Source: Anaerolineae bacterium (GTDB taxonomy: Bacteria > Chloroflexota > Anaerolineae > S140-20). From it: a stretch of 51,785 nt of DNA. Each line of letters starts with the position of its first letter. Positions within the stretch are counted from its first letter, which is position 1. The stretch lies in the NCBI GenBank assembly GCA_027021705.1, contig JALUTT010000049.1, positions 1-51,785 on the forward strand, written 5' to 3'. The translations under genes were made by a program, and so were the position numbers. Positions 1 to 51,785 of the stretch are shown in pieces. The notes beneath the pieces are model-generated. The model was not told the origin of the DNA. It ran no database searches and worked only from the letters and a program-made list of their open reading frames with translations.

Positions 1-2459
1 GTGTTGGTCGCCGTCGGGGTGTTGGTGGCCGTGGGCGTGGGGGAGGCGGTGTTGGTGGGCGTGGGCGTCGGCGTGTCGGTGGGGGTTGGTGTCGGCGTTG
101 GGGTGTTGGTCGCCGTCGGCGTTGGTGTGGCCGTAGGTGTGGCCGTGGACGTTGGCGTCGGTGTGAGCGTCGGCATCGGCGGCGTGCCGAAGGCGCCATC
201 CGCCACCAGAGCGAAGGGCTGCGGGCCGTTGGGCACGTTGTAGCCCTGCACCTCCACCGTCCAGGTGCCGGCCATCGCCGCCTGCACGTAGACGTTCTCC
301 ACGTTGTTCGTCCGATCGGCGCTCCCGCCCGTCTGCGACCAGCCGCCGCTGAAGACGTTGCCCAGGTAGGTCGTCCCGTCAGGGGCCGTCACCACCAGGT
401 CCAGGTCGTTGACCAGGTTGGTCGCTGCCGACTCTGTGGACGGGTAGTCGCTCCAGACTAGGGTGACCTTGAAGGGGGTGCCACCGATGCCGATGTTGAA
501 GGCGTAGGTAGCCACCTCTCCTGTTTGGAGGCCCGTCGTCTCATCCACGGACTGGGCAGTGCCGTCGGTGGCGTTGGCGACGTTCACCCGCCCCCACCCC
601 TCGTGGTTGTTGGGGATGGGGTAGGCGTTGTCGTTCACGCCGTCGTTGTTCTCGTCCAGCATATCCTCGGCCGAGTTGATCAGGGTCGCCTTGACCAGGG
701 CGGCGCTGGCGCTGTGGCTGTAGGCTTTCTCGTAGAAGTCCCGCACGACGGCGGCCGCGCCGGCGGCCAGAGGGTTGGCCATCGAAGTGCCGCCCATGTA
801 CTTGTAGTAGGAGTCGAGGGGGAAGCCCCAGCCGTCGTACTGCCACCGGCCGTTCTGGGGGTTGGGTGAGGAGTCGTACCCCTCCTGGTAGAGGTCAGAG
901 TAGCCCGAGAGCACCCAGGTCCCCGGAGCGACGACGTCGGGCTTGATGCGGCCATCGTCGGTGGGGCCTCGGCTGGAGAAGGCGGCCATCTGCTCGGCGT
1001 TGCCGGCTGTGTTGTCGCTGGCGAGGGGATCGGTGGGGAAATCGTCGGGCCAGACCTCGCCGTAGGTCATCGTGTTGTTCATTCCACCCAGGCTCTGGCA
1101 ACTGTCGCCATCGGCGTTGGTGTAGGTGAGGTTGGCGTCGCACTCGTAGTGGCCCTGGCGGTCGTTCTCGCTGGCGCCGACGGTGAGGACGTTCTTGGCC
1201 GTAGCCGGCGAGCCCGTCGAGTCCTCGTCCACCACGCCGTCGCTGTTGGCGTCGGTGCCGGCGTTGCCGGCGGCGAAGGTGATCAGCATATCGGGGTGGT
1301 TCCAGATGAAGTCATCGGCGTTGGCGCTGTCCGTGGTGTACGCGCCCGGGTCTTCGCCGTTCCCCCAGGAGTTGGCGTGGATACGGGCGCCAGCGTCGTA
1401 GGCCTGTTGGAAGAGCTGACGGATGTCCTCAGGGATGCCGATCAGGTAGTAGCCGTCGTCGTATAGGAGGGCGCAGATGCCGGTGAAGTCCACGTAATCC
1501 TCGACGGCCTGGAAGACGAGGTGGGCTGCCGGGGCGGTGCCCTTCCCCTCACCGCCGGGACCGCCGTCTCCCAGCACCGAGAGGGTAACGTGGGTGCCAT
1601 GGCCGCTGTCCACATCCTGGGCTCCGTCGTGGACCACGGTGTAGCAGCCGGGGTCGTCGGGAGCCTGCCAGTCGTAGATGGCGACGATGCGGCCGGCAGG
1701 GATGTCCCGGTGAGCGCCAGAGGCGGTGCCGTCCCCCAGACCCGTGTCGGCGACACCGACGATCTGGGTGGAGCCGTCGTAGCCGTTGGCGTTGGCCACG
1801 TCGGCGCCCATAATGATGCCGGCGCCGTACTCGTTCAGCTTCTTGCGCAGTCGGAAGTTCTCGATCCAAGCCACATCGGGCACCTGGGCGATGGTCTCCA
1901 GCAGAGCGGCGTCGGAGACAATGAGCAAGAGGTCCCCTTGGCGGGAGAGGACGGTGACGCCCAGGCGGGCGAGGGTCGAGGTGACCAGATCGGCGTCCGC
2001 GCCCTGTTCCACCCGCACCCGGTAGAGCCGCGTGCCCTCCCGAACCAGGGAGGGGCTGAGCTTGTAGGCCGGATGGAAGAGCCCCACCCAAGCTACGGTG
2101 GGCAGTCGGCCCACCTGCCGAGCTTGGGCCGGCGTCATACGGACCTTGAAGGCGAAGTCGGGGATGTAGGCCAGGAACTCGGCGCCCAGGGCGGCGACCT
2201 GGGCCTTCCAGGCCGGTCGCACCGGCCCCTGGAACTGGATGATGTAGTAGCCCGGCCGGCCCTCAGGATAGCCCGTGATGGTCAGGCGGGCGGGCAAGGC
2301 AGGGCTTTCGCCCCGCCCGGGCACGAAGGTGGCAACCTTGAGCCGGATGGGGGCCGGCGGGGGTGTGGATGGTGTGGCCGGCTGGGCTAGGGGAAGGCTG
2401 AGCAAGGTGCTGGTCAGGAGGGAAAGGATCAGGGAGAGATAGAAGAAAAGACGGCTCAT
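1..2459 (-). CDS. Secreted S8 (subtilisin, KP-43-like) serine peptidase with C-terminal beta-sandwich domain and Pro/Thr-rich linker; 3' end runs off the window
   Basis: Manual minus-strand translation (absent from the ORF track because no stop lies inside the window). Signal peptide [15 protein letters not shown]; triad motifs [23 protein letters not shown]; also FAAGN and [26 protein letters not shown] repeats at the edge. Confidence 0.93.
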
Positions 2460-2631
2460 CGCTTTACCCTCTCAACACCGTTCATCGGGCCGTTCGGTGG
2501 CCTCCAGGAAGGGATGGCTTCTGCAAGTCGCCCTGGCGGGCAAAACGCCTCATCGGGGACCTCGGAGGTCTAAATTATGGCACAGAATCCTTGGGAGGAT
2601 GTTGGAAAAAGGGGAGAAAAAGGTTAGAAGT

Positions 2632-2973
2632 TCAGTCGTCGGTGGAGGGGGCGTCGGTTTGGGGGGGCTTGTCGGCGAAGTGCTGGCTCCAGCGGAGCAT
2701 CCTGCGCCAGTAGGCGGCGAAGGTGTCTCGCCCCAGGTTGGTGAGGGAGATGAGGGTGCGCTTTCGCGAGCCGACCGGCACCTTGCGGGTGAAGATAAAG
2801 CCGGCTTCCTCTAGAACGCGCAGGTGGCTGACCAGGTTGCCCTTGGTCAGCCCTGTCTGCCGGAGCAGGAAGCTGAACTCGGCCTCGTCCACTTCGGCCA
2901 GCACGGCCATGATGGCCAGGCGGGCCGGCTCGTGCACCAGCCGGTCCAGGCGGGCCAGGTCCTTAGCGAGCAT
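2632..2973 (-). CDS. Winged-helix transcriptional regulator (ArsR/MarR-like, HTH_34 type)
   Basis: LDRLVHEPARLAIMAVL...GLTKGNLVSHLRVLEEAGFI signature; overlaps the upstream membrane gene. Confidence 0.9.
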   Translation of the reverse strand: MLAKDLARLDRLVHEPARLAIMAVLAEVDEAEFSFLLRQTGLTKGNLVSHLRVLEEAGFIFTRKVPVGSRKRTLISLTNLGRDTFAAYWRRMLRWSQHFADKPPQTDAPSTDD

Positions 2974-3619
2974 CGGCCTGCTCCCGTTGGAAGCGGTGCC
3001 ATTCCCATCGGCCCCAGAGGGCAGTCACAAGCTCGACCAGGGCCAGGGAGGGGAGGAGGAGCCAGGACGCTTGAGGGGCGGGCATTCTCATCAGCAGGCT
3101 CCAGACCAGCAGACATCCAACGCCCTGCACGGCGTACCGCTCCACCCGGGTCTCCCAGGCGGCGATGAGCTGGTGGCTTCCCAGCCAGAAGGGGATGATC
3201 AGGGCGTGGCGGTCGAGTCTTCCCAGGAGGGCGTGGACGGCCAAGGTGAAGGCGAGGGTTCCGAAGGCGAGGGCGAAGGCACGGAGGGAGAAGTCAGGCC
3301 GCGGTGTGGGCCAGGTCTCCAGGTGAAGGGCGCGGCGCAACCGGCGGTGGATGGCGCGGGTCAGGAGCGCGGCCAGACCGATGAGCAAGGCTATCCCCAA
3401 CCAGAAGAGGGGGATCCAATCACCGCTCACCGTATCGGGTATTGGGAGCCGGCGGAGGAGCCAGAAGAGGAGAGTCACGAGCAGGAGAGGGGGCACCACA
3501 CTCAGATGGATAGGCCATTGGCTCAGGTGGGCCAGACGGCGGGTGTGTCGGCGAAGCCTCAGGGCCTTCTTCACCGTTTCGGGCTCTGGGGAGCGGTCGC
3601 CTTGGTCGGTCACGGCCAT
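2963..3619 (-). CDS. Multi-pass membrane protein, co-transcribed with the regulator
   Basis: Several hydrophobic segments; start placed at ATG 3619, downstream of a consensus promoter and a purine-rich SD-like sequence. Confidence 0.65.
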   Translation of the reverse strand: MAVTDQGDRSPEPETVKKALRLRRHTRRLAHLSQWPIHLSVVPPLLLVTLLFWLLRRLPIPDTVSGDWIPLFWLGIALLIGLAALLTRAIHRRLRRALHLETWPTPRPDFSLRAFALAFGTLAFTLAVHALLGRLDRHALIIPFWLGSHQLIAAWETRVERYAVQGVGCLLVWSLLMRMPAPQASWLLLPSLALVELVTALWGRWEWHRFQREQADAR

Positions 3620-3644
3620 CGCCTCTCTCTGGGAACCTTCCCTT

Positions 3645-3691
3645 TGGTTTGTGGCACAAACCATTATAGCACAAGGGCGCCCTTGTGTCAA
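3645..3691 (-). promoter_or_regulatory. Consensus sigma70 promoter with two palindromes (probable operators)
   Basis: TTGACA (3691-3686), 17 bp, TATAAT (3668-3663); perfect 18-bp palindrome CACAAGGGCGCCCTTGTG 3670-3687; inverted repeat TGGTTTGTG-G-CACAAACCA 3645-3663. Confidence 0.85.
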
Positions 3692-3980
3692 CACTTCTGA
3701 ACCGCTGATTGCTGAGGGCGATGAGGCTACTGAAACCTCAGCGCCTTCTTTCCTTCAGAGCCTCAGCGATTCAAACCTGTTGGGGAAGCGAGCGTATCAA
3801 GTCCTTTCGGATACGGTTGTTGATGCTCTTCCCGCGCCTTTTGGAAGTGCCGGGCCCCCGGCGGGGCGGACGCCGCGCCGGGGGCCGATGGCTTCTCTTT
3901 GCGCCGGCCTGAGCGTTGCCGGGCCTTTGGAGGTAACTCAGAATGATGTCCCAAACTCGTGACGGTCGCCGGGCTCGAGG

Positions 3981-4008
3981 TTGCGAACAGGCCGAATGCT
4001 GGTATAAT
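3981..4008 (+). promoter_or_regulatory. Sigma70-type promoter upstream of the polX leader
   Basis: TTGCGA (3981-3986), 16 bp, TATAAT (4003-4008) with extended TG. Confidence 0.6.
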
Positions 4009-4084
4009 GCTACTCGGTGCTCCAGGCAGGGCCCAGACCTGCTCGACCTGCCGGATCACGGACCCGCCGGGAGCGATTGAAGAG

Positions 4085-4260
4085 CCTTCCCATAGCCGTA
4101 GACCGTTCGCCCGTTGACTCGTCGTATCTATTCAGCCTACCCTCCCGTAGGTCACCGGTCGAGGGCGTTTTCAGCCCCGATGGGCTATTGGAAGCACGGT
4201 TTCGCGTCGGAAACGCGCCTAACCTGCGGGAGGGTGAACAGTTACGATTCGTCAACCCGT
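4085..4260. ncRNA. Candidate structured RNA or leader (long imperfect hairpin)
   Basis: ACCCTCCCGTAGGT (~4139-4152) pairs with ACCTGCGGGAGGGT (~4222-4235); GTTGAC..TCGTA pairs with TACGA..GTCAAC. Family not recognised. Confidence 0.35.
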
Positions 4261-4276
4261 TGACCTGCCGACCTCG

Positions 4277-5989
4277 ATGGACAACCGCGAGATTGCCCGT
4301 ATCTTCCAGCAGATCGCCGACATCTTGGCCATCCAGGGGGCCAACCCCCATCGCGTCTTCGCCTACCGGCGGGCGGCCGAGACCATCGCCCACCTGGAGC
4401 GGGACCTGGCCGACCTCTGGCGCGAGGGGACGTTGACCCAGGTCCCCGGCATCGGCAAGACGCTGGCCGAGAAGATCGAGGAGCTCCTGACGACGGGACG
4501 GCTCGCCACCTACGAGCGGCTGAAGCAGGAGGTCCCCCCCGGCGTCGTCGAGATGCTCCAGATCCCCGACGTGGGGCCGAAGACGGCTGCCCGCCTCTGG
4601 AAGGAGCTGGGCGTGACCTCCATCGAGGAGCTGGAGGCCGCCGCCCGCGCCGGCCGCGTCCGCACCCTGCCCCGGATGGGCGCCCGCACCGAGGAGCGGA
4701 TCCTGGCCGGTATCGAGGCCCTGCGCCGCCAGCAGAAGCGCATCCCCTTCAGCGTGGCTTGGCCCCTGGCCCAGCAGATGTTGGACGCCCTCCGGTGGCT
4801 GCCCGGCGTCCGCCACGCGCTCCCCGCCGGCAGCCTCCGCCGGATGCGCGACACCGTGGGCGACCTGGACCTCCTCGTCGCGGCCGACGACCCGGAGCCG
4901 GTGATGGCCCGCTTTCGCCAGCTCCCCCAGGTCGCCGAAGTCCTCCTCAGCGGCCCCACCAGGACCTCCATCCGCACCTCGGACGGGGTGCAGGTGGACC
5001 TGCGGGTCCTGCCGCCGGACCGCTGGGGCACCGGCCTTCAGTACTTCACCGGTAGCCAGGCCCACAACATTCACCTGCGGGAGATCGCCCTGGAGCAGGG
5101 CTACAGCCTCAGCGAGTACGCCCTGAAGCGGAGGGACGGCCAGGAGATCCTCTGTGCCGACGAAGAAGCGGTCTACCACCACCTGGGGTTGCCCTGGATC
5201 CCTCCGGAGCTGCGGGAGGACCGGGGGGAGATCGAGGCGGCCCGGCAGGGAACCCTGCCCCGCCTGGTGGAATTGACCGACCTCCAGGGGGACCTCCAAA
5301 TGCACACCACCTGGTCCGATGGCCGCAACACCATCGCCCAGATGGCCGAGGCCGCCCGCGCCCGGGGCCTGCGCTACATCCTCATCACCGACCACAGCTA
5401 CGGCATCGGGGCGGTGCGGGGGCTTCGGGCCGAGGACCTGCGGGCCCAGCGGGCCGAGATCGAGGCGGTCAACGCCCGTTACGACGACTTCCGCATCCTG
5501 GCCGGCATCGAGGTGGAGATCCGCGCCGACGGCTCCCTCGATTTCCCCGACGAGGTGCTGGCAGAACTGGACATCGTCGTCGCCTCCCTCCACAGCGGGC
5601 TGCGCACGGGCCGGGAGCGCACCACCCGGCGGATGCTGGCCGCCATCCGCAACCCCCACGTGGACATCATCGCCCATCCCACGGGCCGCCTCCTGGGCCG
5701 GCGCGAGGGGGCGGACCTGGATATGGAAGCGATCCTCCAAGCCGCCGCCGAGACGGGGACCGTCATCGAGGTCAACAGCTACCCGGAGCGGCTGGACCTG
5801 CCCGACCGCTACGTGCGGCGGGCGGTGGAGCTGGGCGTCAAGCTGGCCATCAGCTCCGATGCCCACGACATCCACGGCTTCGACTTCCTCGCCTTTGGCG
5901 TGGCCGTGGCCCGCCGAGGTTGGGCGACACCGGACGACGTGATCAACACTTGGGACCTGGATGAGGTATTGGCGTGGATCAACCGATGA
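4277..5989 (+). CDS. polX: DNA polymerase X / PHP-domain 3'-5' exonuclease
   Basis: HhH motifs (VPGIGK), AGSLRR..GDLDLLV, YFTGSQAHN, PPELRED, PHP motifs MHTTWSDG, ITDH, SSDAH. Confidence 0.96.
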   Translation: MDNREIARIFQQIADILAIQGANPHRVFAYRRAAETIAHLERDLADLWREGTLTQVPGIGKTLAEKIEELLTTGRLATYERLKQEVPPGVVEMLQIPDVGPKTAARLWKELGVTSIEELEAAARAGRVRTLPRMGARTEERILAGIEALRRQQKRIPFSVAWPLAQQMLDALRWLPGVRHALPAGSLRRMRDTVGDLDLLVAADDPEPVMARFRQLPQVAEVLLSGPTRTSIRTSDGVQVDLRVLPPDRWGTGLQYFTGSQAHNIHLREIALEQGYSLSEYALKRRDGQEILCADEEAVYHHLGLPWIPPELREDRGEIEAARQGTLPRLVELTDLQGDLQMHTTWSDGRNTIAQMAEAARARGLRYILITDHSYGIGAVRGLRAEDLRAQRAEIEAVNARYDDFRILAGIEVEIRADGSLDFPDEVLAELDIVVASLHSGLRTGRERTTRRMLAAIRNPHVDIIAHPTGRLLGRREGADLDMEAILQAAAETGTVIEVNSYPERLDLPDRYVRRAVELGVKLAISSDAHDIHGFDFLAFGVAVARRGWATPDDVINTWDLDEVLAWINR

Positions 5990-8900
5990 GACGTCTCGGC
6001 CTGGGGCTGGGCCTCGCTCTTCTGGCCTGGCTCTCTCTCTTCACCCTGTTGAGTCGCTTCTCCGCGCCGGTGGAAGCGTCTCCTACCCTGTCTTCCGAGA
6101 TGGCCGTCTCCCGATCCCAATCGCCTGACCCGCAGGCCCCGCCCTCCCTCTGCTTCTGGCGGGATGGCGAGCCCTTCTGCCGTCCGGTGGTGCGGGCCGC
6201 CGGCACCGCATCCCCCACCGTCTGGGCGATGCTGGATGCCCTCTTGGCCGGCCCCTCCCCCCAGGAGCAGGCCCAGGGGATCGTCACCGCCATCCCCGCT
6301 GGGACCCGGCTGGAGGGGCTGGCCCGCCGGGGGGATGTCATCACCCTCTACCTGCGGCTGGAGGCCCCTGACCAACTGGACTTCGAGACGGTGGAAGCGA
6401 CCGTCGAGCAGATCGCCCGGACCCTGGACTCCTTGGGCTACGACCACGTCCGCCTCCTGGCCCGGCCCCCCGATGGGGCGTGGAGGCCCCTTTCCGCCTA
6501 CCTCCCGCCGCTGCCCCTGCCGCGCAAGCCCCTGGGGGATGGGGCGGCCCTGGGGACCGCTTCCCTGGGCCAGCCCCCCGCCGAGGGCCGCCGTCAGGCC
6601 AGCGGGGGCCTCAGCGGGAAGACGGTCTACGTCAGCGCCGGCCACGGCTGGCTCTGGAACGGCAGCGCCTGGCGAACCCAGCGCCCGCCCTATCAGCAGA
6701 TCATCGAGGACCACAACAACGCCGAGGTGGTCAACCAGTTCCTGCTCCGTTACCTGTGGAACGCCGGCGCCGACGTCTGGCCGGTGCGGGAGCGGGATAT
6801 GCACGCCGTCGCCGTCGTCGCCGACGATGCCGACGCCGGCTTCCGCACCGTCGGCACCTGGACGACGGTCAGCAGCGGGGGCTACGGGGGGGGCTACCGG
6901 ACGGCCACCGCCCAGGCCACCGCCTCCCTCACCGCCACCTGGACCTTCACCCTGCCCGAGAGCGGGGTCTACGCCCTTTACGTCTGGTATCGCGCCGGGG
7001 CCGACCGAGTCCCCGACGCCCGGTACGCCGTCCACCATGCCGGCGGCGTCACCACCGTCTCCGTGGACCAGCGGGTTCACGGCTCGACCTGGCGCTACGT
7101 GGGCACCTTCCCCTTCCGGGCCGGGCAGCCGGCCACCGTCACCCTGAGCAACGGGTCGGCCCAGCCCGGGGCCGTTGTCGTCGCCGACGCCATGCGCGTC
7201 GGGGGAGGCACCTTCGACGACCTGACCGGCATCGAGACCTCGGCCACCTACCCGCCCGACAAGCCCTGGTGGGAGATGGGGGCCTACTACTACGTCCAGC
7301 ACCAGGGGCTGGACCCCAATGACTGGCCCTACTTCAACGACGTCGTCGCCCGCCCGATGTACGCCCGCTGGGAGCACGCCGACACGGGCGAGGAGGCCGT
7401 CTACATCGCCTGGCACACCAACGGCTACAACGGCGACAACACCCTCTACCGGGGGACCGAGAGCTACATCCACAGCTTCCAGCCGGTGACCGGTTCCGAC
7501 CGGCTCCAGTACTGGGTGCACCAGGAGTTGGTCCGCGACATTCGGCTGGGCTGGGACCCCGCTTGGACCGACCGGGGGATGAAGAGCAAGGACCTGGGGG
7601 AGCTGCGGGAGCTGTGGGATGCACGGGGACCGGCCTACAGCATCCCCGGCGTCCTCTTGGAGATCGCCTACCACGACAACGAAGCCGATGCCAACGCCCT
7701 CAAGGATCCCCGCTTCGCCCTCCTGGCCGCCCGTGCCGTCTATCAGGGGATCGTCAAGTACTTCGAGGAGAAGGAGGGCGTGGACCTGACGTTGCTGCCG
7801 GAGCCGCCGACCCACCTGGTGGCCCGCAACAGCGGCGTGGGCCAGGTGACGCTGAGCTGGCGTCCCCCGCCGACGGACACGGCGGGGTTGCTGGGCGACC
7901 CGGCCACCGGCTACCGCCTCTACGTGGGCAGCCTGGCCGATGGGGATGGCTCCCTCGTGGCCTGGGGGGATGCCATCCCGGTCACGACGACCTCCTACAC
8001 GCTGACCGGCCTGGAGGCCGACCGTCTCTACTTCTTCAAAGTGACGGCGACCAACGCCGGGGGCGAGTCCTTCCCCACGCCGGTGCTGGCCGTGCGCACC
8101 AGCCCGACCGGGGAAGCGGCCTACCTCCTCGTTCAGGGCTTCGACCGCATTGACCGCTTCGCCCTCCTGCCGGAACAGGACCCGGTCGAGGGGGACAACC
8201 TGCGGATGTTCCTGGGGCGGATGAACGGCTACGACACCATCATCGCCCACGCCGTCGCCCTGACCCGCGCCTTCGACAGCGCCCTCAACGAGGCGGTGGC
8301 CGACGGCGATCTCTCCCTGGGGCTCTACCCGGTGGTGGATTGGATCCTGGGGGAGGAGTCCACGGTGGACCGGACGCTGGACGGCGCCGAACAGTCGGCT
8401 CTGACCGCCTTTCTGGATGGGGGCGGGGCTCTCTTCCTCAGTGGCAGTGAGGTGGGCTGGGACCTGGAGGCGAGCGGCAACGGACAGGATTTCTACCGGA
8501 ACTACCTACGGGCCGGCTACGTGGGCGACGACGCGGGCACCTACGCCGTCCTGCCCACGGCGGGGGGCATCTTCGCCGGGATGGGGGGCTTCCGCTTCGA
8601 CGAGCCGACGGCCTACGACGCCGATTTTCCCGACCAACTCAGCGCCCTCAACGGCAGCACGGCCGCCCTCACCTACGACGGGGGGAACGGCGGCGTGGCG
8701 GCCCTCCAGTACGCCGACGGCTGCCAGCGGCTGGTCTACTTCGGCTTCCCCTTCGAGACCATTGCCGGGGCTGCGACGCGGGCGACGGTGATGGCCCGGG
8801 TGATGGATTTCCTGGATGCGTGCGTCAGTCAGGCTCCCCAGACGGCCATCACCTCGCCGGTCAGCGGCCTGGCGACCAACCGCCCCCCCACCTTCGGCGG

Positions 8901-10020
8901 GACGGCCCTGGCGGTCAACGGGCTCCAGCGGGTGGAGGTCCAGGTCCGCTACGAGGGGCCGGCTCGATGCGACGGCGGCACCCTGGGCACGCTGGACCCG
9001 CCTTGCGCCTGGGATGGTTCCCGCTGGGTGACCGGGACGGTCTGGCTGACGGCCACCGGCACCGCTGCCTGGTCCTACCCGCTGACGATGGCCCTGCCCG
9101 ACGGGAATTACCGGCTCCAGGCGCGGGCCTGGGACAGCACGGGGCTCTCGGACACCTCGCCGGCCCAGGTCGCCTTCGTCTACGACACCATCTCCCCAAC
9201 GGCCGTCACGCTCATCACGCCCACGGGGGGGATCACCGTCTCGGGGGAGGCGGTCGTCTTCCGCTGGACCGAGCCCGTCTCCGACACGGGCAGCCCCCTC
9301 CGCTACCGGCTGGAGGTGGACGGCCAAGGGGTGACGACGACGGCGACCGCCTACACGATGACGCTGCTGCCGGGGGACCACCGCTGGCGGGTGCAGGCCC
9401 TGGACGCGGCGGGCAACCGCGCCCCCTGGTCGTCGGAGGCCAGCTTCGTCGTCGGCGCGTCTTCCGTCTACCTGCCCTTGGTGCTGCGCGACTATCCCGA
9501 CCCTTCCGCCAACGCTGCTTGTCAGGACCTGATCCTCAACGGGGGCTTTGAGACCGATGAGGGCTGGCTCATCAACGACACAACCTATCCGGCCACCTAC
9601 ACCCTGGCTCTGGTCCACAGCGGTAGCCGGGCGATGCAGATAGGCGTTCCGGCAGGGGGGGACGACCCGGCCGGCACCACCTACTCGTCGGTGGACCAGA
9701 CGGTTCCACTCCCGGCCACCTGCGGTTCGTCGGCTCCGTGCACCATCACGCTCCACTACTGGGCCTACCTCACCACCCAGGACGACGCCGGTGACCTCCA
9801 GTACGTCATCGTCGTGGACCTGCTGGGTGGAGAGGGAAACTGGAGCTTCGTGCAGACGGAGGTGACCGACTCGGGCGGCTGGGTGGAGCGGACCGTGGAC
9901 CTCTCCGCCTACGCGGGCAAGACCATCGCCCTCCGTTTCGGCGTCAAGAACGACGGGGATGGGCGGCCCACGGGGATGGTGGTAGACGACGTGAGCCTGG
10001 AGGCCTGTGGTCGGGAATAG
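5986..10020 (+). CDS. Secreted multidomain N-acetylmuramoyl-L-alanine amidase (GerMN + Amidase_3 with golvesin/xanthan-lyase-like insert + FN3 + Ig-like domains)
   Basis: Signal peptide; GerMN-like ALLAGPSPQEQAQGIVTAIP; amidase ligands SAGHG, IIEDHNN, AWHTN, LLEIAYHDN; FN3 (LSW...YFFKVTATNAGGES); VYLPLVLR motif; ATGA overlap with polX. Confidence 0.8.
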   Translation: MRRLGLGLGLALLAWLSLFTLLSRFSAPVEASPTLSSEMAVSRSQSPDPQAPPSLCFWRDGEPFCRPVVRAAGTASPTVWAMLDALLAGPSPQEQAQGIVTAIPAGTRLEGLARRGDVITLYLRLEAPDQLDFETVEATVEQIARTLDSLGYDHVRLLARPPDGAWRPLSAYLPPLPLPRKPLGDGAALGTASLGQPPAEGRRQASGGLSGKTVYVSAGHGWLWNGSAWRTQRPPYQQIIEDHNNAEVVNQFLLRYLWNAGADVWPVRERDMHAVAVVADDADAGFRTVGTWTTVSSGGYGGGYRTATAQATASLTATWTFTLPESGVYALYVWYRAGADRVPDARYAVHHAGGVTTVSVDQRVHGSTWRYVGTFPFRAGQPATVTLSNGSAQPGAVVVADAMRVGGGTFDDLTGIETSATYPPDKPWWEMGAYYYVQHQGLDPNDWPYFNDVVARPMYARWEHADTGEEAVYIAWHTNGYNGDNTLYRGTESYIHSFQPVTGSDRLQYWVHQELVRDIRLGWDPAWTDRGMKSKDLGELRELWDARGPAYSIPGVLLEIAYHDNEADANALKDPRFALLAARAVYQGIVKYFEEKEGVDLTLLPEPPTHLVARNSGVGQVTLSWRPPPTDTAGLLGDPATGYRLYVGSLADGDGSLVAWGDAIPVTTTSYTLTGLEADRLYFFKVTATNAGGESFPTPVLAVRTSPTGEAAYLLVQGFDRIDRFALLPEQDPVEGDNLRMFLGRMNGYDTIIAHAVALTRAFDSALNEAVADGDLSLGLYPVVDWILGEESTVDRTLDGAEQSALTAFLDGGGALFLSGSEVGWDLEASGNGQDFYRNYLRAGYVGDDAGTYAVLPTAGGIFAGMGGFRFDEPTAYDADFPDQLSALNGSTAALTYDGGNGGVAALQYADGCQRLVYFGFPFETIAGAATRATVMARVMDFLDACVSQAPQTAITSPVSGLATNRPPTFGGTALAVNGLQRVEVQVRYEGPARCDGGTLGTLDPPCAWDGSRWVTGTVWLTATGTAAWSYPLTMALPDGNYRLQARAWDSTGLSDTSPAQVAFVYDTISPTAVTLITPTGGITVSGEAVVFRWTEPVSDTGSPLRYRLEVDGQGVTTTATAYTMTLLPGDHRWRVQALDAAGNRAPWSSEASFVVGASSVYLPLVLRDYPDPSANAACQDLILNGGFETDEGWLINDTTYPATYTLALVHSGSRAMQIGVPAGGDDPAGTTYSSVDQTVPLPATCGSSAPCTITLHYWAYLTTQDDAGDLQYVIVVDLLGGEGNWSFVQTEVTDSGGWVERTVDLSAYAGKTIALRFGVKNDGDGRPTGMVVDDVSLEACGRE

Positions 10021-10200
10021 TCGGGTGGTCGGGTAGTCCTTGGTCCTGAGTCCTCAGTCCTGAGCCCGTCCGCTTGATCTGTTTCCCGGTCCGTTGACCG
10101 CTCTCCGTTGAACTTATTGCCTCATTGTCTTATTGCCTTGTTGCCTCGTTAACTCGTTAACCCGTCAACTCGCTAACTCACACCAACCTGCCAATCCGCT
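10021..10200. repeat. Short tandem 7-8-mer repeats
   Basis: CCTGAGT/CCTCAGT, TTATTGCC-type and CTCGTTAA-type runs. Confidence 0.6.
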
Positions 10201-10232
10201 CCGCAAGCGACGATTGCTAAGGAGGAACCGCT

Positions 10233-10913
10233 ATGGCGCAAGGACAGCCACCCTATCGTGACGAAGGCACCGACTGGGATGCGCTGGAGCCGACCCAACC
10301 CAGCCGCCCCGCCGCAGGGCCGGCGGCCCGTCCGGCCCGCCGGCTGCCCTGGCGGGGTGGGGGGGAGGAACCCTCGCCCTATCCGCCCCGTCCTCCCCGG
10401 CGCCAACCGACCGGGCGGCGTCCGGGGCCGGGGGAGCAGGTGCCCGGCTGGATGATCGGCCTGGGGGTCGTCGCCGTTGTCGTCCTCCTCTGCGCTCTGG
10501 CTGCGACTTTCATCCTCTCCCGCCGGGGGAAAGGGGGCGAGGCCCAGGAGGCTCCTACCCCTACCCTCATCGTCACCACGCCCACGGCCACCCCGACGCC
10601 TCCCCCCTCGCCGACGCCTCGGCCTGAGGAGATCACCCCGACGCCGCTGCCGCCCACGCCCACCCCGGAGGTTCCTACCGAGATCACCGTCGGCGGCTAC
10701 GTCCAGGTGACGGGCACGGGCGGGGCCGGGTTGAGCTTCCGCCAAGCGCCGGGGGGCGATCTCATCAAAGTGCTGCCCGACGGGACGACGCTGGAGGTGA
10801 TCGGCGGGCCGCAGCAGGCCGGCGGTTACACCTGGTGGCAGTTGCGGGACCTCACCGACGGCCAGGAGGGGTGGTCGGCCGCCGACTACCTGACGCCTGT
10901 GCCGCCGCCGTAG
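10233..10913 (+). CDS. Single-pass membrane protein with Pro/Thr linker and C-terminal SH3b-like domain
   Basis: SD AAGGAGG; TM helix WMIGLGVVAVVVLLCALAATFIL; VQVTGTGGAGLSFRQAPG...GYTWWQL...EGW. Confidence 0.8.
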   Translation: MAQGQPPYRDEGTDWDALEPTQPSRPAAGPAARPARRLPWRGGGEEPSPYPPRPPRRQPTGRRPGPGEQVPGWMIGLGVVAVVVLLCALAATFILSRRGKGGEAQEAPTPTLIVTTPTATPTPPPSPTPRPEEITPTPLPPTPTPEVPTEITVGGYVQVTGTGGAGLSFRQAPGGDLIKVLPDGTTLEVIGGPQQAGGYTWWQLRDLTDGQEGWSAADYLTPVPPP

Positions 10914-11137
10914 GTGGTCGGGTGGTCGCTTGGTCGAGTGGTCGAGTGGTCGGATGGTCGGGTGGTCGCTTGGCCCCTGCCCCTTGTCCCTTGCCCCTTG
11001 TCGCTTGGTCGGATGGTCGCTTGGTCGGGTGGTCGCTTGGCCCCTGCCCCTTGTCCCTTGCCCCTTGTCGCTTGGTCGGATGGTCGCTTGGTCGAGTGGT
11101 CGGATGGTCGGATGGTCGGGCAGTCGGCGGTCGGTGA
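10914..11137. repeat. Tandem octamer (TGGTCGNN) and heptamer (CCCCTTG) repeat tract
   Basis: Many TGGTCG[GG/CT/AG/GA] units interleaved with duplicated CCCCTGCCCCTTGTCCCTTGCCCCTTG blocks. Confidence 0.9.
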
Positions 11138-11166
11138 CCGTCTAGTCGTTGTGCGGAGGAAAGCCT

Positions 11167-11244
11167 ATGCGCAAGATCACCCTGGAGTATCCGGAGGGGC
11201 TGGAGCAGGCCGTGCAGACGACAATAGGGGTGGTTCTGGGGTGA
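11167..11244 (+). pseudogene. Truncated stub resembling the N-terminus of a UPF0175-type small protein
   Basis: SD GGAGG then MRKITLEYPEGLEQAVQTTIGVVLG*; its stop overlaps the methylase GTG (GTGA). Family call from recollection only. Confidence 0.4.
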
Positions 11245-13451
11245 TTGAGCAACGTTTCGACATCCCCTTCGTCGCCCAACTGGCCCGGAGGGAAAAGCAG
11301 ATTCAGCAGAGCTATCGGCCCGTGATCGGGGTGCACAAGTGGTTCGCCCGCCGGCCGGGTACTCTGTTCCGTGCCCTTATGCTGGCGGAGTTTGTGGCAG
11401 ATTGCCCCCTGCCGGAGGCTTTCTTTCGGGGTCACAACCTGGCCCCTCGCATCGTGGGCGACCCCTTTATGGGCGGTGGCACGCCCTTGCTCGAGGCCAG
11501 CCGCTTGGGGTGTCACGTGGTGGGGGCCGACATCAACCCTATGGCCTATTGGGTGGTGCGCCAGGAGCTGGCCGAGCTGGAACAGATGGCCTTCCGGGAG
11601 GCGGCGCAGGAGGTCATCGCAGCCGTTGAGGAGCAGATCGGGGCGCTCTATCAAACCCGGTGCCTCCACTGTGGTCGCTTGGCCCCGGTGAAGTACTTCC
11701 TCTGGGTGAAGCAAATTCCCTGCGTCGCCTGTGGGCAGACGGTGCGACTCTTTCCCCACTACCTGGTCGCTAAAAACACCCGCCATCCCAATTACGTACT
11801 GGTCTGCGCATCCTGTGGAGCGCTCAATGAAGTCGAGTCCCTGGAAGCCCTTGCTGCGAGAGTCCGCTGTGTGTCCTGTGGGAGCAGGCTGGTGAGGGAG
11901 GGGCCGGCCCGACGTAACCGGGTCACCTGTGCGCACTGTGGGCATATCAATGCTTACCCCCGTGCCGAGATGGGGCCGCCGGACCATCATCTTTTTGCTC
12001 TAGAGTATCATTGTTCCCATTGTGCCCCTCACCGTCGAGGACGCTTCTTCAAGGCTCCTGATGAGGAGGACTTGGCCCGGCTGGCCGAGACGGACCGGCG
12101 TCTTGCCCAGGCCTCGCTCGCCTTCGTGCCCGACGACGCCATTCCACCGGGCGATGAGACGCTGCGGCTCCACCGGTGGGGATACCGTTCCTACCGGCAA
12201 CTCTTCAATGCCCGGCAACTGCTGGGGCTCAACACGTTGGCTGAGGCGATCGCCTCGGTGGATGATGAGGTTGTGCGCCATGCCTTGTTGACCGTCTTCT
12301 CCGATACACTCCGCTACCAGAATATGCTCTGTCGGTACGACACCTATGCCTTGAAGATTGTGGACATCTTCTCCGTCCATGGCTTCCCCGTCAGCCTCAT
12401 CCAGGCGGAGAATGCCCTGTTAGGGGTGCCTGGTGTCGGAAGCGGGGGATTTCGCCATTTCGTTGAGAAGTATGCGCGAGCAAAAGCCTACTGCGAGCGG
12501 CCTTACGAGCGAGCCCTCAATCGCCGCCGCCACCGTGTCTACACGGTGGGAGAGCGGATCGGGGCCCGGCTGGTGGACCGCTTTCCTGATCCTGGGTCGC
12601 CCAAGGCAGCGTATCTGGCTGCTGCCTCCGCTGAAACGGTGGCTCTGCCACCCGCTGCGCTGGATGCCGTGATGACGGACCCCCCTTACCTAGCCAATGT
12701 CCAGTATGCTGAGTTGATGGACTTCTGCTACGTGTGGTTGCGGAAACATCTGGCCCAGGAACTCCCTCCCTTTCGCCGGCCCTCTACCCGTACCGATGAG
12801 GAGTTGACGGTCAACCGCACAGAGGGGCGAGACATCCTGCACTTTACCGAAGGGATCACCCGTATCTTCGTCCACTTTACCAAAGCGCTTAAGCCCGGTG
12901 GCCTCTTTGTCTTCACCTACCATCACAATGATCTGGAGGCGTACCTGCCCATTGCTGTGGCCTTGCTGGATGCGGGTCTGGCGTGTACGGCCACTTTGCC
13001 CTGTCCCACAGAGATGAAAGCCTCCATCCACATCAACGGCACCAAGTCCTCGGTCGTGGACACCATCTTCGTCTGTCGAACCACCGGACGGATCGTATCT
13101 GCCGACTTCGTGGCCGCACCGGAGAACCTGGTTCGCTTGGTCGCGGACGATCTGGCGGCCTTGCAGCAGGGAGGGCTGAAGCCGACGCTGGGGGATGCTC
13201 GTTGTCTGCTCTTTGGTCATCTGACCCGCGTGGGGGTGTGGCAGCTTCGCCGGGGATGGGATCGGGACAGGGAGACCGATGCGAAGCTCGATCAGGTGAG
13301 GGATTGTTTAGACCGCATCTACCCTGTTCCTCTGGTCGAGAGGTTGGCTGCTCAGGCTCTTTACCGGGCTATAGAGGTGGACCCTCTGGCTTCTATGCGC
13401 GTGCGCGAGGAGACGACATCTTATGCCCCCGGTGCCTACGTTCGCTTTTGA
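11241..13451 (+). CDS. Adenine-specific DNA methyltransferase with Zn-ribbons (COG1743/DUF1156-like)
   Basis: GVHKWFARRPG, SAM motif DPFMGGGT, catalytic TDPPY, multiple CxxC pairs. Start set at GTG 11241 because the ORF-track extension is repeat DNA. Confidence 0.9.
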   Translation: MIEQRFDIPFVAQLARREKQIQQSYRPVIGVHKWFARRPGTLFRALMLAEFVADCPLPEAFFRGHNLAPRIVGDPFMGGGTPLLEASRLGCHVVGADINPMAYWVVRQELAELEQMAFREAAQEVIAAVEEQIGALYQTRCLHCGRLAPVKYFLWVKQIPCVACGQTVRLFPHYLVAKNTRHPNYVLVCASCGALNEVESLEALAARVRCVSCGSRLVREGPARRNRVTCAHCGHINAYPRAEMGPPDHHLFALEYHCSHCAPHRRGRFFKAPDEEDLARLAETDRRLAQASLAFVPDDAIPPGDETLRLHRWGYRSYRQLFNARQLLGLNTLAEAIASVDDEVVRHALLTVFSDTLRYQNMLCRYDTYALKIVDIFSVHGFPVSLIQAENALLGVPGVGSGGFRHFVEKYARAKAYCERPYERALNRRRHRVYTVGERIGARLVDRFPDPGSPKAAYLAAASAETVALPPAALDAVMTDPPYLANVQYAELMDFCYVWLRKHLAQELPPFRRPSTRTDEELTVNRTEGRDILHFTEGITRIFVHFTKALKPGGLFVFTYHHNDLEAYLPIAVALLDAGLACTATLPCPTEMKASIHINGTKSSVVDTIFVCRTTGRIVSADFVAAPENLVRLVADDLAALQQGGLKPTLGDARCLLFGHLTRVGVWQLRRGWDRDRETDAKLDQVRDCLDRIYPVPLVERLAAQALYRAIEVDPLASMRVREETTSYAPGAYVRF

Positions 13452-13843
13452 GGTTGAAGATGAGGCAATAGGCTGGCATCAGCTTTCGCAAAACCGGACG
13501 GGCCGAGCACCTGGAAGGATTCGATCAAGCTCCCGACTTCGTCGTTCCTGACGAATGGAATCCCCGCATCGTTATCGAGGCCAAGATCACGGAAGACGAT
13601 GGCACGGCACGGGATAAGGTGACCCGGATTCAGCACCTGGCCGAGATTAGCCGTCAGCGCGAAAGGGAGGGCAGACGGGGATTCCAGGTCATCGCTTGCG
13701 TGGACGGACGCGGCTTCAGTGTGCGTCGGGCGGATATGCGCAAGCTTCTGGAGGCTACGAAGGGGAAAGTGTTCACCTTGGCAACGCTGGATCACCTGAT
13801 CTCCCACACGGACTTGAGGCTCTACCAAAGCAGGAAGGGATAG
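13423..13843 (+). pseudogene. Internally deleted / frameshifted PD-(D/E)xK restriction endonuclease
   Basis: SD GAGGAG + ATG 13423 (MPPVPTFAFEVEDEAI), then frame break at ~13470. Second frame from 13472, preceded by TAG, reads AGISFRKTGRAEHLEGFDQAPDFVVPDEWNPRIVIEAKITEDDGTARDKVTRIQHL to stop 13843. Confidence 0.75.
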
Positions 13844-15886
<2,043 letters not shown>

Positions 15887-15893
15887 TCGCGGT

Positions 15894-17543
15894 ATGGTGA
15901 CCATCCGACAGGTGCTGACCGACATCTCCCTGCTGGCCGAAGCCCGCGTGGTCGCCGGGGCCCCCGGCCTGGACCGGGAGATCGGCTGGCCTCAGATCGT
16001 GGACATCCCCGGCGTCGCCGAGTGGCTGCACCAGGGTGACCTGCTTCTGACCACCGCCTTCGCCCTGCGGGAGCCACCTGATGAGCAACGGGCCTTGGTC
16101 CGGGCCTTACACGAGCGAGGAGTGGTCGGGGCCTTCCTCTCTGTGGGCCGCTATGCCCCCCACGTCCCCACCCCGATGCGAGAGGTGGCCGAGGCCCTGG
16201 GCTTCCCTCTGGTCGAGCTCCCCTGGCAGGCCCCCTTGATGGAGATCAGCCAGCAGATCTCCCGGCGCATCGTCAGCGAACACCGAGAGCTGCTGAGCCA
16301 GTCCCTCGAAATCCACCAGACGCTGACCCAGGCGGTGGCCGAGGGGCTGGGGCTCCAGGCGGTGGCCGAGATCCTGGCCCGCCTCCTGGACCGTTCGGTG
16401 ACCATCGAGGATGCCGACTTGCGCCTGTTGGCGGCGGCCACCGCCCAGGAGGTGGACCCGGCCCGACGCTGGAGCCTGGCTCACGGCCACACCCCCCACG
16501 TCATCCTGGAGCGTTTGCGGACCAGCGGCTTCTTCGAGGAACTGGCCCGTCAGCCTCGCCCCGTCCGCGTTGGCCCTTTCCCCGACCTGGGGATGACCGC
16601 CGAGCGGATCGTCGCCCCCATCGTCGCCGCCCGTGAGGTTCTGGGCTACGTCTGGGTGTTGGCAGGGGAGCGGCCCATCGTCCGCCTCGACTACGTGGCC
16701 ATCGAGCACGGCGCGACCGTCGCCGCGCTGATCCTGACCCGGGACCGGGCGGTGCGGGAGGCCCACGCCCACCGCCGCCGGGACCTGCTGGATGTGCTGC
16801 TGGCGGAGGAGCCTGGGCAGGGCCGGTCCCGCCGCGAGCGGTTGAGTCAGATGGCCGCGGCCGCCGCCCGGCTGGGCCTGGACCCGACCCGGCCCTACTG
16901 TGCCCTCCTGGCCCGAGGGGATCTCATCTCCGAAAGGCTGTTGGTCCAACTGGAATCCATCCTGGCGGCGCTGGTGGAGCAGAAGGATGGGCAGGGGCTC
17001 GTGGCTCGTCGCCAGGGCCACCTTATCCTGGTGGCCGATGAGACGTTGATGGCCCGCATCGAGGAAGCCCTGCCCGCCCGGATCGCGTCCTTGCCTGTTT
17101 TCATCGGCGTGGGCGAGCCGGTTCCTCTGGGCGACCTGGCCACCAGCTACGCCCAGGCGTGGGAGGTCACCGAGGTCCTGCATCGCTTGGGGGAGGGGCA
17201 GGGGCTGCGGACTTTCCGCTCTCTGGGCCTGCTTCACTGGCTCTACCGCCTACCCGCTGCCGTCCGCGAGGCCAATCCCTACCTGGCCCTGATCCGTCGG
17301 TTGGCCCAGGCCAACCCTGCGCTGGTCGAGACGCTGGAGGCCTACCTGGACCGGGGGGGGAACGCCGTGCAGACGGCCCGCGACCTCTACCTGCACCGTA
17401 GCACCCTTCTCTACCGCCTGCAGCGCATCAAAGAGCACCTGGGGGTGGACCTGGCGGACCCCGATGTCCGTTTGAACCTGCACGTGGCCCTGAAGGCGTA
17501 TCGGTTGGAAGGAGATACTGGGCAACGAATGGGGAACGAATAA
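15894..17543 (+). CDS. PucR/CdaR-family transcriptional regulator
   Basis: N-terminal PucR ligand domain (AGAPGLDREI..GDLLLTT), GAF-like middle, C-terminal HTH TARDLYLHRSTLLYRL. Confidence 0.93.
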   Translation: MVTIRQVLTDISLLAEARVVAGAPGLDREIGWPQIVDIPGVAEWLHQGDLLLTTAFALREPPDEQRALVRALHERGVVGAFLSVGRYAPHVPTPMREVAEALGFPLVELPWQAPLMEISQQISRRIVSEHRELLSQSLEIHQTLTQAVAEGLGLQAVAEILARLLDRSVTIEDADLRLLAAATAQEVDPARRWSLAHGHTPHVILERLRTSGFFEELARQPRPVRVGPFPDLGMTAERIVAPIVAAREVLGYVWVLAGERPIVRLDYVAIEHGATVAALILTRDRAVREAHAHRRRDLLDVLLAEEPGQGRSRRERLSQMAAAAARLGLDPTRPYCALLARGDLISERLLVQLESILAALVEQKDGQGLVARRQGHLILVADETLMARIEEALPARIASLPVFIGVGEPVPLGDLATSYAQAWEVTEVLHRLGEGQGLRTFRSLGLLHWLYRLPAAVREANPYLALIRRLAQANPALVETLEAYLDRGGNAVQTARDLYLHRSTLLYRLQRIKEHLGVDLADPDVRLNLHVALKAYRLEGDTGQRMGNE

Positions 17544-17563
17544 ACGAATGGTGCGGGCGGGGA

Positions 17564-17745
17564 GTGCTGGGGAGACGCCCCGCCGTGAACCGGTGGGGCT
17601 GGGGGCTCTCCGCTGGGGGCTGGATCCCCCCAGCACCGGCTCTTCGAGGCCGGTGCGGCGACCGCAAAGCCCGTTTCGCCGCGACGCCGATGGGGCCGTC
17701 TGGGGAGACGCCCCGCCGTGGAACAGGCGGGGCTGGGGGGCTGGA
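17564..17745 (+). repeat. Left REP-like hairpin cluster flanking tnpA
   Basis: Two copies of hairpin A (CCCCGCCG-TG(G)AAC-CGGCGGGG) and one of hairpin B (GCACCGGC-TCTTCGAG-GCCGGTGC). Confidence 0.85.
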
Positions 17746-17782
17746 AAGCCAAGTAAACCAGCAAAGGTGAGGAAGCCGAACG

Positions 17783-18202
17783 ATGCCGTGGAATCTCGGT
17801 GAGAGCCATAAACCCAACCATAACAGCTATGCCCTCTACTATCACGTCGTCTTTGTCACCTATAAGCGGGAACCCCTGATTGACAGGGAGATCGCAGCCT
17901 TCTTGAGGGAATTCTTCCCGGCCAAATGTGCCGAATTGGAAGTCCATCTACTGGAGCAGGGGATTGTATGCGATCACGTTCACCTCCTACTCAGCCTGCG
18001 TCCTGTCCATTACATCCCAGAGGTTCTCAACTATCTGAAAGGGGCCTCCGCACACGAGGCGAACAACCACCACGACTTCCGAAATGTGTTGCGCTGGATG
18101 CGCGGTTATCACATTGATACGGTCAGCAGGCGGACCTTGGAATCCGCGAAGCGGTATGTGAGGGAGCAGCACAAGCGTCACCCGGACAGGATGCCGACGT
18201 AA
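17783..18202 (+). CDS. tnpA: IS200/IS605-type HUH Y1 transposase (no tnpB)
   Basis: LYYHVVFVTYKR, HUH motif DHVHLL, LKGASAH, W-x-x-GY..TVS, catalytic YVREQ; 139 aa. Confidence 0.93.
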   Translation: MPWNLGESHKPNHNSYALYYHVVFVTYKREPLIDREIAAFLREFFPAKCAELEVHLLEQGIVCDHVHLLLSLRPVHYIPEVLNYLKGASAHEANNHHDFRNVLRWMRGYHIDTVSRRTLESAKRYVREQHKRHPDRMPT

Positions 18203-18214
18203 CCTGCCTGGAAG

Positions 18215-19105
18215 GCCGCCCCGTGAACCGGCGGGGCTGGGGGGTGCTGGGGAGATGCCCCGCCGTGGAACCGGCGGGGCTAGGGGTGGCTGGGGAGCCG
18301 CCCCGCCGTGGAACCGGCGGGGCTGGGGGTGGCCAGGGAGCCGCCCCGCCGTGGAACAGGCGGGGCTGGGGGGTGCTGGGGAGCCGCCCCGCCGTGGAAC
18401 CGGCGGGGCTGGGGGGTGCTGGGGAGATGCCCCGCCGTGGAACCGGCGGGGCTAGGGGTGGCTGGGGAGCCGCCCCGCCGTGGAACCGGCGGGGCTGGGG
18501 GGTGCTGGGGAGCCGCCCCGCTGTGGAACCGGCGGGGCTAGGGGCTCTCCGCCGGAGGCTGGATTCCCCCAGCCCCGGCTCTTCGAGGCCGGTGCGGCGT
18601 CTGGCCGGATTCCCCCAGGCGACCGCAAAGCCCGTTTCGCCACGACGCCGACGGGGCCGTCTGGGGAGCCGCCCCGCCGTGGAACCGGCGGGGCTGGGGG
18701 TGGCCGGGGAGCCGCCCCGCCGTGAACCGGCGAGGCTGGGGGTGGCCGGGGAGATGCCCCGCCGTGGAACAGGCGGGGCTAGGGGCTTTCCGCCGGAGAC
18801 TGGATTCCCCCAGCACCGGCTCTTCGAGGCCGGTGCGGCGACCGCAAAGCCCGTTTCGCCACGACGCCGACGGGGCCGTCTGGGGAGCCGCCCCGCCGTG
18901 AACCGGTGGGGCTGGGGGTGGCCGGGGAGACGCCCCGCCGTGAACCGGCGGGGCTGGGGGGTGCTGGGGAGCTGCCCCGCCGTGGAACCGGCGGGGCTAG
19001 GGGTGGCTGGGAGGTCGCCCTGCCGTGGAACCGGCGGGGCTGGGGGTGGCCAGGGAGCCGCCCCGCCGTGGAACAGGCGGGGCTAGGGGCTTTCCGCCGG
19101 AGACT
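18215..19105 (+). repeat. Right array of ~16 co-oriented REP-like hairpins (~42-44 bp period) with two composite B/C inserts
   Basis: Unit GGGGAG(C/A)(C/T)GCCCCGCCGTGGAACCGGCGGGGCT(G/A)GGGG(G)TG..; copies counted by eye. Confidence 0.92.
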
Positions 19106-19600
19106 GGATTCCCCCAGCCCCGGCTCTTCGAGGCCGGTGCGGCGTCTGGCCGGATTCCCCCAGCCCCGGCTCTTCGAGGCCGGTGCGGCGTCTGGCCGGA
19201 TTCCCCCAGCCCCGGCTCTTCGAGGCCGGTGCGGCGTCTGGCCGGATTCCCCCAGCCCCGGCTCTTCGAGGCCGGTGCGGCGTCTGGCCGGATTCCCCCA
19301 GCACCGGCTCTTCGAGGCCGGTGCGGCATCTGGCCGGATTCCCCCAGCCCCGGCTCTTCGAGGCCGGTGCGGCATCTGGCCGGATTCCCCCAGCACCGGC
19401 TCTTCGAGGCCGGTGCGGCGTCTGGCCGGATTCCCCCAGCACCGGCTCTTCGAGTGCGGCGTCTGGCCGGATTCCCCCAGCACCGGCTCTTCGAGGCCGG
19501 TGCGGCATCTGGCCGGATTCCCCCAGCACCGGCTCTTCGAGGCCGGTGCGGCATCTGGCCGGATTCCCCCAGCACCGGCTCTTCAAGGCCGGTGCGGCAT
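19106..19600 (+). repeat. 46-bp tandem repeat x11, each with hairpin B, no spacers
   Basis: GGATTCCCCCAGC(C/A)CCGGCTCTTCGAGGCCGGTGCGGC(G/A)TCTGGCC starting at 19106, 19152, 19198, 19244, 19290, 19336, 19382, 19428 (41-bp variant), 19469, 19515, 19561 (partial). Confidence 0.95.
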
Positions 19601-19642
19601 CACGGACCCGCCGCGAGCAGGGGAAAGCTGGAGGGCATTCTG

Positions 19643-20782
19643 GTGTCCTTGGAAGTGAAAAGCTTGGTGCAGCGGTTCCGGGACGTTGCCTTCGACCTTG
19701 TCGGCGTCACGCCGGCCCGGCCTGCGCCTCACCGGGAAGCCTATCACCGCTGGCTCGCCCAGGGCTACCACGCCGGGATGGCCTACATGGCCCGCCCCGA
19801 CCGGGTGGCCCGCCGCGACGATCCTCGCCGCATCCTGTCCGACGCCTGCTCCATCGTCGTCGTCGGCCTCAACTACGCTACCCTCCAGCCTTCGCCCGAG
19901 CAGGTCCAGGATCCCGCCCGGGGGCGCATCGCTCGGTATGCCTGGGGGGCCGACTACCACGACCTGATGTTGGAGCGGCTGGAGCGGATGGCGACCGCCA
20001 TCGCCCAGGAGCTGGGCCGTCCCATCCGCTACCGGGCCTATGTGGACACCGGCCCGGTGCTGGAACGGGACTACGCCGCCGAAGCGGGGCTGGGCTTCAT
20101 CGGGAAGAACACTTGCCTCATCCACCCCCGACGGGGCTCCTGGTTCTTCTTGGGCGAACTCCTGCTGGATGCGACGCTGCCCTACGACCGTCCGCTGACA
20201 GGGATCGGCTGTGGCACCTGCAGCCGCTGTCTGAACGCCTGCCCTACCGGTGCTTTCCCAGCACCCTACCAACTGGACAGCCGGCGCTGCATCTCCTACC
20301 TGACCATTGAGCATAAAGGGAGCATCCCTCGCGACCTGCGGCCCCGGATGGGCAACTGGATCTTCGGCTGTGATCTCTGTCAGGAGGTCTGCCCCTGGAA
20401 CCGCTTCGCCCGCCCTACCGGAGAGCGGGCTTTTTTTCCTACCTCGCCGGAGCGGATCGCGCCCTCCCTGCTGGACCTGATCACCCTGGACGAAGAGGCG
20501 TTCCGTCGCCGCTTTCGGAACACGCCGCTCTGGCGGCCCCGACGCCGAGGGCTGCTGCGCAACGTGGCCGTCGCCATCGGCAACTGGGGGGATCCCAGCG
20601 CCGTCCCCGCCCTCGTTCGGGCCCTGGCCGATCCGGAGCCGCTGATCCGGGAGCACGTCGCCTGGGCGCTGGGACGGATCGGCACGCCGGCCGCCCGCCG
20701 GGCCCTGCGGGACGCGCTTCGCCGGGAGTCGGTGCCCGAGGTGCGGCAGGAGATCCAGCGCAGCCTGGACCTTTCCCCATGA
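19643..20782 (+). CDS. queG: tRNA epoxyqueuosine(34) reductase with C-terminal HEAT repeats
   Basis: IARYAWGADYH, YVDTGPVLER, GFIGKNT, CGTCSRCLNACP, GCDLCQEVCPWN; start GTG after SD GGAGG. Confidence 0.95.
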   Translation: MSLEVKSLVQRFRDVAFDLVGVTPARPAPHREAYHRWLAQGYHAGMAYMARPDRVARRDDPRRILSDACSIVVVGLNYATLQPSPEQVQDPARGRIARYAWGADYHDLMLERLERMATAIAQELGRPIRYRAYVDTGPVLERDYAAEAGLGFIGKNTCLIHPRRGSWFFLGELLLDATLPYDRPLTGIGCGTCSRCLNACPTGAFPAPYQLDSRRCISYLTIEHKGSIPRDLRPRMGNWIFGCDLCQEVCPWNRFARPTGERAFFPTSPERIAPSLLDLITLDEEAFRRRFRNTPLWRPRRRGLLRNVAVAIGNWGDPSAVPALVRALADPEPLIREHVAWALGRIGTPAARRALRDALRRESVPEVRQEIQRSLDLSP

Positions 20783-20846
20783 GCGTGCCCAGGGCTTCTT
20801 GGCCCTCTGATAGCTCAAACCAATGCGCTGAACGTCGAGGTGCTCT

Positions 20847-21893
20847 ATGTCCCCAAGCCGTATGCGTCAAGTCGTCCTGTTGGGACCCCGCCAGCTCACC
20901 GTCCGGGAGGTGGAGGTCCCGGAGCCGGAGCCGGGGGAGGTCCTCATCCGGGTGGAGCTCTGTGCCCTCTGCACCTGGGAGCAGCGGACCTACACCGGCG
21001 AGGAGACCTTCGTCCCCCTGCTGGGAGGGCACGAAGTGACCGGTCGCGTAGAAGCGATCAACGGCTCCACCTACCTGGACCTGCACCCGGGCGATCGGGT
21101 GGCCATCTCGCTGCTGAACCGGTGCGGTCAGTGCCAGGCCTGCCGACGGGGGTACGACAACATCTGCGAACACGGCTTCGACCTGCCCCTGCGGTACGGT
21201 ATCCCTGGACCGGCCGGGCTGAGCGAGTACCTGATCGCCAAGGTGACCGACCTCTTCCCAATGCCGCCCAGCGTGCCGCCGGAGCACGTGGCGCTGACGG
21301 AGCCCTTGGCCTGCGTCCTGCGCAGCGTCAAACGGGCTCGCATCCACCCCGGCGAGAAGGTCGTCATCGTCGGGATGGGCGTGATGGGGGTTCTGCACCT
21401 GCAACTGGCCCTGGCCCGGGGAGGCGTCGTCATCGTCAGCGAACCGAACCCCGACCGCCGGGCGGCGGCGCTGGCGATGGGGGCCACGGCGGCCATTGAC
21501 CCCAGCCGAGAGGCCTATCGGGAGCGCGTCCTGGCGCTGACCGACGGATGGGGGGCCGACGTGACTTTCATCTGCGTGCCCCACGCCGCCGTGGTTGGGC
21601 CGGCCGTCGAGGCTGCGGCCAAGAACGGGCGCGTCCTGATGTACTCCAGCATCCACCCCCGGGGCACCAAGGTGGAACTGGACCCCAACATCTTCCACAA
21701 CAAGGAGGTGGTGCTGACCGGGACGATGAGCCAGAGCCAGCGGGACTTCTTCGAGGCGGCTCAGCTCATCGCCCACGGCCTGGTGGACCTGGACCCCCTC
21801 ATCAGCGCCCGCTACCCCCTGGAGGAGGTCCAAGCCGCTTTCGAGGCGGCGCTGCGGGAGGATACCTACCGCGTCTTCGTCACGATGGCCTGA
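20847..21893 (+). CDS. Zn-dependent (MDR) sugar-alcohol dehydrogenase
   Basis: GHE motif, CGQCQAC...C structural Zn site, EPLAC, GMGVMG NAD motif. Confidence 0.9.
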   Translation: MSPSRMRQVVLLGPRQLTVREVEVPEPEPGEVLIRVELCALCTWEQRTYTGEETFVPLLGGHEVTGRVEAINGSTYLDLHPGDRVAISLLNRCGQCQACRRGYDNICEHGFDLPLRYGIPGPAGLSEYLIAKVTDLFPMPPSVPPEHVALTEPLACVLRSVKRARIHPGEKVVIVGMGVMGVLHLQLALARGGVVIVSEPNPDRRAAALAMGATAAIDPSREAYRERVLALTDGWGADVTFICVPHAAVVGPAVEAAAKNGRVLMYSSIHPRGTKVELDPNIFHNKEVVLTGTMSQSQRDFFEAAQLIAHGLVDLDPLISARYPLEEVQAAFEAALREDTYRVFVTMA

Positions 21894-21930
21894 GCCGGCC
21901 CGGCGGGCCAGGCGCTGCGAGGCGTTCCGT

Positions 21931-22407
21931 ATGGTTGCCCTGGTGCGGGTGGACGACCGACTCATCCACGGCCAGGTGACGGCGGTCTGGTGCCGGGCCT
22001 GGAACCTGGATCGGATCATCGTGGTGGATGACGAAGTGGCGGCCGACCCCTTTATGCAAGAGGTCTATCGCCTGGCGGCCCCATCGGGCATCCAGGTGCA
22101 GGTCGTCAGCCTGGAGGACGCAGTGCCCCTGTTGCGGCGGGAAGCGGAGAATGGGGGCCATCGCACGATGGTCCTGCTCCGCTCGGTGGCCGGGGCGGTG
22201 GCCCTCTACGAGCAGGGCTTCTCCTTCCCGGCGCTGAACGTGGGGGGCATCGGGATGGGGCCGGGTCGCCGTCCCCTGTGGCGGAACATCGCGGCTTCCC
22301 CCCAAGAGATCGCACTGTTGGAGCGGTTGGCCCAACGGGGAGTGGAGGTGACGCTACAACCGGTCCCCGACGACCGACCGGTGCCCCTGGCCGATCTGGT
22401 GGGGTGA
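21931..22407 (+). CDS. PTS mannose/fructose/sorbose family EIIB
   Basis: RVDDRLIHGQV phosphorylation motif, LNVGG. Confidence 0.95.
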   Translation: MVALVRVDDRLIHGQVTAVWCRAWNLDRIIVVDDEVAADPFMQEVYRLAAPSGIQVQVVSLEDAVPLLRREAENGGHRTMVLLRSVAGAVALYEQGFSFPALNVGGIGMGPGRRPLWRNIAASPQEIALLERLAQRGVEVTLQPVPDDRPVPLADLVG

Positions 22408-22438
22408 CACCCGCCCGATCTACCCTCAAGCGAGGCGT

Positions 22439-23452
22439 ATGATGGAGATCGCACAACTGGAAGCTCGGTTGAACAGGCTGCACCCCCTCTCGCTGCCCCA
22501 TCTGCCCACACCGCTGGAGCCACTGCCTCAGCTCACGGCCCGGCTGGGTGGGCCGGAGATCTGGGTCAAGCGGGATGACCAGACGGGGCTGGCGACGGGG
22601 GGGAACAAGACCCGCAAGCTGGCTTTTCTGATGGCCGAGGCGCTGGCGCAGGAGACCGACGTGGTGCTGACGGCCGGCGCCCCCCAGTCCAACCACGCCC
22701 GTCAGACGGCGGCGGCAGCGGCCCGGCTGGGACTGGCCTGTGTCCTCGTCCTGGGCGGTCGGGAGCCGTCGCCCCCGCCCCAGGGGAACCTACTGCTGGA
22801 CCGGTTGCTGGGGGCGGAGGTACGCTGGGCCGGGGACCGTCCGCTGGCGGAGGCGCTGGCGGCGGAGGCCGAGGCGGAGCGGCGGGCAGGGCGACGTCCC
22901 TACGTCATCCCCTTCGGCGGCAGCAACGCGCGGGGGGCGGCGGGCTACGTGGCGGCGATGGCCGAGCTGTGGCGGCAGGCCCAGGCGCTGGGCGTGGCCT
23001 TTGACGGGATGGTGCTGGCCTCCAGCAGCGGTGGGACTCAGGCCGGCCTGCTGGTGGGGGCGCGGGCGCTGGGCTATGAGGGGCGCATTCTGGGGATCAG
23101 CATCATGGAGAGGGAGGAGTCCTTTCGTCTTCGCATAGCCAAACTGGCGAGCGAGACGGCGGCCCTCCTGGGCCTGGAGATCACCATCAGCCCTGACGAA
23201 GTCCTCCTGCGGGATGACTACCTGGGCGCGGGCTACGCCGTGGTTGGTGACCTGGAGCGGGAGGCGATCCGGCTGGCGGCTCAGACCGAAGGGCTGCTGG
23301 TGGACCCCGTCTACACGGGGCGGGCGCTGGGCGGGCTGGTGGACCTGATCCGGCGGGGGGAGTTTCGGGCCGGTCAGCGGATCCTCTTCTGGCACACCGG
23401 GGGAACGCCGGCCCTCTTCGCCTACGCCGACGTGCTGGTAAGCCCAGGCTAG
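22439..23452 (+). CDS. D-cysteine desulfhydrase / ACC deaminase family PLP enzyme
   Basis: KRDDQTG..GGNKTRKL, QSNHAR, SSGGTQAG, DPVYTGR, HTGG. Confidence 0.93.
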   Translation: MMEIAQLEARLNRLHPLSLPHLPTPLEPLPQLTARLGGPEIWVKRDDQTGLATGGNKTRKLAFLMAEALAQETDVVLTAGAPQSNHARQTAAAAARLGLACVLVLGGREPSPPPQGNLLLDRLLGAEVRWAGDRPLAEALAAEAEAERRAGRRPYVIPFGGSNARGAAGYVAAMAELWRQAQALGVAFDGMVLASSSGGTQAGLLVGARALGYEGRILGISIMEREESFRLRIAKLASETAALLGLEITISPDEVLLRDDYLGAGYAVVGDLEREAIRLAAQTEGLLVDPVYTGRALGGLVDLIRRGEFRAGQRILFWHTGGTPALFAYADVLVSPG

Positions 23453-25092
23453 GCCCCCAGGAGCAGGCCCAGCAGCGTCAGCCCGCCGATGCACCGGAGG
23501 GGAGAGATGCGCCGCCGGGCGATGAGCCACCAGAGGGCCAGCGTCAGCAGCAGGGGGAGCAATCCCGGCAGGATGCCGTCCAGCAGGGGCTGGATCGGCC
23601 GGCCGCCCACGGTCAGCGTTGGGGGCAGTTGCAGGAGGACGAAGCGGGGGACCAGAGCCCCCAGCAGGAAGTTGCCCATCCGGGTTCCGCCGGTGATGAG
23701 GTGCTGCCAGCGCCGACCCCTCAGCAGTTCCAGCACCGCCTCCCGGCCCCGCCGGTAGCCGGCCCGGTAGAGGGCCCAGCCGCCTCCCCAGACGAAGGCG
23801 GCCATCCCCGCCGTGTAGAGCAGCACCCCCACCCAATGGCGCTCCTGGGCCCACATCGCGCTCAAGGCCAGCAGCGTGGGGATGAGGATCGCCTGCTGGA
23901 GGGTGTCGCCCAGGCCGGCCAGCGGTCCCATCAGCCCCCGCTTCAGGGCCTCCACCGACTCTTCAGAGACGGGCGCACCTTCGGCCCGCTCCTCCTCCAT
24001 CCGGGCCACAACGCCCAGGATCACGCTGCCCAGGTCGGGCTGGGTGTTGAAGAAGCCGGTGTGGCGGCGCAGGGCAGCCGCCATCGTCTCGCCGTCCGGC
24101 TGGAGCCGCCTGTGGATGGGCACCATCGCCCAGGCAAAGCCGGTCCCCTGGAGGCGCTCCCAGTTGTAGTTGGCGTGGGAGAAGAAGAGCCAGAAGAGCC
24201 AGGAACAACGCAGGTCTCCCCAGGTGAGGCGGCGGGGCCGGCGCAGAGGTGGCGGTGGGGGCTGCACCTCCGGCGCTGGATGCTCCGGGGCGGTCTCGGC
24301 CTCCGAGGGAGCCGGTCCATCCGGGATGGGGGGCAGGAGTGCCAGGGCGAGGCCGGCCAGGGCCAGGAGCCCCACGTCGCCGGGGAGGCGGTGCTGCCCC
24401 AGGACGCTGAAGAGGAAGCCGAGGAGGAAGTGGGCGACGAAGGGCCGGCGGAAGAGGTTGCGCATCCCCAGGGCGATGCCCACCGCCGTCAGCAGGCCAC
24501 CGGCTCGCTCCAGCCTCCTCACCGGGTCGTAGGGGCCTCCCGGCAGCGGGAGCGGGGGCAGGGTGGCGAGGAACCGGGCCAGCGGTGGGAGGAGCCACGC
24601 CGCCGCCAGGCCGACGGGGAGGAGGGTGAGGAGCAGGAGGAGGAGCTGGGGCAGGAGGACGTGGGTCAGGAAGAGGCGGGCGACGACCTGGGCTTTGGAG
24701 GCAGGCGGGGGCTGGCTCAGCATCCGGTCGGTCCAGCGGGCGAAGTGGACGCCGGCCCGCATCCGGGCCAGCCAGAGGAGGCCGCCGGCGAAGCTGATGG
24801 GAACGACGAGGGGGAGCACGGCCAATGGGGGGAGGGGGCCCAGGAGGGCCAGGGCGGTGCCCAGGTAGCCGGCCAAGGCGGCGTCGCCCGGCAGGTGGCC
24901 CCCGGCCCCGATCCATCCCAGGTAGAGGACGTTGATGGCTGCGCCCACCTGCATCCCCGTCAGAGGGTCGCCCAGGAGCCAGCCCACCAGCGTGCCGGCG
25001 ATGAGGGGCCGGTAGAGGACGGTGAAGCCCAGGTTGGCGAACCAAGGGGAGAGGGCGGCGTAGTAGCCCAGGGCGATGCCCAGTGCTGTCAT
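23449..25092 (-). CDS. Fused PTS mannose-family EIIC-EIID
   Basis: IIC: YRPLIAGTLVGWLLGDP..GAAINVLYLG. IID: NYNWERLQGTGF, RRHTGFFNT, KRGLMGPLAGLGDT. Pro-rich linker between them. Confidence 0.9.
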   Translation of the reverse strand: MTALGIALGYYAALSPWFANLGFTVLYRPLIAGTLVGWLLGDPLTGMQVGAAINVLYLGWIGAGGHLPGDAALAGYLGTALALLGPLPPLAVLPLVVPISFAGGLLWLARMRAGVHFARWTDRMLSQPPPASKAQVVARLFLTHVLLPQLLLLLLTLLPVGLAAAWLLPPLARFLATLPPLPLPGGPYDPVRRLERAGGLLTAVGIALGMRNLFRRPFVAHFLLGFLFSVLGQHRLPGDVGLLALAGLALALLPPIPDGPAPSEAETAPEHPAPEVQPPPPPLRRPRRLTWGDLRCSWLFWLFFSHANYNWERLQGTGFAWAMVPIHRRLQPDGETMAAALRRHTGFFNTQPDLGSVILGVVARMEEERAEGAPVSEESVEALKRGLMGPLAGLGDTLQQAILIPTLLALSAMWAQERHWVGVLLYTAGMAAFVWGGGWALYRAGYRRGREAVLELLRGRRWQHLITGGTRMGNFLLGALVPRFVLLQLPPTLTVGGRPIQPLLDGILPGLLPLLLTLALWWLIARRRISPLRCIGGLTLLGLLLGA

Positions 25093-25102
25093 CGGGCCGT
25101 CC

Positions 25103-25750
25103 TCACCCCTCGCCGGAGCGGGCCGAGGCGAAGGCTTCCATCGCCTGGCGGGTGAGGGGGTGTTCCCCCAGGGCCAGAATCTGCTCCAGGGGCAGCGTGA
25201 CGTGGGCGGCCCCTGCCAGCACCGCGCCGACCGCTTCCTGGGGGCTCTTGAGGCTCGCGGCCAGCACGCTGGTCTCCCCGCCCGTCGCCGCACAGACGGC
25301 TGCCAGGTCCCGCACCAGGGCCAGCCCATCGCCCAGCAGGCGGGTCGCCCGGTTGACGTAGGGGATCAGGTAGCGGGCGCCCGCCTCGCAGGCCAGGTAT
25401 CCCTGGTGGGCGCTGAAGACGGCCGTGGCGGCGCAGACGGCCCCCTCGGCGGTCAGGCGGGCCAGGAGGGCCATATCCTCCGGGGTGCAGGGGATCTTCA
25501 GGCCCACCCGTCCGGGGCGCAGGGCCAGGATGCGACGGGCCTCGGCCTCCCGGTCCTCCGGGGTGGGGGCGTTCAACTGGTAGAAGACCAGCCCCCGGCC
25601 CAGGGCGTCGCAGAGGGCCGGGATGACCTCCTCGGCCGGCTTGCCGACCTGGGCCAGCAGCCGGGGGTTGGTGGTGATGCCGGCGACGAAGCCCAGCTCC
25701 GCCGCCCGCACGGCGTCAGCGACCGATGCAGAGTCCAGGTAGATGCTCAT
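25103..25750 (-). CDS. Transaldolase / fructose-6-phosphate aldolase family protein
   Basis: YLDSA, GITTNP, LKIP, YLIPYVNR, LAASLK. Confidence 0.9.
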   Translation of the reverse strand: MSIYLDSASVADAVRAAELGFVAGITTNPRLLAQVGKPAEEVIPALCDALGRGLVFYQLNAPTPEDREAEARRILALRPGRVGLKIPCTPEDMALLARLTAEGAVCAATAVFSAHQGYLACEAGARYLIPYVNRATRLLGDGLALVRDLAAVCAATGGETSVLAASLKSPQEAVGAVLAGAAHVTLPLEQILALGEHPLTRQAMEAFASARSGEG

Positions 25751-25811
25751 ACGTGCCTTTCGTTGGTTGGGGTGGGTGCCGCTCGGCAGCCAACGGCGTC
25801 AATCCCGGAGA

Positions 25812-26447
25812 TCACGTTCCTCTGTTCAGGGCCTCGACCAGGAGGTGGACGGTGGTACAGGGGTCGTCCTGGGCCGGATTGTGTTCGGGATAGGAAGCCA
25901 GCAGGCGCTTTGCATTCCGAAGGGCGACTTCTTGTCTTGGCAGTAAGACGTCGTAAAGCGATGGATCGTTCTTGCGGTACGGCCTTCCCAGGAGATCGTT
26001 CAATCGCTTCTGGTATTGGCGGCGCGGGATGGCCACGTTCAGGTATTCGAAGTGCAAAACATACCACAGTTCAAAGGCTTGGTTGGAGTACGCGGGATGG
26101 AAGCCGGCCTGTTTCGCAAGGCGGATAGCCCGGTTGAATTGCTCGGCCGGAACGCCGTTCTTGTCGAAGACGACCCATACCTCGTCATACGGGATGTCTT
26201 TCTCTTGGTTGCTCAATCTCTGTGCCGTCTCGATGACGGCAAGTGGGGCCCGGCCTGTCCCAACGACCTTGACGTCAATGGCACTGCTTCTGAATCGCCT
26301 GAAGTAGTTGGGCTCGGTTCTCGTGCCTTCGCAAACGATGAGGAAGCGTCGCCGTTTTTCCCGGTGATCCACCCTCCGTCTCCTGCGCAGGGGGCGTCCC
26401 TTGTCGGGCAACTTCTTACGCCCGCTCGGCTTCGGGGTGCGCGCCAT
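25812..26447 (-). CDS. RloB-domain (TOPRIM-like, AbiLii-type) protein
   Basis: FLIVCEGTRTEPNYF, VWVVFD, SNQAFELWYVLHF, DPCTTVHLLV; overlaps the ATPase gene. Confidence 0.9.
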   Translation of the reverse strand: MARTPKPSGRKKLPDKGRPLRRRRRVDHREKRRRFLIVCEGTRTEPNYFRRFRSSAIDVKVVGTGRAPLAVIETAQRLSNQEKDIPYDEVWVVFDKNGVPAEQFNRAIRLAKQAGFHPAYSNQAFELWYVLHFEYLNVAIPRRQYQKRLNDLLGRPYRKNDPSLYDVLLPRQEVALRNAKRLLASYPEHNPAQDDPCTTVHLLVEALNRGT

Positions 26448-27768
26448 AAAGCATCTCCTGTTCAACGAAAGGCTGCAACCCGCCCAGATGGGGCACGGCT
26501 CCATACATCCCTCGAAGGTAGTTTCTGTAGAAAGAGGCGTCTTTGCGGGCTTTGATCTCCGCCAGGGAGTACAATTCTGTGGCTCCGTATCGGTTCTTTT
26601 CCGTGAACCAGACCTCATCACGACGCAGGAGACGATCGGCCAGCAGGCCGACATCGTGGGTGGCGAAGATCAGTTGAGCGTTATGGGGATTGCTCCGTGG
26701 GGAGAGGAACATCTGCACCAGTTCGCGGGTGAGCAGGGGATGCAGACGGGCGTCCATCTCGTCAACGAACAGGACGTACCCGTTTTCGAGGGTGTCAATC
26801 CAGGGGCCCAGCAGGTAAAAGAACTTTTTGGTCCCCTCCGACTCGTGCATTTCCATATCGAAAATCTCTTCCCTCACGTATTTGCCGGTCGCGCTGTCAA
26901 AGACCGGATGGACGGTCGTAACTCTCTCGAGCAGAATGTCCTCATCGGGGGGGGCTTGTCCCCCCCTTTTCTCGCTCAGAGCATCCATAAGATGCCTGAG
27001 GGCCTGCTGGATTTCGGAGGGCATCTCGGTCTGAGACATCGGAATCCTCTCAATTCCGAGGCCGGTAATGCCGACATCGGACAGACGCAGCAGGGTTTGG
27101 ACACGCCGGCGAAAGGTATCGTCGCGCTCGGCACGTTCGATGGTGTACCTTCCGTACATCTCATCATCAAGACCGGAGATGCCGCGCAGTCTCGTGCGGA
27201 ACCATTGCAGTATCTCGGTGGCCAGCTCGTGGTTGAATTGCGCCAGAACGGAGAGAAACAGGGCATTGGGGCGCGTCATCTCTAGAATGTCCTTCTTGGC
27301 TCTCAGGGCCCCGGAAATGTTGAAATCTTGCCCTTCCCGCACGAAGAGACGGCTTTCGCGATGCCGAGTGCGATAGAGCCATTCGGAGTGCACCCGCTTC
27401 TCGTCCAGCTCGAAGCCATACCGATACACGACATCGTGCAGAATGAAAATGATCTGGAAGTAGGCCGGACGGTCATAGGCCTGGGTATCCAATTTGAAGC
27501 GTTCGACACCGGTCGGGTCTCCGGCTTGCAGTCTCGTGGCCGATTGCTGGACAAATTGTCGCATAAACATCACAGCACGTATCAGGTTGCTCTTGCCGCT
27601 GGCGTTGGCTCCGTACACGGCGCTACACCGCAAGAGCGTGTACTTTCCGGTCTGGAAGGTGTGCTGTTGTCCTGCGGGCATCGTATCCCGCAGAGGTGCC
27701 GCTCGCATATCCAGGGTTTGAATCTCGTTAAATGAGCGGTAGTTTCCTACGCTGAATTCGATAAGCAT
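26416..27768 (-). CDS. AAA_21/AbiEii-type ATPase (RloA/AbiLi-like)
   Basis: MLIEFSVGNYRSF, Walker A YGANASGKSN, ESEGT, FVDEMDARLHP, QLIFATHD, NYLRGMYGAVP. Confidence 0.92.
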   Translation of the reverse strand: MLIEFSVGNYRSFNEIQTLDMRAAPLRDTMPAGQQHTFQTGKYTLLRCSAVYGANASGKSNLIRAVMFMRQFVQQSATRLQAGDPTGVERFKLDTQAYDRPAYFQIIFILHDVVYRYGFELDEKRVHSEWLYRTRHRESRLFVREGQDFNISGALRAKKDILEMTRPNALFLSVLAQFNHELATEILQWFRTRLRGISGLDDEMYGRYTIERAERDDTFRRRVQTLLRLSDVGITGLGIERIPMSQTEMPSEIQQALRHLMDALSEKRGGQAPPDEDILLERVTTVHPVFDSATGKYVREEIFDMEMHESEGTKKFFYLLGPWIDTLENGYVLFVDEMDARLHPLLTRELVQMFLSPRSNPHNAQLIFATHDVGLLADRLLRRDEVWFTEKNRYGATELYSLAEIKARKDASFYRNYLRGMYGAVPHLGGLQPFVEQEMLYGAHPEAERA

Positions 27769-27833
27769 AGCGATTTCCTTTTGCAAGGAGCGATTTTCGA
27801 CAGATTTTCTCGAAATCGAGCGGTTACGACCCA

Positions 27834-27862
27834 ATAGTACGTCATTATCAGGGTTTTGTCAA
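27834..27862 (-). promoter_or_regulatory. Sigma70 promoter for the ATPase/RloB pair
   Basis: TTGACA (27862-27857), 17 bp, TACTAT (27839-27834). Confidence 0.7.
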
Positions 27863-27874
27863 GGGGGGATTCAC

Positions 27875-27999
27875 CGGTGATTACCCATATCTTTGGAGAT
27901 AGGGAGACTAGCCGTCCACGAGTGGGGCACGAATACACGAAGAAATTCGTGGACGGCCTGCTACGGACCACTCTCTCGCTCACTTGTGGGTAATCACCG
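27875..27999. mobile_element. MITE copy 1 (125 bp) with perfect 13-bp TIR and probable target-site duplication
   Basis: CGGTGATTACCCA...TGGGTAATCACCG; GGGATTCAC at 27866-27874 and 28001-28009; near-identical to 39619-39767. Confidence 0.8.
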
Positions 28000-28052
28000 C
28001 GGGATTCACGTGGGATGCCGAAACTACCCCTTTGGGTGATGGAGCGTCTGGC

Positions 28053-29042
28053 TCAGGAGCAGTCCCGCTGATATACCTCTGGGTTGGCGCAGTGGGGGAG
28101 GGGCTTCCCCTGGAGACCGGCGATCAGGTTCTCGGCGGCCATCGTCGCCATCCTCTCCCGGGCCGTCCGGGTGGCACTGCCGATGTGGGGCACGATGAGG
28201 CAGTTGTCCAGCGTCAGGAGCGGATCATCGGCAGGGATGGGCTCCGGGTCCGTCACGTCCAGGGCAGCGTAGGCGATCTCGCCGGCCTTCAGCGCCCGGT
28301 AAAGGGCCTGGGAGTCCACCACCGGCCCCCGGGAGGTGTTGATGAGGATGGCCGTGGGCTTCATCGCCTTCAACTCCGCCTCGCCGATCAGGTGGTAGGT
28401 CGCCTCCGTCAGGGGGGTGTGCAGGGTGACGAAGTCGGCCTGGCGGAGCAGGGCCTCCAGGGAGACAAATTCAACCCCCATCTCGGCAGTGGCTGCCGGG
28501 TCGGGGTGGCGGGTGTGGACCAACACCCGCATGTGGAAGCCGGCCGCCCGGCGGGCAACGGCCCGTCCGATGCGCCCGAAGCCGATGATCCCCAGCGTGG
28601 CCCCCCAGACCTCCGCCCCCAGCAGCAACATCGGTCCCCAGGTCTTCCAGCGCCCCGCTTTGACGTAGGCGATGCCCTCGGCCAGCCGGCGGGCGGCGGC
28701 CATCAGGAGCGCCCAGGTGAGGTCGGCGGTGGCCTCGGTCAACACCCCCGGCGTGTGGCCGACGGGGATGCCCCGGGCCGTGGCGGCCTCCAGGTCAATG
28801 TTGTTGACCCCCACGGCGTACTGGCTGATCACCTTCAGTCGGGGGCCGGCGTTGATCACCTCGGCGTCAATGGGGTCGGTCAACAGCGTCAGTAGCCCCT
28901 CGGCCTTTCTCACCTTCTCCAGGATCACCGCCCGGGGCGGGGGGAGTTCCTCCGGCCAGACCTCGGCGTCGCAGAACTCCCGGACCATCGCCAGCCCCTT
29001 CTCGGGAATGGCGCGGGTGACGAAGACGTGGGGTTTGGCCAT
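28053..29042 (-). CDS. D-isomer 2-hydroxyacid dehydrogenase (glyoxylate reductase / D-glycerate dehydrogenase type)
   Basis: [42 protein letters not shown]. Confidence 0.93.
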
Positions 29043-29072
29043 ATCAAGCTCCTGATTTGGAAAAAGACCTGT

Positions 29073-29948
29073 CTACTCCAGCGCTGCCAGGACACTTTCT
29101 AAGGAGCCTTGAAAGGGGCCGGGGGCTTCCATCTTGAGGGAGGCGACGGCGGCGGCGAAGCGGGTGGCCTCGGCGGGATCGGCCCGCAGCCGCCAGGCCA
29201 GGTAGCTGGCGAAAGTGGTATCCCCCCGGCCCGTCCGCCCCCGGAGCACCCGGGGCCGGAAGGGCGCTTCGTGGAACGCGCCGTCGGCGTAGACCAGGAC
29301 ACCCTCGGCCCGCGTCAGGACGATCTCCCGAGGGCCGTAGGCGGCCAGCGCCTCCAAAGCCCGGTGGGGATCGGTCAGGCCGGTGAGCACTTCGGCCTCG
29401 GCCATGTCCACCTTGAGCACCCGCACCAGGGCGAGCCCTTCCCCCTTCTCCGGCCAGTCCCGGGTGACCAGATCGTCCCCCTCCGGCACCCGGACGAACC
29501 CTTGGACGTCGAGGGCGATGGGAGCCCGCCGAGCGAGTTGCCGCAGCAGGGGCAGGTCCACCTCGCCGGCGATGATGGGCCCGACGAGGATGGTGCGGGC
29601 CGTCAGGTCGTCCGGGATCTCCTCGGGGCGGAAGGGGCCGGCGAAGCCCAGCAACCGGCAGGTGCGCCGGTCCATGTCGGGCGTCGTGTAGACGTTCTCG
29701 ATGCCCGAGGTGGCCTCGGCCGGCGAGGCGTAGACCAGGACGCCGGCCTGCTTCATCTCCTCCAGCCAGGGGAAGTCGTCGGGGTGCAGGCGGGTGATGA
29801 CGGCCACCCGGAACCCCAGGCGACGCAGGGCGATGGAGCCGTAGTAGACGGCCCCGCCGGAAGCCATCCGGGCCTCCCCTCGGACGACGATGCGGTCACG
29901 GGCGAAGTGGCCCAGGATGGCGATCTCCACATCGGTCTTGCCGTTCAT
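29073..29948 (-). CDS. PfkB/ribokinase-family carbohydrate kinase
   Basis: GGAVYY, LDVQGFVR, RTGRGDT variant of the DTTGAGD motif. Confidence 0.88.
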   Translation of the reverse strand: MNGKTDVEIAILGHFARDRIVVRGEARMASGGAVYYGSIALRRLGFRVAVITRLHPDDFPWLEEMKQAGVLVYASPAEATSGIENVYTTPDMDRRTCRLLGFAGPFRPEEIPDDLTARTILVGPIIAGEVDLPLLRQLARRAPIALDVQGFVRVPEGDDLVTRDWPEKGEGLALVRVLKVDMAEAEVLTGLTDPHRALEALAAYGPREIVLTRAEGVLVYADGAFHEAPFRPRVLRGRTGRGDTTFASYLAWRLRADPAEATRFAAAVASLKMEAPGPFQGSLESVLAALE

Positions 29949-29980
29949 CTTCTCCCTCGATGGCGTCTATAGGCGGTTGG

Positions 29981-30121
29981 TCGGGCTTGGAAAGCCCTCC
30001 TACGGAAGCTCTCCTGCGAGCGCCCTTCTCCTGTTTGTCGGGATGTAGGAGGCCCTTGCAGGGCCGAGAGTCGGGCTTGGAAAGCCCTCCTACGAAAGCC
30101 CTCCTACGAAAGCCCTCCTAC
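29981..30121. repeat. GTAG-type REP cluster (BIME/REPIN-like)
   Basis: GTAGGAGGGCTTTCCAAGCCCGA on minus strand at 29981-30003 and 30071-30093; inverted variant GTAGGAGGCCCTTGCAGGGCCGA at 30045-30067; two partial tandem copies to 30121. Confidence 0.75.
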
Positions 30122-30969
30122 GGGTGCCCCCCCTCAACGGGCTTCCCGGTTGCGGCAGCGGCGGCTTCCCTCAGATAGACGATGGCCCGCGCGGCGGCGG
30201 TGTCGGCGTCGGGGAGGGGCATGAACTCGCCGGAGACGTACCCGGCGTAGCCCATCTCCTCCAGCACGGCCAGGAGGGCAGGGAAGTCTATGTGGCCGGC
30301 CCCCGGATACCAGCGGTTGGAGTCGGCCACGTGGAAGTGGAAGAGGCGTTCCCCCGCCTGCCGGATGGCCGCTGCTATGTCGGGCTCCTCGATGTTCATA
30401 TGGAAGGTGTCCAGCAGCAGGCCGAAGTTGTCGGCCCCCACCCGCTCCACCAAGGCCAGCCCCTCGGCGACGGTGTGGATCAGGCCGGTCTCGTAGCGGT
30501 TGAGGGGCTCCAAGGCGAAGCGGACACCGTGGGGCGCGGCGGCCTCGGCGCAGCGCTGTAACGCCTCCACCAGCCAGGCCATCGCCTGCTCGTGGGTGAC
30601 GCCGGCCTCCTCCCGCACGACGCCCCGCAACAGCCCGATGATGATCACCGCGCCGGTCCGGGCGGCGAAGGGGATGTGGGCGATGGCCCGCCGGACGGCC
30701 GCCTCCCGCACCGCCGGGTCGGGATCGGTGAAGGAAAGCCCCTCTTCGCCCCAAGCCTGGCCGGTGCCGATGGCCGGCACCTCCAGCCCATACCGGCCCA
30801 CCACCGCCAGGAGGGCGTCGGCGTCCACCTGGGATGGATCGCGGATGGCCAACTCCACGCCGTCGTAGCCCAACTCGGCGATGCGGGCCACGTTGTGCTC
30901 GAAATCCCCTTTGTAGGCAACGGCCTCGAAGTGGGCTTGTTGGACGGAAAGCACGATGCTGAACTTCAC
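30118..30969 (-). CDS. Sugar phosphate isomerase/epimerase, IolO-like (5-keto-L-gluconate epimerase)
   Basis: GYDGVELAIRDP, AIGTGQAWGEEGLS, EPLNRYET, DTFHMNIEE, HVADSNR; GTG overlaps the gnd stop. Confidence 0.85.
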   Translation of the reverse strand: MKFSIVLSVQQAHFEAVAYKGDFEHNVARIAELGYDGVELAIRDPSQVDADALLAVVGRYGLEVPAIGTGQAWGEEGLSFTDPDPAVREAAVRRAIAHIPFAARTGAVIIIGLLRGVVREEAGVTHEQAMAWLVEALQRCAEAAAPHGVRFALEPLNRYETGLIHTVAEGLALVERVGADNFGLLLDTFHMNIEEPDIAAAIRQAGERLFHFHVADSNRWYPGAGHIDFPALLAVLEEMGYAGYVSGEFMPLPDADTAAARAIVYLREAAAAATGKPVEGGHP

Positions 30970-32375
30970 CGCGTCCACTCCGTGTGAAAGACCCCTTCCC
31001 GGTCTATCCGCCGGTAGGTGTGGGCCCCGAAGTAGTCCCGCTGGGCCTGGATCAGGTTGGCGGGCAGGCGGGCGCTGCGGTAACCGTCGAAGTAGGCCAG
31101 CGAGGCGCTGAGGGCCGGCGTCGGGATGCCCAAGGTGATGGCCGTCTGCAGGACGGAGCGCCAAGCCGCCTGGCGGCTCGCCACCGCCTCCCGGAAGAAG
31201 GGGGCCAGGAGCAGGTTGGGCAGGTCCGGCTCCTGGGCGAAGGCAGCCCGCACGTCGTCCAGGAAACGGGCGCGGATGATGCACCCGCCGCGCCAGATGC
31301 GAGCGATCTCGCCGTAGTTCAGGTCGTACTCGTAGGCCCGGCTGGCCTCCCGCAGCAGCGCCATCCCCTGAGCATAGGTGCAGACCTTGGCCGCGTAGAG
31401 GGCATCCCCCACGGCGTTGATGAAAGCCTCCCGGTCGCCGGAGAAGCGGCCCTCGGGGCCGGAGAGCACCTGGGCCGCCCGCTCCCGCTCCGCCTTGTAG
31501 GATGAAAGGATACGGGCTTCGACGGCGGCGTTGATGGTCGGGGTGGGCACGCCCAGGTCCATCGCGTCCTGGCTGGTCCACCGGCCCGTTCCCTTCTGGG
31601 CGGCCTCGTCCAGGATCAGGTCCACCAGAGGGCGTCCCGTCTCCTCATCCAGACGGGTGAAGATGTCGGCGGTGATCTCGATGAGGTAGGAGGAGAGCAC
31701 GCCCTCGTTCCAGCGGGCGAAGACCCGGTGCAGCTCCTCGGCCGAGAGGCCCAGCCCCCGGTGCAGGAGGTCGTAGGCCTCGGCGATGAGCTGCATATCG
31801 CCGTACTCGATGCCGTTGTGGACCATCTTGACGTAGTGGCCGGCGCCTCGGGGGCCGATGTAGGTGACGCAGGGGTCGCCGTTCACCCGGGCGGCGATGG
31901 CGGTGAAGATGGGTTCAACGCGGGCGTAGGCTTCGCGCTGCCCCCCCGGCATAATGCTGGGGCCCCAGAGCGCCCCCTCCTCGCCGCCGGAGATGCCCAC
32001 GCCCAGGTAGTGGATGCCGGCCGCCTCCAGCTCCCGGGAGCGCCGTTCGGTGTCCTTGAAGAAGGAGTTGCCGCCGTCTATGAGGATGTCGCCCGGCTCC
32101 AGGAGCGGCTTCAGCTTGCCGATGAAGGCGTCCACCGGGGCCCCGGCCTTCACCATCAGCATCACCACCCGGGGCCGCTTCAGGGCGGCGACCAGGTCCT
32201 CCAGCGTGTAGGTGGCGGTGATCTGCTTGCCGGCCGCCGGACCTTCGATGAAGGCTCGCGTTCGGGCCGCCGTCCGGTTGTAGACGGCCACCCGGAAGCC
32301 GTTGCGCTCCATGTTCAGCACCAGGTTCTGGCCCATCACGGCCAGCCCGATCAAGCCAATGTCGTGTTCGCTCAT
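30966..32375 (-). CDS. gnd: NADP-dependent 6-phosphogluconate dehydrogenase
   Basis: GLAVMGQN, MVKAG, DGGN, VKMVHNGIEYGDMQ, QKGTG, QAQRDYFGAHTY. Confidence 0.98.
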   Translation of the reverse strand: MSEHDIGLIGLAVMGQNLVLNMERNGFRVAVYNRTAARTRAFIEGPAAGKQITATYTLEDLVAALKRPRVVMLMVKAGAPVDAFIGKLKPLLEPGDILIDGGNSFFKDTERRSRELEAAGIHYLGVGISGGEEGALWGPSIMPGGQREAYARVEPIFTAIAARVNGDPCVTYIGPRGAGHYVKMVHNGIEYGDMQLIAEAYDLLHRGLGLSAEELHRVFARWNEGVLSSYLIEITADIFTRLDEETGRPLVDLILDEAAQKGTGRWTSQDAMDLGVPTPTINAAVEARILSSYKAERERAAQVLSGPEGRFSGDREAFINAVGDALYAAKVCTYAQGMALLREASRAYEYDLNYGEIARIWRGGCIIRARFLDDVRAAFAQEPDLPNLLLAPFFREAVASRQAAWRSVLQTAITLGIPTPALSASLAYFDGYRSARLPANLIQAQRDYFGAHTYRRIDREGVFHTEWTR

Positions 32376-32466
32376 CAGGGTTCCTTTCTCTCCATCCTCG
32401 TCCACGCTTCACGGGTTGCGCGTTGCGTGGTCCGTAGTCCGCAGTCCACGGTCCGCAGTCGGTGGT

Positions 32467-33975
32467 CTAGGGTCGGCGGTCCGCTACCAGTTGCTCGTAG
32501 AGGGCCTGCTGGCGGGCGATGGCCCGGCGATAGCGGTGGTGGTGGTCCGGGTTGGGCTTGTAGGTGGTGCCCAGGAAGGGAGGGGCCTCCCCCACGTCGC
32601 TCAGCAGGCCCAGGGATTCCAGGGCCAGCAGGGCCGCGCCCCGCCCCGAGGCCTCGGCGACCTGGGAGACGGCGACGGGCCGGCCCAGCACGTCGGTCAC
32701 GATCTGCAACCAGACGGGCGAGTGGAGCAGCGCCCCGCCGCTGGCGACGATCTGGGGCGCTTCGGGCAGCAGCGGGCGCAGTCGGTCGAAGACGAGGGCG
32801 AGGCGGTAGGCGACCGCCTCCATCCCGGCCCGCAGGACCTCCACCGGCGTGGTCGCCAGGGAGAGGCCGTGGATGGTGGCCCGGGCGTGGCCGGCCCAAC
32901 CGGGGCTGCGTTCGCCGGCCAGGAAGGGAAGCACCGTCAGGCCGTGGCCGTCGGGCTCCAGGGCGGCCAGGGCCGGCTCCAGCGCCTCCGGTTCCGCCAG
33001 GCGCAGCGTCTCCCGCATCCAGGCGTAGACGTTGCCCCCCTCGCTGAGGGCACCGCCGGGGAGGGAGCGGCGTCGGTCCACCCGGTAGCACCAGAGCCCC
33101 GGCGGAACCCGCTCGACCGGACCGTCCACGACGACCCGCATAGCGCTGGTCGTGCCCATAGTCAGGGCTACCCGCCGGGGCGAGACGCAGCCGCTGCCGA
33201 TGTTGGCCGCTGCCCCGTCGCCGATGGCGGGGAACCAGGGAACCTCCCGCAGGGCCGGCCAGCGGTCGGCGAAGGGAGGGCGCAGCCCCCGCCGGGGAAC
33301 GCTCACGTCGGTGAGAGGGGAGAGCCGGTCGGCCCCGATGGGCAGGGCTGCCAGCAACGCCTCATCCCACACCAGCCGCCGTCGGTCCAGCAGCCCCGTC
33401 CAGGAGGCGACGGAGTAGCTGACGGCGGTCTCGCCGAAGAGGTGGAGTTCCATGTACTCGCCCAGGGAGATCCAACGGGCGACACGGCGGAAGCGGTCGG
33501 GCTGGGCGGCGGCCAGCCAGCGGAGGCGGGCCGGCAGGTAGCTGGGATGGAAGAGGCAGCCGGTGCGGTCGTGGACCTCGGCTTCGTCCAGTTCGGCCCG
33601 CAGGCGCCGGGCTTCGGCGGCGGCGCGGGTGTCGGCGTAGGTCGTGAGGGGGGTGATCGCCCGCCCCTCGGCGTCCACCCCCAGCAGGTTGCTGACGAAG
33701 GTGCAGGAGGCGACGGCGGCGATCTGGTCGGTGAGGGGGCCGGCCTGGGCCAGGATGCCGTCCACGCAGCGCCAGATGCGCTCCAGCAGGGCGTCGGGGT
33801 CGGCCTCGGAAGCGCCCTCGACCGTCGTCCGAATCTGGAAGGGCTCGCGGGCGGTCGGCCCCTGCACCGCCCGGCCCAGCCGGTCGAAGAGGAGCGCCCG
33901 GACCGCCGAGGTGCCGATGTCCAGGGCCAGGATGAGGGGTGGGGTAGCTTCCTGGGGGATGACGGTCGCCGTCAC
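32467..33975 (-). CDS. gntK: FGGY-family gluconokinase
   Basis: [38 protein letters not shown]; adjacent to gnd; GTG overlaps the Doc stop. Confidence 0.85.
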
Positions 33976-34367
33976 CGGATCCTCTTGACCGGCACGAGAT
34001 GGTCGCGGAGCCATTTGGTGAATTCTTCGCGTTCGATCTCTCCTGACGCAATTCGAAAAATCACTCGTTCCTGCTCGTCCACTGATGCTTCTATCTCATA
34101 GCCGTTCAGGACGAGGAACGTTTCCATCGCTGCATGGCCTAAACGTTTATTGCCATCCACAAAGGGGTGGTTCTTGATGAGCGAGAAGCCGAGAGCGGCG
34201 GCTTTCTCGACAATGGTGGGATAGAGGTCTTTGCCACCGAACGTCATACGAGGTTGGGCCAAGGCTGACTCCAATGCATTCAAATCACGAATCCCGACAG
34301 TACCACCCGATTGTTTCATCACCCGGTGGTACAGTTCGAGGGCCTCGCTGAGGGTGAGATAGCGCAT
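33972..34367 (-). CDS. doc: Death-on-curing (Doc/Fic) family toxin
   Basis: [24 protein letters not shown]. Confidence 0.92.
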
Positions 34368-34373
34368 GATACC

Positions 34374-34586
34374 TCAGAGGTTCGGAGTTGATGCCAGCCG
34401 CTGGTAGAGTTCGCGGTTCTTGGTGAGAACGTAGTCCATCGCCTGTTGGAAAGCCTCTTCAGGCCGGGTGAGCATTTCCTTGATGCTGGCTTGGATCAGC
34501 TCCTCGGGTGTGACGCCGAAGTGTTTCGCCTTTTCTTTCAGTTGTAGCAGGTGTTCCTCAGAGATGGTAATGGTGAGGTGGGTCAT
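34374..34586 (-). CDS. Putative antitoxin (small RHH-like protein)
   Basis: 70 aa directly upstream of doc; C-terminal YVLTKNRELYQRLA resembles Phd-like Doc-binding tails. Confidence 0.75.
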   Translation of the reverse strand: MTHLTITISEEHLLQLKEKAKHFGVTPEELIQASIKEMLTRPEEAFQQAMDYVLTKNRELYQRLASTPNL

Positions 34587-34682
34587 AGCTGCTCTTGTCA
34601 GTGTGGTATCGCTGCGCCTCCACCGGCGGGTCACCCTCCCTTGGTGGGGCGCTGGGGAGGGGGGCTTTCACGGGCTTCCGAG

Positions 34683-34711
34683 ATTATAAACGAGGGAGGC
34701 GCTCCCGTCAA
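34683..34711 (-). promoter_or_regulatory. Internal sigma70 promoter for antitoxin-doc-gntK-gnd
   Basis: TTGACG (34711-34706), 17 bp, TATAAT (34688-34683). Confidence 0.75.
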
Positions 34712-34761
34712 CGGCCTGCCGGTCCATAGTCCACGGTCCGCAGTCCGCAGCCGGCAGGCCC

Positions 34762-35547
34762 CTAAAGCTCTTCGATGACGCGGAGCAGGTGGTCGCTCAG
34801 GCGCAGCAGCCTCTCCATCACGTGCTCGGGATGGATGGTGCCCTCGTGGTCCGCCTCGGCCAGCCGGTCGGAGATGACGCCCGTCCAGCAGCACTTCAGC
34901 CCCAGCCGCCGCCCGACGGTGAGGAAGGCGGAGGATTCCAGGTCGAGGGAGAGCACCCCCAGCTCCCGCAGCCTCTCGACCAGCGCTCTCCCCTCCCGGT
35001 AGAGGGCGTCGGTGCCGAAGGAGAGGCCCAGGTGGTAGCGCTCGTGGTGGGCATCCAGCTCCCGGCAGAGCCGGGCGGTCAGCGCGAGGTCGGCGACGGC
35101 GGGGAACTCGTCGGGCACGTAGTAGCGGGAGACGCCGTCGCCCCGGACGGCACCCTCCAGCACCACGATGTCGCCGATGGCTACGTCGGGCCGGGGCGTG
35201 CCCCCCAACCCCAGGCCGAGGACGTACCGGACGCCACAGGCGGCGAGCTGTTCCAGGGAGTTGGCGATCCGGGGGCCGCCGTAGGAGGGGAAGTGGAGGG
35301 CGAAAGGGGTTCCCCCCTCCGTCCGGCACCGTTTCAGCGGCGTCGTGCTGTAGGGCCAGGTGAACGCCTCATCCACCCAGGGCACCCGCTCCAGCACCCG
35401 CCGGAAGAGGCCGGCGCTGAAGGTGATGAGGCAGACCTCCCCGATCTCCATCGCCGTCGGGTCGAGGCCATGGTGCCGGAAGTCGGCCTCGGCGGTGACG
35501 TAGGGGCGCCGGCTGCGCCAGGTTTCCCCGTCGAAAAGGGAGCCCAT
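34762..35547 (-). CDS. Nucleoside phosphorylase family (PNP/UDP) protein
   Basis: YGGP..LEQL, AVRGDGVSRYY, TDALYRE, LDLESSA. Alternative start is GTG 35556. Confidence 0.8.
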   Translation of the reverse strand: MGSLFDGETWRSRRPYVTAEADFRHHGLDPTAMEIGEVCLITFSAGLFRRVLERVPWVDEAFTWPYSTTPLKRCRTEGGTPFALHFPSYGGPRIANSLEQLAACGVRYVLGLGLGGTPRPDVAIGDIVVLEGAVRGDGVSRYYVPDEFPAVADLALTARLCRELDAHHERYHLGLSFGTDALYREGRALVERLRELGVLSLDLESSAFLTVGRRLGLKCCWTGVISDRLAEADHEGTIHPEHVMERLLRLSDHLLRVIEEL

Positions 35548-35552
35548 CGCCC

Positions 35553-36803
35553 TCACTCCCGCAGTCGGTAGAGGATTTCGCCGGCGTGGGAGACGAGCAG
35601 GATGCCCTCATCCTCTCGGCCGGCCCAGGCCTCGGGGTGGATGGTGGCCGGATCCCGATAGCCCAGGTTCACCCGCTCGCACCGCTCCCGGGGGATGCCC
35701 GTCGCCAGGGTGACCTGGATGCGGGGCCGCTCCACACCGCCCTCGTAGGTGCCGATGCCCCGCAGGTGGGTCGAGTGGGCCAGCACCCCCCACGGGTAGT
35801 CCTTGAAGCGATCCCATTGCTTGACGAAGTAATCCCGCACGTGGTAGCCGATCTCGTCAATGATGCGCCCGTGGGTGTAGGAGATCTCGGTGATGTGGGG
35901 CGCGTAGATGATCACCTCCCCGCCGTCGGCGACGACGGGCTCCAGCTTGTACATCCCCTTGGCTCCCGTCCAGAGGTCGTCGTACATCTCCGGCATCACC
36001 GAGAGGACCTGCCGGTAGGGTCGGTCCACGTAGACGATGTGGACCTGGGCCGAGAGGTCGGCGGCGTGGGACCAGGAGGCCTCCGGGGGGCCGATGTAGA
36101 GGCCGGCCAGCCCTTCTCCCTTGACCACCAGGCTGAAGCAGAGCTTGGGGCGGTCTATGAAGGCCGCCGCCCGGTCAATCACCGCCCGCACCGGCGTCTC
36201 CTTCGTGCCGATGATCTCGTAGCTGGTGATGAGGGCCCCCAGCCAGTGGGTGAAGTTGATCACCTCCCGGCCGGAGATGCCGGGGAAGAAGTACTTGTTG
36301 CCGCCGGAGAAGCCCACCACCTCGTGGGGGAAGACCGGCCCGCAGATGATGAGGTGGTCGTAGTCGAAGACCATCTTGTTGACGGCCACGGGCACTTCCT
36401 GCGAGAGGAAGCCTCGGCTCAGCGCTTCCACCTCCTCGGCCGGGATCACGCCCACGGTGCGGAAGGTGTCGGGGCGCTCCCAGTGGTGGTTGAAGACGCG
36501 CACGTCGGCGTAGCGGTCGGCCATCTCCTCGGCGGTGACGCCCAGCCGGTGGTAGATCGCCTCCTGGGACATCGGCTGGTGGGTTCCCAGGGCGATCAGG
36601 TAGTCCAGGGCGGCCACCCGCCCCGACAGGAACTCGTGGAAGAGGCGGAAGAAGAGGGGGATGGGGCCGCTGCGGGTGTGGTCGGGGATGATGATCAGCA
36701 CCCGTCGGCCCGTCAGGTCGGTCCGGGCCAGCGCCTCCCCCATCAGGTCTCGGACCTCTCCCTCGGTCAGCAGCCGGTCGGTGAGCCCCTTGCCAAGGAC
36801 CAT
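35553..36803 (-). CDS. LarA-superfamily nickel-pincer epimerase, probable D-mannonate/D-gluconate 2-epimerase (GntE-like)
   Basis: IIPDHTRS, IALGTH, FPHEVVGFSGGNK, DLWTGAKG; lies between mannonate oxidoreductase and gluconokinase. Confidence 0.82.
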   Translation of the reverse strand: MVLGKGLTDRLLTEGEVRDLMGEALARTDLTGRRVLIIIPDHTRSGPIPLFFRLFHEFLSGRVAALDYLIALGTHQPMSQEAIYHRLGVTAEEMADRYADVRVFNHHWERPDTFRTVGVIPAEEVEALSRGFLSQEVPVAVNKMVFDYDHLIICGPVFPHEVVGFSGGNKYFFPGISGREVINFTHWLGALITSYEIIGTKETPVRAVIDRAAAFIDRPKLCFSLVVKGEGLAGLYIGPPEASWSHAADLSAQVHIVYVDRPYRQVLSVMPEMYDDLWTGAKGMYKLEPVVADGGEVIIYAPHITEISYTHGRIIDEIGYHVRDYFVKQWDRFKDYPWGVLAHSTHLRGIGTYEGGVERPRIQVTLATGIPRERCERVNLGYRDPATIHPEAWAGREDEGILLVSHAGEILYRLRE

Positions 36804-36824
36804 CGCGCCCCTCCTCGCCGAGGT

Positions 36825-37652
36825 TCAGACGCCGCTGAAGGCGGAGAAGCCGCCGTCAATGGGCACGACGATGCCGGTGACGAAGCGGGAGGCCGGCGAG
36901 AGGAGCCAGAAGACGGTGCCCAGCAGGTCCTGGGGATCGCCGAAGCGGCCCATCGGGGTGTGCTCGATGATCGTCCGCCCCCGGGGCGTCAGCTCGCCGG
37001 TTGCCTCGTCAATGAGCAGGAAGCGGTTCTGGTGGGTCAGGAAGAAGCCGGGGGCGATGGCGTTGACGCGGATGCGGGGCGAGTACTCCTGGGCCATGTG
37101 GACGGCCAGCCACTGGGTGAAGTTGCTCACCGCTGCCTTGGCCGCCGAGTAGGCCGGGATCCGGGTCAGGGGGCGGAAGGCGTTCATCGAGGAGATGTTG
37201 AGGATGACGCCTTCCTCCTGCTCGGCCATCTGGCGGCCAAAGACCTGGCAGGGGATCAGCGTGCCGATGAAGTTGAGGTCGAAGACCCAGCGGACGGCCT
37301 CCTGGGGCAGGTCGAAGAAGGGGAGCTCCGGCGAGGTCGTCGCCTGGGGCCGGTTGCCCCCGGCCCCGTTGATGAGGATGTCCACCCGACCGAAGCGGTC
37401 CAGGATCCGCTCCAGGGCGGCCTCGACGCTGGCCTTCTCCAGCACGTTGGTGCGGATGGCGATGGCCTCGCCGCCGGCCTCGGTGATCTCATCGGCCACG
37501 CGCTGCGCGGCCTCCTCCACGATGTCCAGGATGGCCAGGCGGGCGCCGGCGCTGCCCAGCGCCCGGGCCATCTCACCCACCAGGACGCCGCCACCGCCGG
37601 TGGCCGCGACCACGTTGCCTTTCAGGTCGAACATCGCTTGCCATTCTCCCAT
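36825..37652 (-). CDS. SDR oxidoreductase, D-mannonate/fructuronate reductase type
   Basis: TGGGGVL, INGAGGN, SSMNAFRPLTRIPAYSAAK, NAIAPGFFLT; SD AGGAGGT. Confidence 0.88.
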   Translation of the reverse strand: MGEWQAMFDLKGNVVAATGGGGVLVGEMARALGSAGARLAILDIVEEAAQRVADEITEAGGEAIAIRTNVLEKASVEAALERILDRFGRVDILINGAGGNRPQATTSPELPFFDLPQEAVRWVFDLNFIGTLIPCQVFGRQMAEQEEGVILNISSMNAFRPLTRIPAYSAAKAAVSNFTQWLAVHMAQEYSPRIRVNAIAPGFFLTHQNRFLLIDEATGELTPRGRTIIEHTPMGRFGDPQDLLGTVFWLLSPASRFVTGIVVPIDGGFSAFSGV

Positions 37653-37668
37653 TATCCACCTCCTGAAC

Positions 37669-39432
37669 TCACGCGCCCCGATCTCCGGCCCGGCTCAGCC
37701 CCAGGTCTCGCAGCCGCATCGCCGTGTACCGCTGCACCGCCGCCGCGTAGCGCTCCCATCCCCCGGCGGTCATCGTGGCGTAGAGGTCGGCCCGGAGGGG
37801 GCGGAAGACCAGGTAGGCGAAGTGGCGGAAGAAGTCGTCGTCGGCCCGCCGGCGTTGGGGGTCGGCGGCGGGGAGGAGTCGGTGGGCCAGGACGGCCTGG
37901 TGCAGGCCGTAGCCCAGGGTCTGGCGGACCAGCCGCACCGCCTCGTCGGGGTCTCCCCAGGCGCGGGCGGCCTGGGCGATCCGGCCCTCGTCGGCCAGGA
38001 GGGCGTGGGCCTCTGCTTCGGAGCGGCCGGCGATGAGGGCTTCGTAGACGAGGGCCAGCAGCCGCGTCACCCGATGGGTCTCCTCCCAGGCCCGGACGAA
38101 GAGGGCCTGCTCCGCCGGTTCGGGCGAAGCGGCCAGGACGCGCCAGAGGATCTCCTGGTAGATGCCGGAGACCTTGAGCATCAGCCAGCCTCCGGTGGCC
38201 TCGGCCAGGACCTGGTCCACGCCCGGCCCCTTCCCCGTCTCCACCCCCAACCCACTGCCGGAGTGGAAGCAGACCACCTGGTCGAAGGCGGCGGCGATGC
38301 TGGCCGCCTCGTTGACCAGGGGCCAGAGGTCGCGCCGGGGGTCGCCGGCGTAGTCGGCCCGCTTCTGGAAGCCGAAGTTGGGGGCCGAGGAGACGACGCC
38401 CCCCCGGGGCAGCCCCATCACCTCCTCCAGCATCACCAGGTAGAAGAGGTACTCGCGGGGCGGGGTGGGGGCCGGCGTCTCGTCCAGCGAGAGCTCGTAG
38501 TCGAAGGGCTCGCCCGCCTTGAGGTCGGCGATGAAGTCGTAGAGCTGTTTGTGCACCCGGCAGGCGACCCAGTACTTGCGCCCCAGCCGCAGGACCTCGG
38601 CCTCGTCGAAGGTGTAGGTGAAGCCGGGGCGGTCGGGCAGGATGTTGGGGACCTCCCAGGTCCGGCCCAGGAAGACATCCCGCAGGCGGGCCTCCTCGGC
38701 CGCGCTCAGCTCGTGGGGGAAGCCGAAGAGGCGGGAGGTGTCCACGGTGAACTTGGTGTAGTCGCGGGATTCGCCCAGGGCGATGCGGTTCAGCTCCATC
38801 GAGGCCGCCAGGGAGGCTTCGTCGTCGCCGGTAACGATGGCGTGGTCGGCGTCGGCGCCGATGGGGTGGCGGTAGCGCCGGTATCCGCCCAGGCTGATGA
38901 AGGCGAAGAGGCCGCTGCGCAGCAGCTCGCGGGGGCCGTATCCTCCGGTGTGGCCCAGGCCGGGGTGGTGGGCCGGGTCCACCTCCTGGGGGATCAGCTC
39001 GCGGACGATGGACTGCTGGATGAACCAGTTGGGGGCCTCGGCCTCGGCCACGGCCCGGAAGATGCCGGGGAAGACGCCCAGCGCCGAGGGGTCGGCCAGG
39101 CCGGCGCCGTCGTCCTCGGTGACGATGACGCGGTTGCCGGTGCCCAGGCCGTGGCGCAGGCCGGCCTCCTGGGTCAGCGCGACCAGCTTCCGCCGAGGGG
39201 CCACGTGGCGGTCGAAGGCCAGGACGTTCTCGTAGGTGGCGGGGTAGAGGGCGAGGGCGAAGGAGCCGGTCTGGGTTGTGGTCTCGGCGTCCTGCAGGTG
39301 CTGGCGGGCCACGGCGGGCTGCCGGGGGTCGTAGGCGCAGAGGATCAGGTCTCGACCGCCCAGCCGGGCCGTGTAGTAGGTCTCGTGCTCCCGCACGAGG
39401 CGGGAGTCGGGGAAGATGAAATCGCGGCTCAT
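37669..39432 (-). CDS. Tagaturonate/fructuronate epimerase (UxaE) family protein, divergent
   Basis: QQSIVREL, IGADADH, FDYELSLDET, APNFGFQK, FHSGSG, LKVSG. Confidence 0.75.
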   Translation of the reverse strand: MSRDFIFPDSRLVREHETYYTARLGGRDLILCAYDPRQPAVARQHLQDAETTTQTGSFALALYPATYENVLAFDRHVAPRRKLVALTQEAGLRHGLGTGNRVIVTEDDGAGLADPSALGVFPGIFRAVAEAEAPNWFIQQSIVRELIPQEVDPAHHPGLGHTGGYGPRELLRSGLFAFISLGGYRRYRHPIGADADHAIVTGDDEASLAASMELNRIALGESRDYTKFTVDTSRLFGFPHELSAAEEARLRDVFLGRTWEVPNILPDRPGFTYTFDEAEVLRLGRKYWVACRVHKQLYDFIADLKAGEPFDYELSLDETPAPTPPREYLFYLVMLEEVMGLPRGGVVSSAPNFGFQKRADYAGDPRRDLWPLVNEAASIAAAFDQVVCFHSGSGLGVETGKGPGVDQVLAEATGGWLMLKVSGIYQEILWRVLAASPEPAEQALFVRAWEETHRVTRLLALVYEALIAGRSEAEAHALLADEGRIAQAARAWGDPDEAVRLVRQTLGYGLHQAVLAHRLLPAADPQRRRADDDFFRHFAYLVFRPLRADLYATMTAGGWERYAAAVQRYTAMRLRDLGLSRAGDRGA

Positions 39433-39540
39433 CGGGACGCTCCGTTTTTTTACGCTGTAAAACAAAGTCTGGTGACCGGCGGGGTGTACCCGGCGTGCAC
39501 AGGGTTTTTGCGGGGATGAGGGCCGGTTACCCCGGCTAAT

Positions 39541-39577
39541 TTTTGTACATTGTACATCAATCTGGAGGGGATGTCAA
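39541..39577 (-). promoter_or_regulatory. Promoter of the hexuronate cluster with TGTACA repeat operator
   Basis: TTGACA (39577-39572), 17 bp, TACAAT (39554-39549); TGTACA-T-TGTACA overlaps the -10 box. Confidence 0.75.
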
Positions 39578-39618
39578 ATGATCCGTGGTCCGCAGTCCGT
39601 AGTCCGCAGTCCGCAGTC

Positions 39619-39767
39619 CACTGATTACCCATATCTTTGGAGATAGGGAGACTGGCCATCCACGAATGGGGCACGAATACACGAATTCGCCTCATTCGTG
39701 CATTTGTGGGAAATTCGTGGACGGCCTGCTACGGACCACTCTCTTGCTCACTTGTGGGTAATCGCCA
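39619..39767. mobile_element. MITE copy 2 (149 bp), imperfect TIRs
   Basis: CACTGATTACCCA...TGGGTAATCGCCA; matches copy 1 plus ~24 bp extra internal inverted CACGAAT repeats; no TSD seen. Confidence 0.75.
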
Positions 39768-39787
39768 GAGTGCAGAGTGCTGAACCC

Positions 39788-39816
39788 TTGAAATGGCGGC
39801 CTAGCTGTGTTACAAT
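39788..39816 (+). promoter_or_regulatory. Sigma70 promoter for the large secreted protein
   Basis: TTGAAA, 17 bp, TACAAT with extended TG. Confidence 0.6.
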
Positions 39817-39971
39817 GGGTTGGCCCCAGGCAGTCCGTGGGGCCTCATAACACCTCACAGCGTTGAGGCGGCGGTCAGGACGGTTCACGTCGTCCCACCA
39901 GCGCCATGGCATCCCGTTAGCCCGCCGATGTTCCACCATCGGCGGGCTCTATTTGTCTCGGAGGGAGTGCG

Positions 39972-42900
39972 ATGAAAGCCCGATGGTCCGTGTTCGTCAG
40001 CCTCGTCATCCTCGTCGTTGTGGTCCTCCCAAGTGGATGGAGGGCCACCCGATCCTCCGAGCCGGCCAACCGCGACCGCGCGGAGGTCTCCTTGGGACCG
40101 TTACCCCTCTACTTCATCGCCAACCAGGGCCAGGTGGACGAGCAGGTGGCCTTTTACATCAAGGGGCAGGATAAGCTGATCTACTTCACTGCCGAAGGCG
40201 TTACGTTCGTGCTGGCGGAACGTCCCTCCCCTGACGATAGGCGGGTCTCCTTCCCTAATCTACGCCTTCCGCCTTTGGCCGATCACGACACACGGCCTGT
40301 CCATCGCCGTTGGGTGGTGAAGCTGGACTTCGTGGGAGCCAACGCAGGGGTGCGCCCCATAGGGGAGGAGAGGACCAGCACCACCTTTTCGTTCTTCAAG
40401 GGCCCCCCGGATCAGTGGCACACCGGCGTTGCCACCTACCGTCGTATTGTCTACAAGGAGCTGTGGCCGGGGATTGACCTGGTCTTCTACGGCACCGTGG
40501 ATCAGATGAAGTACGAGTTCGTCGTCCATCCGGGGGCTGATCCGGGGCGGATCGGGCTGGCCTATCGGGGGGCGGAGGTGAGGCGGAACGGGGCCGGGCA
40601 ATTGGAGGTGCGCACACCGATGGGCGGCTTCACCGACGAACTCCCCACAGCCTACCAAGAGGTGGGGGGACGCCGCTTCCCTGTCGCCGTCGAGTACGCA
40701 CTGCGTGTTACCGACCGCTCACCTTCCACGACGCACCTGGCTTTCAGCCTGGGCGACTATGATCCCACCCTTCCCCTCATCATAGATCCCGCCATCCTGG
40801 TCTACAGCGGCTACGTCGGCGGCTCGTCCAGCGATACGGGCAAGGATGTCGCTGTGGATGGGGCGGGGAACCTCTACCTGGTGGGGGATACCTGGTCGTC
40901 CGAGGACGAGGGCTTTCCGGTGGTTGTGGGACCGGACCTCTCCTTCGGCGGGGTGACCGACCTCTTTGTGGTCAAGGTGCGTGCCGATGGGACGGGATTG
41001 GCCTACGGTGGCTACATCGGGGGTTCGGATTACGATTGGGGGTCCGGCATCGTCGTGGACGGGGCGGGCAACGCCTACGTGGTGGGTTCGACCAAGTCCT
41101 CCGAGACCGACGGCTTCCCCGTGGTCACGGGGCCGGACCTGAGCCACAACGGCGGTGTGGACCTCTTCGTGGCCCGGGTGCGGGCCGATGGGATGGGGTT
41201 GGACTACAGCGGCTACCTCGGGGGCTCAGGGGATGACTATGGCGCCGGCATCGCCATAGATGGATCCGGGCGGGTCTACGTGGTGGGGTATACCTACTCA
41301 TCCCAGTCCGATGGTTTTCCCATAGCTGTTGGGCCGGACCTGACCTTCAACGGCTCCTACGATGCCTTCATCGCCAGGGTGAAGGCCGACGGGACGGGGC
41401 TGGACTACAGCGGCTACATCGGCGGTTCGAAGGGGGATGCGGGCCAGGATGTCGTCGTGGACGGGGCGGGTAACGCCTATGTGGTGGGGTATACCGATTC
41501 CTCGGAGTCCGATGGCTTCCCCGTGCTCGTGGGGCCAGACCTGACCTACAACGGCGGACGGGATGCCTTCGTGGCCCGGGTGCGGGCCGATGGAACGGGG
41601 CTGGACTACAGCGGCTACATCGGCGGCTCGGAGAGCGACTCCGGCCAGGGCATCGCTGTGGATGGAGAGGGGAATGTGTACGTGGTGGGCGATGTCCAGT
41701 CTTCAGAGTCCGAGGGTTTCCCCGTGCTTGTGGGGCCAGACCTGACCTTCAATGGATGGCGGGATGCTTTCATCACCCGGGTGCGGGCCGGTGGAACGGG
41801 GCTGGACTACAGCGGCTACATCGGCGGTTCAGGCGATGACCACGGCACCGACATCGCCATAGGCGGGGATGGGAAGGTCTACCTGGTGGGGTATACCTGG
41901 TCCTCAGAGGCGGATGGCTTTCCTGTGCTTGTGGGGCCGGACCTGACCTACAACGGCGGATGGGATGGCTTTATCGCCCAGGTACGGGCCAATGGGACGG
42001 GCTTGGACACCTGCGGCTACATTGGTGGTTCGGATGATGACGCCATCTTCGGCATTGCGGTGGATGGGGCGGGGAACGCCTATGTGGGTGGGAAGGCTTC
42101 CTCATCCGAAGGGGGGGGCTTTCCCGTGCTTGTGGGGCCGGACCTGACCTACAACGGCGGCAACTCGGACGCCTTTGTGGCCAAGGTGGCTACCATAGGG
42201 CCTACGCCGACGCCCACCGCGACCCCTGTACCCACGTCCAGCCCGACCTCTACGCCCATGCCCACGTCCACGCCTGCTCCTACCTCCACACCGACCCCTG
42301 GCCCCACGGCACCGCCACCAACACCGGTGCCGGAGAGGCCCTCCCTCGACAACGTCCGCTCCTGTTTCATCGGTCCCTTCTACCTGAAGGGTGTCTGGCT
42401 GCCGAACCGCTATGATGCCTTCGTGGACTGGCGGGGCGCGACCCCCGGTTATGTGGAGTTCACCCTCAACGGGGTCACCAGTCAGGAGCCGGCCTCCGGC
42501 AATCCTGTCTCTCACGTTTACAATATGGGCAGCGATCTCCGCTACGGCCTCCTGGGTGTCCGCAACGAACTGCGCGTTCGAGCGGTCACCAAGGATGGGC
42601 GGACCTCCCCTCCCCGCACGTTGCGTCCTATCGGCATCCGGCCCCCCTGGTGGTTGCCCGTTCAGCCGGTCGTGCTCAATCCTGGGTGCCTGGAAGGAGA
42701 GGCAAAATACAAATTTGTGGGAATCCACTTCCCTGAACCGCCTTTTGAAGGCAAAGTCACCCCGCCATCCTGGTTCCCGTACATCGGCGGCCAATCCTTC
42801 GGCGTCCGGGAAACCCAGGCCGGCCTGGAAGTCGAGGTCACCAGCGCCGGCAACGGCTTGGTCAAGCTCTCCGGCCAGACGGGATTCGGTGCTGCAGGGC

Positions 42901-45827
42901 AAGCCGTAGGCGGCAAGGTCTACGGCCGGGGTGATGTCTCCACCCGGGAAGGGGGAGGTCTCCGCATTGACAGAGCCACCTTCGGCCTGGGGCTTTGGGG
43001 CAAGATCGAGGTTCCCCGTCCGGTGCTGGATGTCATTTGCAAGGCATTCACAGGGGGCGCCTGTCCGTTGAAGGAGGCCGAGGGCATCCCCGTTATCGGC
43101 AACATCATCCGGTGGTTTAACGAGAAGGCCGAGCTCAAAGTGACGATCAAACCCTCTGTAAATGCCGAGGCCACTTTCGCAGCCACTTCTTCAGGGTGGG
43201 AGTGGGAAAGGATCACAGGGGGGGCGAAGGTGCGTTTGACCCTTTCACTCATATTCGACGTCCTCGATGACTCGCTTTCCGCCACCGCCTACGGTGGCGG
43301 CGAACCTTCCATCACCCTCCAGGTCCCACCCGCCCCCTCTTATCTGAAAGAGGTAGCCGCCAAATTATTTGTCGGTCTAAAGCTGAAGGTTTGGAGGTTC
43401 GAGGACGAATTCGAAGCCTCCTACAAATGGTTCTATTCCCCCTCCGGCACCACATCCCTTTCCGCCACCGAACCGGCGGGCACACGCACCCTCTCCGTAT
43501 CCGGCTGGCACCCCATCCCCAGGGACTACGCCGCCGATCCCAAAACCTACGCCGTATTCCGGGCCAACGAGAAGCCTCTCCACCTGGCCGGTGACGTCCA
43601 GGCCCTGGGCGCCGTCGGCATCCAGGCCACCGAAGAGAACCTCATCGCCGCCAACGTCTTCCCCGAATCCCACCCCGCCGTCGCCGCCGACGGCAACGTG
43701 CTCCTCCTCTGGGTGCACGATGACTCCTCTCGGCCTCTGATGCAGGGGGAGGAGATCTACTACACCATCTACGACGGCTCCGCCTGGAGCCCTCCGGCGG
43801 GCATCACGGACGACAACCTCCAGGACTTCGCCCCCCAGGTGGCCTATGATGGCACCGGCCGCGCTGTCGCCGTCTGGGAACGGAACAAGGTGGTGCAATC
43901 CTCCTCGTCCAAGATGGACGCCGACTACGCCCGGGCCTTTGAGATCGCCTACGCGGTCTGGAACGGCACGTCCTGGACGGCGCCGGCCTATCTCACCACC
44001 AACGACGTCCTCGACCACGCACCGACGCTGGTCCGGGGCAACGATGGGGATCTGCTCCTGGTCTGGCGGCAGAACCAGGCTGGAGAACTGATGGGCACCA
44101 TCACCGATACGGATACCCTCCTCTGGACCGTCTGGGACGGCTCCGGCTGGAGCGCCCCTCAGGTGCTTCTGGGCGGGGTGGATGGCATCGTGGGCCTCGC
44201 CGCTGCCCGGCACAACGGGGGTCGGATGGCCGTAGCCTACGCTCGAGACACCGACGGCGATCTTTCCACCGATGCCGATCAAGAACTCTACCTGCTGACC
44301 TGGGATGGCTCTGCTTGGAGCGGCCCTACCCGGTTGACGGACGATGCCGAGCCCGATAACCGTCCTGCCTTCTTCTACGATGCCTCCGGCAACCCTCGCC
44401 TCCTCTGGCTCAAGGGGGATACCCTCTACGCCCTCCTGGGTGGCCTGGGGGGAACGCCCAGAGCCGTTGTCGTGGAGGCACCGGTGGCGGTGCTGGACTA
44501 CGCCGCCGCCCAGGATGGGAGTGGCAACCTGGTGCTCCTCTGGCAGGACTACTCGACCGAAGGGGTAGACCTCTTTTACGCTGCCTACGATGAAACCTAC
44601 GACCTCTTCAGCTTGGTGGAGCAGTTGACCCACGATGAGCCGTTGGAGAAGTCCATAGATCCGGTCTTCGCCCCCAACGGGGATCTATGGGTGGCCTACG
44701 GCAAGGACCAGTTGGTGACCACCACCGTCACGGTCTCACCTACGCTGGTCATCAGCGGCGTTACCACCTTCGGCCAGAGCGACCTCTATGTGCTCCGCCA
44801 TACCTTCGGGCCGGACCTGACCTTCGGTGCGGGGGGAGTCGCCGTGGACCCGGCCAATCCGGCGCTGGGGAGCGGTGCCCGCATTAGCATCACCCTCCAC
44901 AACGCGGGTGACCGGGCGGTGGCGCACCCGCAGGTGGCACTCTATCAAGGCGATCCAGACGCCGGTGGCATCCTCATTGACACGATTACCGCCCCCCTGA
45001 CCCTGGCGGGAGGGATGACGACCACCTTGACGGTGGACTGGACGGTGCCCGCTTCGGACGGCCCCTTTGCCCTCTACGCCGTCGCCGATCCGGCCGGAGC
45101 GGTGGCCGAGGGCGATGAGACCAACAACCGGACCAGCGCGCTGGTCGCGGTCCCCGACCTGATCGTGAGCGCCGTAGGAGTGGATTACGGCTCTGGACAG
45201 ACCATCACCCTCACTGCCGTCGTCAGCAACGATGGTGTGGTGGCCGCTTCTCCTGTCTTGGTGGCTTTCCGGCTGGACGATCCGGTGACGGGGACGGTGG
45301 TGGCCCAGGCCAGCCTGGGGAGCCTGGCTGCCGGCAGGGAGGCCGAGATGCAGGCGGTCGCGACGATGGCCTCGACCTCGACCGGGTGGCACGAGGTCTA
45401 CGCCGTCGTGGACCCGGCGGATGTCGTCGTGGAGGCGGACGAGCAGAACAACGTCGGTTGGTCCAGCGTGGGGGTCCTGGCCGATCTGGTGCTGGACCCC
45501 ACGGCCATCGTCACCGGCACCAATGCCGATGGAACCCAAGCGGTGAGCGTGTGGGTCTTTAACCGGGGGCTGCGAGACGCCAACGGCGTGGTGCTGGGGC
45601 TCTATCCTGTCCGCCCGATCTCGGGAACGGTGCCGCTGCTCTCCACGGTGCTGGACATCCCGGCCGGCGAGCATCGGGTGGTCACCCTGAACCTGGGTCG
45701 TTACGATCGGGGCTTCTACGTGGGTGTGAACGTCAACCAGGCCCTGGAGGAGCAGGACGTCAGCAACAACCTCCTGCGTGTGGGGGAAGTGCCCTATCTC
45801 CTCTACCTGCCGGTGGTGGTGTGGTGA
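39972..45827 (+). CDS. 1951-aa secreted surface protein: SBBP beta-propeller repeats, Pro/Thr linker, further propeller-like region, CARDB domains
   Basis: Signal peptide; FIANQGQ..LWPGIDL..KYEFVVHPGADP domain; ~7 repeats of VDGAGNAYVVG..GFPVLVGPDLTYNGG; PDL..E.DE.NN CARDB motifs; C-terminal LYLPVV. Confidence 0.85.
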   Translation: MKARWSVFVSLVILVVVVLPSGWRATRSSEPANRDRAEVSLGPLPLYFIANQGQVDEQVAFYIKGQDKLIYFTAEGVTFVLAERPSPDDRRVSFPNLRLPPLADHDTRPVHRRWVVKLDFVGANAGVRPIGEERTSTTFSFFKGPPDQWHTGVATYRRIVYKELWPGIDLVFYGTVDQMKYEFVVHPGADPGRIGLAYRGAEVRRNGAGQLEVRTPMGGFTDELPTAYQEVGGRRFPVAVEYALRVTDRSPSTTHLAFSLGDYDPTLPLIIDPAILVYSGYVGGSSSDTGKDVAVDGAGNLYLVGDTWSSEDEGFPVVVGPDLSFGGVTDLFVVKVRADGTGLAYGGYIGGSDYDWGSGIVVDGAGNAYVVGSTKSSETDGFPVVTGPDLSHNGGVDLFVARVRADGMGLDYSGYLGGSGDDYGAGIAIDGSGRVYVVGYTYSSQSDGFPIAVGPDLTFNGSYDAFIARVKADGTGLDYSGYIGGSKGDAGQDVVVDGAGNAYVVGYTDSSESDGFPVLVGPDLTYNGGRDAFVARVRADGTGLDYSGYIGGSESDSGQGIAVDGEGNVYVVGDVQSSESEGFPVLVGPDLTFNGWRDAFITRVRAGGTGLDYSGYIGGSGDDHGTDIAIGGDGKVYLVGYTWSSEADGFPVLVGPDLTYNGGWDGFIAQVRANGTGLDTCGYIGGSDDDAIFGIAVDGAGNAYVGGKASSSEGGGFPVLVGPDLTYNGGNSDAFVAKVATIGPTPTPTATPVPTSSPTSTPMPTSTPAPTSTPTPGPTAPPPTPVPERPSLDNVRSCFIGPFYLKGVWLPNRYDAFVDWRGATPGYVEFTLNGVTSQEPASGNPVSHVYNMGSDLRYGLLGVRNELRVRAVTKDGRTSPPRTLRPIGIRPPWWLPVQPVVLNPGCLEGEAKYKFVGIHFPEPPFEGKVTPPSWFPYIGGQSFGVRETQAGLEVEVTSAGNGLVKLSGQTGFGAAGQAVGGKVYGRGDVSTREGGGLRIDRATFGLGLWGKIEVPRPVLDVICKAFTGGACPLKEAEGIPVIGNIIRWFNEKAELKVTIKPSVNAEATFAATSSGWEWERITGGAKVRLTLSLIFDVLDDSLSATAYGGGEPSITLQVPPAPSYLKEVAAKLFVGLKLKVWRFEDEFEASYKWFYSPSGTTSLSATEPAGTRTLSVSGWHPIPRDYAADPKTYAVFRANEKPLHLAGDVQALGAVGIQATEENLIAANVFPESHPAVAADGNVLLLWVHDDSSRPLMQGEEIYYTIYDGSAWSPPAGITDDNLQDFAPQVAYDGTGRAVAVWERNKVVQSSSSKMDADYARAFEIAYAVWNGTSWTAPAYLTTNDVLDHAPTLVRGNDGDLLLVWRQNQAGELMGTITDTDTLLWTVWDGSGWSAPQVLLGGVDGIVGLAAARHNGGRMAVAYARDTDGDLSTDADQELYLLTWDGSAWSGPTRLTDDAEPDNRPAFFYDASGNPRLLWLKGDTLYALLGGLGGTPRAVVVEAPVAVLDYAAAQDGSGNLVLLWQDYSTEGVDLFYAAYDETYDLFSLVEQLTHDEPLEKSIDPVFAPNGDLWVAYGKDQLVTTTVTVSPTLVISGVTTFGQSDLYVLRHTFGPDLTFGAGGVAVDPANPALGSGARISITLHNAGDRAVAHPQVALYQGDPDAGGILIDTITAPLTLAGGMTTTLTVDWTVPASDGPFALYAVADPAGAVAEGDETNNRTSALVAVPDLIVSAVGVDYGSGQTITLTAVVSNDGVVAASPVLVAFRLDDPVTGTVVAQASLGSLAAGREAEMQAVATMASTSTGWHEVYAVVDPADVVVEADEQNNVGWSSVGVLADLVLDPTAIVTGTNADGTQAVSVWVFNRGLRDANGVVLGLYPVRPISGTVPLLSTVLDIPAGEHRVVTLNLGRYDRGFYVGVNVNQALEEQDVSNNLLRVGEVPYLLYLPVVVW

Positions 45828-46001
45828 GGGGAGGGTGATCTTCACCTGACCAACCGAGGCCGGCTCTTTCTGGTGTTGTGCCGGATTTCGAGGTATAATC
45901 CAGCCGCCCCGCCGTGATCCGGCAGGGCGAAGAGAGGTCGGGCCCGGAGCACCGGCGCACCCAAGCCGGTGCTCCGAGCTGCTGGAACCGGAGAGGCTCC
46001 G

Positions 46002-50540
<4,539 letters not shown>

Positions 50541-50656
50541 ATCACTGAACCCCTGAAACGCTCTGAGGGCACTGAACGACTTCGGAGGTCTCGGCGCTAG
50601 GGGCTGGTCAACGAATGTCGAACGAATGAACGAATGAGGTCGCGCAGCACAGTTCT

Positions 50657-51596
50657 ACGGCGGGAGACACGAAGGGCACCAAGAGCTCAAAGAGCACAAA
50701 GCGGTGCAAAAGTCTGGACAAGCCCTCTTGGGAGCGCCAACCTCCCATCCGTTCCAAATCCGTTCAATCCGTTCCCAATCCGTTGACAGCTCATCCGCTC
50801 CGGCCACGGCGGGAGACACGAAGGGCACCAAGATCTCAAAGAGCACGAAGCGGTGCAAAAGTCTGGACAAGCCCTCTTGGGAGCGCCAGCCCCCCATCCG
50901 TTCCAAATCCGTTCAATCCGTTCCCAATCCGTTGACAGCTATCCGTTCTCCAATCCGTTGACAGCTCGTCCGCTCCGGCCACGGCGGGAGACACAAAGGG
51001 CACCAAGAGCTCAAAGAGCACAAAGCGGTGCGAAAGTCTGGACAAGCCCTCTTGGGAGCACCAGCCCCCCATCCGTTCCAAATCCGTTCAATCCGTTCCC
51101 AATCCGTTGACAGCTATCCGTTCTCCAATCCGTTGACAGCTTGTCCGCTCCGGCCACGGCGGGAGACACGAAGGGCACCAAGAGCTCGAAGAGCACGAAG
51201 GGGTGCGAAAGTCTGGACAAGCCCTCTTGGGAGCGCCAACCTCCCATCCGTTCCAAATCCGTTCAATCCGTTCCTCAATCCGCTGACAGCTATCCGTTCC
51301 AAATCCGTTCAATCCGTTCCCAATCCGTTGACAGCTATCCGTTCTCCAATCCGTTGACAGCTCGTCCACTCCGGCCACGGCGGGAGACACGAAGGGCACC
51401 AAGAGCTCAAAGAGCACGAAGCGGTGCGAAAGTCTGGACAAGCCCTCTTGGGAGCACCAGCCCCCCATCCGTTCCAAATCCGTTCAATCCGTTCCCAATC
51501 CGTTGACAGCTATCCGTTTCCCAATCCGTTGACAGCTCATCCGCTCCGGCCACGGCGGGAGACACGAAGGGCACCAAGAGCTCAAAGAGCACGAAA
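50657..51596. repeat. Tandem array of ~175-bp units (5 full + 1 partial) with nested AATCCGTT submotifs
   Basis: Unit starts (ACGGCGGGAGACAC) at 50657, 50806, 50981, 51156, 51377, 51552; lengths 149, 175, 175, 221, 175. Confidence 0.95.
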
Positions 51597-51785
51597 ATGC
51601 CTAAACCTCTCAGGTTCTTCGACGCAACCTTGACGGCGCTGCTCCTGGCCCTGCTGGCGCTGGCCGGCTGCCGGGGGCCGGCTCCCTCCACCCCATCTCC
51701 CCAACCCCCTACGCCGGGGCTCGCCGTTTCCCCCGCCGTCCGGCCCACCACCCCCCAGGCCACCCCCATCACCCCCTCGCCCGAC
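51597..51785 (+). CDS. Lipoprotein, N-terminal part (runs off the window)
   Basis: MPKPLRFFDATLTALLLALLALAGC: hydrophobic stretch with LAGC lipobox, then Pro/Thr-rich linker. Confidence 0.75.
   Translation, partial: MPKPLRFFDATLTALLLALLALAGCRGPAPSTPSPQPPTPGLAVSPAVRPTTPQATPITPSPD

Follow-up and report, generated by a model that had tools for sequence, protein, structure and literature searches.

The window analysed here (a single stretch of DNA of 51,785 nt from an uncultured bacterium of the Chloroflexota) contains, at 17783-18202 on the + strand, a single-copy gene (tnpA) for a 139-aa Y1/HUH enzyme of the IS200 type, with the motifs DHVH and YVREQHKRH. Its neighbours, and the boundaries of the system, of which they are not part, are a gene for a PucR-family regulator on the left (15894-17543, + strand) and queG, encoding epoxyqueuosine reductase, on the right (about 19655-20782, start approximate, + strand), while tnpB is absent. 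Known RNA families gave no match at E ≤ 0.1 in 17000-20000, and a DNA match was not found among phage records. The sequencing runs that cover most of the 51,785 nt are labelled hydrothermal vent metagenomes (runs with a small share are not counted).

Between the two boundary genes, tnpA is surrounded by REP-like palindromes. The first hairpin A left of tnpA (17578-17598, - strand) has the foot tag C(C/T)AG on the - strand (i.e. CTGG after the hairpin on the + strand), and is followed by hairpin B (17634-17658, + strand), which is this REP in its inverted subtype and has, on the + strand, CCAG as the tag 5' of its foot, by a linker segment C (17659-17710, no strand assigned), and by the left copy of A that is closest to the start codon of tnpA (17711-17732, - strand). 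Segment C has further copies at 18620-18668 and 18839-18887, and was not found elsewhere in the genome beyond these three copies at the tnpA locus. Immediately past the stop codon lies a truncated hairpin A (18215-18236, - strand), followed by a head-to-tail array of seven A units with a period of 43 nt (18258-18537, - strand), a mixed block (18573-19082) made up of B, C, three A, B, C and five A in succession, which includes two A-B-C-A modules, and a head-to-tail array of 11 B units with a period of 46 nt, one of which is short by 5 nt (19118-19597, + strand). These array copy numbers are those of a short-read metagenome assembly, and the public contigs from four runs break in the repeats, none of them spanning the arrays. 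In the window, 17 A and 14 B match a strict pattern and nhmmer detects 18 A and 14 B, with two A and one B to the left of tnpA and all others to its right, as the first-pass annotation had estimated from the letters (about 18 and 14, with the same split). The A-B-C-A module, said to occur once left and twice right of the gene, was likewise recovered (17578-17732, 18516-18693 and 18757-18911).

Tandem Repeats Finder (TRF) places the 43-nt repeat at 18221-18544 (7.6 copies) and 18663-19089 (9.9 copies), and the 46-nt repeat at 19106-19598 (10.8 copies, 96% matches). There is also higher-order structure, in that blocks of 152 and 222 nt are duplicated, the latter (18397-18618 versus 18942-19163) being 94% identical. 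Compared with shuffled sequences, hairpin A folds well (z of -3.4), as does the doublet on the two strands (-2.9 and -4.0), while hairpin B alone, in the window's CCCC variant, does no better than the shuffles (z of -0.38).

The 139-aa protein scores 84.4 bits with Pfam Y1_Tnp and 89.5 bits with the NCBIfam model transpos_IS200 (NF033573; cut-off 55), versus 29.2 bits with REP_Tyr_transpos (cut-off 80). Its best solved relatives are the IS200/IS605 TnpAs 2F4F, 2EC2, 2XM3 and 2A6M (E of 1e-12 to 1e-9), and E. coli TnpA-REP is missing from the eight solved-structure matches at E ≤ 1. The enzyme has DHVH as its HUH motif and YVREQ (i.e. Y---Q) as its tyrosine motif, whereas all 12 RAYTs compared have Y---NP. 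In a tree of 149 rows, the 12 RAYT rows separate with a support of 100, and tnpA falls on the other, IS200 side, in a clade of 11 rows (support 99); this clade belongs to a group of 129 rows (support 91), from which the three tnpB-linked IS200 references are absent. All 27 aligned sequences share H65, H67, Y125 and Q129. The signature of tnpA is Y---Q--RH, the clade members having either HH (4/9) or RH (5/9, including tnpA), and Y---Q--xH is found in 105 of the 124 nearest representatives. The aligned proteins have a W-M or W-T motif, and the 139-aa protein ends about 14 residues past the tyrosine. Judged by its sequence, the enzyme is of the IS200 type rather than the RAYT type, with the HMMs, solved-structure matches, tree and Y---Q motif all in agreement, so that the initial description of an IS200-like, not RAYT-like, Y1 transposase without tnpB was upheld, including by the phylogenetic placement that had been suggested as its check.

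The gene is indeed alone, as had been proposed, since tblastn finds one copy in the genome and no set of near-identical ones, the sole other match being 35% identical. In the run that best contains the stretch its depth is 79, compared to 69-70 for the flanks. On plasmids no match to the enzyme reaches 60% identity (1921 matching records of 72,556, all below that value). Two copies within one MAG differ by a dS of 0.40, and in another MAG a second copy is frameshifted. As estimated from codon substitutions, purifying selection on the enzyme is strong, dN/dS being 0.03-0.12 wherever dS could be computed (10 of 28 pairs; in the other 18, synonymous sites are saturated). Recent horizontal transfer, which was first deduced from a protein identity of 86% between families, was given up because of this saturation. 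The pucR-queG interval could serve little for an empty-site comparison, as the three genomes of the same family are too distant (42-57% protein identity), and both genes are present in just one of them, on different contigs.

Elsewhere in the genome the same repeats recur. A genome-wide nhmmer search (E ≤ 1) yields about 66 A and 69 B, 32 of which are at the tnpA locus, and the copies are concentrated in about seven arrays sited between coding-like ORFs, the largest being those around tnpA. Intergenic A/B arrays occur on at least five other contigs (C73, C117, C88, C92, C139 and C161 being the six named). The genome-wide count that the first-pass annotation had called for thus gives a single tnpA, but hairpins that are not private to its locus. 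In run X2, a joint from 17657 to 18300 (with two letters between) seemingly skips tnpA; it carries the B-to-A linker of a C88-type array, and it was therefore read as another locus.

In the first labelling, every copy of A and B was put on the + strand, from which it had been argued that there are two co-oriented hairpin families, in contrast to RAYTs with their inverted REP pairs. This part did not survive. The B consensus is closer to the reverse complement of A than to A as written (225 versus 160 of 382 positions, and in 10/10 per-locus pairs), the loops of A and B in one relative are identical after inversion, and some sites are typed as A on the + strand by one search and as B on the - strand by the other (blastn-short and nhmmer). 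The tag of the B consensus is CCAG or CTAG in nine of ten cases and TCAG in one, and no GT[AG]G tag is present 5' of the foot. Stem pair 6 varies in a compensatory manner (G-C, C-G and A-T in 16, 14 and 10 distinct sequences, respectively). Within the genome, the relative orientation of A and B is constant in every multi-copy cluster found by nhmmer, and + and - copies alternate across the 34 clade loci. B is an inverted, diverged copy of A and not a second co-oriented family, and the "same orientation" therefore holds for the two labels only. It also follows that the arrays are BIME-like and that tnpA, with the nearest hairpins on either side usually being inverted, is placed between inverted REPs, as in a classical REPtron.

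The pairing of gene and hairpins is conserved among relatives, a hairpin being present within 600-700 nt of the gene at 33 of the 34 clade loci and inside the gene at none of the 34. The last upstream hairpin is on the - strand in 22/31 loci and the first downstream hairpin on the + strand in 26/33, and B usually adjoins the start codon and A the stop. Most relatives have 1-10 hairpins per side of the gene, and in two of them the dispersed hairpins occur as lone A-B doublets that do not include the gene. The clade gene was found in 6 of 401 sampled genomes of the class, spread over five families. Each of these six has 6-41 matches to the hairpin-A pattern, while at least 6 are present in just 3 of the 395 genomes without the gene (reversed-pattern controls gave 0-1 matches per strand). 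In these three (G005, G032 and G338), which have 6-15 A-type hairpins and no detected clade gene, homologues are either 31-36% identical or lacking, and are flanked by repeats other than A/B; either the hairpins persist without the gene, or the assemblies miss it. The sequence of the hairpin differs from genome to genome, yet it stays beside the gene, and the homologues of 31-36% identity are each flanked by their own, different multi-hairpin repeats. The gene neighbourhood differs between genomes which, together with the 6/401 occurrence over five families, means that the gene does move or get lost, and that it is less "domesticated" than E. coli rayT.

Part of this could also be expected if the hairpins were structural or regulatory repeats of the host that expand by slippage and unequal crossing-over, and into which the Y1 gene, as an element, would preferentially insert without processing them. 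The higher-order block duplications, the arrays at intergenic sites far from tnpA and the three hairpin-rich genomes without the gene would fit, and in Pseudomonas putida an IS inserted into REPs has been described (PMC8450116). Against this, all six genomes with the gene are hairpin-rich, the hairpins accompany it at nearly every locus, and their sequence changes between genomes while the place beside the gene is kept. The distant homologues with different repeats of their own are better explained by cognate enzyme-repeat pairs than by a target preference, and the host-repeat explanation is considered unlikely. It is quite improbable, too, that the long homogeneous arrays are a product of short-read assembly and that the true locus has only a few hairpins per side, to an even greater degree than for the host repeats. 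Such an artefact would agree with the low numbers in relatives, with the public contigs that break within the repeats, and with the arrays on C73 and C117, which stop at contig ends; however, the summed word depth in the repeat bins is 2-9x the flank depth (in the run that best contains the stretch), as many copies would predict, internal variants are ordered along the arrays instead of forming one collapsed consensus, and arrays of 7-15 units lie internally on contigs C88 and C139.

Whether tnpA is simply an ordinary autonomous IS of the IS200 family, whose subterminal hairpins (B at the left end, A at the right end) underwent local duplication and whose MITE derivatives are the scattered A-B units, has to be weighed against the same data. 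The enzyme does score as IS200/IS605 by HMM, solved-structure matches and tree, its location varies among genomes with a patchy distribution, and the usual position of B beside the start codon and A beside the stop is that of such ends. In IS200/IS605 elements such as IS608 and ISDra2, both ends are recognised on the same strand, whereas A and B are related by inversion. Moreover, in the scattered units A precedes B and the gene is not included, which is the reverse of a left-end-to-right-end miniature, the tnpB-linked IS200 references are placed outside the group containing the clade, and the gene is single, without near-identical copies, tnpB or a close plasmid relative. An ordinary IS is therefore regarded as rather unlikely.

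The data are most readily explained, and with reasonable confidence, by a REPtron-like locus, in which a resident, single-copy Y1/HUH ssDNA endonuclease-ligase of the IS200 branch probably resides among its own cognate REP-like palindromes, the link between enzyme and hairpins being suggested by their co-occurrence in sequence data. The repeat is a single GC-rich hairpin of 7-8 bp, its loop being of the GTGAAC type and one of its feet carrying the conserved tag C(C/T)AG, in two conserved subtypes that are always mutually opposed (A as iREP and B as REP, like y and z2 in E. coli). The A-B doublets are dispersed one by one in relatives and piled into BIME-like intergenic arrays in this genome. 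The enzyme may bind the folded hairpin on the tag-bearing strand of transiently single-stranded DNA and cut beside it, after which the cut ends could be rejoined between neighbouring or distant copies, such that hairpin modules are moved, shuffled and amplified while tnpA itself would remain outside the mobile unit. The homogeneous 43-nt and 46-nt arrays would represent head-to-tail amplification of single modules, which grew either through cutting and joining of this kind or through unequal recombination or slippage of the ordinary sort. The 152- and 222-nt block duplications fit unequal recombination equally well, with no enzyme needed. The rolling-circle-like, head-to-tail growth that was initially put forward is not a new mechanism, as it is already the published model for the growth of BIMEs (as presented in PMC3333891), and for these arrays it is a candidate only.

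More tentatively, and perhaps somewhat short of an even chance, the large group of IS200-related short Y1 enzymes with Y---Q--(H/x)H may be neither IS nor orphans, but a further, widespread lineage of resident enzymes that each process a multi-hairpin repeat of their own. In published work this group is described as lacking partner repeats and as not consisting of IS. Partner repeats were seen here for all three kinds of members, i.e. the Anaerolineae clade, the paralogue on contig C14 and the homologues of 31-36% identity from other genomes. If true, the REP/RAYT way of life would have arisen at least twice from IS200-type transposases, or would predate the split between IS200 and RAYT.

REP/RAYT is the textbook example of a domesticated bacterial transposase, and is defined by one enzyme clade (with Y---NP and GTAG-tagged REPs). 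The same partnership of gene and repeat would, at this locus and in its relatives, be found on the IS200 branch, with a different foot tag and in a phylum for which it had no earlier description. The system is small (an enzyme of 139 aa and two subtypes of a 22-nt hairpin) and lends itself to studying the choice of strand and cleavage site by Y1 enzymes, and whether clusters grow by the enzyme or by recombination. It also means that, in Chloroflexota, a gene annotated as "IS200/IS605 family transposase" may not belong to a mobile insertion sequence.

Compared to known systems, the locus shares with IS200/IS605 (IS608 and ISDra2; TnpAY1 subclass 1.1) the Y1_Tnp fold as predicted by sequence, DHVH, Y---Q, the small size and the hairpin substrates expected on single-stranded DNA, but it differs in lacking multiple identical copies and tnpB, in having only plasmid matches below 60% identity, in the position of the gene outside the repeated unit and in the mutual inversion of the flanking hairpins. 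IS200 Group 3, by its description (Bertels, Gallie and Rainey 2017, PMC5581495), is also IS200-like, without duplicates and not on plasmids, and has abundant flanking 16-mers (21 occurrences, compared to 26 and 33 here). Unlike here, the head-tail REP clusters described by Di Nocera et al. (2013, PMC3733652) are GTAG-/CGTC-tagged and go with RAYTs or with no enzyme. The closest enzyme group, compared by its published description, is TnpAY1 subclass 1.2 (Quentin, Siguier, Chandler and Fichant 2018, PMC6006769), which is similarly IS200-related, short and low in copy number; its signature is Y---Q--HH, where the members of the clade have HH or, like tnpA, RH, its WQ motif is WM or WT here, its C-terminal domain of 30 aa compares with about 14 residues after the tyrosine, its hosts are Cyanobacteria and Bacteroidetes, and it is listed as "REP: no" in that one survey, which defines it. 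In organisation, the locus resembles the REPtron/BIME of E. coli (rayT, i.e. TnpA-REP, with y, z1 and z2 REPs), as described by Ton-Hoang et al. (2012, PMC3333891): a single-copy Y1/HUH gene is flanked by cognate palindromes, two REP subtypes are paired in inverted orientation, tandem clusters have similar copies per locus while the same repeats are scattered between other genes, and a conserved tetranucleotide marks one hairpin foot. It departs from that description in its enzyme, which lies on the IS200 side (Y---Q instead of Y---NP, 29 bits on the RAYT model, outside the RAYT clade), in its C(C/T)AG instead of GTAG tag, in its short, perfect stems without a bulge, in its long single-subtype arrays, and in its host, a member of the Chloroflexota.

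The tnpA gene is a conserved, intact, single-copy Y1/HUH gene whose partner is a structured repeat with two subtypes in inverted orientation, present both at the gene and dispersed. Its 139-aa ORF (17783-18202) lies between a PucR-family regulator gene on the left (15894-17543) and queG on the right (about 19655-20782), on a contig of 51,785 bases (C49) that belongs to a genome of 5.19 Mb (183 contigs, 66% GC); tnpB is absent at the locus. Hairpin A is present 18 times around the gene (17 strict-pattern copies and a truncated one that immediately follows the stop codon) and hairpin B 14 times, with two A and one B on the left and the remaining copies on the right. Tandem Repeats Finder gives A arrays with a 43-nt unit and a B array with a 46-nt unit (10.8 copies, 96% matches), and the A-B-C-A module occurs once left of tnpA and twice on the right, its linker segment C not being found in the genome outside these modules at the tnpA locus. 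The description of the locus in the first-pass annotation (i.e. gene, hairpin counts, arrays and modules) is accurate, and the feature is real and ordered. Just ahead of the first hairpin, an AACGAAT heptamer occurs three times across the pucR stop codon (window 17523-17552).

By its sequence affiliations the enzyme is IS200-type. The protein scores 84.4 bits with Pfam Y1_Tnp and 89.5 bits with the NCBIfam IS200/IS605 model (cut-off 55), versus just 29.2 bits with the model for REP-associated tyrosine transposases (RAYTs; cut-off 80). Among solved structures it is closest to transposases of IS200/IS605 (proteins from Sulfolobus, ISDra2 and IS608, E 1e-12 to 1e-9), and the E. coli REP enzyme is absent among the eight solved-structure matches at E<=1. 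The proposed placement in a phylogeny was carried out with 149 rows: nine members of the clade (close relatives of TnpA), 124 single-domain representatives from an all-against-library search, the paralogue on contig C14, three plasmid-borne IS200 genes linked to tnpB, and 12 RAYTs (E. coli rayT plus 11 from Anaerolineae that exceed the curated cut-off). In this tree (quick method, 149 kept columns, LG+G4), in which many forks are open, a branch supported at 100 separates the 12 RAYTs from all other rows, the window's clade (11 rows, support 99) among them; the three tnpB-linked references fall outside a 129-row group containing the clade (support 91). The tyrosine motif is Y---NP in 12/12 RAYTs, plain Y---Q in 3/3 tnpB-linked references, and Y---Q--HH or Y---Q--xH in 9/9 clade members and 105 of the 124 representatives. 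Profile scores, solved relatives, motif and tree thus all bear out the earlier call of an IS200-like rather than RAYT-like enzyme. Quentin et al. 2018 (PMC6006769) ascribe the Y---Q--HH / Y---Q--xH signature to TnpAY1 subclass 1.2, which is IS200-related, low-copy and tabulated there without REPs; the WQ motif and 30-aa tail of that subclass were not seen in the clade, which is therefore not filed in it. The clade forms a compact group (about 67 clusters at least 62% identical, nearly all 139 aa), the next protein beyond it being 46% identical, and E<=1e-30 was reached by just 2 of 1.84 billion representatives. P0069 and many proteins of 270-299 aa carry a tandem pair of Y1 domains, and one tandem-Y1 protein of 280 aa matched the tnpA query at E 2e-76.

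This gene does not behave as an insertion sequence. It is indeed alone, as had been noted from the window: by tblastn the genome has a single copy, with the next match (on C14) 35% identical, and read depth is 79 over tnpA versus 69-70 for its flanks (in the run containing 85% of the sampled words). No plasmid record reached 60% identity to it. Among eight intact clade genes, synonymous sites are saturated in 18/28 pairs and dN/dS is 0.03-0.12 in the remaining ten; dS is 0.40 between two copies within one MAG. In another MAG, which also contains locus L019, the second clade gene (L020:3001-3416) has a frameshift about midway, with A-B doublets still flanking it. Many genomes of the class carry classical RAYTs (57/151 sampled genomes above the cut-off); none was found in the window's genome at E<=1e-20.

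The first-pass annotation regarded the hairpins as two co-oriented families, which is not borne out: in all ten per-locus consensus sets compared (two from the window's genome and eight from related loci), B matches the reverse complement of A better than A itself (in total 225/382 versus 160/382 positions), and A and B are a single repeat present in both orientations. The stems, being palindromic, say little on this kinship, and the signal sits in the loops and the foot. The loop is of the GTGAAC type in A and of the CTGAAG type in inverted B, in both cases with CTGG after it; the loops of A and inverted B are identical in one relative, and the loop variant of the window's genome (an extra G) is common to both. 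Some isolated sites are assigned to A by nhmmer and, on the opposite strand, to B by blastn. One stem difference is constant in all ten sets (CCGCC in A versus CCGGC or CCAGC in inverted B). Written by REP convention, the tetranucleotide conserved at the 5' foot reads CCAG or CTAG instead of GTAG. Stem pair 6 is G-C in 16, C-G in 14 and A-T in 10 distinct sequences, variation of a compensatory kind. Compared with shuffled sequences, folding is better for hairpin A and for the A-B doublet and no better for the B variant with a mismatched stem.

The repeats are genome-wide and conserved together with the gene. At E<=1, nhmmer finds 66 A and 69 B matches in the genome (32 of all in the tnpA locus), with further arrays on C73, C117, C88, C92, C139 and C161; those on C73 and C117 are both at contig ends and are probably one array. 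The relative orientation of A and B is constant in every array, arrays occupy gaps between coding-like ORFs, and 16-mers flanking tnpA recur 33 and 26 times. In 33 of 34 clade-encoding loci scanned with a single orientation-free motif (among them the contig of the window itself and one near-duplicate pair, and some organisms may be represented twice), the hairpin motif occurs within 600-700 nt of the gene, the sole exception having just 49 nt of upstream sequence; it lies inside the gene in 0/34 and farther out in 5/34. The closest copy to the start codon lies on the - strand in 22/31 loci and the closest to the stop on the + strand in 26/33, and therefore inverted copies typically enclose the gene, as they do RAYT genes. 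The clade gene was present in 6/401 sampled genomes of the class, across five families, and these six hold 6 to 41 hairpin-A pattern matches (reversed-pattern controls: 0-1 per strand). At least six matches occur in just 3 of the 395 genomes without the gene, which was not found in the assemblies of those three either.

Several other repeats were encountered. In two relatives, most of the dispersed copies examined consist of one A-B doublet within a longer miniature element that lacks the gene. In the relative G018 (L049-L056) this element has terminal inverted repeats of ~20 nt, and there a composite repeat therefore carries the hairpin pair. Two homologues with 31-34% identity to the tnpA query (L078 on G126:C58 and L007 on G032:C322) have direct copies of their own multi-hairpin module (about 100-130 nt, different from A and B) on both sides. 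In the window's genome (G000), the C88 array (around 11000-11090) is bounded by the inverse of the AACGAAT heptamers, with TCAGTCC/TTAGTCC heptamer runs on its other side. The sole other Y1 gene (C14:15600-16530, 35% identical, Y---Q--HH) is immediately preceded by a tandem array of about five hairpin-containing units of roughly 100 nt (one 16-mer of the unit found 16 times in the genome), and a second repeat family (one 16-mer with 117 copies) lies just downstream. A short-unit family with GAACGGATTG has 284 sites in 77 clusters, including the window's right end (50657-51547), C44:8580-8620 and C14:16560-16620, and lies <400 nt from both other Y1-like genes (on C14, and a 291-aa ORF on C44). 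The commonest 16-mers are CRISPR repeat words, from arrays on C54, C106 and C155 (245 copies of one word, 73-nt period). Long tandem repeats at window 48077-50264 (138 nt, 15.9 copies) and 40873-42161 (201/402 nt) are probably repeat-domain coding sequence.

By analogy with IS608, ISDra2 and E. coli TnpA-REP, the enzyme would bind the folded hairpin on single-stranded DNA, cut with its tyrosine near the tagged foot and rejoin the ends of different copies, by which doublets could be moved and modules gained or lost. Each hairpin at the locus has constant 5' and 3' flanks of its own, irrespective of the unit before it, and all four junction types (A-A, A-B, B-A and B-B) are seen, which fits site-specific cut-and-join. 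Growth of the arrays by unequal recombination and slippage is, however, equally compatible, block duplications of 152 nt and 222 nt and a 5-nt deletion in one B unit being what such processes are expected to leave. The rolling-circle-like amplification suggested earlier is already among the published models for growth of BIMEs (REP clusters), as PMC3333891 describes, and tandem head-to-tail REP clusters have likewise been described (PMC3733652).

The layout is that of a REPtron (a RAYT gene with flanking REPs) with BIME-like clusters, and what had been proposed as a REPtron class distinct from classical RAYT/REPIN is best not taken for a new architecture. REP-like partners for this enzyme group were not found in the mainly open-access literature searched, and the supplementary lists of Quentin 2018 and Bertels 2017 may contain such. 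Bertels et al. 2017 describe an IS200 "Group 3" without duplicates and with abundant flanking 16-mers, and by description the window's gene is alike in both respects. A and B have a parallel in the E. coli REP subtypes y and z2, for which PMC3333891 describes pairing in inverted orientation as well. Compared with described REPtrons, the enzyme here is on the IS200 side with a subclass-1.2-like signature, the foot tag is CCAG/CTAG, the stems are short and perfect, and the phylum is Chloroflexota; the favoured reading of the system is a partnership of the REP/RAYT kind that uses an IS200-type enzyme.
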